NCBI GenBank assembly: GCA_043750055.1
Contig: JAYVCH010000170.1
Location: 1-36,547, forward strand
Source of the DNA: Fibrobacteria bacterium
Lineage (GTDB): Bacteria > Fibrobacterota > Fibrobacteria > UBA11236
Length of the DNA: 36,547 nucleotides
Reading direction: 5' to 3'
The notes below the pieces were generated by a model. It was not told the origin of the DNA. It was given only the letters and a program-made list of their open reading frames with translations, and made no database searches. The position numbers were made by a program, and so were the translations under genes. Shown in pieces: positions 1-36,547 of this stretch; within the stretch, counting starts at the first letter, position 1; the number at the start of each line of letters is the position of its first letter.

Positions 1-75
1 TTTAACTAATGCTAACGGTCCCGAATCCGGCTTCTGTTACTTGTCTTTAGCTGTACTTCATTTTTAGGAGATTGC

Positions 76-1767
76 ATGATTCCCATCCTCACCCTGGCTG
101 AGATGAAGGACGTTGAACGTCGGACCATGAGCGAATATGGCCTAAGTGAATATGACATGATAATGAGCGCTGGCGAGGCTGTATTTGAAACCATCAAGGC
201 AATGATGGAAACCGATGCACAGGACGAGGACTTACATATTCCGACTTTGGAGGAAGACGAAGTCGGCCCATCGGATGATCCCACGCCTAGACGAACCGGT
301 CCCGGTCATGAGAGTATTGCCTTTGTATGCGGACCAGGCCACAATGGCGCCGATGGACTGGCTGCCGCCTTGCTTGCTTCCCAAGCTGGTTTTGCAGTCG
401 TAGTTTACCAGACTCCATCCGACCATGGATTTACCCCTGAAACAGAAAAACTGCATATGCAGTTGGCGGAAGCGGATCTGAACATCAATTTTATTCGATC
501 GCCTCTAGACCTTCCTGTATTCCAAGACATTACCATTATAGTCGACGCCTTACTCGGCAGCGGCATAACCCGAAATCCAGAAGGCTTGATCCAATCGTGT
601 ATTTTTGGAATGAATCAAAGTGGAGTGCCTATCGTCTCCATCGATGTGCCATCGGGAATACGTTGCGACTCCGCCGAGTCCACCAATGGTGTCGTACAAG
701 CATCAGCCACGGTTTGTTTGGGATCCATGAAAATTTCTTCGGCATTTTATCCCGCCTCCTTGGCTTATGGCAAAGTCGGATACAGCCCCATTTGCTTTGA
801 TGAAAAGTTGCTTCTGGGCCAACCAACTCGATTGCGGCTTTATACCATGGATGACGCAATCGCCGATTATCCAGAACGCGATTACACTGCAAATAAATAC
901 AATACCGGAAAAGTGCTGGTGATATCGGGTTCACGAGGCATGCATGGTGCCGCCGCTTTATGTTCAAATGCGGCCTTAAGAGCCGGTGCCGGTATCGTTA
1001 AACTCGCCTATCCTGCCGGCATCCACAATGAAACCACCGTTCATATTTTAGAAATCATTGGAATGCCCATTGGCGCCAGTCAAGGGGTAGGCCCAAGCGG
1101 ACCCGGGTATTTTAAACCCGAACATATCCTCGAGCTTGAACCTCTTTTGGAATGGGCGGATAGCATTTTGGTGGGACCCGGTCTCGGGAGAAATCCTGAA
1201 ACAGATCAATTTGTTGCAGCTTTGATGGATCGACTGAAAGGAAAACGAGTGATTGTTGACGGCGATGCCTTGGCCTATTTTAAGCCTGACTTCGCCACCA
1301 CCCAAAACGACTTAAGAGGATTCGATAACTTTATCATTACACCCCATGCCGGAGAATACAAACGCATGGGTGGCGAGTATGATTATAACGAACCCCTCGA
1401 TCTCATGAAAGATGCCCGGAAGTTTTCCCATACTCGGAATCTTCATCTTATTCTAAAAGGCGCCACAACTTTGTATGCGTCCACCGACGGCAGAATAGTT
1501 GCTTTACCTGTGGGAAATCCCGGGATGGCCACAGCAGGCTGCGGTGACGTGCTGGCAGGAATTGTAGCTGGACTGGCTTCGGTGAAAGCTTGTGATCAGG
1601 CGTCCACCCTGGGCCCGTATGCTCACGGAAAAGCTGGAGACCTAGCCCGAAAAGACCGTGGGACATTAGGTCTGGTCGCTTCGGACCTACTTCTATACTT
1701 ACCTATGGCATTATTGGAAATTGAAGAAGGTGGAGATGAAGAACCCGGAGAATGGGTCGGGGATTAA
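76..1767 (+). CDS. nnr: Bifunctional NAD(P)H-hydrate epimerase/dehydratase (YjeF/Nnr)
   Basis: 563 aa, AGGAG SD upstream. YjeF_N motifs CGPGHNGADG, VDALLGSG, SIDVPSG; carbohydrate-kinase domain motifs AALRAGAG, GPGLG, VDGDAL, ITPHAGE, LKG, GNPGMATAGCGDVLAG. Confidence 0.95.
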   Translation: MIPILTLAEMKDVERRTMSEYGLSEYDMIMSAGEAVFETIKAMMETDAQDEDLHIPTLEEDEVGPSDDPTPRRTGPGHESIAFVCGPGHNGADGLAAALLASQAGFAVVVYQTPSDHGFTPETEKLHMQLAEADLNINFIRSPLDLPVFQDITIIVDALLGSGITRNPEGLIQSCIFGMNQSGVPIVSIDVPSGIRCDSAESTNGVVQASATVCLGSMKISSAFYPASLAYGKVGYSPICFDEKLLLGQPTRLRLYTMDDAIADYPERDYTANKYNTGKVLVISGSRGMHGAAALCSNAALRAGAGIVKLAYPAGIHNETTVHILEIIGMPIGASQGVGPSGPGYFKPEHILELEPLLEWADSILVGPGLGRNPETDQFVAALMDRLKGKRVIVDGDALAYFKPDFATTQNDLRGFDNFIITPHAGEYKRMGGEYDYNEPLDLMKDARKFSHTRNLHLILKGATTLYASTDGRIVALPVGNPGMATAGCGDVLAGIVAGLASVKACDQASTLGPYAHGKAGDLARKDRGTLGLVASDLLLYLPMALLEIEEGGDEEPGEWVGD

Positions 1768-2531
1768 GAATTAAGTCTGGTCACGATTTGAGAGTGAAGG
1801 ACCCCATTGGATGAAATTCCACTTTGTTCTTGGATAGAATCGGCACCGGAAAAAGACGAAAAACGACCCCCAGCCTCGGGGAGAATGATGGCGAAGGGCG
1901 CCACATCCCAGATTGAAACAATTGGATCCGCCATGACCTCGGCGCGACCTGAGGCGACCAGAAAATGGCCATAGCAGTCTCCCCAACCTCGGTGCAATTT
2001 TGCCTTCGATCTTAAATCTGCCCAAGCCGGCCCATGGCCCAAACGTTCCATCGTGGTGACGCTGCCATCTAAAAGAAGCGCCTCTTCGATTCGAGTGACG
2101 GAAGAGACCTGGCAGGGCTCGCCATCCAAAGCACAACCGCCACCCAAATAAGCCACCATGACATGACCCAAGGCTGGCAATGAAACAACCCCAACAACCG
2201 GCTTGCCTTTTTCGAGCAAGGCCAACAAGGTTCCAAATAAAGGGACTCCATGAATAAAGGCCTTGGTTCCATCAATCGGATCGATAACCCATTCTCGATC
2301 AGCCGTCCCGGACTGCGAGCCAAACTCTTCCCCAATAATTCCATAACTGGGAGTTTGTTTAGCCATTAATGTGCGCAAAGCCTCTTCGGATTTTTTATCC
2401 GCAATGGTAACTGGACTGTTATCCATCTTCGTTTCCACCTGAAGCGATGTCTGAAAATAGGAGAGAATTATTTTTCCCGCCTCCGCCGCGAGGGTCACGG
2501 CGAACTCAGCCTCTTCTTGATAATTTGCCAT
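1764..2531 (-). CDS. hisN: Histidinol-phosphatase HisN-like, inositol monophosphatase family
   Basis: IMPase motifs SPVTIAD, IIGEEFG, WVIDPIDGTKAF, GDCYG, WDVAP, with the HisN-type 'GVPLFGTLLAL' segment. AAGGAG SD upstream. Substrate is inferred from the subfamily. Confidence 0.8.
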   Translation of the reverse strand: MANYQEEAEFAVTLAAEAGKIILSYFQTSLQVETKMDNSPVTIADKKSEEALRTLMAKQTPSYGIIGEEFGSQSGTADREWVIDPIDGTKAFIHGVPLFGTLLALLEKGKPVVGVVSLPALGHVMVAYLGGGCALDGEPCQVSSVTRIEEALLLDGSVTTMERLGHGPAWADLRSKAKLHRGWGDCYGHFLVASGRAEVMADPIVSIWDVAPFAIILPEAGGRFSSFSGADSIQEQSGISSNGVLHSQIVTRLNS

Positions 2532-2583
2532 GACCGCTCCTTTACTTCGAACTCACCAAGGAAAATAATAGCCCAAAAATTGA

Positions 2584-4587
2584 TTAGTCCAAATCAAGTC
2601 GGACCCATTCAAATGGCAGCAGGGATATTTCCAAATCACCACCCGGATTGGAAATCATTTCATAAGGCATTGAACGATAGCCTTCCGGATCCCTCATAGC
2701 CTTCAGTGCATTTTTTTCATTCATTCTTCGCAAGCCAAGGACTCGACCCATAGACTCTAACGTCACTTTGCCCGGTTTTTCTTCCAGGTTGGCGATTAGA
2801 ATGGATCGTTTCATTCCCCTTCGAAGCATCACGCCATCAAAACAGAGTGGCTCATCCGATTCCAAATCATGGACCTCGCCGCCTTTGAACTCAACGAAAT
2901 CAGCAAACACATGGTACAGAGGATAGACCCAAGCACGATCCAGTTGCATGTCCGAATTAGGAATCGTCAAATCTTCAGTTGAAAGTGATGCTCCACTCAA
3001 AACTCCAAGCATCCCGGAGGTTTCATAAAAAGTGGACGAAAGGCCGGATCCGTAATTGTTTAAAGCGAGACGCTTTAGCGTTCCCAACGTCCACCCTGCT
3101 CCCAAGAGGGAGAATTGTCTGGTGTCCACCTGAACCTTCCAAAAGTCATCCGGTACCCTCTCATTCCCTTTTTTTAAGGCTAAGGCGAGATGCGCTCGGG
3201 GTATGGAAATGGAACTGATATTCCATTTTTTCTTCGGGCCAATCAGGGCAGTTGTTTTCAAGATCCATTCTTGCCCTTGTAAAGATTCGACCAAGGTACG
3301 ATTGTCGAAGAGATGAACTTGAGGGGTCATCGCAAAGACTAATTCGGTATCACCACCTAAATCAGGTCGATTCCGATTTAAGAGAACAAAGTCCCCCTTT
3401 GATCCAATCGCAAAAGTAGCCGCGGGATTTAAGGGTTTTAAAATTTGGATCGCTAATTCCAATTCATGGGGGTTAATGGAATCCACCTGCTCGGAAAAGA
3501 CCAGCCACCGTATTGCCTTACCGCCGGTTCTTATCCAGGCTTCTGCAAAAGCCACCAACGCGTCTTCTTTATTTTCCTTCGGGATAAATAACCCGACCTC
3601 TAATGGAATATCAAGGGCCTTGGATTCCGCCACCGCTTTTTCAAGGTCTGCTAGGTAACTTGGATGTGACAGTCTAAAATTTGCACGTAAGTGGGTGGGA
3701 GAAAGATTTTTAATCCTGGCAATATCCCCTTTAGCCAAAGAATGGCCATGCGAGGCACATCCAAATCCCCATAATGGAACAGGCTTACCTGCACTCTTTC
3801 CAAGGCGCAGACCTAGCTTAAGGATTGGATTAGGAATTGGGTTAGCGATTAAATCGGATAATGGGTTCGGAAATAGTCGCTTCAACCCTTCGATTTCCAA
3901 ATGAACGGATTGATCGGTTTTCCATCCCACATCGACCTTGAAAGGTTTGGGTTTATCGGCAGGAGGACAATAGGTTTTGAAGGATCCATCAGACCAATTC
4001 CGTTGGTCCTCCATTTCAAAAGTATCCCCTTTAAAATGAAGCGACGCCCAAAGGTTCGGTTCCAATTCATAGGAAAAGAATTGAAAATCCAGAAAGGGCT
4101 GACGAGGATTAATCGTTTCTGGAAAATGGCCCTCTCGTAAAACGGCATCCTTTCCCTTGAGCCGAACGGGACGTCCTACACATTCATTAAGCGGGTGTAG
4201 GAGACAAATAGCGATACGATTGGCATGAAAGGTCCCCTCGGATTGACCCAATGCCTCAAACCGCAGTCGACCATCGGAATGGCCTTCTATTCTTACCTTC
4301 CAAGAAAAATCATAAGGTCCCTGCTTGTGAACAAGATTGTAAGAAGCAAGAAAAGAATCAGGGCGATTTTCAACGGATTGTTCCGAGAGCTCGCCTGAAA
4401 TAGTTTCCCAAGTAGGCCCGCGCACCGAGGTATAAATTCTCCGAATGACCTCTTTATTTCCAAGGCGAATACGACGGAGCTCCCCATTCTCAAGGAGCAT
4501 GGTGAGAGGGCCCGCCCTCAAGGGTATGGAGAGCGGGAGATGGTTTGGCCCTCCACAGCGGATAGCCGGTATCGATAAAATTGCCAT
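2584..4587 (-). CDS. D-apionate lactonase (ApnL)-like protein
   Basis: 667 aa with segments I recognise from the ApnL family: LRAGPL...GELRRIR, NRIAICLLHP, FEMEDQRNWSDGSFKTY, then PQVHLFD and VYPLYHVF in the C-terminal half. True substrate not established. Confidence 0.7.
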   Translation of the reverse strand: MAILSIPAIRCGGPNHLPLSIPLRAGPLTMLLENGELRRIRLGNKEVIRRIYTSVRGPTWETISGELSEQSVENRPDSFLASYNLVHKQGPYDFSWKVRIEGHSDGRLRFEALGQSEGTFHANRIAICLLHPLNECVGRPVRLKGKDAVLREGHFPETINPRQPFLDFQFFSYELEPNLWASLHFKGDTFEMEDQRNWSDGSFKTYCPPADKPKPFKVDVGWKTDQSVHLEIEGLKRLFPNPLSDLIANPIPNPILKLGLRLGKSAGKPVPLWGFGCASHGHSLAKGDIARIKNLSPTHLRANFRLSHPSYLADLEKAVAESKALDIPLEVGLFIPKENKEDALVAFAEAWIRTGGKAIRWLVFSEQVDSINPHELELAIQILKPLNPAATFAIGSKGDFVLLNRNRPDLGGDTELVFAMTPQVHLFDNRTLVESLQGQEWILKTTALIGPKKKWNISSISIPRAHLALALKKGNERVPDDFWKVQVDTRQFSLLGAGWTLGTLKRLALNNYGSGLSSTFYETSGMLGVLSGASLSTEDLTIPNSDMQLDRAWVYPLYHVFADFVEFKGGEVHDLESDEPLCFDGVMLRRGMKRSILIANLEEKPGKVTLESMGRVLGLRRMNEKNALKAMRDPEGYRSMPYEMISNPGGDLEISLLPFEWVRLDLD

Positions 4588-4592
4588 AGGCC

Positions 4593-4630
4593 AAAAATAA
4601 AAAGAAAGGGCCGGCTTTGGGCCGGCCCTT
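4593..4630 (-). terminator. Intrinsic terminator after the MFS gene
   Basis: Minus strand reads AAGGGCCGGC-CCAAA-GCCGGCCCTT followed by TCTTTTTATTTTT: a perfect 10-bp GC-rich stem plus U tract. Confidence 0.85.
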
Positions 4631-4650
4631 CAGGTTGAGGCTATATAAGC

Positions 4651-6003
4651 CTATTCCGGAAGGGGCTTGCCCTTGGTTTCTGGAGCGAACCAGATGAGGA
4701 TAAGGCCCACAACATAGACCAAACTGATGACGGAGCACATTTTGGCATAGTCTTCGTGAAAAGAATTCAATAATTGGCCGCTAACCAGGGTTCCGCCTGC
4801 GGCCAAGAGCCGACCGGAATTAAAAGCAAATCCAGAACCTGTTGCGCGGACTCGCGTTGGGAATAGTTCAGGCAAATAAAGCGGAAGCCATCCATAAAAT
4901 CCAGCGGTAATTCCACCTACGAAAAAGGTCCAGAATTTGAAACCGGTGCCATATTCCATGGGGATTCTAAATAAAACGGCACAGGCAATTAAGGATAATG
5001 CCGCTAAACCAAAGTATGCGATTCGTCGATTCAATTTTTCGGCAATGAAGGCGAACCCAAGGCTAAAGACTATGGCTCCCAAAGCAGAACATATTTGCAC
5101 CGTCTCGCGAACACCCGGTGCCTTATTGGTCAACTTACTCGCCCAAGAAGGAATCCATTGTACTGAACCCCAGGTTCCCAGCAGCGCCACCGCACCTAAG
5201 CATGCGCCGATGAGCGTGTATTTAGCTAATCCACCTTGGAAAAGTTCAGCGACACTGACCTTCACTTTTATTTTCTTGTTAGACGCTTCCCACATTTCGG
5301 ATTCTGGCACAAAAATTCGAATAAAGAAGGTCAGCAATGCAGGTGCTGCTCCGAGTAACATCAAGAGCCGCCAGCTTCCATTCTGAAGCAAAGTCGTGAC
5401 CCAAGTATCCGGTAGTATTCCATGCAATATCGTGTTAGCAGACGCGATAAAACTGGTTAATCCTAACGAAAGGAGTGCAATCAGGAGGAACCCGACGTTT
5501 GCGGAAGCGCCAATCAGGCCTGCCATCAAGGGTCGCGACTTATTTGGAAATATTTCCATAACCAAAGCTACGCCCAAAGCCCATTGTCCACCCATGCCTA
5601 GTGCCGCTATGAAACGAAGCCCAGCCAACTGCCACGGTGCTGTCACGAAGGCGCAGAGTCCTGAGAATATGGAGTAAACCAAAACGCTCCAGAACATGGC
5701 ACGAGTTCGACCGATCCGATCCCCAAGCCATCCCAAAACGATTCCACCACAAGCGGCACCAACGAGAAACACAGCGATAATCGCCGACATCCACGTTCCA
5801 ATTCTTTCAGGGCCACCGGGCCCTAACAATTCCAACATCGCAGGGCGAGCAACAAGGGGAAAGAGTCCCATCTCAAGCCCATCAAACATCCAACCCAAGA
5901 TTGCCGCCGTGAGTGCCAACCATTTACCGGAGCCTTGCATGACGCTCATTCCTTGTGACACCATTTTGGATACCCCCGTTCCTTGCATTGTTTCTGTATT
6001 CAT
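4651..6003 (-). CDS. Major facilitator superfamily transporter (organic acid/sugar acid type)
   Basis: 450 aa, about 12 hydrophobic segments. MFS motif A GWLGDRIGR, RFIAALGMGG, PES after TM6, PELFPTRVRATG, C-terminal PETKG. Confidence 0.93.
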   Translation of the reverse strand: MNTETMQGTGVSKMVSQGMSVMQGSGKWLALTAAILGWMFDGLEMGLFPLVARPAMLELLGPGGPERIGTWMSAIIAVFLVGAACGGIVLGWLGDRIGRTRAMFWSVLVYSIFSGLCAFVTAPWQLAGLRFIAALGMGGQWALGVALVMEIFPNKSRPLMAGLIGASANVGFLLIALLSLGLTSFIASANTILHGILPDTWVTTLLQNGSWRLLMLLGAAPALLTFFIRIFVPESEMWEASNKKIKVKVSVAELFQGGLAKYTLIGACLGAVALLGTWGSVQWIPSWASKLTNKAPGVRETVQICSALGAIVFSLGFAFIAEKLNRRIAYFGLAALSLIACAVLFRIPMEYGTGFKFWTFFVGGITAGFYGWLPLYLPELFPTRVRATGSGFAFNSGRLLAAGGTLVSGQLLNSFHEDYAKMCSVISLVYVVGLILIWFAPETKGKPLPE

Positions 6004-6149
6004 TCTCCGCCTTTCTGAATAAGAGAAGCCTTAATCCTTAGCCATCAAAATTTGGTAAAGTGTAAGATAATCCAGAAGCGAGAAAAAATAAACATAAAAT
6101 CATTTCCTCGGTTTCTACCGTGTCTGAATATACTGATAAAGTGTTGAAT

Positions 6150-7412
6150 TTACGGTCCCGGGTGGTAATTATCCGGGTCCGTCAGCCTCGCTCGATTAAT
6201 GGCAGATTCTCCGAATTTGTCTCGGACAGCATCCATAGCCTTGTCCAATTTCGATTTTGATATTCGGTTATCAAACAAAGACAACTGTTGGGTTTCCAGA
6301 GAAAAATTGGAGAGTCGGACACCAATCAGTCTAAACCGCCGAGGAGTTTTGCCACTTTTTTTTGCTTGAGCTGGCTGTGCTTGCAATATAAGGCCTGGAC
6401 TATGTCGAGTAACCGCCTTAAACAATTCTGTGATGGATCCAAAAATTGTTTGGCTTGAGTCAGTGGGTTCAGGGAGAGATTGTGAATGGGACTGTCTGGA
6501 GAAATCCGGATTGCGCCAGACGAAGGTAATTGTTCGACCTTTCAGGGCATCTTTTCTGGCCCGTCGGGCAACGCGTTCCGATAAATTTAAAAGCGCCGCC
6601 GTCAGAATATCCTCATTGGATGTATCCACCTCAAATGTCTGTTCATGAGAAATACTTTTTTCCTGGGATTCGGTAATAACATCTCGATCGTCTTGGCCAC
6701 GAACAAGATGAAACAAATGGGCAGCAAAATTTTCTCCAAAATGTGCCGCTAAATTTTTCAGCGGCTGTTCACGTAGTTGTGCTATGGTGTAGAAGCCTAC
6801 TTGGTGAAGTTGCATCAAGGTTTTTTTTCCAACACCCCAAAGTTTATCCACGGACATTGGATCCAAAAAGTTTTGTACCTCATTGGGGAAAACGACTTTC
6901 ACCCCAAAAGGCTTATTGACATCCGAAGCCAATTTCGCTAGAAACTTGTTTTCGGCAACGCCCACTGAGGCGGTAATGCCCAGTCGATCACGAATAGCCA
7001 ATTTTAATTTGAGACCTGATTCTTCCGCCTCTCCGAAAAGGCGTTCGGATCCGGTCATGTCTAAAAAGGCCTCATCCACGGATAGTTGTTCAAGAATGGG
7101 AGTGTATTCCGAAAGGCAATCCATTAATCTCCGTGAATATTCTCCGTACAGGTAATGCCTACCTGAAAGGAAAATTCCATGGGGACATTTTTTTCGGGCT
7201 TGTGCCACCGGCATCGCGGAATGGACCCCAAAAACACGGGCTTCATACGACGCAGTAGATACAACCCCTCGATTGGAATCCACCCCACCGATGATGACCG
7301 GTTTTCCCCGTAACGAAGGGTTCTCAAATTGTTCCACCGAGGCATAGAATGCATCCATGTCCACATGGAAAATCATTCGGTTCGGAAATGTGCAGGGAGA
7401 CAATCGACGCAT
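6150..7412 (-). CDS. dinB: DNA polymerase IV (Y-family)
   Basis: HVDMDAFYASVE, STASYEAR, SVDEAFLD, KFLAKLASD, LWGVGKK, RLIGVRLS, and a C-terminal beta-clamp motif QLSLF. Confidence 0.96.
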   Translation of the reverse strand: MRRLSPCTFPNRMIFHVDMDAFYASVEQFENPSLRGKPVIIGGVDSNRGVVSTASYEARVFGVHSAMPVAQARKKCPHGIFLSGRHYLYGEYSRRLMDCLSEYTPILEQLSVDEAFLDMTGSERLFGEAEESGLKLKLAIRDRLGITASVGVAENKFLAKLASDVNKPFGVKVVFPNEVQNFLDPMSVDKLWGVGKKTLMQLHQVGFYTIAQLREQPLKNLAAHFGENFAAHLFHLVRGQDDRDVITESQEKSISHEQTFEVDTSNEDILTAALLNLSERVARRARKDALKGRTITFVWRNPDFSRQSHSQSLPEPTDSSQTIFGSITELFKAVTRHSPGLILQAQPAQAKKSGKTPRRFRLIGVRLSNFSLETQQLSLFDNRISKSKLDKAMDAVRDKFGESAINRARLTDPDNYHPGP

Positions 7413-7448
7413 CGCAATTAACTTCGTTCGGGTTTCAAACCTTTGAGT

Positions 7449-9038
7449 CTATTTCCAACGTTTAAACTCTACCCTTCGATTTAACAGGCGTCCCTGGGCC
7501 GTGTTATTATTGCCAACGGGAGTCTCAACGCCCAGCCCAAGTGGCTGGAGTCGCATTGGTGAAATTCCTTGCTTGACCAAGTAAGCAACCACAGCCTCCG
7601 CGCGTTTTGTGGATAGCAGTTTATTAGTCGCATCGCCTCCTGTATTGTCGGTAAAGCCCATAATTTGAAGACTGACATCCGGGAAGTTTTTCATGGATTG
7701 TGCGATGTCATTTAAGTTTTTATTGGAACTGAGGTTGAGTTGATCCGACGCCGTTTTGAAAGTGATGGCTGGAAAAGTCTTCTTTCCAAATCCAAAAATC
7801 TGATTTGGATCCTGGTTAGCACGGTACTGTAAGGTATCGGGAACGGAAATTCGAATGGTATCGTTATGCACAATTTGAACCGTATCCCGTTTCAAAACAA
7901 TAACCGTATCGGGGCTGGTTGGAGGAGCCATCACGTTGATGGGATCGGGGCATCCATCTTCATCCTGATATCCATCATAATCTTCCGCATCATTAGGGCA
8001 TTTATCCGTTGCATTGGGATTCCCATCAAAATCGGGATCCGCATTTTTTCCAATTCCCCCAAAACCAACTGTAAGCGTCGCCCCCACGGTCGGTGTTGGT
8101 TGAGTTCCATAGGTCATGGTTGTACCGTTAGATGCTTGCGACCAGTAAGTGAAATTCTTTTGAGTTGAAAGAGATCCTTCGACCACGAAAGACGCGTACA
8201 ATCCTGACCTGAAGGTGTTCTTAGTCCCGACGGCGATATTTAATAAGTCATGAGCAAAGATTTTAAGGAAGGGCCCGGTCATGAGATTTCGGAGCCGGCT
8301 CTTCCCATAAAAATCTATGAACAAACTCCACTCAGGGGCAACCAACCACTCTGCCGCCAGTCCACCTTGCATTGCCGTATTTTCTTGCGGTATGTTTTTT
8401 TGATCAGTCGAACCAAAAAGTGCATCCATTCCAAAATTGAGATGAAAAAGAACTGGCTTAGGGATTTCAAGCCGGGTCAAATCAAAAGTCCAAGCCAATA
8501 CTGGATTCAGATTGTAACCACCAGAAGTAAATGCTCCGCCATGATTGATATCGATAACATGAACATATTGAGGATCTCGTACATAATATCCACTATTAAA
8601 ATCCCCAGTCGGAAGCGAAACTCGCATGATGTAAGCCAAGCGAATAAGCGCATCCGTTTTCATTCCTGGATGCATCAGCTTTAAACTCGCAGACAAATCC
8701 CCAAGACCTGACGCGTTTTTATCATAGCCCTCAATAGCATCCTGATAAAAAGGAAGGTCAATGGCTAAGTCCATCCAGTTGGTTACGCCAAAGCCCGCAA
8801 AAAGATCTTCCCCATAAAGCAAAGCATTAATTTTTTCTACCGTACCAACAGTGCGATATTTGTGAACGGCTTTATCTCCGTATTCCCCCTTTAAAGAAAC
8901 ACCAAGATTAAAGCTTCCTGCCCCAATACTATAGGCGGTATAAGTTTTATTTACTCCTGAAAGGCCCTCGGTGTTGAGGTTGTTCGCAATAGCTGCGGAC
9001 ACCAACATTCCGGTTACGATAATAGAATTGAATTTCAT
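7449..9038 (-). CDS. OmpA-family outer-membrane protein (N-terminal beta-barrel, TSP3-like Ca-binding repeat, OmpA_C peptidoglycan-binding domain)
   Basis: Signal peptide MKFNSIIVTGMLVSAAIA; alternating beta-strand region; DPDFDG..DKCPNDAEDYDGYQDEDGCPD; OmpA_C motifs GFTDNTG, NKLLSTKRAEAV, NRRVEF. GGGAG SD. Confidence 0.9.
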   Translation of the reverse strand: MKFNSIIVTGMLVSAAIANNLNTEGLSGVNKTYTAYSIGAGSFNLGVSLKGEYGDKAVHKYRTVGTVEKINALLYGEDLFAGFGVTNWMDLAIDLPFYQDAIEGYDKNASGLGDLSASLKLMHPGMKTDALIRLAYIMRVSLPTGDFNSGYYVRDPQYVHVIDINHGGAFTSGGYNLNPVLAWTFDLTRLEIPKPVLFHLNFGMDALFGSTDQKNIPQENTAMQGGLAAEWLVAPEWSLFIDFYGKSRLRNLMTGPFLKIFAHDLLNIAVGTKNTFRSGLYASFVVEGSLSTQKNFTYWSQASNGTTMTYGTQPTPTVGATLTVGFGGIGKNADPDFDGNPNATDKCPNDAEDYDGYQDEDGCPDPINVMAPPTSPDTVIVLKRDTVQIVHNDTIRISVPDTLQYRANQDPNQIFGFGKKTFPAITFKTASDQLNLSSNKNLNDIAQSMKNFPDVSLQIMGFTDNTGGDATNKLLSTKRAEAVVAYLVKQGISPMRLQPLGLGVETPVGNNNTAQGRLLNRRVEFKRWK

Positions 9039-9215
9039 GGTTCTCCCTAATTATTACCTTCCGGCGTCGAGCGGAAAGGTAGGAAAGACTCGAAAAAGTG
9101 AAAGCTGTTATGATTTATACGATTCAATTAGTGTCTTTTTCAAACCTTCGCCTCCCTCGCTTCCAAATTCTTAAATGTAACTGTGCGTTTTTTTAGCAAA
9201 TTGTAACTTTGAAAG

Positions 9216-9980
9216 ATGAAGCTTTTCGCTCTTTCCGATCCGCACCTTTCCTTTGGCGTTCCCGGCAAATCTATGGACCGATTTGGAGAAGAATGGGTGC
9301 GTCACCCTGATAAAATCAAAGCACATTGGGAACGTTTAGTGGGCCCGGATGATGTCGTGGTCGTTCCCGGGGACATCAGTTGGGCAAAAAAGTTTGAAGC
9401 GGCATTGGCGGATTTGATCTGGATCGGTTCATTGCCAGGGAAAAAAGTCATTCTCCGAGGAAACCATGATATCTGGTGGCCATCGGCATCGATGCTTGAA
9501 CAGGAACTGCCATCTAACATTCGCTTTATTCAAAACAACCACGTCAAAATTGGCCCGTTCGTATTCTTTGGATCGAGGATGTGGGACACGAAGGAATATT
9601 CAGTATTCGATTTGATAGAATGGGATCCCAAAAAAGGAGCTATCCCGGGTGTCAAATCCAGTGGCGATTTAAAGGAACAGGAACGGATTTATGATCGGGA
9701 AATACTTCGGTTAAAATTGTCCATTGATTCCATTTCAAGTGGAACCGAAGGGATTCGAATTGGATTAAGCCACTATCCGCCCTTGGATCATTTATTGACT
9801 CCATCCCGAGCCTCGGCGATGTATGCCCAGGCAAAAGCCCGCCACGTGATTTTCGGACACTTGCATTCCGTTAAAAAGGAATTTCAGGGACGCGCTTTCG
9901 GAGACTTAGATGGAACATGTTACCACCTCACCTCCTGTGATTATTTAGGGTATGAACCGAAATTAATTTGCGAAGTTTAA
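9216..9980 (+). CDS. Calcineurin-like metallophosphoesterase
   Basis: All five motifs present: SDPH, PGDISW, RGNHD, SHYPP, FGHLH. Confidence 0.9.
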   Translation: MKLFALSDPHLSFGVPGKSMDRFGEEWVRHPDKIKAHWERLVGPDDVVVVPGDISWAKKFEAALADLIWIGSLPGKKVILRGNHDIWWPSASMLEQELPSNIRFIQNNHVKIGPFVFFGSRMWDTKEYSVFDLIEWDPKKGAIPGVKSSGDLKEQERIYDREILRLKLSIDSISSGTEGIRIGLSHYPPLDHLLTPSRASAMYAQAKARHVIFGHLHSVKKEFQGRAFGDLDGTCYHLTSCDYLGYEPKLICEV

Positions 9981-11134
9981 AGCGAGTAGGAACCGCGGGC
10001 TAAAAGATCCGATCCTATTTCATCCAGAAAAAGCCAACCCTCCTCCACTAATTGCACTCGTCCAGCATGTCGAGCCAGCATCCCAACCTTTTCCCACTTA
10101 CGAAGTGTTTCTTCCGGCCATGTAAATCCCAAGCGATTTAAAAACGCCATATCCACACCACTATGTTGTCGGAGCCCCAATAAAACAGCCTCTGAAACTC
10201 GGTTTTCCGAACTGAGGGTTTCAATCGTGCATAAAGCCTCTTCGAATCCTCCATTTCCCCAATTCAAATAGTCTTCAAAGGAACGAGGAGAAACTCTCCT
10301 TTGATTCTCAATGAAACCATGCGCTCCGGGCCCAAAGGAAAGGTATTCTACTCCATTCCAATAGCCTTCATTATGGAAACATGGACGACCAGGTAAAGAA
10401 AAATTGGAGACTTCATAACGATGATATCCACGAGACCGCAATAGATCTACACCTGACGTGTACATGCCATTGTAGATGCCGTCCTCGGGCAAGACTAAGG
10501 CACCGGAAGCTTGTTGCTTTGCAAATTCGGTACCCTCTTCAATGCTAAGACCATAAAAAGAAACATGGTCAGGATGATAACCAAGCAGGGTTTCTAAACT
10601 TTGGAGGAACGATACTTCCGTTTGTCCGGGCAACCCGAAAATAAGGTCCCCACTAAATTGAAAGCGGCCATCTGCGGCCACGGTTTCTAAGGCTCGACAG
10701 GCCGTTTCAACGGTATGGACGCGTCCAAGTCGCACCAGTTCCTCGACGTGAAAACTTTGGATGCCAAGACTAAGTCGAGTAAAACCAAGGCTATGATAGA
10801 AATGGAGCTTTTCTTTAGTGAGGCTACTCGGATTGCACTCTATCGACATTTCCCGTACCTGAGAAAGATCATAAAGACTGTGCATTCGTTTTACTATGCC
10901 CTCGAGAAACTCGGTTGCTAAAAGAGAGGGCGTTCCACCCCCAAAAAAAACCGTGTCCACTTGGCGCGACTTTCCGAGAAAAGATCGGTTCTCTAATTCT
11001 TTGAGAAGAATTTCATACCAGCGACGTTGCTGAACCGCAGGTAATTCCCAACTGGCAAAGTCACAATAATGACATTTTTTTTCACAAAAAGGGACGTGAA
11101 TATAAAGTTGAATCAGGGGGGAAGGAGGACTCAT
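9977..11134 (-). CDS. hemW: Radical SAM heme chaperone HemW (HemN-like)
   Basis: YIHVPFC-EKKC-HYCDF (CxxxCxxC), GGGTPS, RLSLGIQSF, DLIFGLP, YEVSNF, HNxxYW. No HemN N-terminal extension. GGGAGG SD. Confidence 0.9.
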   Translation of the reverse strand: MSPPSPLIQLYIHVPFCEKKCHYCDFASWELPAVQQRRWYEILLKELENRSFLGKSRQVDTVFFGGGTPSLLATEFLEGIVKRMHSLYDLSQVREMSIECNPSSLTKEKLHFYHSLGFTRLSLGIQSFHVEELVRLGRVHTVETACRALETVAADGRFQFSGDLIFGLPGQTEVSFLQSLETLLGYHPDHVSFYGLSIEEGTEFAKQQASGALVLPEDGIYNGMYTSGVDLLRSRGYHRYEVSNFSLPGRPCFHNEGYWNGVEYLSFGPGAHGFIENQRRVSPRSFEDYLNWGNGGFEEALCTIETLSSENRVSEAVLLGLRQHSGVDMAFLNRLGFTWPEETLRKWEKVGMLARHAGRVQLVEEGWLFLDEIGSDLLARGSYSL

Positions 11135-11148
11135 GCGCCTCCCAAGAT

Positions 11149-11171
11149 ATAAAACCCTCCGTAAAGGAGGG
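11149..11171 (-). terminator. Probable intrinsic terminator after ftsZ
   Basis: Minus strand CCCTCC-TTTAC-GGAGGG followed by TTTTAT, a few bases after the ftsZ stop. Confidence 0.6.
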
Positions 11172-11178
11172 ATGGGAT

Positions 11179-12588
11179 TTAGTCGGCCTTATTGCGAAGA
11201 AAGGCGGGTGTTTCGTAATCGATATCAGGATCCAAGTCCTTGTAACGGCCCTTTTGACTTTGAACACCAGCAGTACCGGATGCGGTTCCAAATTTACGGG
11301 AAATATCGGCTGCGGTTTCATTGAAAAGCACCCGGTTTTCATCGTCTTTTGGAATGGCTGGAATTGGAGTAAAGCCACTTTTGGGAACGGGTTTAACGAA
11401 GGAGCGACCAAGGGTTGCGTCCTCGATTTTAGACCGATCCTGAAAACCGGTGATTCGTTCTACTGGGGTGGTCGGGACTATGGGGGGCCTATCGTAGGAG
11501 GGTTCCCGAAAGGGTTCAACCATCTGAATTTTGGGCTCCACATGCGAAGGGTAAGCCGGTGCAGACCGTTTGGCAGCCAAATCCTGAGTGGAGAGCTTTG
11601 CGCCGAATTGTTTGGGTACATGAGTCTGACCAAAGCCGGTTGCGATGACGGTGATGGAAATTTCGTCTTTATAATCAGGATTCACGACGGTTCCGAAAAT
11701 AATATTAGCTTGAGTCTCACTTCCAATGGCTTCATAAATAAAATTCATGGCATCGTTGACTTCCATGATGCCAAGATCTTCACCGCCAGTAATGTTCACC
11801 AAGACGCCGGTTGCACCGGAGATACTGATATTATCCAGAAGCGGCGAATGAATCGCGCGGTCAGCGGCAATGGTTGCACGGTTTTCACCGTTGGCATGTC
11901 CTGTTCCCATCAAGGCGTCTCCACCCTGAGACATAATGGAGCGAACGTCAGCGAAGTCCACTTGAATATCGCCATGCTTGAGAATGATTTCAGAAATGCC
12001 TCGGGTCGCAGAACTCAAAATGTCATCAGCCATTTTAAAGGCCTCACGTAGCGATGTATTTTTATTGACAACGGAAAGGAGTTTTTGGTTCGGCACTACT
12101 ATGACCGTATCCACACTCTTTCGAAGCGCATCTAAACCTGATATGGCATTTTTATCCCTGACTGAGCCTTCCCATTGGAAAGGTTTAGTCACGACCGCCA
12201 CAGTGAGTACCCCCATCTCGCGAGCAATTTCAGCAACGACAGGCGCAGCACCGGTGCCCGTACCACCCCCCATACCCGCTGCGATAAATACCATGTCCGC
12301 ACCTTCAAGTTGAGCGCGAACACGTTCACGGTCCTCTTCCATCGACATCATTCCGACTTGGGGATTGGCTCCCGCGCCAAGACCCCCAGTCAGTTTGGAT
12401 CCAATCTGGATTTTGACATCGGCGTTATTATGTTCGAGGGCCATGGCATCGGTATTGACGGCGATGAATTCAACGCCCTTCAATCCTGAACTGACCATGC
12501 GGTTAATTGCGTTTCCACCCGCCCCACCGACACCGACAACCTTCAACCGGGCGACTGTTTTTACACTATCATCAAATGAAAAAACCAT
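11179..12588 (-). CDS. ftsZ: Cell division GTPase FtsZ
   Basis: VGVGGAGGNA, GMGGGTGTG tubulin signature, VDFADV, long linker, C-terminal peptide DYETPAFLR. AAGGAG SD. Confidence 0.99.
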   Translation of the reverse strand: MVFSFDDSVKTVARLKVVGVGGAGGNAINRMVSSGLKGVEFIAVNTDAMALEHNNADVKIQIGSKLTGGLGAGANPQVGMMSMEEDRERVRAQLEGADMVFIAAGMGGGTGTGAAPVVAEIAREMGVLTVAVVTKPFQWEGSVRDKNAISGLDALRKSVDTVIVVPNQKLLSVVNKNTSLREAFKMADDILSSATRGISEIILKHGDIQVDFADVRSIMSQGGDALMGTGHANGENRATIAADRAIHSPLLDNISISGATGVLVNITGGEDLGIMEVNDAMNFIYEAIGSETQANIIFGTVVNPDYKDEISITVIATGFGQTHVPKQFGAKLSTQDLAAKRSAPAYPSHVEPKIQMVEPFREPSYDRPPIVPTTPVERITGFQDRSKIEDATLGRSFVKPVPKSGFTPIPAIPKDDENRVLFNETAADISRKFGTASGTAGVQSQKGRYKDLDPDIDYETPAFLRNKAD

Positions 12589-12629
12589 ATCTCACTCCTT
12601 GCGATAAAAGGCTTGAACCTTCTGACTCT

Positions 12630-13865
12630 TCAAACGTATTGCTTAACCCAATCGGTCATCTTCCGCAAAATTTCCTTGAAACGATCACTACCCTGTACGA
12701 ACGTTTGTTCGTCGCGATTTTGACTAGATCGCATAACCCCGTACTGCACCAGGCCAACACCCGTGGCATGAACGGGCGTTGCCACCGAATCAACAAGGCC
12801 ACCAAATCCTTTGGGAACACCGAGTTTTACTGGCATTCCAAAGACTTGCTCCGCCAATTCCACTGCACCATGCATCAATGCGCCACCGCCCGTCAGGACG
12901 ACACCTGCACCTAGCATGTCGAGGTAGTGGTTTTTTTGCAGCTCACGCATGATGAGAGTAAAAATCTCACGCATTCTCGGCTCAATAATGGAAGCGAGTA
13001 CCGCCCGGCTGACTTCGCGTTGCTCACGACCACCCACACCGGGAACGGCGATATATTCTGAATTTTCCAGACCCACACGAAGGCAAGTACCATGATTACG
13101 TTTGATTTCCTCAGCGCGTTCCAATGGAGTTCGGATTCCAATAGCCAAATCATTGGTCACGTTTTTTCCGCCCAGACCGATACTGGCTGTATGACGAACG
13201 CTGTCTTCGATAAAGACGATTAGGTCGGTGGTTCCTCCACCCATGTCGATCACGGCTGCGCCCAATTCACGTTCATCATCCTCTAACACGGAATAGCTGG
13301 AAGCTAGGGGCTCGAGGACGATATCGGCGACTTTTAGTCCAGCCTTTTCAACGCTTTTGTAAATATTTTGGGCCGAGGTAATGGCACCGGTTACGATGTG
13401 AACATCGCCTTCCAGCCTCACTCCGGACATGCCAACGGGGTCTTTAATGCCCGGCTGATCATCCACAATAAATTCTTGAGGGATGACATGGAGCATTTCT
13501 CTATCCATGGGGATGGCAACGGCTCTAGCTGCCTCAATGACACGAGCTACGTCTTGGCGAGTGATCTCATTATCCGTTCTGGACACGGCGATGACGCCTC
13601 GGCTATTGATGGAACGAATATGGTCTCCGGCGATTCCCACATACACGGATTCGACGTCGACACCGGCCATCAACTCCGCTTCTTCTACGGCACGATGAAT
13701 CGATTTTACCGTCTTCTCGATATTCACCACGACGCCCTTGCGCAAGCCTTCACTGGGACTCGTCCCTACACCGACAATTTTTAATTGTCCGTTAGCATCG
13801 ACTTCCCCAATGATCACGCCGATCTTTGTGGTACCGATATCAAGTCCAACTATTGGGTTCGCCAT
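12630..13865 (-). CDS. ftsA: Cell division protein FtsA
   Basis: GLDIGTTK, DMGGGTTD, AEEIK, GVVLTGGG, C-terminal amphipathic helix. AAGGAG SD. Confidence 0.98.
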   Translation of the reverse strand: MANPIVGLDIGTTKIGVIIGEVDANGQLKIVGVGTSPSEGLRKGVVVNIEKTVKSIHRAVEEAELMAGVDVESVYVGIAGDHIRSINSRGVIAVSRTDNEITRQDVARVIEAARAVAIPMDREMLHVIPQEFIVDDQPGIKDPVGMSGVRLEGDVHIVTGAITSAQNIYKSVEKAGLKVADIVLEPLASSYSVLEDDERELGAAVIDMGGGTTDLIVFIEDSVRHTASIGLGGKNVTNDLAIGIRTPLERAEEIKRNHGTCLRVGLENSEYIAVPGVGGREQREVSRAVLASIIEPRMREIFTLIMRELQKNHYLDMLGAGVVLTGGGALMHGAVELAEQVFGMPVKLGVPKGFGGLVDSVATPVHATGVGLVQYGVMRSSQNRDEQTFVQGSDRFKEILRKMTDWVKQYV

Positions 13866-13875
13866 AAAAGCTCCT

Positions 13876-14034
13876 TCAATTATAGTAACAATCTTTTTCC
13901 AAATTCCGCAACATTTTTACGTAATTGATCTTTTCTTTTTCGTTTGGACACTTCTCAATGCATGGGGGTAACCTGGACTGTACCCCACATAAAAGCCGCT
14001 TCCACTGGGGCTGAAAATCGATCTCAATGAACAT
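13876..14034 (-). CDS. Possible 52-aa small protein filling the ftsQ-ftsA gap
   Basis: ATG at 14034 with GAGGG 8 nt upstream; the ORF spans the whole gap and its TGA abuts the ftsA SD. No recognisable family; could be chance. Confidence 0.2.
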   Translation of the reverse strand: MFIEIDFQPQWKRLLCGVQSRLPPCIEKCPNEKEKINYVKMLRNLEKDCYYN

Positions 14035-14950
14035 AAGCGTATCCCTCAACGCGCAAGTCAACGGTTTTGCCCGTTTCCATTTCTGCGCTTTGTTGTTTGA
14101 GAAGGGCTTGCAGGAATTCCAATGAATTCAACGACTTATTGGCATCGAATTTTTGAACGACACCCACCGATTGAGCGTAGGATCGCCCCGCATCCAAGCC
14201 CAGCAGAACCTTCAAGCGGCCATCACGAAGGAACACTTCCACAACCCCGCCCTCTTTTCTCAGAGTCAACTGAGAAAAATTTGCATAGAGAGAAGGAAAG
14301 GATTTTTTGGCAGCCTGAAGGAAAGTACCCAATACCGCTCGACGTGTTGAATCCAAGTTGGCAAAGCCATCGACAATGGGAAGGTCCGATTCGCCCCAAT
14401 CCATGCCCGTCATTTTTGTGCCATCCGATGCCAATCCATACCATCCTTTAGAAAAACCCACGGCCACCGCTTCCTTTTCTTTTACTCTTATCTCTATACG
14501 TGATGGGAAGATACGCTTCACTTCCACCTCACCCACACCGGGAATGGATAGCAATGCCGCTCGCACGTCTTGAATGGGAACGGAAGGCATTTTCACTCCC
14601 AATTCCAAACCCGCCTTTTCCAAAATGGTGGCCTTGCCCAACAGGTGATTGCCTACAACATCTACCTGTCGAAGCACGAGAAAGTCGTTATGCTGAAACG
14701 CTTGATAACCCGCATATCCGGCTGCACCGAGGACGGCAACGACGAAAGCCGCTATCCCTAAGGATCGCAATACGACCCAACTGCGCCGGGCAATGCCACT
14801 GCGGCGAACACGTTGCTTATCACGTTTGACATTGTCCCCTTTTTTAGAATTGGTGCCACGCCTGACCACAACGCTTGGAACGGATCGATGCGACTTGATG
14901 CGTGCATTAGATTTGAGTCCAGGTAACCGGGCATTGCGGCCCTGCCTCAT
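14024..14950 (-). CDS. ftsQ: Cell division protein FtsQ/DivIB
   Basis: Basic cytoplasmic tail, single TM helix, POTRA domain (VDVVGN...VKRIFPSRIEIRVKE), C-terminal VDLR. Start placed at 14950 (ATGA overlap with the murC stop, GGAGG 7 nt upstream). Position between murC and ftsA. Confidence 0.9.
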   Translation of the reverse strand: MRQGRNARLPGLKSNARIKSHRSVPSVVVRRGTNSKKGDNVKRDKQRVRRSGIARRSWVVLRSLGIAAFVVAVLGAAGYAGYQAFQHNDFLVLRQVDVVGNHLLGKATILEKAGLELGVKMPSVPIQDVRAALLSIPGVGEVEVKRIFPSRIEIRVKEKEAVAVGFSKGWYGLASDGTKMTGMDWGESDLPIVDGFANLDSTRRAVLGTFLQAAKKSFPSLYANFSQLTLRKEGGVVEVFLRDGRLKVLLGLDAGRSYAQSVGVVQKFDANKSLNSLEFLQALLKQQSAEMETGKTVDLRVEGYAYVH

Positions 14951-16332
14951 ACCCATGCCTCCATGATGTCTCCGCATCGACGTCCAATATCTCCTGCTCC
15001 CATCGTCAGCACAACGTCTCCCGACTTAAGCAGCGGAACGATTCGAGTCGGTAAGGAATCGGGGTTTTCGACGTACTCAACATGAACGGCACCAAGAATG
15101 GATTTGGCCGCATCGGAGATAAGATTGCCTTCGACTCCCGGAATCGGCGCTTCTCGGGACGCAAATACTCGCGTTACGAACAAAATATCACAGGCCTTAA
15201 ATGCGGCCGCGAAGTCTTCGAAAAGTTGTTGGGTTCTGCTGTAGAGATGTGGTTGAAAAACAGCGACCAGACGGCCCGAGCCAAGGTTTCGCGCCGCTTG
15301 CAAGGCCGCAAACACTTCCGTGGGATGGTGGGCATAGTCATCATAGAATGCAACGCCAGACTTCTGTCCTCGAAACTCCAGACGACGTTTGACTCCTTGA
15401 AAATCACCCAAACCGTGGGTCACTTCTGTGAAACTTAATCCCTCCTCTAATGAAAGGGCTGCTGCGGCTAACGCGTTGTAAACATTGTGTAAACCCGGAA
15501 CCCTCAGGGTTATTTCACCCAGCAATTTTCCTTTAGCCTGTAAGGTAAAAACCATTCCTTGACCGACCCCTTGGATATTCAGAGCTTGATAATCGGCATC
15601 TGATCCTAATCCATAGCTGATTTGTTTTACCTTCAACTCCATGAGTCTCGGCATGATATGTCGCACACCCTCATCATCGGTGTTGATTACAAGCAGGCCA
15701 TAAAAAGGCAGGGTTTGGGCAAAGGAAAAAAAGGCTTCCCGAACTCCTTGTATCGTCCCGTAACAATCCAAATGATCGGAATCAATGTTGTTAATAATCG
15801 CCGAGGTCGGCCGCATTGCTAAAAAAGACCGATCAAATTCATCCGCTTCGAAAATGAAAACTGGACCATCCCCGGCAACGGCGGAAAGATTTTCACCGCG
15901 AGCTGTACCTCCGGCCAACAGGGAGGGATTCTTACCTGCCTGTTTCCAAATTTGTCCTAACATGGTAGTGGTAGTGGTTTTTCCGTGAGTGCCCGCAACG
16001 CCAAAGGAATACTGGCCACGGAGAATTTCACCCAACATTTCCGCCCGGCGTATCGTTGGAGTTCCATTGCGACGAGCCTCGACAAGTTCGGGATTATCAC
16101 TTTGAACTGCGGATGAAAAAACGACGACATCGGCTTTGCCAACGTTTGTGGCTCGATGTCCTAATTCAACTTTAATTCCCAGATCCCGAAGCCGGTTCGT
16201 CGACTCACCGGCTTGACTATCCGAACCAGTCACTTGAAATCCCCACGCTGCTAGAATTTCCGCCATGGAACTCATGCCTGAGCCGCCAATACCGACGAAG
16301 TGAAGGTGGGTAAATCGAAGACTCGGTTTCAT
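14947..16332 (-). CDS. murC: UDP-N-acetylmuramate--L-alanine ligase
   Basis: HFVGIGGSGMS, AGTHGKTTTT, EADEFD, DHLD, DDYAHHPTE, FQPHLYSRT. Start placed at 16332 (ATGA overlap with the ftsW stop). Confidence 0.96.
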   Translation of the reverse strand: MKPSLRFTHLHFVGIGGSGMSSMAEILAAWGFQVTGSDSQAGESTNRLRDLGIKVELGHRATNVGKADVVVFSSAVQSDNPELVEARRNGTPTIRRAEMLGEILRGQYSFGVAGTHGKTTTTTMLGQIWKQAGKNPSLLAGGTARGENLSAVAGDGPVFIFEADEFDRSFLAMRPTSAIINNIDSDHLDCYGTIQGVREAFFSFAQTLPFYGLLVINTDDEGVRHIMPRLMELKVKQISYGLGSDADYQALNIQGVGQGMVFTLQAKGKLLGEITLRVPGLHNVYNALAAAALSLEEGLSFTEVTHGLGDFQGVKRRLEFRGQKSGVAFYDDYAHHPTEVFAALQAARNLGSGRLVAVFQPHLYSRTQQLFEDFAAAFKACDILFVTRVFASREAPIPGVEGNLISDAAKSILGAVHVEYVENPDSLPTRIVPLLKSGDVVLTMGAGDIGRRCGDIMEAWV

Positions 16333-17519
16333 GCCGCTACTTTTCCTCCACGTAAGCGATTTCCAGACCGATTCTGAGCTGCGCCAGCTAACATTTGCCA
16401 TTTTTTAGGATTAGCGCGCCACGATTCCGGTATCGAATCAAGGGAATGTCCTGAAATATTAAGTAGGACTCCCATGCCGAATAAACAAGCGCAGAGTGAG
16501 GTTCCACCGTAAGAAACAAAGGGTAAAGTCTGACCCGTGGTGGGGAAAAACTTGGCGCATACGCCCACATGCATGATCACATTGACGGATAAAGAAACCA
16601 CAATCCCCAACGCAGTCAAACTGCCAAACCGATCAGGGCAGTAAAAAGCGACTCGCAGCCCACGCCAAATGACCAGGGCAAAAAGTGCCAGACAAAGTGT
16701 AGTGCCCATCAGGCCCAACTCTTCACCCAAAATTGAAAAAATCGTATCCGTAAAAGGCATAGGGAGATAGCCGAGTTTTTGGGTACTGGTACCAAGTCCC
16801 GTTCCGAATATGCCTCCATTACCAAGGCTAATCAACGCTTGTAGGCTTTGATAACTACTGGCGAGATTTCCCTCGGGATGAATAAATGCTAAGACCCGTT
16901 TGAGCCGATAGGGACTGCTGATCATCAATGCACCCAGTGCAGGAATGACCAGAGAACCCAGAAAAACTAAATGCCGAATGCGACAACCTGCTGCGAAAAC
17001 CATCGCAATAGAAATCGCCATGACCGTAGCCGCGGTGCTGTAGTTCGGTTGTTTAAGAATTAAAAGAAATGTGATCAATGACATAGCTAAAGATGCCATG
17101 AGACCTTTCCAAAACGATTCCATCAATTCAGCCTTGACCGTCAACAATCTAGCGAGGAAAAAAATCATGGCGACTTTTGCAAGCTCAGAGGGTTGTAATC
17201 CAAAACTTGCGAAACTCAACCATCGTCGCGCTCCATGAGCGGATAGCCCCATGGTGACGACAATCAGTAATAGAGCAAGGGCGAGTAACATGACGGGACG
17301 AGCAGCTTTTTCCCATGTTCGGTAGGGAACGCTGAGCCCTATAAGAAAGGCGACAAATCCTATAATGACTTTCTTGATATGATTGACGAGGTAAAAAGAG
17401 TCCGGATAGCCACGTGTCTGGGCAAAGGCGGCGGACGAACTATAAATAATAACGATGCCAAATCCGACCAAAGCCAGTACGCCCAATAGTAAGACGATAT
17501 CTATCCGTAGGTTTTTCAT
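16329..17519 (-). CDS. ftsW: SEDS peptidoglycan glycosyltransferase FtsW
   Basis: About 10 TM helices, GARRW, QPSELAK, YRLKR, YQ..Q, GTGLG.S.QKLGYLP, TDTIFS..GEELG, PTTG.TLPFVSYGG. dcw context. Confidence 0.96.
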   Translation of the reverse strand: MKNLRIDIVLLLGVLALVGFGIVIIYSSSAAFAQTRGYPDSFYLVNHIKKVIIGFVAFLIGLSVPYRTWEKAARPVMLLALALLLIVVTMGLSAHGARRWLSFASFGLQPSELAKVAMIFFLARLLTVKAELMESFWKGLMASLAMSLITFLLILKQPNYSTAATVMAISIAMVFAAGCRIRHLVFLGSLVIPALGALMISSPYRLKRVLAFIHPEGNLASSYQSLQALISLGNGGIFGTGLGTSTQKLGYLPMPFTDTIFSILGEELGLMGTTLCLALFALVIWRGLRVAFYCPDRFGSLTALGIVVSLSVNVIMHVGVCAKFFPTTGQTLPFVSYGGTSLCACLFGMGVLLNISGHSLDSIPESWRANPKKWQMLAGAAQNRSGNRLRGGKVAA

Positions 17520-18922
17520 TAAGTCCGTTCTTCGGAACGCAACGCTCCTGCCTTAGCTTTTTCTTTTAGAAATTCATAAATCCTTTCCAACTTCATGCCA
17601 CGAGAGGCCTTAACGAGTACTGCATCCCCAGGGACTAAAAAACGGACCAATTCACTGGTCATCAATTCAAAATCGGCAAAGTGATGGGCGCGGTTACGAG
17701 GCAACCCTTTTTCGCGCGCTCCAGCATTGATATGACGACTCAGGTTACCAAAAGTGAAAATTTCATCCACTCCCATCTCCACTAAGTAATTGCCAATTTC
17801 TTTATGCAAGGCTATCGCCTCTTCCCCCAACTCAAGCATGTCTCCAAGTACAGCAATTCGCCGACCGACCGCACGGAAACTTCCCAAAGTGGACAGAGCC
17901 GAACGCATTGAGGAAGGGTTTGCATTGTAGCAGTCATCTAGTACAGTGAGACCTGAAAGCGTCTTCACCTGCATTCGGTTTTTACTGGCCTTGAAGCTAC
18001 GCAAACCTTGTGCAATCAAAGTTTTAGGCACACGTAGCTGGGTGGCTACGGCAATGGTTGCCAGAGCATTGTATACATTATGTCTTCCAGGAACTTGAAG
18101 ATGAAAGAGAGTTCGGCCGATTTTAAAGGATGCACATCCATCTGGTCCAAAGGTCAGATCCGTCGGTCGAATCTGTCCGCGGTCAATACCGAAGGTCATG
18201 AGTTTATATCGTGAGGTCGCTTTGATTTTGGCGAGCAGTGGATCGTCCACATTCAGAATTAAGGTGCCCTTACCGGAAAAGCCTGCTGTAATCGTGAGTT
18301 TTTCATCACGAATTTTTTCTTTGGTTCCAAAATGTTCGAGATGACTGTATCCAATATTGGTGATTACCGCCATGCTAGGCTGAGCGGCTTCAGATAATGG
18401 TGCAATTTCTCCAGGATGGTTGGTCCCCATTTCAATAATCGCATAGCGATGGCTAGGTTTTAGATCGAATAGGGTGAGAGGAACGCCGACTTGATTGTTG
18501 AAGTTTCCTTGCGTTGCTAAGGTGGGACCGACTTTTCCTAGGACATGAGAAATCATATCCTTGGTCGTAGTTTTTCCGTTAGAGCCCGTTACCGCGATCT
18601 TAGGAATTTTGAACTTTGCAGCATAGCCTCTTGCAAAGTGAAGCAGTGCGGTATTCGTGTCCGGCACGGGAACATACACATTAATTGGTATTCCGTTTGT
18701 TTCCATCCATTTTTCATCGACCACGGCCGCATACCCTCCTTGGGTGAAAGCTTGGTTTGCAAATTCATGTCCATTAAACTTCTCGCCCTTAAGGGCCCAA
18801 AATACTTGTCCACGCTTGAGCGTTCGTGAGTCTGTACACAGTCGAACCAATTTTGTCGGCCGATGTTTTCCCTTAATGGTTACGCCCAGCAACCGCGCCA
18901 ATTCTCCGAGGCTAATTTCCAT
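17519..18922 (-). CDS. murF: UDP-MurNAc-tripeptide--D-Ala-D-Ala ligase
   Basis: TDSR, TGSNGKTTTK, GNFNNQVGVPLT, EMGTNH, DCYNANPSSM, LGDMLELG, VKASRG. Start at 18922 (GGAG upstream) or 18934. Confidence 0.96.
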   Translation of the reverse strand: MEISLGELARLLGVTIKGKHRPTKLVRLCTDSRTLKRGQVFWALKGEKFNGHEFANQAFTQGGYAAVVDEKWMETNGIPINVYVPVPDTNTALLHFARGYAAKFKIPKIAVTGSNGKTTTKDMISHVLGKVGPTLATQGNFNNQVGVPLTLFDLKPSHRYAIIEMGTNHPGEIAPLSEAAQPSMAVITNIGYSHLEHFGTKEKIRDEKLTITAGFSGKGTLILNVDDPLLAKIKATSRYKLMTFGIDRGQIRPTDLTFGPDGCASFKIGRTLFHLQVPGRHNVYNALATIAVATQLRVPKTLIAQGLRSFKASKNRMQVKTLSGLTVLDDCYNANPSSMRSALSTLGSFRAVGRRIAVLGDMLELGEEAIALHKEIGNYLVEMGVDEIFTFGNLSRHINAGAREKGLPRNRAHHFADFELMTSELVRFLVPGDAVLVKASRGMKLERIYEFLKEKAKAGALRSEERT

Positions 18923-20450
18923 CCATGCTCCCATTTAAGGAATCGCCTGAGGTCACCGGGAATCCTGTGGCTTTTGAAAGCTTCGACGCCCATGTCAAAA
19001 TCTCTTCTTGATCGCTGAAATGTTTTTTGGTTCGACCGACTATTTGATAATCTTCGTGGCCTTTTCCAGCAATCAACAAACAATCTCCCGATGTCAAAGT
19101 GTTCAGTGCGGCTACAATCGCATCATGACGATCGACGATGGCTTTAACTCTTGAGCTGTTCCCCATTCCAGCTAAGATTTCGGTCATAATAGCCTGTGGA
19201 TCCTCATTGCGTGGATTATCACTGGTCAAGAATAAGGCGTCGGCGGATGCCACCGCAATTTCACCCATTATGGGACGTTTAGTTCGATCACGGTCACCAC
19301 CGCAACCGAAAACACATACCAACTTCCCTGGTGTCATTGGTTTCAGGCTATCTAAGACTCGTTCAAGCGCATCGGGAGTATGCGCATAATCCACAATCGC
19401 ATAAGCGCCGTTTGGTAGTTCAAAAACCTGATTTCGACCTTTTACTGTAACATCAGCGATACCCTGAGCAATGACCGCTGCCGGTAAGTCGAGCGAGAAC
19501 CCCAAAGTGACGACAGCCAGGAGGTTTTCGAGATTAATGGTCCCAATCAACCGTGAATTAAATCGATAGGTGTCTCCGCGATAGGCTACGGCGAAATCAG
19601 ATCCGGATAGAGTGAGACGGGAGTCGAACAGCATCACATCGGCTTTGACTTCCCCACGCGAAAACGTAAGTCTCTGGCAAGTCAATTCTCGACCCATTCG
19701 AATCCCATATTCAGAATCCGCATTCAGAATGACAATGCCATCGGTCCGCAAATACTCTTTCATCAATCGACGTTTGGCTTTATAATACTCTTCGAAATCG
19801 GCATGGTAGTCCATGTGATCGCGAGTCAAGTTGGTAAATATGGCCCTTGAAAAGGTTACACCACGAATCCGGTCTTGACTCAAAGCATGAGAAGAAACTT
19901 CCATGACCAAGCCCGTACAATCCTGGTCCGCCCCTTGGCGTAACATTCCAAAAAATTCATCTGGACCCGGTGTTGTGAGGTCGGAGGAAAGGGATACTCC
20001 CTCAATCTCATAATCGATGGTTCCCAGTGACACGACTTTTCGACCGGCTGCACGTAACATAGAGGAAGCTAATTTGGTAATCGTGGATTTGCCATTGGTC
20101 CCAGTCACACCTACGGAAATCATTTGATCGGAAGGCCGCCCATTCCGAATATTAAAGAGTTCTCCCACCTTCGCTCTTAGACCCGGACAAGGAATTATTT
20201 CAGCACCCGGGCCTGGCTCAATTGTACCCTCCAAAGCAGGATGAGACTGGCCTTCAGACAGGACGGCTACGGCTCCGCGCTCAATCGCTTCGCCTATATA
20301 TTTCGATCCATCATCATGGACTCCAATCAGGGCAAGAAAAAGATCACCCTTATCAACTTTTCGGGAATCAATCCGGACTTTCCGAATTTCAGGATCGGTA
20401 TGGTGAGGCAATTGAAGCCCTGCGTCAAGAAGCAATTTGGAGAGTCGCAT
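18912..20450 (-). CDS. murE: UDP-MurNAc-L-Ala-D-Glu--meso-diaminopimelate ligase
   Basis: GVTGTNGKST, LTTP, MEVSSH, FTNLTRDHMDYH, VDYAHTPD, FGCGGDRD, DNPR (meso-DAP specificity motif), GKGHE. Confidence 0.97.
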   Translation of the reverse strand: MRLSKLLLDAGLQLPHHTDPEIRKVRIDSRKVDKGDLFLALIGVHDDGSKYIGEAIERGAVAVLSEGQSHPALEGTIEPGPGAEIIPCPGLRAKVGELFNIRNGRPSDQMISVGVTGTNGKSTITKLASSMLRAAGRKVVSLGTIDYEIEGVSLSSDLTTPGPDEFFGMLRQGADQDCTGLVMEVSSHALSQDRIRGVTFSRAIFTNLTRDHMDYHADFEEYYKAKRRLMKEYLRTDGIVILNADSEYGIRMGRELTCQRLTFSRGEVKADVMLFDSRLTLSGSDFAVAYRGDTYRFNSRLIGTINLENLLAVVTLGFSLDLPAAVIAQGIADVTVKGRNQVFELPNGAYAIVDYAHTPDALERVLDSLKPMTPGKLVCVFGCGGDRDRTKRPIMGEIAVASADALFLTSDNPRNEDPQAIMTEILAGMGNSSRVKAIVDRHDAIVAALNTLTSGDCLLIAGKGHEDYQIVGRTKKHFSDQEEILTWASKLSKATGFPVTSGDSLNGSMDGN

Positions 20451-20451
20451 C

Positions 20452-22353
20452 TCAACCCATCCATTCTAAGATGAGAGTGCATTTTTGGCCTTGATGTACT
20501 GGCGTCCCAACCGGTGGGTCTTGGCGGATGATTCGTCCATTTCCCGTATATTCGACTTCAATACCCAGATTTTTCAGTTTCAACAAGGCGTCGCGAAGCG
20601 TGTTGTTTGTGAGGTCAGGCATTACCCGGTTATCCAGAAAACCCAAAGAGACCGTCACGGTTTGTGCTGATCCCATTTTCGTTCCCGGTCGCGGATACTG
20701 CGACAAAACCACCTCTCCCGTGCCTTCCCTTCGAATCCCGCGCCTCATTCCTGACATAGTTTTTTCCGCATCCGCAAACCGATAGCCCAATAGATTAGGC
20801 GCTATTACTGAATCTTCCGAGGATGAGGCCGAAGGTCTCGCCATATGTGCGAGTGGAAAAACAGGATTGGTCAAAAATCGATCCACAATTTCACGAAAAA
20901 TAGGCGCGGCGCTTTGCCCACCATATTTTAATTGCGAGGGTTCATCCAAAAGAATCAGGCAAACCAACTCTGGATGGTCCACAGGGGCCATTCCCACAAA
21001 AGACGAATTGAACAGGCCATGAACATAATGGCCTGTAACTGCATCGATTTTTTCTGCCGTGCCCGTTTTTCCCGCCAACGCAATGCGATCCGTTTTAATA
21101 TCCGATGCAGTTCCATATTCCACTACGGCCGATAACATGGATTTTATTAGGACCGTTGTGCTTTCCGAGATGACTCGACGCACCACACGCGGTGGAATTT
21201 CTTCAATGGTTTTCCCAGTTCCATCCGACCATCCCCTTACGATTCTAGGCTTCATCAACAATCCCCCGTTGGCAATGGCGGAAAAAGCCATGGCAACCTG
21301 TATGGGTGTCGCCGAAATTTCATGCCCAAAAGCAATGGTACTTTGAGTTCGACCACTCCAACTCGAAACAGATTTTAGCACCCCGCCTTCTTCAGCAGGC
21401 AACCCAACGCCGGATTTCATTCCAAAGCCAAAAGATCGGATATATTTGTAGAAGGTTTCCGGTTTCAATCGCGGGGCCGCCTTCGCAAAACAAATATTAC
21501 TGGAATAGGCCATGGCATCTTTAAAGCTGATTTTGCCATGTGGATGAGAGTCCTTGATGACTTCTCCAGAAAGTTTGTAAACGCCATTTTCTCCATCGAG
21601 GGTATCCTCAGGAGTAATCAATTTCTCTTCAATCAGAGCCGAGGCTGTAAAGGTCTTGAAAGTAGAACCAGGCTCGTACACTTTGACAACCGCCTCGTTT
21701 TTCCACGCGTCCCGCTCCTCACCATCACGAGTATTGGGATTGTAGAAGGGATAATTGGCCATGGATAGGATATCGCCGGAATAGGGTTCTACTACAATGG
21801 CTACGCCTTGTTTGGCACCGGATTTTTGGACACCGCGTTCCAAGGCCCGTTCTACAATTTCTTGTAATTTGGAATCCAGTGTGAGTACCACATTCATGCC
21901 ATTAATGGCTTCCTTCTTTTTCTCTCGGAATCCAGGATAGTAATGGTTTTTAACATCGTGACGTAAATATTTCCAACCATCAGTCCCACGAAGTTCACGA
22001 TCCAGAAAATATTCCAATCCTAATTGCCCATAACCATCCTTACCCACCGTGCCCAAAACTTGACCGGCCAAAGTTCCGTGCGGGCAAACCCGGTTCAACT
22101 TGCGCATTCGCGCGCTCGCGCCACCGGCATCGGATTCCAATTCAACATCTGCATTCACAACTAATTTCTGGAAATCTCGATCCAGTATCTCACCTCTTTT
22201 TGGCGCGACCACGTCGCGACGAATACTTTGCGAATATGCCAGGGCCTGATAATATTCAGATTTAACAACCTGGATATAGGCAACACGCAAGAGCATTCCC
22301 AGCCAAACTAAGGCCAGGATAAATCCTAGCGTTAAAATTCTCTTGTTCGCCAT
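20452..22353 (-). CDS. ftsI: Class B penicillin-binding protein FtsI/PBP3 with two C-terminal PASTA domains
   Basis: N-terminal TM, RGEILDR, GLE, catalytic STFK, SSN, KTGT; PASTA repeats APNLLG...QYP.PG and MPDLTN...QDP.VG. Confidence 0.95.
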   Translation of the reverse strand: MANKRILTLGFILALVWLGMLLRVAYIQVVKSEYYQALAYSQSIRRDVVAPKRGEILDRDFQKLVVNADVELESDAGGASARMRKLNRVCPHGTLAGQVLGTVGKDGYGQLGLEYFLDRELRGTDGWKYLRHDVKNHYYPGFREKKKEAINGMNVVLTLDSKLQEIVERALERGVQKSGAKQGVAIVVEPYSGDILSMANYPFYNPNTRDGEERDAWKNEAVVKVYEPGSTFKTFTASALIEEKLITPEDTLDGENGVYKLSGEVIKDSHPHGKISFKDAMAYSSNICFAKAAPRLKPETFYKYIRSFGFGMKSGVGLPAEEGGVLKSVSSWSGRTQSTIAFGHEISATPIQVAMAFSAIANGGLLMKPRIVRGWSDGTGKTIEEIPPRVVRRVISESTTVLIKSMLSAVVEYGTASDIKTDRIALAGKTGTAEKIDAVTGHYVHGLFNSSFVGMAPVDHPELVCLILLDEPSQLKYGGQSAAPIFREIVDRFLTNPVFPLAHMARPSASSSEDSVIAPNLLGYRFADAEKTMSGMRRGIRREGTGEVVLSQYPRPGTKMGSAQTVTVSLGFLDNRVMPDLTNNTLRDALLKLKNLGIEVEYTGNGRIIRQDPPVGTPVHQGQKCTLILEWMG

Positions 22354-22676
22354 GCAACCTTTCCCATCTCCGCTTTCACGATATCCGCTGATCGTTCATG
22401 ATCGGGATAAACGGGGACAGGGGTATTTCCATATTCAAGACCAAATCGACCTTTTGCCAAACCTTCGATTCGGGAGAGTTTTTTCAACCCACCGATTTCA
22501 ACTTCGAGCAAAGCGATATCATTGCGTACTAGGGATTTCGCTTTCGCCAATTTCATAGCTCCGATGGAAATCCTGACAAAGGTGTTTTGCTTATAGATAT
22601 CCGCCACAAGTACGGCGGCCCCACACATGACCAAAGCAAAAATTCCAACGACACCGCGAAGCTTTAACCCTTTCAT
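22332..22676 (-). CDS. ftsL: Cell division protein FtsL-like
   Basis: 114 aa: TM helix, coiled coil, then SRIEGLAKGRFGL. Canonical position between rsmH and ftsI; ATGA overlap with the rsmH stop. Confidence 0.75.
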   Translation of the reverse strand: MKGLKLRGVVGIFALVMCGAAVLVADIYKQNTFVRISIGAMKLAKAKSLVRNDIALLEVEIGGLKKLSRIEGLAKGRFGLEYGNTPVPVYPDHERSADIVKAEMGKVAWRTREF

Positions 22677-23623
22677 ATCTTTTCCACCACTCTCAACTTG
22701 GCCGAGCGTGCGCGAGGATTCCGATCTTTTTCGGCTTGAGTTGGAAGTCCTGGTTTTTTCAAAACCTTAATCAGCCGTCGATTGGCGCCGCCGCACATAC
22801 AGACCGGCAAGTTGGGCGCACAGATACAATCCTTTTCGAATTCGGCCAAAGTTTCCTTAACCTTACGGTCTTCAACCGAATGATAACTGAGAACGCAAAG
22901 CCTTCCCCCGGTTCGAAGCGCCTTTACGACCGCCTTTAATCCTGTCCCAATTTCACCCATCTCGTCATTCACTTCGATACGAATCGCCTGGAAGATTCGG
23001 GCTAACAAAGAATTCCGATTCTCGCCGTTTATTCCTGGAAGTTTATCGACGGCCTTGCGAATTAGATCGCTGGTCATTTCCGCACCCGCCTCAATATCGG
23101 CGACCAAGGTTCGAGCCAAGCGACGTGCTTGTTCTATATCGGCATTACGACGCAAAACACTGGACAATTCCCATTCATCCCAAGTCTTGAGTAAATCAGC
23201 GGCAGCGGGTCCATCTTCACCCATGCGCATATCCAAAACCGTCCCCGCCGTGAAAGAAAAACCGCGCTCTTTAGCATCCAGTTGACGCGAACTCACTCCT
23301 AAATCAAATAAAGCACCCGCGAGGGATCCCACTTCACAAAATTCTGAAAGCCGGGAAAATTCAGCTTGCTCCACTTGCATCCGCGACTCATCTGCAAAGC
23401 CCGTTCGGTTTCGAGTTACCGCTTCAAGATCACGATCCAATCCCAGTAATCGCCCCTGTTGACTCAACTTGGATAAAATTTGTGCTGCATGTCCTCCACC
23501 GCCGAGGGTTGCATCCAAATAAAATCCATCTGTATCTGTGATCAAATACTCCAGGATTTCCTCCGACATCACAGGCAGATGATATCCATGCGCAGTTCGC
23601 GAAGGTTTGTTTGCGGCGTCCAT
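22673..23623 (-). CDS. rsmH: 16S rRNA m4C1402 methyltransferase RsmH (MraW)
   Basis: HLPVM, DATLGGGGH, DLGVSSRQLD..ERGFSF, LDMRM, FQAIRIEVN, SYHSVEDRKVK, NPRARSAKLR. Start placed at 23623 (TGATG overlap with the mraZ stop). Confidence 0.97.
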   Translation of the reverse strand: MDAANKPSRTAHGYHLPVMSEEILEYLITDTDGFYLDATLGGGGHAAQILSKLSQQGRLLGLDRDLEAVTRNRTGFADESRMQVEQAEFSRLSEFCEVGSLAGALFDLGVSSRQLDAKERGFSFTAGTVLDMRMGEDGPAAADLLKTWDEWELSSVLRRNADIEQARRLARTLVADIEAGAEMTSDLIRKAVDKLPGINGENRNSLLARIFQAIRIEVNDEMGEIGTGLKAVVKALRTGGRLCVLSYHSVEDRKVKETLAEFEKDCICAPNLPVCMCGGANRRLIKVLKKPGLPTQAEKDRNPRARSAKLRVVEKI

Positions 23624-24084
23624 CAGAACCAATTCTCAAATTTCTTTTCTTCATCAGCGGTAACCACTTCAATCTCAGTGGAATATTTATCAGGCGCCCA
23701 CAATCGCACACGCTTGCCATCACCAACGAAAGTCACTTCTCCAGCGATACCCGCATATGTCAATTGTTCAACAGTTAATGTGATCCGATTTTGTCCATCG
23801 AGAACCGAGAGCTTGGCCATTGAGGTAATTCGAGTTCTGAATTTCGAAACATCAGCTCCACGACCTAACCCTTCCAAGTATTGGATATAGGCATTCCATT
23901 CATAGACGGGATAAAGTGCGAGAGTATGACCTTCAGCTATCGTCACCACCACCTGTCCCCCTGCATCATCGCGGAGGATTTTTCGAAAATCCTTTGGAAA
24001 ATTTGTGCGACCGGTCACATCGATCGCCACTTTCGCTTTCCCAATGAAGGACTCTAATTTGATGGTATTCTTGATTTTTTCCAT
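23623..24084 (-). CDS. mraZ: Transcriptional regulator MraZ
   Basis: 153 aa with two DxxxR motifs (IDVTGR, LDGQNR), FIG near the N-terminus, LALYP..EW, FVG.G..VRLW. First gene of the dcw cluster. Confidence 0.93.
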   Translation of the reverse strand: MEKIKNTIKLESFIGKAKVAIDVTGRTNFPKDFRKILRDDAGGQVVVTIAEGHTLALYPVYEWNAYIQYLEGLGRGADVSKFRTRITSMAKLSVLDGQNRITLTVEQLTYAGIAGEVTFVGDGKRVRLWAPDKYSTEIEVVTADEEKKFENWF

Positions 24085-24124
24085 TATTAACCAATTTTAC
24101 CCAAAATCTACCATTATTACCCGC
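24080..24124 (-). promoter_or_regulatory. MraZ operator array (TGG-core direct repeats, 10-bp period)
   Basis: Minus strand GCGGG-TAATA-ATGGT-AGATT-TTGGG-TAAAA-TTGGT-TAATA-ATGGA: five boxes at an exact 10-bp period, matching the known TGGGN-type repeat architecture of MraZ sites. Confidence 0.8.
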
Positions 24125-24134
24125 AAAATCGCAA
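24105..24134 (-). promoter_or_regulatory. Candidate sigma70-type dcw promoter
   Basis: TTGCGA - 18 nt - TAGATT with a TGn extension, overlapping the MraZ boxes. Confidence 0.4.
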
Positions 24135-24146
24135 TAAAGACTCAAG

Positions 24147-24175
24147 AAAAAAAAGGAACCCCAGCGTTACCTAGG
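24147..24175 (-). terminator. Weak terminator-like hairpin upstream of the mraZ promoter
   Basis: CCTAG-GTAACG-CTGGG (one G-U pair) followed by GTTCC and T8 on the minus strand. Confidence 0.35.
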
Positions 24176-24200
24176 CAGATTTAGACTCGGAAAATTCATG

Positions 24201-24217
24201 GACTACTTAAAGTAGTC
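24201..24217. repeat. Perfect 8-bp inverted repeat GACTACTT-A-AAGTAGTC
   Basis: Directly visible in the intergenic region upstream of mraZ; function unknown. Confidence 0.6.
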
Positions 24218-24338
24218 AGGCGTATTTGAGGCGCTTTGTTTGGATAACAACTTTTAAATCATGGACTTAACTGAAGAAGATAAAAATCAGAACAGGGTGG
24301 AACCAAAGATCCCGTTTTAGACTTTTTCAAATAATCAT

Positions 24339-24352
24339 TGCACTATTGTGCA
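24339..24352. promoter_or_regulatory. Palindrome TGCAC-TATT-GTGCA, candidate Fibrobacter-type LexA (SOS) box
   Basis: Perfect 5-4-5 palindrome matching, on both strands, the TGCNC-N4-GTGCA site I recall for Fibrobacter succinogenes LexA. Intergenic, immediately after the stop of the vWA gene. Confidence 0.35.
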
Positions 24353-24353
24353 C

Positions 24354-26483
24354 TTAATCGAAATCCCATTTTTTTCGCATGAGCCATGCCAAGGCCAGGG
24401 GTAGCAGTATGAAAAAGAATAGCGGGATAGTATTGAATAAGCGAATTGACTTAGTCTTTTCAACCCGAGTTTCTGCTGCGGGCAATGAAGGTAACACAGA
24501 AGATACCGCATTTGTATCAAGTGCGACCGTATATTTCGCTTGAGAAATGAGGCGGCCTCCGGACCGACTCGCCAATTCATTCAGGGTCGTTTCGTCGAAT
24601 CCGATTTTTGCAAGCTCTAATACGATTTTGGGCGCTACTTCCAGCGAATCGCTCCTGAGTTTTTGCGACCCTTTTTGCAGCGTGATTTCATATTGTCCGG
24701 GATCCAAAATAATACTTTTCCACACCGGGTCCTCTTCATGTCCCGCTTGGACGAGAGGCAAAATTCTTGTTCCTTTGGAACCCGTTCTTGTTCCATTGGA
24801 ACCCGCAATCCATAGCTTCAAAGTGGAATCGTCTCGGTTGGCGGCTCTATGGCCTATGGAAAGCGAATCTGGAAGATGATAGGCAATATCGAAAGGTACG
24901 CTTTCATAAGCTCTATTCGGTTTCGAAATTCTGATAGTATTGTCCTGTCGATCCGCCAGGTTTCTCGCGAATTTAATATAAGCTGTGATATTTGATCGCG
25001 GCCCAAAGTCAGCTTGGGGATCGAAAAAGAAATTCCAAATATCGGGAAGTATTAAAAACAAGGCCCCCTTTCCGCCACCCAAGGAAAGCTTACCCACCAA
25101 CAACCCTCGATGATCCCCTTCAGACACTTCCACTAATGCGGTTAGGCCCTGATTGAGCGCTGGAGCTTTTACTCCTTTTGGAGAAACTGCTTTGAGGCTA
25201 AGAATTTCATCTGGAAATTGTTCTGAAACCGACCGGGCCACTTTAATTTCCGAAGCTGGGGAAAACGCGTTCCAATTCCCATCCAGAAAAGCGGGCCTAC
25301 GCTGATTTTTGATTTCTGAGATTCGGGAATAAACTACCACTTTACCAGGAGATTGTTGAAGGGCCCCTAATTCTTTACCGGCCTGGGGGAACAATCCCGA
25401 TTCAATCCAAATCTGATCCTTGCTTGTCACCCTCATTCCCGGAAATTCTTCCATCGAGAAAAATATGAGATCGTGACTTTGCGATTCGGATAGTATTTCG
25501 AACAGGCCTTTTTCATCCAGGCTGCGCAAGGGGCGTGCGACGAATATTCTTTTTCTCAGCCTTCCTTGGGGAAATAAAATGGGAAGCGTGTCATTGTAGT
25601 GATCCAGGTTCAGTTCTAAGCGCTCGGGTTGTAGGATGGCTTTGAAGGCTGCCCCCTCCTCCCCGAAGGTTTTTTCTGGAGACCAATCAAATCGAGTAGT
25701 AATAGCCCCGATACCGGGAGGAAGCTTGCGTGTTACCATGATTTTTCCATCTTGGACTATGCGTAAAGTCGGCGCGCCGGCTAGGCGGCTCAAAACCTTG
25801 TACTGAACCAAAACCTGGCTGGCCTTTCCTCCTGAATCCCATGTGATGCGAACATTTTCGGGTTGTACTTCTCCAGATGAATCCGTCGGGAAAATCACTG
25901 GATACACAGGTGCACTCCATGACCGTGAAGCTCTCCCCGAATCCAGATTGGCCCGTCCATCGGAAAAAAGAAAGATGGCTTGTAGGTTAGGAATGGACAT
26001 AGAATCCACAAAATCGGCAACGGATGATAAACTGGTCAATTCCAAAGGTACGTTCCCTTGGTATGACTTCGGATGCGATACACTCTGCGACTCAGAAGCC
26101 CTACTTGGCCATACCCCTTTATTGAAATCTGCGAATCGGATCTCAAATTCCCGATTTTTATAAAATTGAATCAGGGACTGTTCAAAAGAAGTATACGCCC
26201 CGTTAAGTCCCAAAAAATGGCCATTTTGAAAACTGCCGCTTTGGTCACGGACTACTAGAATGACTGGAGGATGAAATTCAACACGGTGCCGTCTCAATTC
26301 GGGCGCCGTCAGAGAAAGGGTCAACAAAACCAATGCCAAAGTTTGGAGGGCGAAGAGAATCCACCCTCCCAAAGCTGGGCCTGATCTCACAATACCGGTT
26401 GCATACTGACGCCATAAAAAGAAAACTCCTGGAGGCAGAAGAAGCAAGAACCAAAGGCTTCCGTTGAAATGAAGGGAAAGCAT
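24354..26483 (-). CDS. Membrane-anchored vWA (MIDAS) domain protein
   Basis: Two N-terminal TM helices, MIDAS motif RDQSGSF plus FLFSDG, Ig-like segment ending in YND, LNELASRSGG, and a C-terminal TM ending AWLMRKK. Confidence 0.75.
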   Translation of the reverse strand: MLSLHFNGSLWFLLLLPPGVFFLWRQYATGIVRSGPALGGWILFALQTLALVLLTLSLTAPELRRHRVEFHPPVILVVRDQSGSFQNGHFLGLNGAYTSFEQSLIQFYKNREFEIRFADFNKGVWPSRASESQSVSHPKSYQGNVPLELTSLSSVADFVDSMSIPNLQAIFLFSDGRANLDSGRASRSWSAPVYPVIFPTDSSGEVQPENVRITWDSGGKASQVLVQYKVLSRLAGAPTLRIVQDGKIMVTRKLPPGIGAITTRFDWSPEKTFGEEGAAFKAILQPERLELNLDHYNDTLPILFPQGRLRKRIFVARPLRSLDEKGLFEILSESQSHDLIFFSMEEFPGMRVTSKDQIWIESGLFPQAGKELGALQQSPGKVVVYSRISEIKNQRRPAFLDGNWNAFSPASEIKVARSVSEQFPDEILSLKAVSPKGVKAPALNQGLTALVEVSEGDHRGLLVGKLSLGGGKGALFLILPDIWNFFFDPQADFGPRSNITAYIKFARNLADRQDNTIRISKPNRAYESVPFDIAYHLPDSLSIGHRAANRDDSTLKLWIAGSNGTRTGSKGTRILPLVQAGHEEDPVWKSIILDPGQYEITLQKGSQKLRSDSLEVAPKIVLELAKIGFDETTLNELASRSGGRLISQAKYTVALDTNAVSSVLPSLPAAETRVEKTKSIRLFNTIPLFFFILLPLALAWLMRKKWDFD

Positions 26484-26504
26484 GGGAATCCGCCAGCAAT
26501 GAGT

Positions 26505-28142
26505 CTACACTTGCCTTAAACGAAGCGTGGTATGCTTCGCTTTGGCAAGGGTACGTGGATAATCGAGGTTGAAATGTAGCCCACGAGACTCCTTGCGTTT
26601 ACGGGCACTTTTGATGATGAGCTCCGCACATAAAGTCAGGTTTCTTAATTCCACAAGTTCCGGAACCATGGAAAAAGACCAATAATCTTTTTGAATCTGA
26701 CGACTGATGACATGGATAAATTCTTCCGCCCGAGCCAAACGAAAATCGCTGCGAACAATTCCCACATAATGCCACATTGTTGACCGAATGGTTTCTAAAG
26801 AATGGGAATAAATAATGGTTTCGGGAGCCGGTTTCAAAGCAAAGCTATTCCAGTTTTTGAAACGTTTCCGATTGGGTTTGGGATGAGGATTCTCCAAAAT
26901 ATCTTCCAACGCGCGATCTGCAAAAACAACCCCTTCCAGTAAGGAGTTACTGGCGAGTCGATTAGCGCCATGAACACCTGTACAGGACGTCTCTCCAACG
27001 GCATACAAACCCAAAAGCTCGGTCGCCGAATTGACATCGACTTTGACACCCCCACAAATAAAATGGGCTGCGGGAACTACCGGAATCCACTGCGTAGAAA
27101 TATCCAGTCCCATGTCTATGCAATGCTTATAAATATTAGGGAAATGCTTACTGAGGTCAGATTTAGTAAATGCGGTGGCATCCAAAAACATGCAAGGCTG
27201 ACCCGTGCGTTTCATTTCAGCATCAATGGCACGAGCAACAATGTCCCGTGGCGCCAGCGATTTCAGCGGATGCACCTTATCCATGAAGGGGTGACCCATA
27301 TGGTTTCGTAAAACTCCGCCATGGCCTCGTACCGCTTCAGAAATGAGATAAGTGGGTTGACCCGGATTATAAAGTGCGGTGGGATGAAATTGCATAAATT
27401 CCATATCTTCGATGGCTGCTCCAGCCCGATATGCCATGGCTATCCCATCTCCCGTTGACACAGAATCATTGGTGGTATGGGCATAAACCTGTCCTACTCC
27501 ACCGGTACACAAAACGGTGGTGGAACCCAAGTAAAGTCCAATCCGATTAGCCTTCACGTCCAGGGCATACAATCCATAACAGCGACCCGGATCGGTGTCT
27601 TTTTCTCCCTGCTTAAAATGTTTAGCCGTGACTAAGTCAATCCCCATGTAATTCTCAAGAAAGGTGATATTTCGATTGCGACGCGCAGCTTCAACCAATG
27701 CGCGTTGAATTTCATGACCAGTCAAATCATCAGCATGGACAATGCGCGAACTGCTGTGGCCGCCTTCCCGAGCTAAGTGGAAAGGCGCTTGTCCTTTGGT
27801 CTGTCCTTGGCTAGATCGCTTCTGTGAATCTCTCGTAAAGCGGACTCCCCAATCCACCAAATTTCGAATGGCTTTGGGACCTTGAGTGACCAATATCCGA
27901 ACTCGATCTTCTCGACATAGTCCGGCACCGGCTGTTAGCGTATCTTGGGCATGTTCTTCGACCGAATCATCCGGGTCCATCACGGAGGCAATGCCACCTT
28001 GGGCCAGGTTGGTAGAGCCCGCCCAGCTTAATTTTTTCGTGAGAACCAAGACCGTACCGTGGGCCGAGGCCTTTAGGGCGAACGAAAGCCCCGCAACACC
28101 GGAGCCAACGACGATAAAATCAAAAACAGCAGTCGGTTGCAT
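26505..28142 (-). CDS. nadB: L-aspartate oxidase
   Basis: VGSGVAGL, AQGGIA, REGGHSSSRIVHA.D.TG, MEFMQFHPT, LISEAVRG, LAPRDIVARAI, PAAHF.CGG, TGVHGANRLASNSLLE, ESRGLH. Confidence 0.96.
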   Translation of the reverse strand: MQPTAVFDFIVVGSGVAGLSFALKASAHGTVLVLTKKLSWAGSTNLAQGGIASVMDPDDSVEEHAQDTLTAGAGLCREDRVRILVTQGPKAIRNLVDWGVRFTRDSQKRSSQGQTKGQAPFHLAREGGHSSSRIVHADDLTGHEIQRALVEAARRNRNITFLENYMGIDLVTAKHFKQGEKDTDPGRCYGLYALDVKANRIGLYLGSTTVLCTGGVGQVYAHTTNDSVSTGDGIAMAYRAGAAIEDMEFMQFHPTALYNPGQPTYLISEAVRGHGGVLRNHMGHPFMDKVHPLKSLAPRDIVARAIDAEMKRTGQPCMFLDATAFTKSDLSKHFPNIYKHCIDMGLDISTQWIPVVPAAHFICGGVKVDVNSATELLGLYAVGETSCTGVHGANRLASNSLLEGVVFADRALEDILENPHPKPNRKRFKNWNSFALKPAPETIIYSHSLETIRSTMWHYVGIVRSDFRLARAEEFIHVISRQIQKDYWSFSMVPELVELRNLTLCAELIIKSARKRKESRGLHFNLDYPRTLAKAKHTTLRLRQV

Positions 28143-28292
28143 CCATGCCTGCGTTCACTGGTTCTGGCCAAATATATAAATTTTAGCTCTTTAGCCCTTA
28201 GAACCGTTCCCCTTGCCTTGCCGTAAGTGAACGGTAGAGGTACTTTTACATCGCCTAATGAGCCCTGTGATTGGGGTTGGAGAACTCGCGCT

Positions 28293-30149
28293 ATGACATT
28301 GGAATGGATGAAGAAACAGGCCCCATGGGTCATCGGAACTTTTGGTGTATTAATTCTGGTTGGCCTGGTTATGATGGACCGGGCAGGAGCCTCACGCTCG
28401 GATCGCCACCATAATATCGTCGGGAAAGTCGATGGGGAAGAAATTTCAACCGACCGATTCCAAGCGGAACTCAAGAACTACATTCGCGGCCAAGAATCCC
28501 AGGCCGGAAAAGCTCCCGAAGGCGCCCAATTGGCGCAGATTCGGGAAGGCCTCTTTAACTATAAAGTCCAAACCCTGGTAATCCAAAAAGTGTTTGATGT
28601 GTATCAGTTGCATGCGTCAAAAGAAGAGATGATGGACTTTGTCGCTAAGCATCCCCACGAAGTGGCTCAAAATATTCAACGCTATCGTGGTTACGAAGAA
28701 GTACCCTCCTTCCTCGCAGACAGCAATATCGATCAAAGCCGCTATGAAAATTGGTTGGCCCAGGATTCCATCTATGATCGCTATTCCATGCGTGAGTTGG
28801 AAGCGAACCTCCGATCTTCCGTCATTCCCCAAACGCAATTACAACAGATCATGAAATCCCAAATTCACCGCACAACGCTGGAAGAAGCCTTCTCGATTTC
28901 TCAACACGAAAATAAAGCTCGACTCAAGTTTTATCATGTCGCATTGGATTCCTTCCCAGCATCTCCTGAAAAATTTAAGGATTCCGATTTGAAGGCTTAT
29001 TACGAAGCCCACCCCGATAGCTTCTACTTTAAAGAAAACGCCGCTCGGCTTGGATTTATTCGCGTTCCCCTACAGCCTTCGAAAACTGACAGCAACTTGA
29101 TGTTTGAATTCGGAAAAGAATTAAAAGAACGCGCCAAGAATGGTGAGAAATTTTCCGACCTTGCCAAAGATTATTCCAACGATCCTACCACTCAGGACAA
29201 AGGAGGGAAAATAGAAGGCTTGAGATCCCGTTCTGGGCTGGAACCTTCCTTAGCTAACGCTGCTTTTGCAATGAATCCTGGCGAGGTATCCGATCCCATT
29301 CTAAGTCAGGGAGGATATCACGTTATCCTTTTGAACGAAAAGAAAAAGGTGGACACGACTGAAAAGGTAGATGTCAGTGATATTCTCTTAAAAATTACCG
29401 CAGGGACAGAAACCATCGATAGTTTGATGGAGTATGCAGAAAAAATTCGCGCGCTTGCTCAAAAAGACGGGTTGGAAAAGGCGGCTAAGTCTGCTTCGAT
29501 CATAGCTGGAAAGTCTCCCATTTTCGATAAGAGTAACTTCTCTCCCCTTCCAACCGGATATGTTCAAGGTGCGAATTCTTTCGCCTTCAGCAAATTCGAA
29601 GCAAAGGAAAATATTTCTGAGGCCTTACAATCGGAAGATGGAATTTATTTGTTTGAACGCGATGGGATATTTGAAAAAGGTCGAAATTTTGAACGCGCGA
29701 AACCAAAGATCCTAGAAATACTAGTCCGCGAAGAAAAATTGAATGCGGCTAAAAAAGAGTTGGAAGCACAAAAGGATGCCATCCTAGCCGCAAATGAGGG
29801 CTCCTTGCCAGCTTCATTTGGAAAAGCCAAGTTGGATAGCACTAGCGCCGGCGCCATCTCTGCCGACAATTGGCTTCCAGGCTTTGGCTACTCCAGCCCC
29901 ACCCTCTTTAAAGTCTTCGCTCAGGCTCCCGGTGGATGGGGATCGATATTAATCTCTGATCAGGGTGCAATTATTGCCAAAGTTGTGGAAAAAATCCCCA
30001 TGTCGGAAAAGGAAATCACGGATAAGGCCCAAGCTCAATTGGCTCAAAATGAACCTTATCAATTATCTAGCCTGTATCAGGAATGGCTAACCAACCTTCC
30101 AAAATCAGTAAAAGTGGAAAATAAAATGGATATGGTCTTTAGGAATTAG
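28293..30149 (+). CDS. ppiD: PpiD-like membrane-anchored periplasmic chaperone (SurA N-terminal domain plus parvulin domain)
   Basis: N-terminal TM followed by VGKVDGEEIS, LKAYYEAH, FSDLAKDYSND...KGG, GEVSDPI.SQGGYHVI. Start placed at ATG 28293 (GGAG upstream) rather than GTG 28227. Confidence 0.85.
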   Translation: MTLEWMKKQAPWVIGTFGVLILVGLVMMDRAGASRSDRHHNIVGKVDGEEISTDRFQAELKNYIRGQESQAGKAPEGAQLAQIREGLFNYKVQTLVIQKVFDVYQLHASKEEMMDFVAKHPHEVAQNIQRYRGYEEVPSFLADSNIDQSRYENWLAQDSIYDRYSMRELEANLRSSVIPQTQLQQIMKSQIHRTTLEEAFSISQHENKARLKFYHVALDSFPASPEKFKDSDLKAYYEAHPDSFYFKENAARLGFIRVPLQPSKTDSNLMFEFGKELKERAKNGEKFSDLAKDYSNDPTTQDKGGKIEGLRSRSGLEPSLANAAFAMNPGEVSDPILSQGGYHVILLNEKKKVDTTEKVDVSDILLKITAGTETIDSLMEYAEKIRALAQKDGLEKAAKSASIIAGKSPIFDKSNFSPLPTGYVQGANSFAFSKFEAKENISEALQSEDGIYLFERDGIFEKGRNFERAKPKILEILVREEKLNAAKKELEAQKDAILAANEGSLPASFGKAKLDSTSAGAISADNWLPGFGYSSPTLFKVFAQAPGGWGSILISDQGAIIAKVVEKIPMSEKEITDKAQAQLAQNEPYQLSSLYQEWLTNLPKSVKVENKMDMVFRN

Positions 30150-30204
30150 ATGCTAATAGCCTTTTTAAGGCTCACTCCTCTCCCCTAAAATCCATTCCGA
30201 ACGC

Positions 30205-30232
30205 TTGACTTGCAATAAGAACTTGGTAACTT
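30205..30232 (+). promoter_or_regulatory. Candidate sigma70-type promoter of the small ORF
   Basis: TTGACT - 16 nt - TAACTT with a TGn extension, ending 8 nt before ATG 30241. Confidence 0.45.
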
Positions 30233-30240
30233 GAGAATAG

Positions 30241-30378
30241 ATGAAGAAGCTTATCATTTTAACGGTTATATGTTTTACCCTAGTTGGGATCGGAAACGTA
30301 TTCAGCCGCAGCATTTCAATTTTTTCGCAGCCTGTCGAGGATTCCGGCTGGGCAATGTTCAAAGAGCTTTTTCACTAA
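30241..30378 (+). CDS. Unannotated 45-aa exported peptide (MKKLIILTVICFTLVGIGNVFS-RSISIFSQPVEDSGWAMFKELFH)
   Basis: Manual translation. Classical Sec signal peptide (MKK, 15-aa hydrophobic core, VFS cleavage site), flanked by a promoter-like element and a terminator-like element. Below the 60-aa cutoff of the ORF track. Confidence 0.65.
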   Translation: MKKLIILTVICFTLVGIGNVFSRSISIFSQPVEDSGWAMFKELFH

Positions 30379-30441
30379 TTCGCTAAACGAATTCTCTCGC
30401 CCTTAATCGGAAATTCCAAATTCGGTAATTTTTACTTTTCA

Positions 30442-30472
30442 GGCTCATTTTCCAAAAATGGGCTAGTTTTTT
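30442..30472 (+). terminator. Probable intrinsic terminator after the small ORF
   Basis: GGCTCATTTT-CCA-AAAATGGGCT then AG-TTTTTT. The two mismatches are G-U wobbles only on the plus strand. Confidence 0.55.
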
Positions 30473-30582
30473 AGAAGTTAGGGCCTGTATTCTGCCCACG
30501 CCCCGTTTTGTGAGCATTTTGATGTTGGCGCATTTCTCTCCCGCACCCTAGAATACTCAAGATCCCTTTCCTAAGAGGCAGC

Positions 30583-31641
30583 TTGGAATCCAAAGGTAAT
30601 ATCCTCATCGTTGACGACGAACAATCGATCTGTACGGTCATTTGCGATTATCTCCGATTACAAGGATATAATTGTGCGAGTGCCAATGCCGTAGATGCAG
30701 CAATACAAATCCTTCAGACTGCTGAAAGTGTCGATTGTATTCTTTCGGATATCAAAATGCCTGGAAAAACGGGAATCGATTTGCTCCGTGAAGTCAAAAC
30801 CTATTGGCCGGAAATGGCGGTCATTCTTTTCACTGGCAATGCAGAAATACACACTGCAGTTTCATCCATGCAAGATGGGGCTTATGACTTCATTTTAAAA
30901 CCCATCCAACTCAAACAAGTCATTAACAGTATTACCAATGCCCTCGAGAAAAAACGTTTAAAGCTTGAAGTGCGAAACTACCAAAGGAATTTGGAAAACC
31001 TGGTTTTGGAACGAACCACTCAGATCAAGGAAGCCATGTTAGCGCTCGAAGGGTCCCACCTCGATACCATAAATCGGCTTTGTCAGGCTGCTGAATATCG
31101 GGATGATGAAACCGGCCACCATGTACTACGAATCAGTAAGTATTGCGAGGTTCTCGCCAGAGGCATCGGTTTTTCGGAAGAAGATAATTGGCTGTTGAGT
31201 AAAGCAAGTCCACTGCATGACATTGGAAAAATAGGAATTCCAGATTCCATCCTTTTAAAACCCGGTAGACTCACCGCGGACGAATTTGAAATCATGAAAA
31301 AGCATGCTGAAATTGGTGGCCAGATTCTCAAAAATGCGACCTCGAAGGTTCTGCAAGTTGCCGAAACCGTGGCCATAAGTCACCATGAAAAGTGGGATGG
31401 AAGTGGCTACCCAAAGGGCTTGCGCGGAGAACAGATCCCGTTGATGGGTCGAATCACAGCTGTTGCAGACGTATTCGATGCATTGACCATGAAACGTTGC
31501 TACAAACCTCCCTTCACACTGGAGACCTCCGTCAACATCATAACCGATGGCAGAGGAAAGCATTTTGATCCACGAATCGTAGATATTTTTATCGCCCACT
31601 TACCTGAATTCGTCGCCATCCAAAAGGACTATGCAGAGTAA
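30583..31641 (+). CDS. Response regulator with HD-GYP c-di-GMP phosphodiesterase domain (RpfG-like)
   Basis: REC motifs IVDDE, SDIKMP, FTG, FILKP; coiled-coil linker; EYRDDETGHH, LHDIGK, HHEKWDGSGYP, ADVFDAL, RCYK. TTG start with GAGG upstream. Confidence 0.94.
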   Translation: MESKGNILIVDDEQSICTVICDYLRLQGYNCASANAVDAAIQILQTAESVDCILSDIKMPGKTGIDLLREVKTYWPEMAVILFTGNAEIHTAVSSMQDGAYDFILKPIQLKQVINSITNALEKKRLKLEVRNYQRNLENLVLERTTQIKEAMLALEGSHLDTINRLCQAAEYRDDETGHHVLRISKYCEVLARGIGFSEEDNWLLSKASPLHDIGKIGIPDSILLKPGRLTADEFEIMKKHAEIGGQILKNATSKVLQVAETVAISHHEKWDGSGYPKGLRGEQIPLMGRITAVADVFDALTMKRCYKPPFTLETSVNIITDGRGKHFDPRIVDIFIAHLPEFVAIQKDYAE

Positions 31642-31667
31642 AGCCTTCCCTTGTAAAGCCTTCCCCT
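31638..31667. repeat. 15-bp tandem repeat, two copies (GTAAAGCCTTCCCTT / GTAAAGCCTTCCCCT)
   Basis: 14 of 15 positions identical; the first copy includes the HD-GYP stop codon; degenerate copies continue to about 31695. Confidence 0.7.
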
Positions 31668-31691
31668 GAAAAACCCTACACCCAGAAGCCC

Positions 31692-34600
31692 TTACATTTT
31701 GAGAATTCTGCGAGTGGCCTTGTAAGACGATTTTCCGGCAATCTTGGTTTCCAAAGACAGAGTATATACACCGGCCGGAAGCGGTGACTGCTTTCCATTG
31801 GTGCCATCCCACAAGTAGCTCAAAGAATTAAATCCTTTAATGTTTTTTTCAAAAACCGTTTTGCCACGGAAGTCCGTCACTCTCAGATTAAATACAACCT
31901 TACCCATGCTTGCGGGTAATGCATATCGAATCAATGTTGAGCCCGAAAAAGGATTCGGATAATTCGATAGACTCATCGTATTTGCGGGAGAAATCCCTGC
32001 CAAAATCCCCTCCAAATAATTTGCATCGCCGGCCACAACATGGTAATCATTAAATTTGAGTTCCGATTCACTCAAATGTATTGAATCACCATTCAAGGGT
32101 AAAACGGTTTTGTGCAATGATTCCACCAAGTATAACGGAATCGCTTGGTTGTTGTCCGACACCTTAAGGGTGATGCTCTGGGTACCCTTATTTGCAAGGG
32201 ATTGTAAAAGCCAATGTCCTTGCCAAGTGCCCTCGTCACTTTGAACAAACTCTGATAGCCCTTCTACACTCCCATCCGGTCGGAATCGTTTGAGAACCAT
32301 TCGGAAGTCCTGACCGGGAACATCTGGAGCCTCACCATAAACACCTTCACGACTCGATTTTCCAATTTGTAGAGACATGGCTGCCGTGGAGTTGTATGCA
32401 AGTAGGCGCGCTGTCCAATTGCTCTTATTGGGTGCGGCTGTTTTCGGTCCCCCTGCAGCCAAAGAACGGGCCGAATCCAAAACCGGAAATTTTAAAGTAA
32501 TGGCAGAAGTCGGTTTGATGGTTAATCCATCCCATGGATGTAATACCGAAGTGTCCTTAATAGCCTCCCAAGATAGTGCTGGAGGCTTTGAAGGATTAAA
32601 CCTGAATATCGTAGGCGAAGTAGCTAAACCAGACGCATCTAAAATATCCTTCATTTTCATTGAGAAATTAAACGGAAGGGAAATATCCATCCACTGACCG
32701 GCTGGAATAGGAAGGACAAAAGTCTGATAATCAAGAGAGACCCCAGACTCACATGCCGGGTCGTAAGGACGAACAGAACCTGACCAAATCGCCCTAGCCG
32801 AATCAAACTTCACTGCCGCTGCAGAACCACCATCATAAATGGTGAAAGATGATTTTCCGGTTCCCGATCCATTGTACTTCATTAGTCGAAGTTCATCAGG
32901 ATCCCATTTTTTCGCACCTACAATTCGACTTTGATTTCCTGTTTCACCCTCATCCCAAGGATAACCGTAAAGATTCCATGTACGTTCCTTGAACTCCTTT
33001 TTATCTGCCGACTGCAAATGTTCGTCCTTAAACTTGGATCGGATAAAAGCTCGACTACGCGAAACTTTAGATCCATCGAAGATGGTGAACTCAACCTCTA
33101 TACTTCTCGATGCCTTTCTACCTACAGAACCATCCTTATATTTTTTGTTAATAGGAATAGAAAGAATTGCCTCGCTCAATTCACCTTTTCCGTTGATAGA
33201 AAGATTCGGGTTTTTATACACAATAGAGGAATCGAACCCTCCAGCCGTGACCGTGGTATCTAGCAGAAATGGTTTGTTCTGGCCCGCACCCATAGTAGAG
33301 GTTACTTCGTTTCCGGCTGCCTTTTGATAATACCGGAAGTATCGATCCTTTTGTTGATCAACAGTTAGGTCGGCCAAATTAGTGGAGACGGCCAAGGTGC
33401 TGAGAGGATAGGTGCCGGAGAGAATTCCTGACGCCATTCCACCAGCTGGAATCATACTCACTAGAACTAATGGGTTTGCCGTTTTAAATCCGCTTCCCTT
33501 GATTGCGATGGAAATATGACTGGTTGAGTCCCCGGCCGTCGAATAATCGAACGTGGGAACCGTTGGGCCTGAAAACTCAACTTTTCCTGGTTCGGCGGCA
33601 TCGGCCAATCGGCCAAAGGCATAATGCAAAGTTCCACCCTTAATTCCTTCAATGGTCAACAGGGTCTTAGCCCCATTTTGCTCTATGCTCCAGGTTGATA
33701 CATGAATTGGAAGTGAGGAAGAATCTTCAGGGAGTAGAAACAATTCCTTGCCGCTTAGAAAATCAGCAGGAATACTCATTTCAATTGTTGCTTTAAAAGA
33801 TTGGGTAGACCCTGCCACCCCTAAACTGGGTACGTTAATTACAAAAATGATTTCGGGAAGGGGGGAAAGCAGGTTGAGGTTATAAATATTGGGATTTGCC
33901 AATGTCACAAATTGTGGATTTTTAACAACACTTCCTGTTTCGACTTTGTTGGAAAAGGAAACCTTGGTTAGAAATTTACCAGTCCAAGGATCTCCTGAAT
34001 TGATGAAAACGCCATCCGCACTAGGACAAGCCGAAGTTGATATTTGGAATGTACAGTCACCCGGTTCAACATTAACGCTTGTCCTTATGGTATCTCGGTA
34101 AGAATAGCCCATCGATCGAACACCACCAACCGTTCGTCCAAAAGCCGCGTAAAGATTATAAAGCTTGTTCTCATTGAGTCCATCAGCGACATCGTTAATA
34201 GAACCCGATTCCAATTGCTTGATTGGAAATTTTTTAAGTTGCGAAGCCGGTACCGTCCCATCAAGGGTAGGCTTTAAGGCACCGGACACCCACCAAACAT
34301 ATAGGGTATCGCTTTCTGCCGGATCGTAATTACTGGTGCTGACCTCAAAAAGAAACCGGCTAAACACATTTTCTACGGCCGTGGTCTTTACTTTCAACCT
34401 TCCCTGTACGGTTGCATCGGCTATCACCATTTCATAGGCCCCGACATCTTTTTTCGCGCCTCTTGGCTTTCCTAAGATATCGGAAACTAAATTCACTTTG
34501 ACATCAGTAGTCAAACTAGCCGCTGGGAGTGAAGAACATTCCCGAATGGCGCTACAATTAAACGCTCCACCCAAGCCATCATCTAGTTCTTTATTTAAAC

Positions 34601-36547
34601 CCGGCTGCTTGGTTAAATCCATGGTGGCCAAGGCATCATTGCTGTCGAGTCCACCGCTGTTAGTCAAGAGCTGCAGGTTTGGTTTTCCAGTTGTAAAAAT
34701 ATTGTGATCCAAAACTACGGTTGTTTTTCCTTTAAAGCTCGAATCTAACGGCTGCTTAATATTCGAGAAAAAGTTATTCGAGATGGATGCCTTGACCGCG
34801 CCAACGCAAAGAATCCCGATAGTGCTTCCTGAATTAGGAATACCCGCATCATCCACAAAAGTATTGTTAAAAATTTTGATTTCATTAGAAGTGGAATTTG
34901 TGATTTGCACCCCTTTTGTAAATCCCCAAACCACATTGTTGGTCATGCGCATACTTGCGGAACCCACATCGATATTGATTGCCGGGCCCTCTACCCCAAG
35001 GGCTTTATTCTGAGTTCGGAAAACGTTTGCATCTATAAGAGCACCACTGGCTTTAACGGAAATCCCAGCACGCCCAGTACTTCCTCCTGGCAATTCAATC
35101 ACAAATCCTCTGAGGGTTACATTTTTTCGATTGATGGTAATCGCTTCCTTGGTTTTACCCCGAAATACCGGACGGTTGTCCTCGAATTTGCCCAGTATCA
35201 TCTTGTTGGAAATCGTAATTGCCAAGGTATCGGACGGATTTGCAGGAATTACAATATCTTCCATTGCCACAACCGGAGAGGATGGCAAAATAAAAATGAT
35301 TCCACCGCCTTTTACCTCAACTAAGGCTGTGTCGAGGGTACAGAATGGCGATCCCTCACGACCGTCCGCAACTGCACAGCTTGCGGTTATTGCTCGTGGA
35401 AGGACATAAAGGGTGTCTCCAGCGACTGCCTTGAGATTGATAGGCGGATTTGTAGGGGTTGTGGAAGCGCCCAGTTTTGGAGAACCATTCAGTGTCCCAA
35501 CGGGTATGGCATAAAAGCGATAAGACCCTTTTAGTAATCCTGTAAAATCAAACCTGACGGTTCCTGTTGGCCCCGGCGCCGCTAACGACTTACTCGTCTC
35601 CGTTGTGCCATCGGTAGCAACAACCCGAATACTGTCAAGCGCATCCCCAGAGTGACTCACACTAATGGATACTTCACCCATCACATAATTACTCCCTGTT
35701 GAACCATCAGGTACAATAGTCAGAGCCAGGTTACTGCTGGGATAGGACGGAACATCTATCCCTTTAGTGATAGCCGCCGCAGAGAGTACCGCTGCTTGCG
35801 ATGTACTTCGGTAGTGAAGCATTTTGACATAAATTTGCTTACCGCTATTTCGCATTGCAATTGGCACGACAAGCGTTGAATCCCAACCAGAAAAATTCTT
35901 TTTCACAAATGGGCTTTTAATTTTCAAAGTAGCGGAGTCATTGGATACGGTCAGATTGCTGTATAGTGTGTCAAAGAAAAAATACATCACCGAGGGAGCA
36001 AGAGTCTGTTTGTAATAATCAAAAGAAAAGGACATTTTGGTCATTTTTATTTTAGCGCTATCCAAGGCATACTTGGAAAAAGCCAGCCCATCTCCCTGTG
36101 CTCCCTCAATGATAGGATTAGGGGTTTCGATTGTATCAGCGGATACAAAAGCACCCACCTTGACATTTGCTGTCCATGCCAAGCCGGCCTTGAAGGAACC
36201 GAATCCATTTGGAAAATAAAGCTTCGCCGCGGTCAGACCTTCCTTTATATCAGCCATGCCATTCCAATTCCAAGTTGAACCTGTGAACACTTTGAACATT
36301 TTTCCAAAATCCGCATTATTGGCAGCCAAGGTGGGATCAGACCTTAATTCTGTCAGAGGATAGTCTTTGACCTCAGGTGCATTGGGGCCATAATTGGAGA
36401 ATCCTCTTGGCAGAACGGCATTGGAATTGACTCCCGTTGCCAGAGGAAAAGTGACAGCCCCTTCCGTCAAACTATTTGGATTTATTGAATTTTGAGCTAA
36501 GGGCGGGCTTCCCTTGGATGAGGAATATGCATTTTTCAAAATACCAT
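31692..36547 (-). CDS. Large secreted multidomain protein with right-handed parallel beta-helix and C-terminal T9SS/FlgD-Ig-type domain (5' partial)
   Basis: Frame stays open to the window edge (more than 1615 aa). GREGSPFCTLDTAL helix cap, Asn-ladder repeats (ANVF, NNVV, NNTF, NNFF, HNIF), DILGKPR...DVGAYE, WNLYGYP, and C-terminal NYPNPF...WDG...LPAGVY. Confidence 0.8.
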   Translation of the reverse strand, partial: GILKNAYSSSKGSPPLAQNSINPNSLTEGAVTFPLATGVNSNAVLPRGFSNYGPNAPEVKDYPLTELRSDPTLAANNADFGKMFKVFTGSTWNWNGMADIKEGLTAAKLYFPNGFGSFKAGLAWTANVKVGAFVSADTIETPNPIIEGAQGDGLAFSKYALDSAKIKMTKMSFSFDYYKQTLAPSVMYFFFDTLYSNLTVSNDSATLKIKSPFVKKNFSGWDSTLVVPIAMRNSGKQIYVKMLHYRSTSQAAVLSAAAITKGIDVPSYPSSNLALTIVPDGSTGSNYVMGEVSISVSHSGDALDSIRVVATDGTTETSKSLAAPGPTGTVRFDFTGLLKGSYRFYAIPVGTLNGSPKLGASTTPTNPPINLKAVAGDTLYVLPRAITASCAVADGREGSPFCTLDTALVEVKGGGIIFILPSSPVVAMEDIVIPANPSDTLAITISNKMILGKFEDNRPVFRGKTKEAITINRKNVTLRGFVIELPGGSTGRAGISVKASGALIDANVFRTQNKALGVEGPAINIDVGSASMRMTNNVVWGFTKGVQITNSTSNEIKIFNNTFVDDAGIPNSGSTIGILCVGAVKASISNNFFSNIKQPLDSSFKGKTTVVLDHNIFTTGKPNLQLLTNSGGLDSNDALATMDLTKQPGLNKELDDGLGGAFNCSAIRECSSLPAASLTTDVKVNLVSDILGKPRGAKKDVGAYEMVIADATVQGRLKVKTTAVENVFSRFLFEVSTSNYDPAESDTLYVWWVSGALKPTLDGTVPASQLKKFPIKQLESGSINDVADGLNENKLYNLYAAFGRTVGGVRSMGYSYRDTIRTSVNVEPGDCTFQISTSACPSADGVFINSGDPWTGKFLTKVSFSNKVETGSVVKNPQFVTLANPNIYNLNLLSPLPEIIFVINVPSLGVAGSTQSFKATIEMSIPADFLSGKELFLLPEDSSSLPIHVSTWSIEQNGAKTLLTIEGIKGGTLHYAFGRLADAAEPGKVEFSGPTVPTFDYSTAGDSTSHISIAIKGSGFKTANPLVLVSMIPAGGMASGILSGTYPLSTLAVSTNLADLTVDQQKDRYFRYYQKAAGNEVTSTMGAGQNKPFLLDTTVTAGGFDSSIVYKNPNLSINGKGELSEAILSIPINKKYKDGSVGRKASRSIEVEFTIFDGSKVSRSRAFIRSKFKDEHLQSADKKEFKERTWNLYGYPWDEGETGNQSRIVGAKKWDPDELRLMKYNGSGTGKSSFTIYDGGSAAAVKFDSARAIWSGSVRPYDPACESGVSLDYQTFVLPIPAGQWMDISLPFNFSMKMKDILDASGLATSPTIFRFNPSKPPALSWEAIKDTSVLHPWDGLTIKPTSAITLKFPVLDSARSLAAGGPKTAAPNKSNWTARLLAYNSTAAMSLQIGKSSREGVYGEAPDVPGQDFRMVLKRFRPDGSVEGLSEFVQSDEGTWQGHWLLQSLANKGTQSITLKVSDNNQAIPLYLVESLHKTVLPLNGDSIHLSESELKFNDYHVVAGDANYLEGILAGISPANTMSLSNYPNPFSGSTLIRYALPASMGKVVFNLRVTDFRGKTVFEKNIKGFNSLSYLWDGTNGKQSPLPAGVYTLSLETKIAGKSSYKATRRILKM

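Follow-up and report, generated by a model that had tools for sequence, protein, structure and literature searches.

A small gene kept across the Fibrobacterota whose product ends in a tail shared with unrelated, likely secreted proteins

The window analyzed here, 36,547 nucleotides in length, spans an entire contig from a genome that is 86% complete; it carries on its plus strand a 45-codon open reading frame (positions 30241–30378, including the stop codon) that is a real coding gene under purifying selection. On re-reading of the sequence, the frame and its 45-residue product are as the first-pass annotation had described them. The main point lay beyond what that annotation could see: by sequence comparison, the conserved end of the peptide is a tail that recurs on many likely secreted proteins, unrelated to one another, in other bacteria. 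Because the product has nothing beyond a predicted signal for export, a short spacer, and the ten residues of a tail shared with unrelated, likely exported proteins, it is probably an address label without cargo. The explanation that we tentatively favor is that the peptide serves as a cargo-free ligand of the envelope protein that reads the tail, a protein that probably works in type IX secretion and surface attachment.

Coding constraint, anatomy, and regulatory sites

Conservation in relatives, which had been named as a check on the earlier proposal, has been found both within the genus, where 13 of the 14 other genomes hold full-length homologues, and in the phylum, where 88 of 296 Fibrobacterota genomes hold homologues. 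The pN/pS ratio is 0.23 for codons 2–22 and 0.12 for the last 11 codons (18 loci), and it is 0.59 for the spacer (10 loci with the 45-residue form). Among 75 distinct close homologues of 44–54 residues, M1, G16, and the terminal W, L, and F are invariant, the tail K is present in 73, and exactly one residue stands between the tail F and the stop codon. Across the Fibrobacterota members read, the tail follows the consensus W-x-x-[IFL]-K-[DE]-[LI]-F-x-stop.

Residues 1–22 (30241–30306, plus strand) form a predicted Sec signal peptide; alternatively, they stay uncleaved as an anchor or are cut after Gly16. They are followed by a Ser/Leu/Pro-rich spacer, residues 23–34 (30307–30342), which varies in sequence and length in the alignment and, as a low-complexity stretch, reaches about 50 residues among the loci read. 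Residues 35–45 (30343–30375) form the conserved terminal amphipathic helix, W-x-x-F-K-E-L-F-x-stop, in the same register as the tails of the cargo proteins described below. In a structure model of the peptide (mean pLDDT 73), helices are placed at residues 3–28 and 36–43. That the tail is the working part of the peptide is well supported.

The hydrophobic moment of the tail, 0.44 at 100 degrees (helical) vs. 0.24 at 170 degrees, also speaks for a reading in which the tail would bind lipid without any protein reader, acting as a peripheral anchor on cargo and as a membrane-active peptide on its own. The membrane helices of the MinD and PBP5 type are similar in build. However, the invariant W, L, and F, the near-invariant K, and the fixed one-residue gap before the stop codon exceed what lipid binding needs, and the tail in the window's order is nearly neutral; we consider this reading very unlikely.

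Searches of Pfam, NCBIfam, and PDB sequences return no family for the peptide and, at most, weak lipoprotein-signal and signal-peptide look-alikes. The ESM Atlas gives no usable match for the two members tried, and a search of a 50%-representative set yields two true members and two unrelated matches. The earlier label “unannotated” therefore holds as far as families are concerned, but homologues are present in public sources under the name “hypothetical protein”. The gene had also been called possibly undescribed, and indeed neither the tail nor the peptide gene is described in the largely open-access literature searched. The cargo-free gene appears to be new. A weak match on contig C190 of the same genome, considered as a paralogue, is a non-coding frame.

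The gene stands alone behind its own promoter-like site (30205–30232, plus strand), as previously proposed. The site consists of TTGACT (30205–30210), a 16-nt spacer, and TAACTT (30227–30232) with a TG extension (TG-n-TAACTT), although a consensus promoter scan did not list it. A TAnnnT element is kept 7–9 nt 5′ of the ATG in 15 of the 17 homologous loci having upstream DNA, and a Shine–Dalgarno-like word precedes the ATG in one of the 17. As the -10 element stops 8 nt short of the ATG, the predicted mRNA has little or no leader, and we infer expression of the peptide from such a message. Over all contigs of the genome there is an excess of TAnnnT 6–9 nt before first ATGs (e.g., 5.2% vs. 0.8% at 6 nt), which points to a sizeable class of leaderless genes beside the Shine–Dalgarno-led ones.

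The strand-specific terminator reported earlier is present as a hairpin followed by a T run (30442–30464, plus strand), but it is weak (-9.6 kcal/mol, z -2.1, with 5 of 200 shuffles equally good) and its position is not conserved. In a lenient test that had no control, 11 of 18 intergenic regions contain some hairpin with a T run, placed differently from one to another, and a conserved terminator has been rejected. A type I toxin–antitoxin or other known RNA gene has been rejected as well: Rfam gives no match between 29800 and 31000 at E up to 1, neither antitoxin nor small RNA, and the gene is a single, fixed chromosomal copy.

Distribution and gene neighborhood

The reach of the gene across the phylum has been followed with a joint profile and then with a tail pattern. 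The pattern matches 89 of 296 genomes, vs. 8 matches for the reversed pattern. Three genomes were dropped, G266 and G062 for a TGG end without a stop codon and G083 for an in-frame stop, leaving 86, and G023 and G026, added apart from the pattern, bring the carriers to 88. The locus has been read in 59 of these and the other 29 rest on the tail pattern. All 59 loci show a signal-like start, a low-complexity spacer, and the tail, with no domain. The unpublished genome G011 is counted within the 13, 19, 88, 65, and 31 given in this text, and no conclusion depends on it.

Carriers hold one copy each, except for G208 and G015, which hold two. The two loci of G015 (L011 and L021, on contigs C3 and C20) are divergent ppiD–peptide loci with PpiD copies 68% and 51% like the window's PpiD, and the genome is possibly a mixed bin. 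The peptides of g14 match the f1 profile in the tail only (hhalign probability 88.8, E 2.5e-6, 16 columns) and share position and build with the f1 peptides. No peptide has been found in f5 (151 genomes), f2 (6), f6, f7, and f8 (2 each), or in 10 of the 12 g4 genomes; not all of these genomes are complete, and these searches would miss a tail that has diverged. Second pattern matches in G032 and G027 are out of frame or non-coding, and weak profile matches in f5 and G020 cover the hydrophobic stretch alone, inside longer frames; both have been rejected. The result is a small, phylum-wide gene that is nearly always single-copy.

The neighbors in the window are those named in the first-pass annotation: a PpiD-like chaperone with SurA_N and rotamase domains (28227–30149, plus strand), a REC-HD-GYP regulator with REC and HD domains (30583–31641, plus strand), and a large 1615-residue protein on the opposite strand (31692–36539, minus strand). 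No kinase family is found among the 25 window ORFs scanned. The large protein shows a weak FlgD_ig-type match at its C-terminus and is syntenic within the window's order; it is probably a type IX cargo and at most a candidate member of the peptide system. Elsewhere in the window, a 709-residue ORF without Pfam or NCBIfam match lies between nadB-like and mraZ genes (24354–26483, minus strand), and a 667-residue ORF without Pfam match (2584–4587, minus strand) adjoins an MFS transporter and matches D-apionate lactonase below the cut-off. The homologous loci carry the titles Fibrobacterota or Fibrobacteria.

The synteny with the HD-GYP gene that had been proposed as a check holds in the first locus set, where REC-HD-GYP lies 3′ of the peptide in 19 of 19 loci and ppiD lies 5′ in 18, the remaining contig beginning at the ATG. 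This adjacency is confined to the window's order, and it is lost in G196, f4, and f20. The G196 locus runs ppiD, peptide, and then the large secreted gene, with the regulator gone, and no regulator is found at E 1e-60 in this 84%-complete genome. Conversely, four f2 genomes have the regulator with no peptide upstream or by profile, and two g17 genomes have it without the peptide. In the f4 family, all 10 g14 genomes show ppiD, the peptide, and a GTPase gene, which we take to be Obg; both g17 genomes run from ppiD directly to the GTPase gene, and all 12 f4 genomes (g14 and g17) hold the regulator's likely orthologue elsewhere. The REC-HD-GYP gene also has a separate promoter-like site (TTGGCG, 18 nt, TAGAAT; 30525–30554, plus strand), conserved in 15 of 18 loci. 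The earlier suggestion that the peptide may feed into c-di-GMP control is not supported by these observations, and the link, which follows from order-limited synteny, is weak.

A signaling peptide, either a periplasmic cue or a diffusible pheromone whose sensor would pass to receiver proteins, here REC-HD-GYP and c-di-GMP, would account for the 19 of 19 loci and for the regulator's likely orthologue being somewhere in 31 of 32 carriers of the window's class. Receiver genes also lie just upstream of the peptide in about 18 of 28 loci of other classes (Pfam confirmed nine receiver proteins in six of these), and the largest tail-bearing cluster of cargo adjoins anti-sigma kinase and antagonist genes. 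In RRNPP quorum sensing, precursors of the Phr and PapR type consist of a signal peptide, a variable spacer, and an active C-terminal end. The peptide resembles them in its precursor of about 45 residues, signal peptide, variable middle, active C-terminal end, and adjoining regulator gene. It differs in its diderm host, in a REC-HD-GYP neighbor rather than a TPR regulator, in its phylum-invariant tail, and in a linkage that is not conserved, with adjacency lost in two families, six genomes having the regulator without the peptide, and G196 the reverse. Pheromones usually diversify into specificity groups, whereas the tail is nearly invariant across the phylum. Signaling also leaves the same tail on unrelated large proteins unexplained, and we regard it as unlikely.

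The upstream side of the locus is more widely kept. The ppiD gene is the upstream neighbor in five families (f1, f3, f4, f20, and f21), belonging to more than one class, and the ppiD–peptide order is probably the ancestral context. This could mean that the peptide works together with the PpiD-like chaperone where proteins leave the Sec channel: its helix, aromatic and amphipathic, would fill the chaperone's client site, and cargo tails elsewhere would recruit the same chaperone. SurA-family chaperones bind aromatic-rich peptides, and G196 kept the peptide behind ppiD after the loss of the HD-GYP gene. Yet 36 of the order's 39 genomes have ppiD, whether or not they have the peptide, the neighbor seen is not ppiD in 24 of 28 loci of other classes, and the peptide gene has its own promoter-like site, all of which makes such a partnership improbable.

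Several other arrangements have been seen around these loci. In another class, a tail-only gene follows a REC and HATPase_c_2 gene and a lone 121-residue receiver gene (L219, L220, L222, L224, and L232), with a STAS gene in between in L226. In three f2 loci where the peptide is missing (L057, L058, and L059), a 260-residue CxxCxxCC-type protein is convergent after ppiD, and a similar protein lies directly 3′ of the peptide in an f9 locus (L088, 3151–3927). In most g4 genomes (L047–L050, L053, and L054), an apparent tRNA gene and a glgC-like gene, assigned by eye, replace the peptide, the regulator, and the large secreted gene.

Probable export of the peptide and the tail on unrelated proteins

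The first-pass annotation had proposed a secreted peptide of 23 residues. The start of the peptide has a hydrophobic core and export via Sec is likely, but the mature length of 23 residues is a prediction. The (-3,-1) rule is passed after Ser22 by 48 of 75 close homologues, after Gly16 by 74, and after A15 by 58. Small residues dominate position 22 in the 75 close homologues, with no A-x-A at positions 20–22, while distant orthologues in f4, f9, f11, f13, f15, and f20 have ordinary A-x-A-type signal peptidase I sites. A cut after Ser22 is plausible for the window's peptide. Processing by signal peptidase II has been rejected: position 17, after L-A-G, is L, I, V, F, or M in 75 of 75, so that there is no lipobox cysteine, although weak LPAM_1 matches to the peptide are obtained. 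In many distant members Gln follows the predicted cut; since PMC5837995 describes the Bacteroidetes Q-rule as not general in the FCB group, this residue has been set aside as evidence for export.

A further trait of the long spacers is the motif D-[ST]-[AILMVT], present in 16 of 21 vs. 3.5 on average and never more than 13 over 5000 shuffles. PMC12871550 describes it as an O-glycosylation motif of non-cytoplasmic Bacteroidota proteins that is enriched in Fibrobacterota too. The window's own peptide lacks it.

The start of the peptide also allows an uncleaved form in the window's order, a single-pass inner-membrane protein with the tail helix held in the periplasm on a flexible tether. MgrB and AcrZ are small single-pass regulators of 45–49 residues with a short basic start, one hydrophobic helix, and a short C-terminal part, and the peptide is of the same size and build. 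Residues 1–22 are well conserved without indels, with a pN/pS that indicates constraint, Gly16 is invariant, positions 17–22 keep a helical polar/apolar pattern without A-x-A at the expected place, several members lack a clean Ser22 site, and the model helix runs continuously from residue 3 to 28. These observations count against the cleaved form that the type IX ligand reading assumes. On the other hand, the distant orthologues look cleavable, small residues prevail at position 22, and no AcrZ or MgrB family match is found at E up to 5. We therefore judge the uncleaved form quite unlikely, and it alters the tethering of the tail and not its role.

Outside the Fibrobacterota, the metagenome pattern T-W-x-K-I-K-x-L-F/Y-x-stop is found in at least 80 loci. 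Among the 80 listed, 42 matches end frames of at least 120 residues, of which 37 are closed and 5 open. The other 38 end short frames that are mostly AT-rich noise, with a few tail-only genes among them. Among these listed matches, a crude signal-like start is present in 32 of the 37 closed tail-bearing ORFs vs. 680 of 1879 control frames, and the bodies of the 37 fall into 14 BLAST clusters, one of 16 members. Domains found in the 20 tail-bearing ORFs scanned include choice-of-anchor V (in two), lamin-tail, and Spy/CpxP-like ones. The tail itself lies outside every NCBIfam and Pfam model, in these ORFs as in the peptide members scanned. Source labels are few and mixed (Zixibacteria, Acidobacteria, and Fodinibius), and three more tail-bearing neighbors have been found outside the pattern. 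We infer that the tail serves as a signal for sorting or docking.

When all 59,760 stop-ended frames of the window's own genome are ranked against the cargo tails, the last 16 residues of the peptide come first, with a score of 23.0 vs. a frame mean of -15.9 (sd 6.8). This likeness is partly built in because the cargo set was picked with a pattern drawn from the peptide family, with 3 of the 37 cargo tails in the ranking coming from outside the pattern. Within the Fibrobacterota, no cargo with the tail has been found in 11 genomes (G000 by translation and ten by pattern), and thus the peptide would have no cargo to compete with there, a point against the ligand reading.

Among the cargo, a conserved secreted protein of 135–170 residues bears the tail in nine loci (L102, L106, L109, L117, L123, L132, L151, L170, and L171). 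It lies after rex in eight loci and before anti-sigma antagonist and anti-sigma kinase genes where the DNA extends, and one member of the cluster is labelled Zixibacteria. Two further loci (L100, 574–2217; L139, 2504–4144) hold tandem pairs of secreted proteins in which both members end in the tail.

Type IX machinery and the proposed role of the peptide

Genes for SprA, a PorU-like protease, and the PorV family are present in the three carriers tested (G000, G023, and G032), the canonical PorU copy of G000 being cut by the contig end. Since SprA, C25/PorU, and PorV-family genes are found in non-carriers as well, the type IX core can do without the peptide, which also counts against the ligand reading. 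One neighbor of a tail-bearing cargo gene carries a type A T9SS tail.

Two PorU-like types have been found, and the long one is distinct from canonical PorU. It is a C25 protease of about 1610–1640 residues (contig C16 of the window's genome, 4535–9454, minus strand; also L246) that keeps the GHG motif and the invariant Cys; its scores against the PorU and PorU2 models fall short of their cut-offs. It is present in 75 of 296 genomes, 65 of 88 carriers vs. 10 of 208 non-carriers, counts that come from a single-protein query which may miss diverged copies and from kin that are not independent, 151 of the non-carriers being one family. Within the order its distribution is the same as that of REC-HD-GYP (25 of 39 each). 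In a profile re-search, none of five carriers tested, including one whose genome is a single contig, has the protease, which rules it out as an obligate partner. Four f2 genomes encode the protease but lack the peptide, and both g17 genomes have neither the peptide nor a C25 match. The co-occurrence of peptide and protease may come about through shared loss in reduced genomes. Complex prediction with residues 16–45 of the peptide and residues 26–985 of the protease, the C-terminal 600 residues being left out, scored 0.00 twice against a mark of 0.32 and is uninformative either way. A separate observation concerns G032, of the same family as g17, which has three tandem canonical PorU-like genes (L244, 4325–16006).

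The comparison with known sorting signals gives likeness and difference. According to PMC11285876 and PMC11969387, T9SS C-terminal domains of type A (TIGR04183) are beta-sheet domains of 40–82 residues with motifs B, D, and E that work with PorV and the PorU sortase. The present system shares with them a predicted Sec signal joined to a C-terminal signal common to unrelated proteins, the superphylum, and the presence of SprA, PorU-like, and PorV-family proteins. The tail here is instead one helix of about ten residues, and in the peptide it has no cargo. TIGR04183 and PF18962 give no match to 17–18 peptide members at E up to 5, and the beta-strand build of the known signals, at least 40 residues in PMC11969387, is a point against the type IX ligand.

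The tripartite signals (LPXTG, PEP-CTERM, GlyGly-CTERM, and MYXO-CTERM), as presented in bioRxiv 10.1101/2023.06.07.544157, likewise place a short common tail after a Thr/Ser/Pro-rich spacer. The tail is found behind a choice-of-anchor V domain and on unrelated proteins (14 clusters), outside the Fibrobacterota only. Unlike them, it lacks a transmembrane helix or basic cluster, it also exists as a stand-alone gene, and a sortase is only a candidate.

As a cargo-free ligand of the reader of the tail, the peptide would be exported by Sec as about 23 residues, with the terminal amphipathic helix as its sole conserved working part. Toward the envelope protein that recognizes the tail, it would play the part of a placeholder, a decoy, or a monitor of export, and this reader would belong to the type IX secretion and surface-attachment pathway. 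In such a regulatory role, the target of this address label without cargo would be machinery of the cell envelope and not the neighboring c-di-GMP gene. A broader version of this proposal is possible but doubtful: a short, undescribed helical sorting signal in FCB-type bacteria may have a dedicated cargo-free version, exported, phylum-wide, and single-copy, that occupies or reports on its reader as a monitor or placeholder of type IX secretion. This version would have outlived all tail-bearing cargo in the Fibrobacterota, and it may even be the ancestral ligand which cargo proteins co-opted as an address.

The ten-residue tail occurs on many likely exported proteins of little-studied phyla and has no curated model. 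That a gene of signal, spacer, and tail is kept across a phylum seemingly without tail-bearing cargo shows that the tail has a function in itself. The peptide would also be the simplest bait for the reader of the tail, for which a synthetic 10- to 23-mer should be enough. If it is true that the peptide regulates or monitors type IX export, it would be a new control element for the display of enzymes by polysaccharide degraders.
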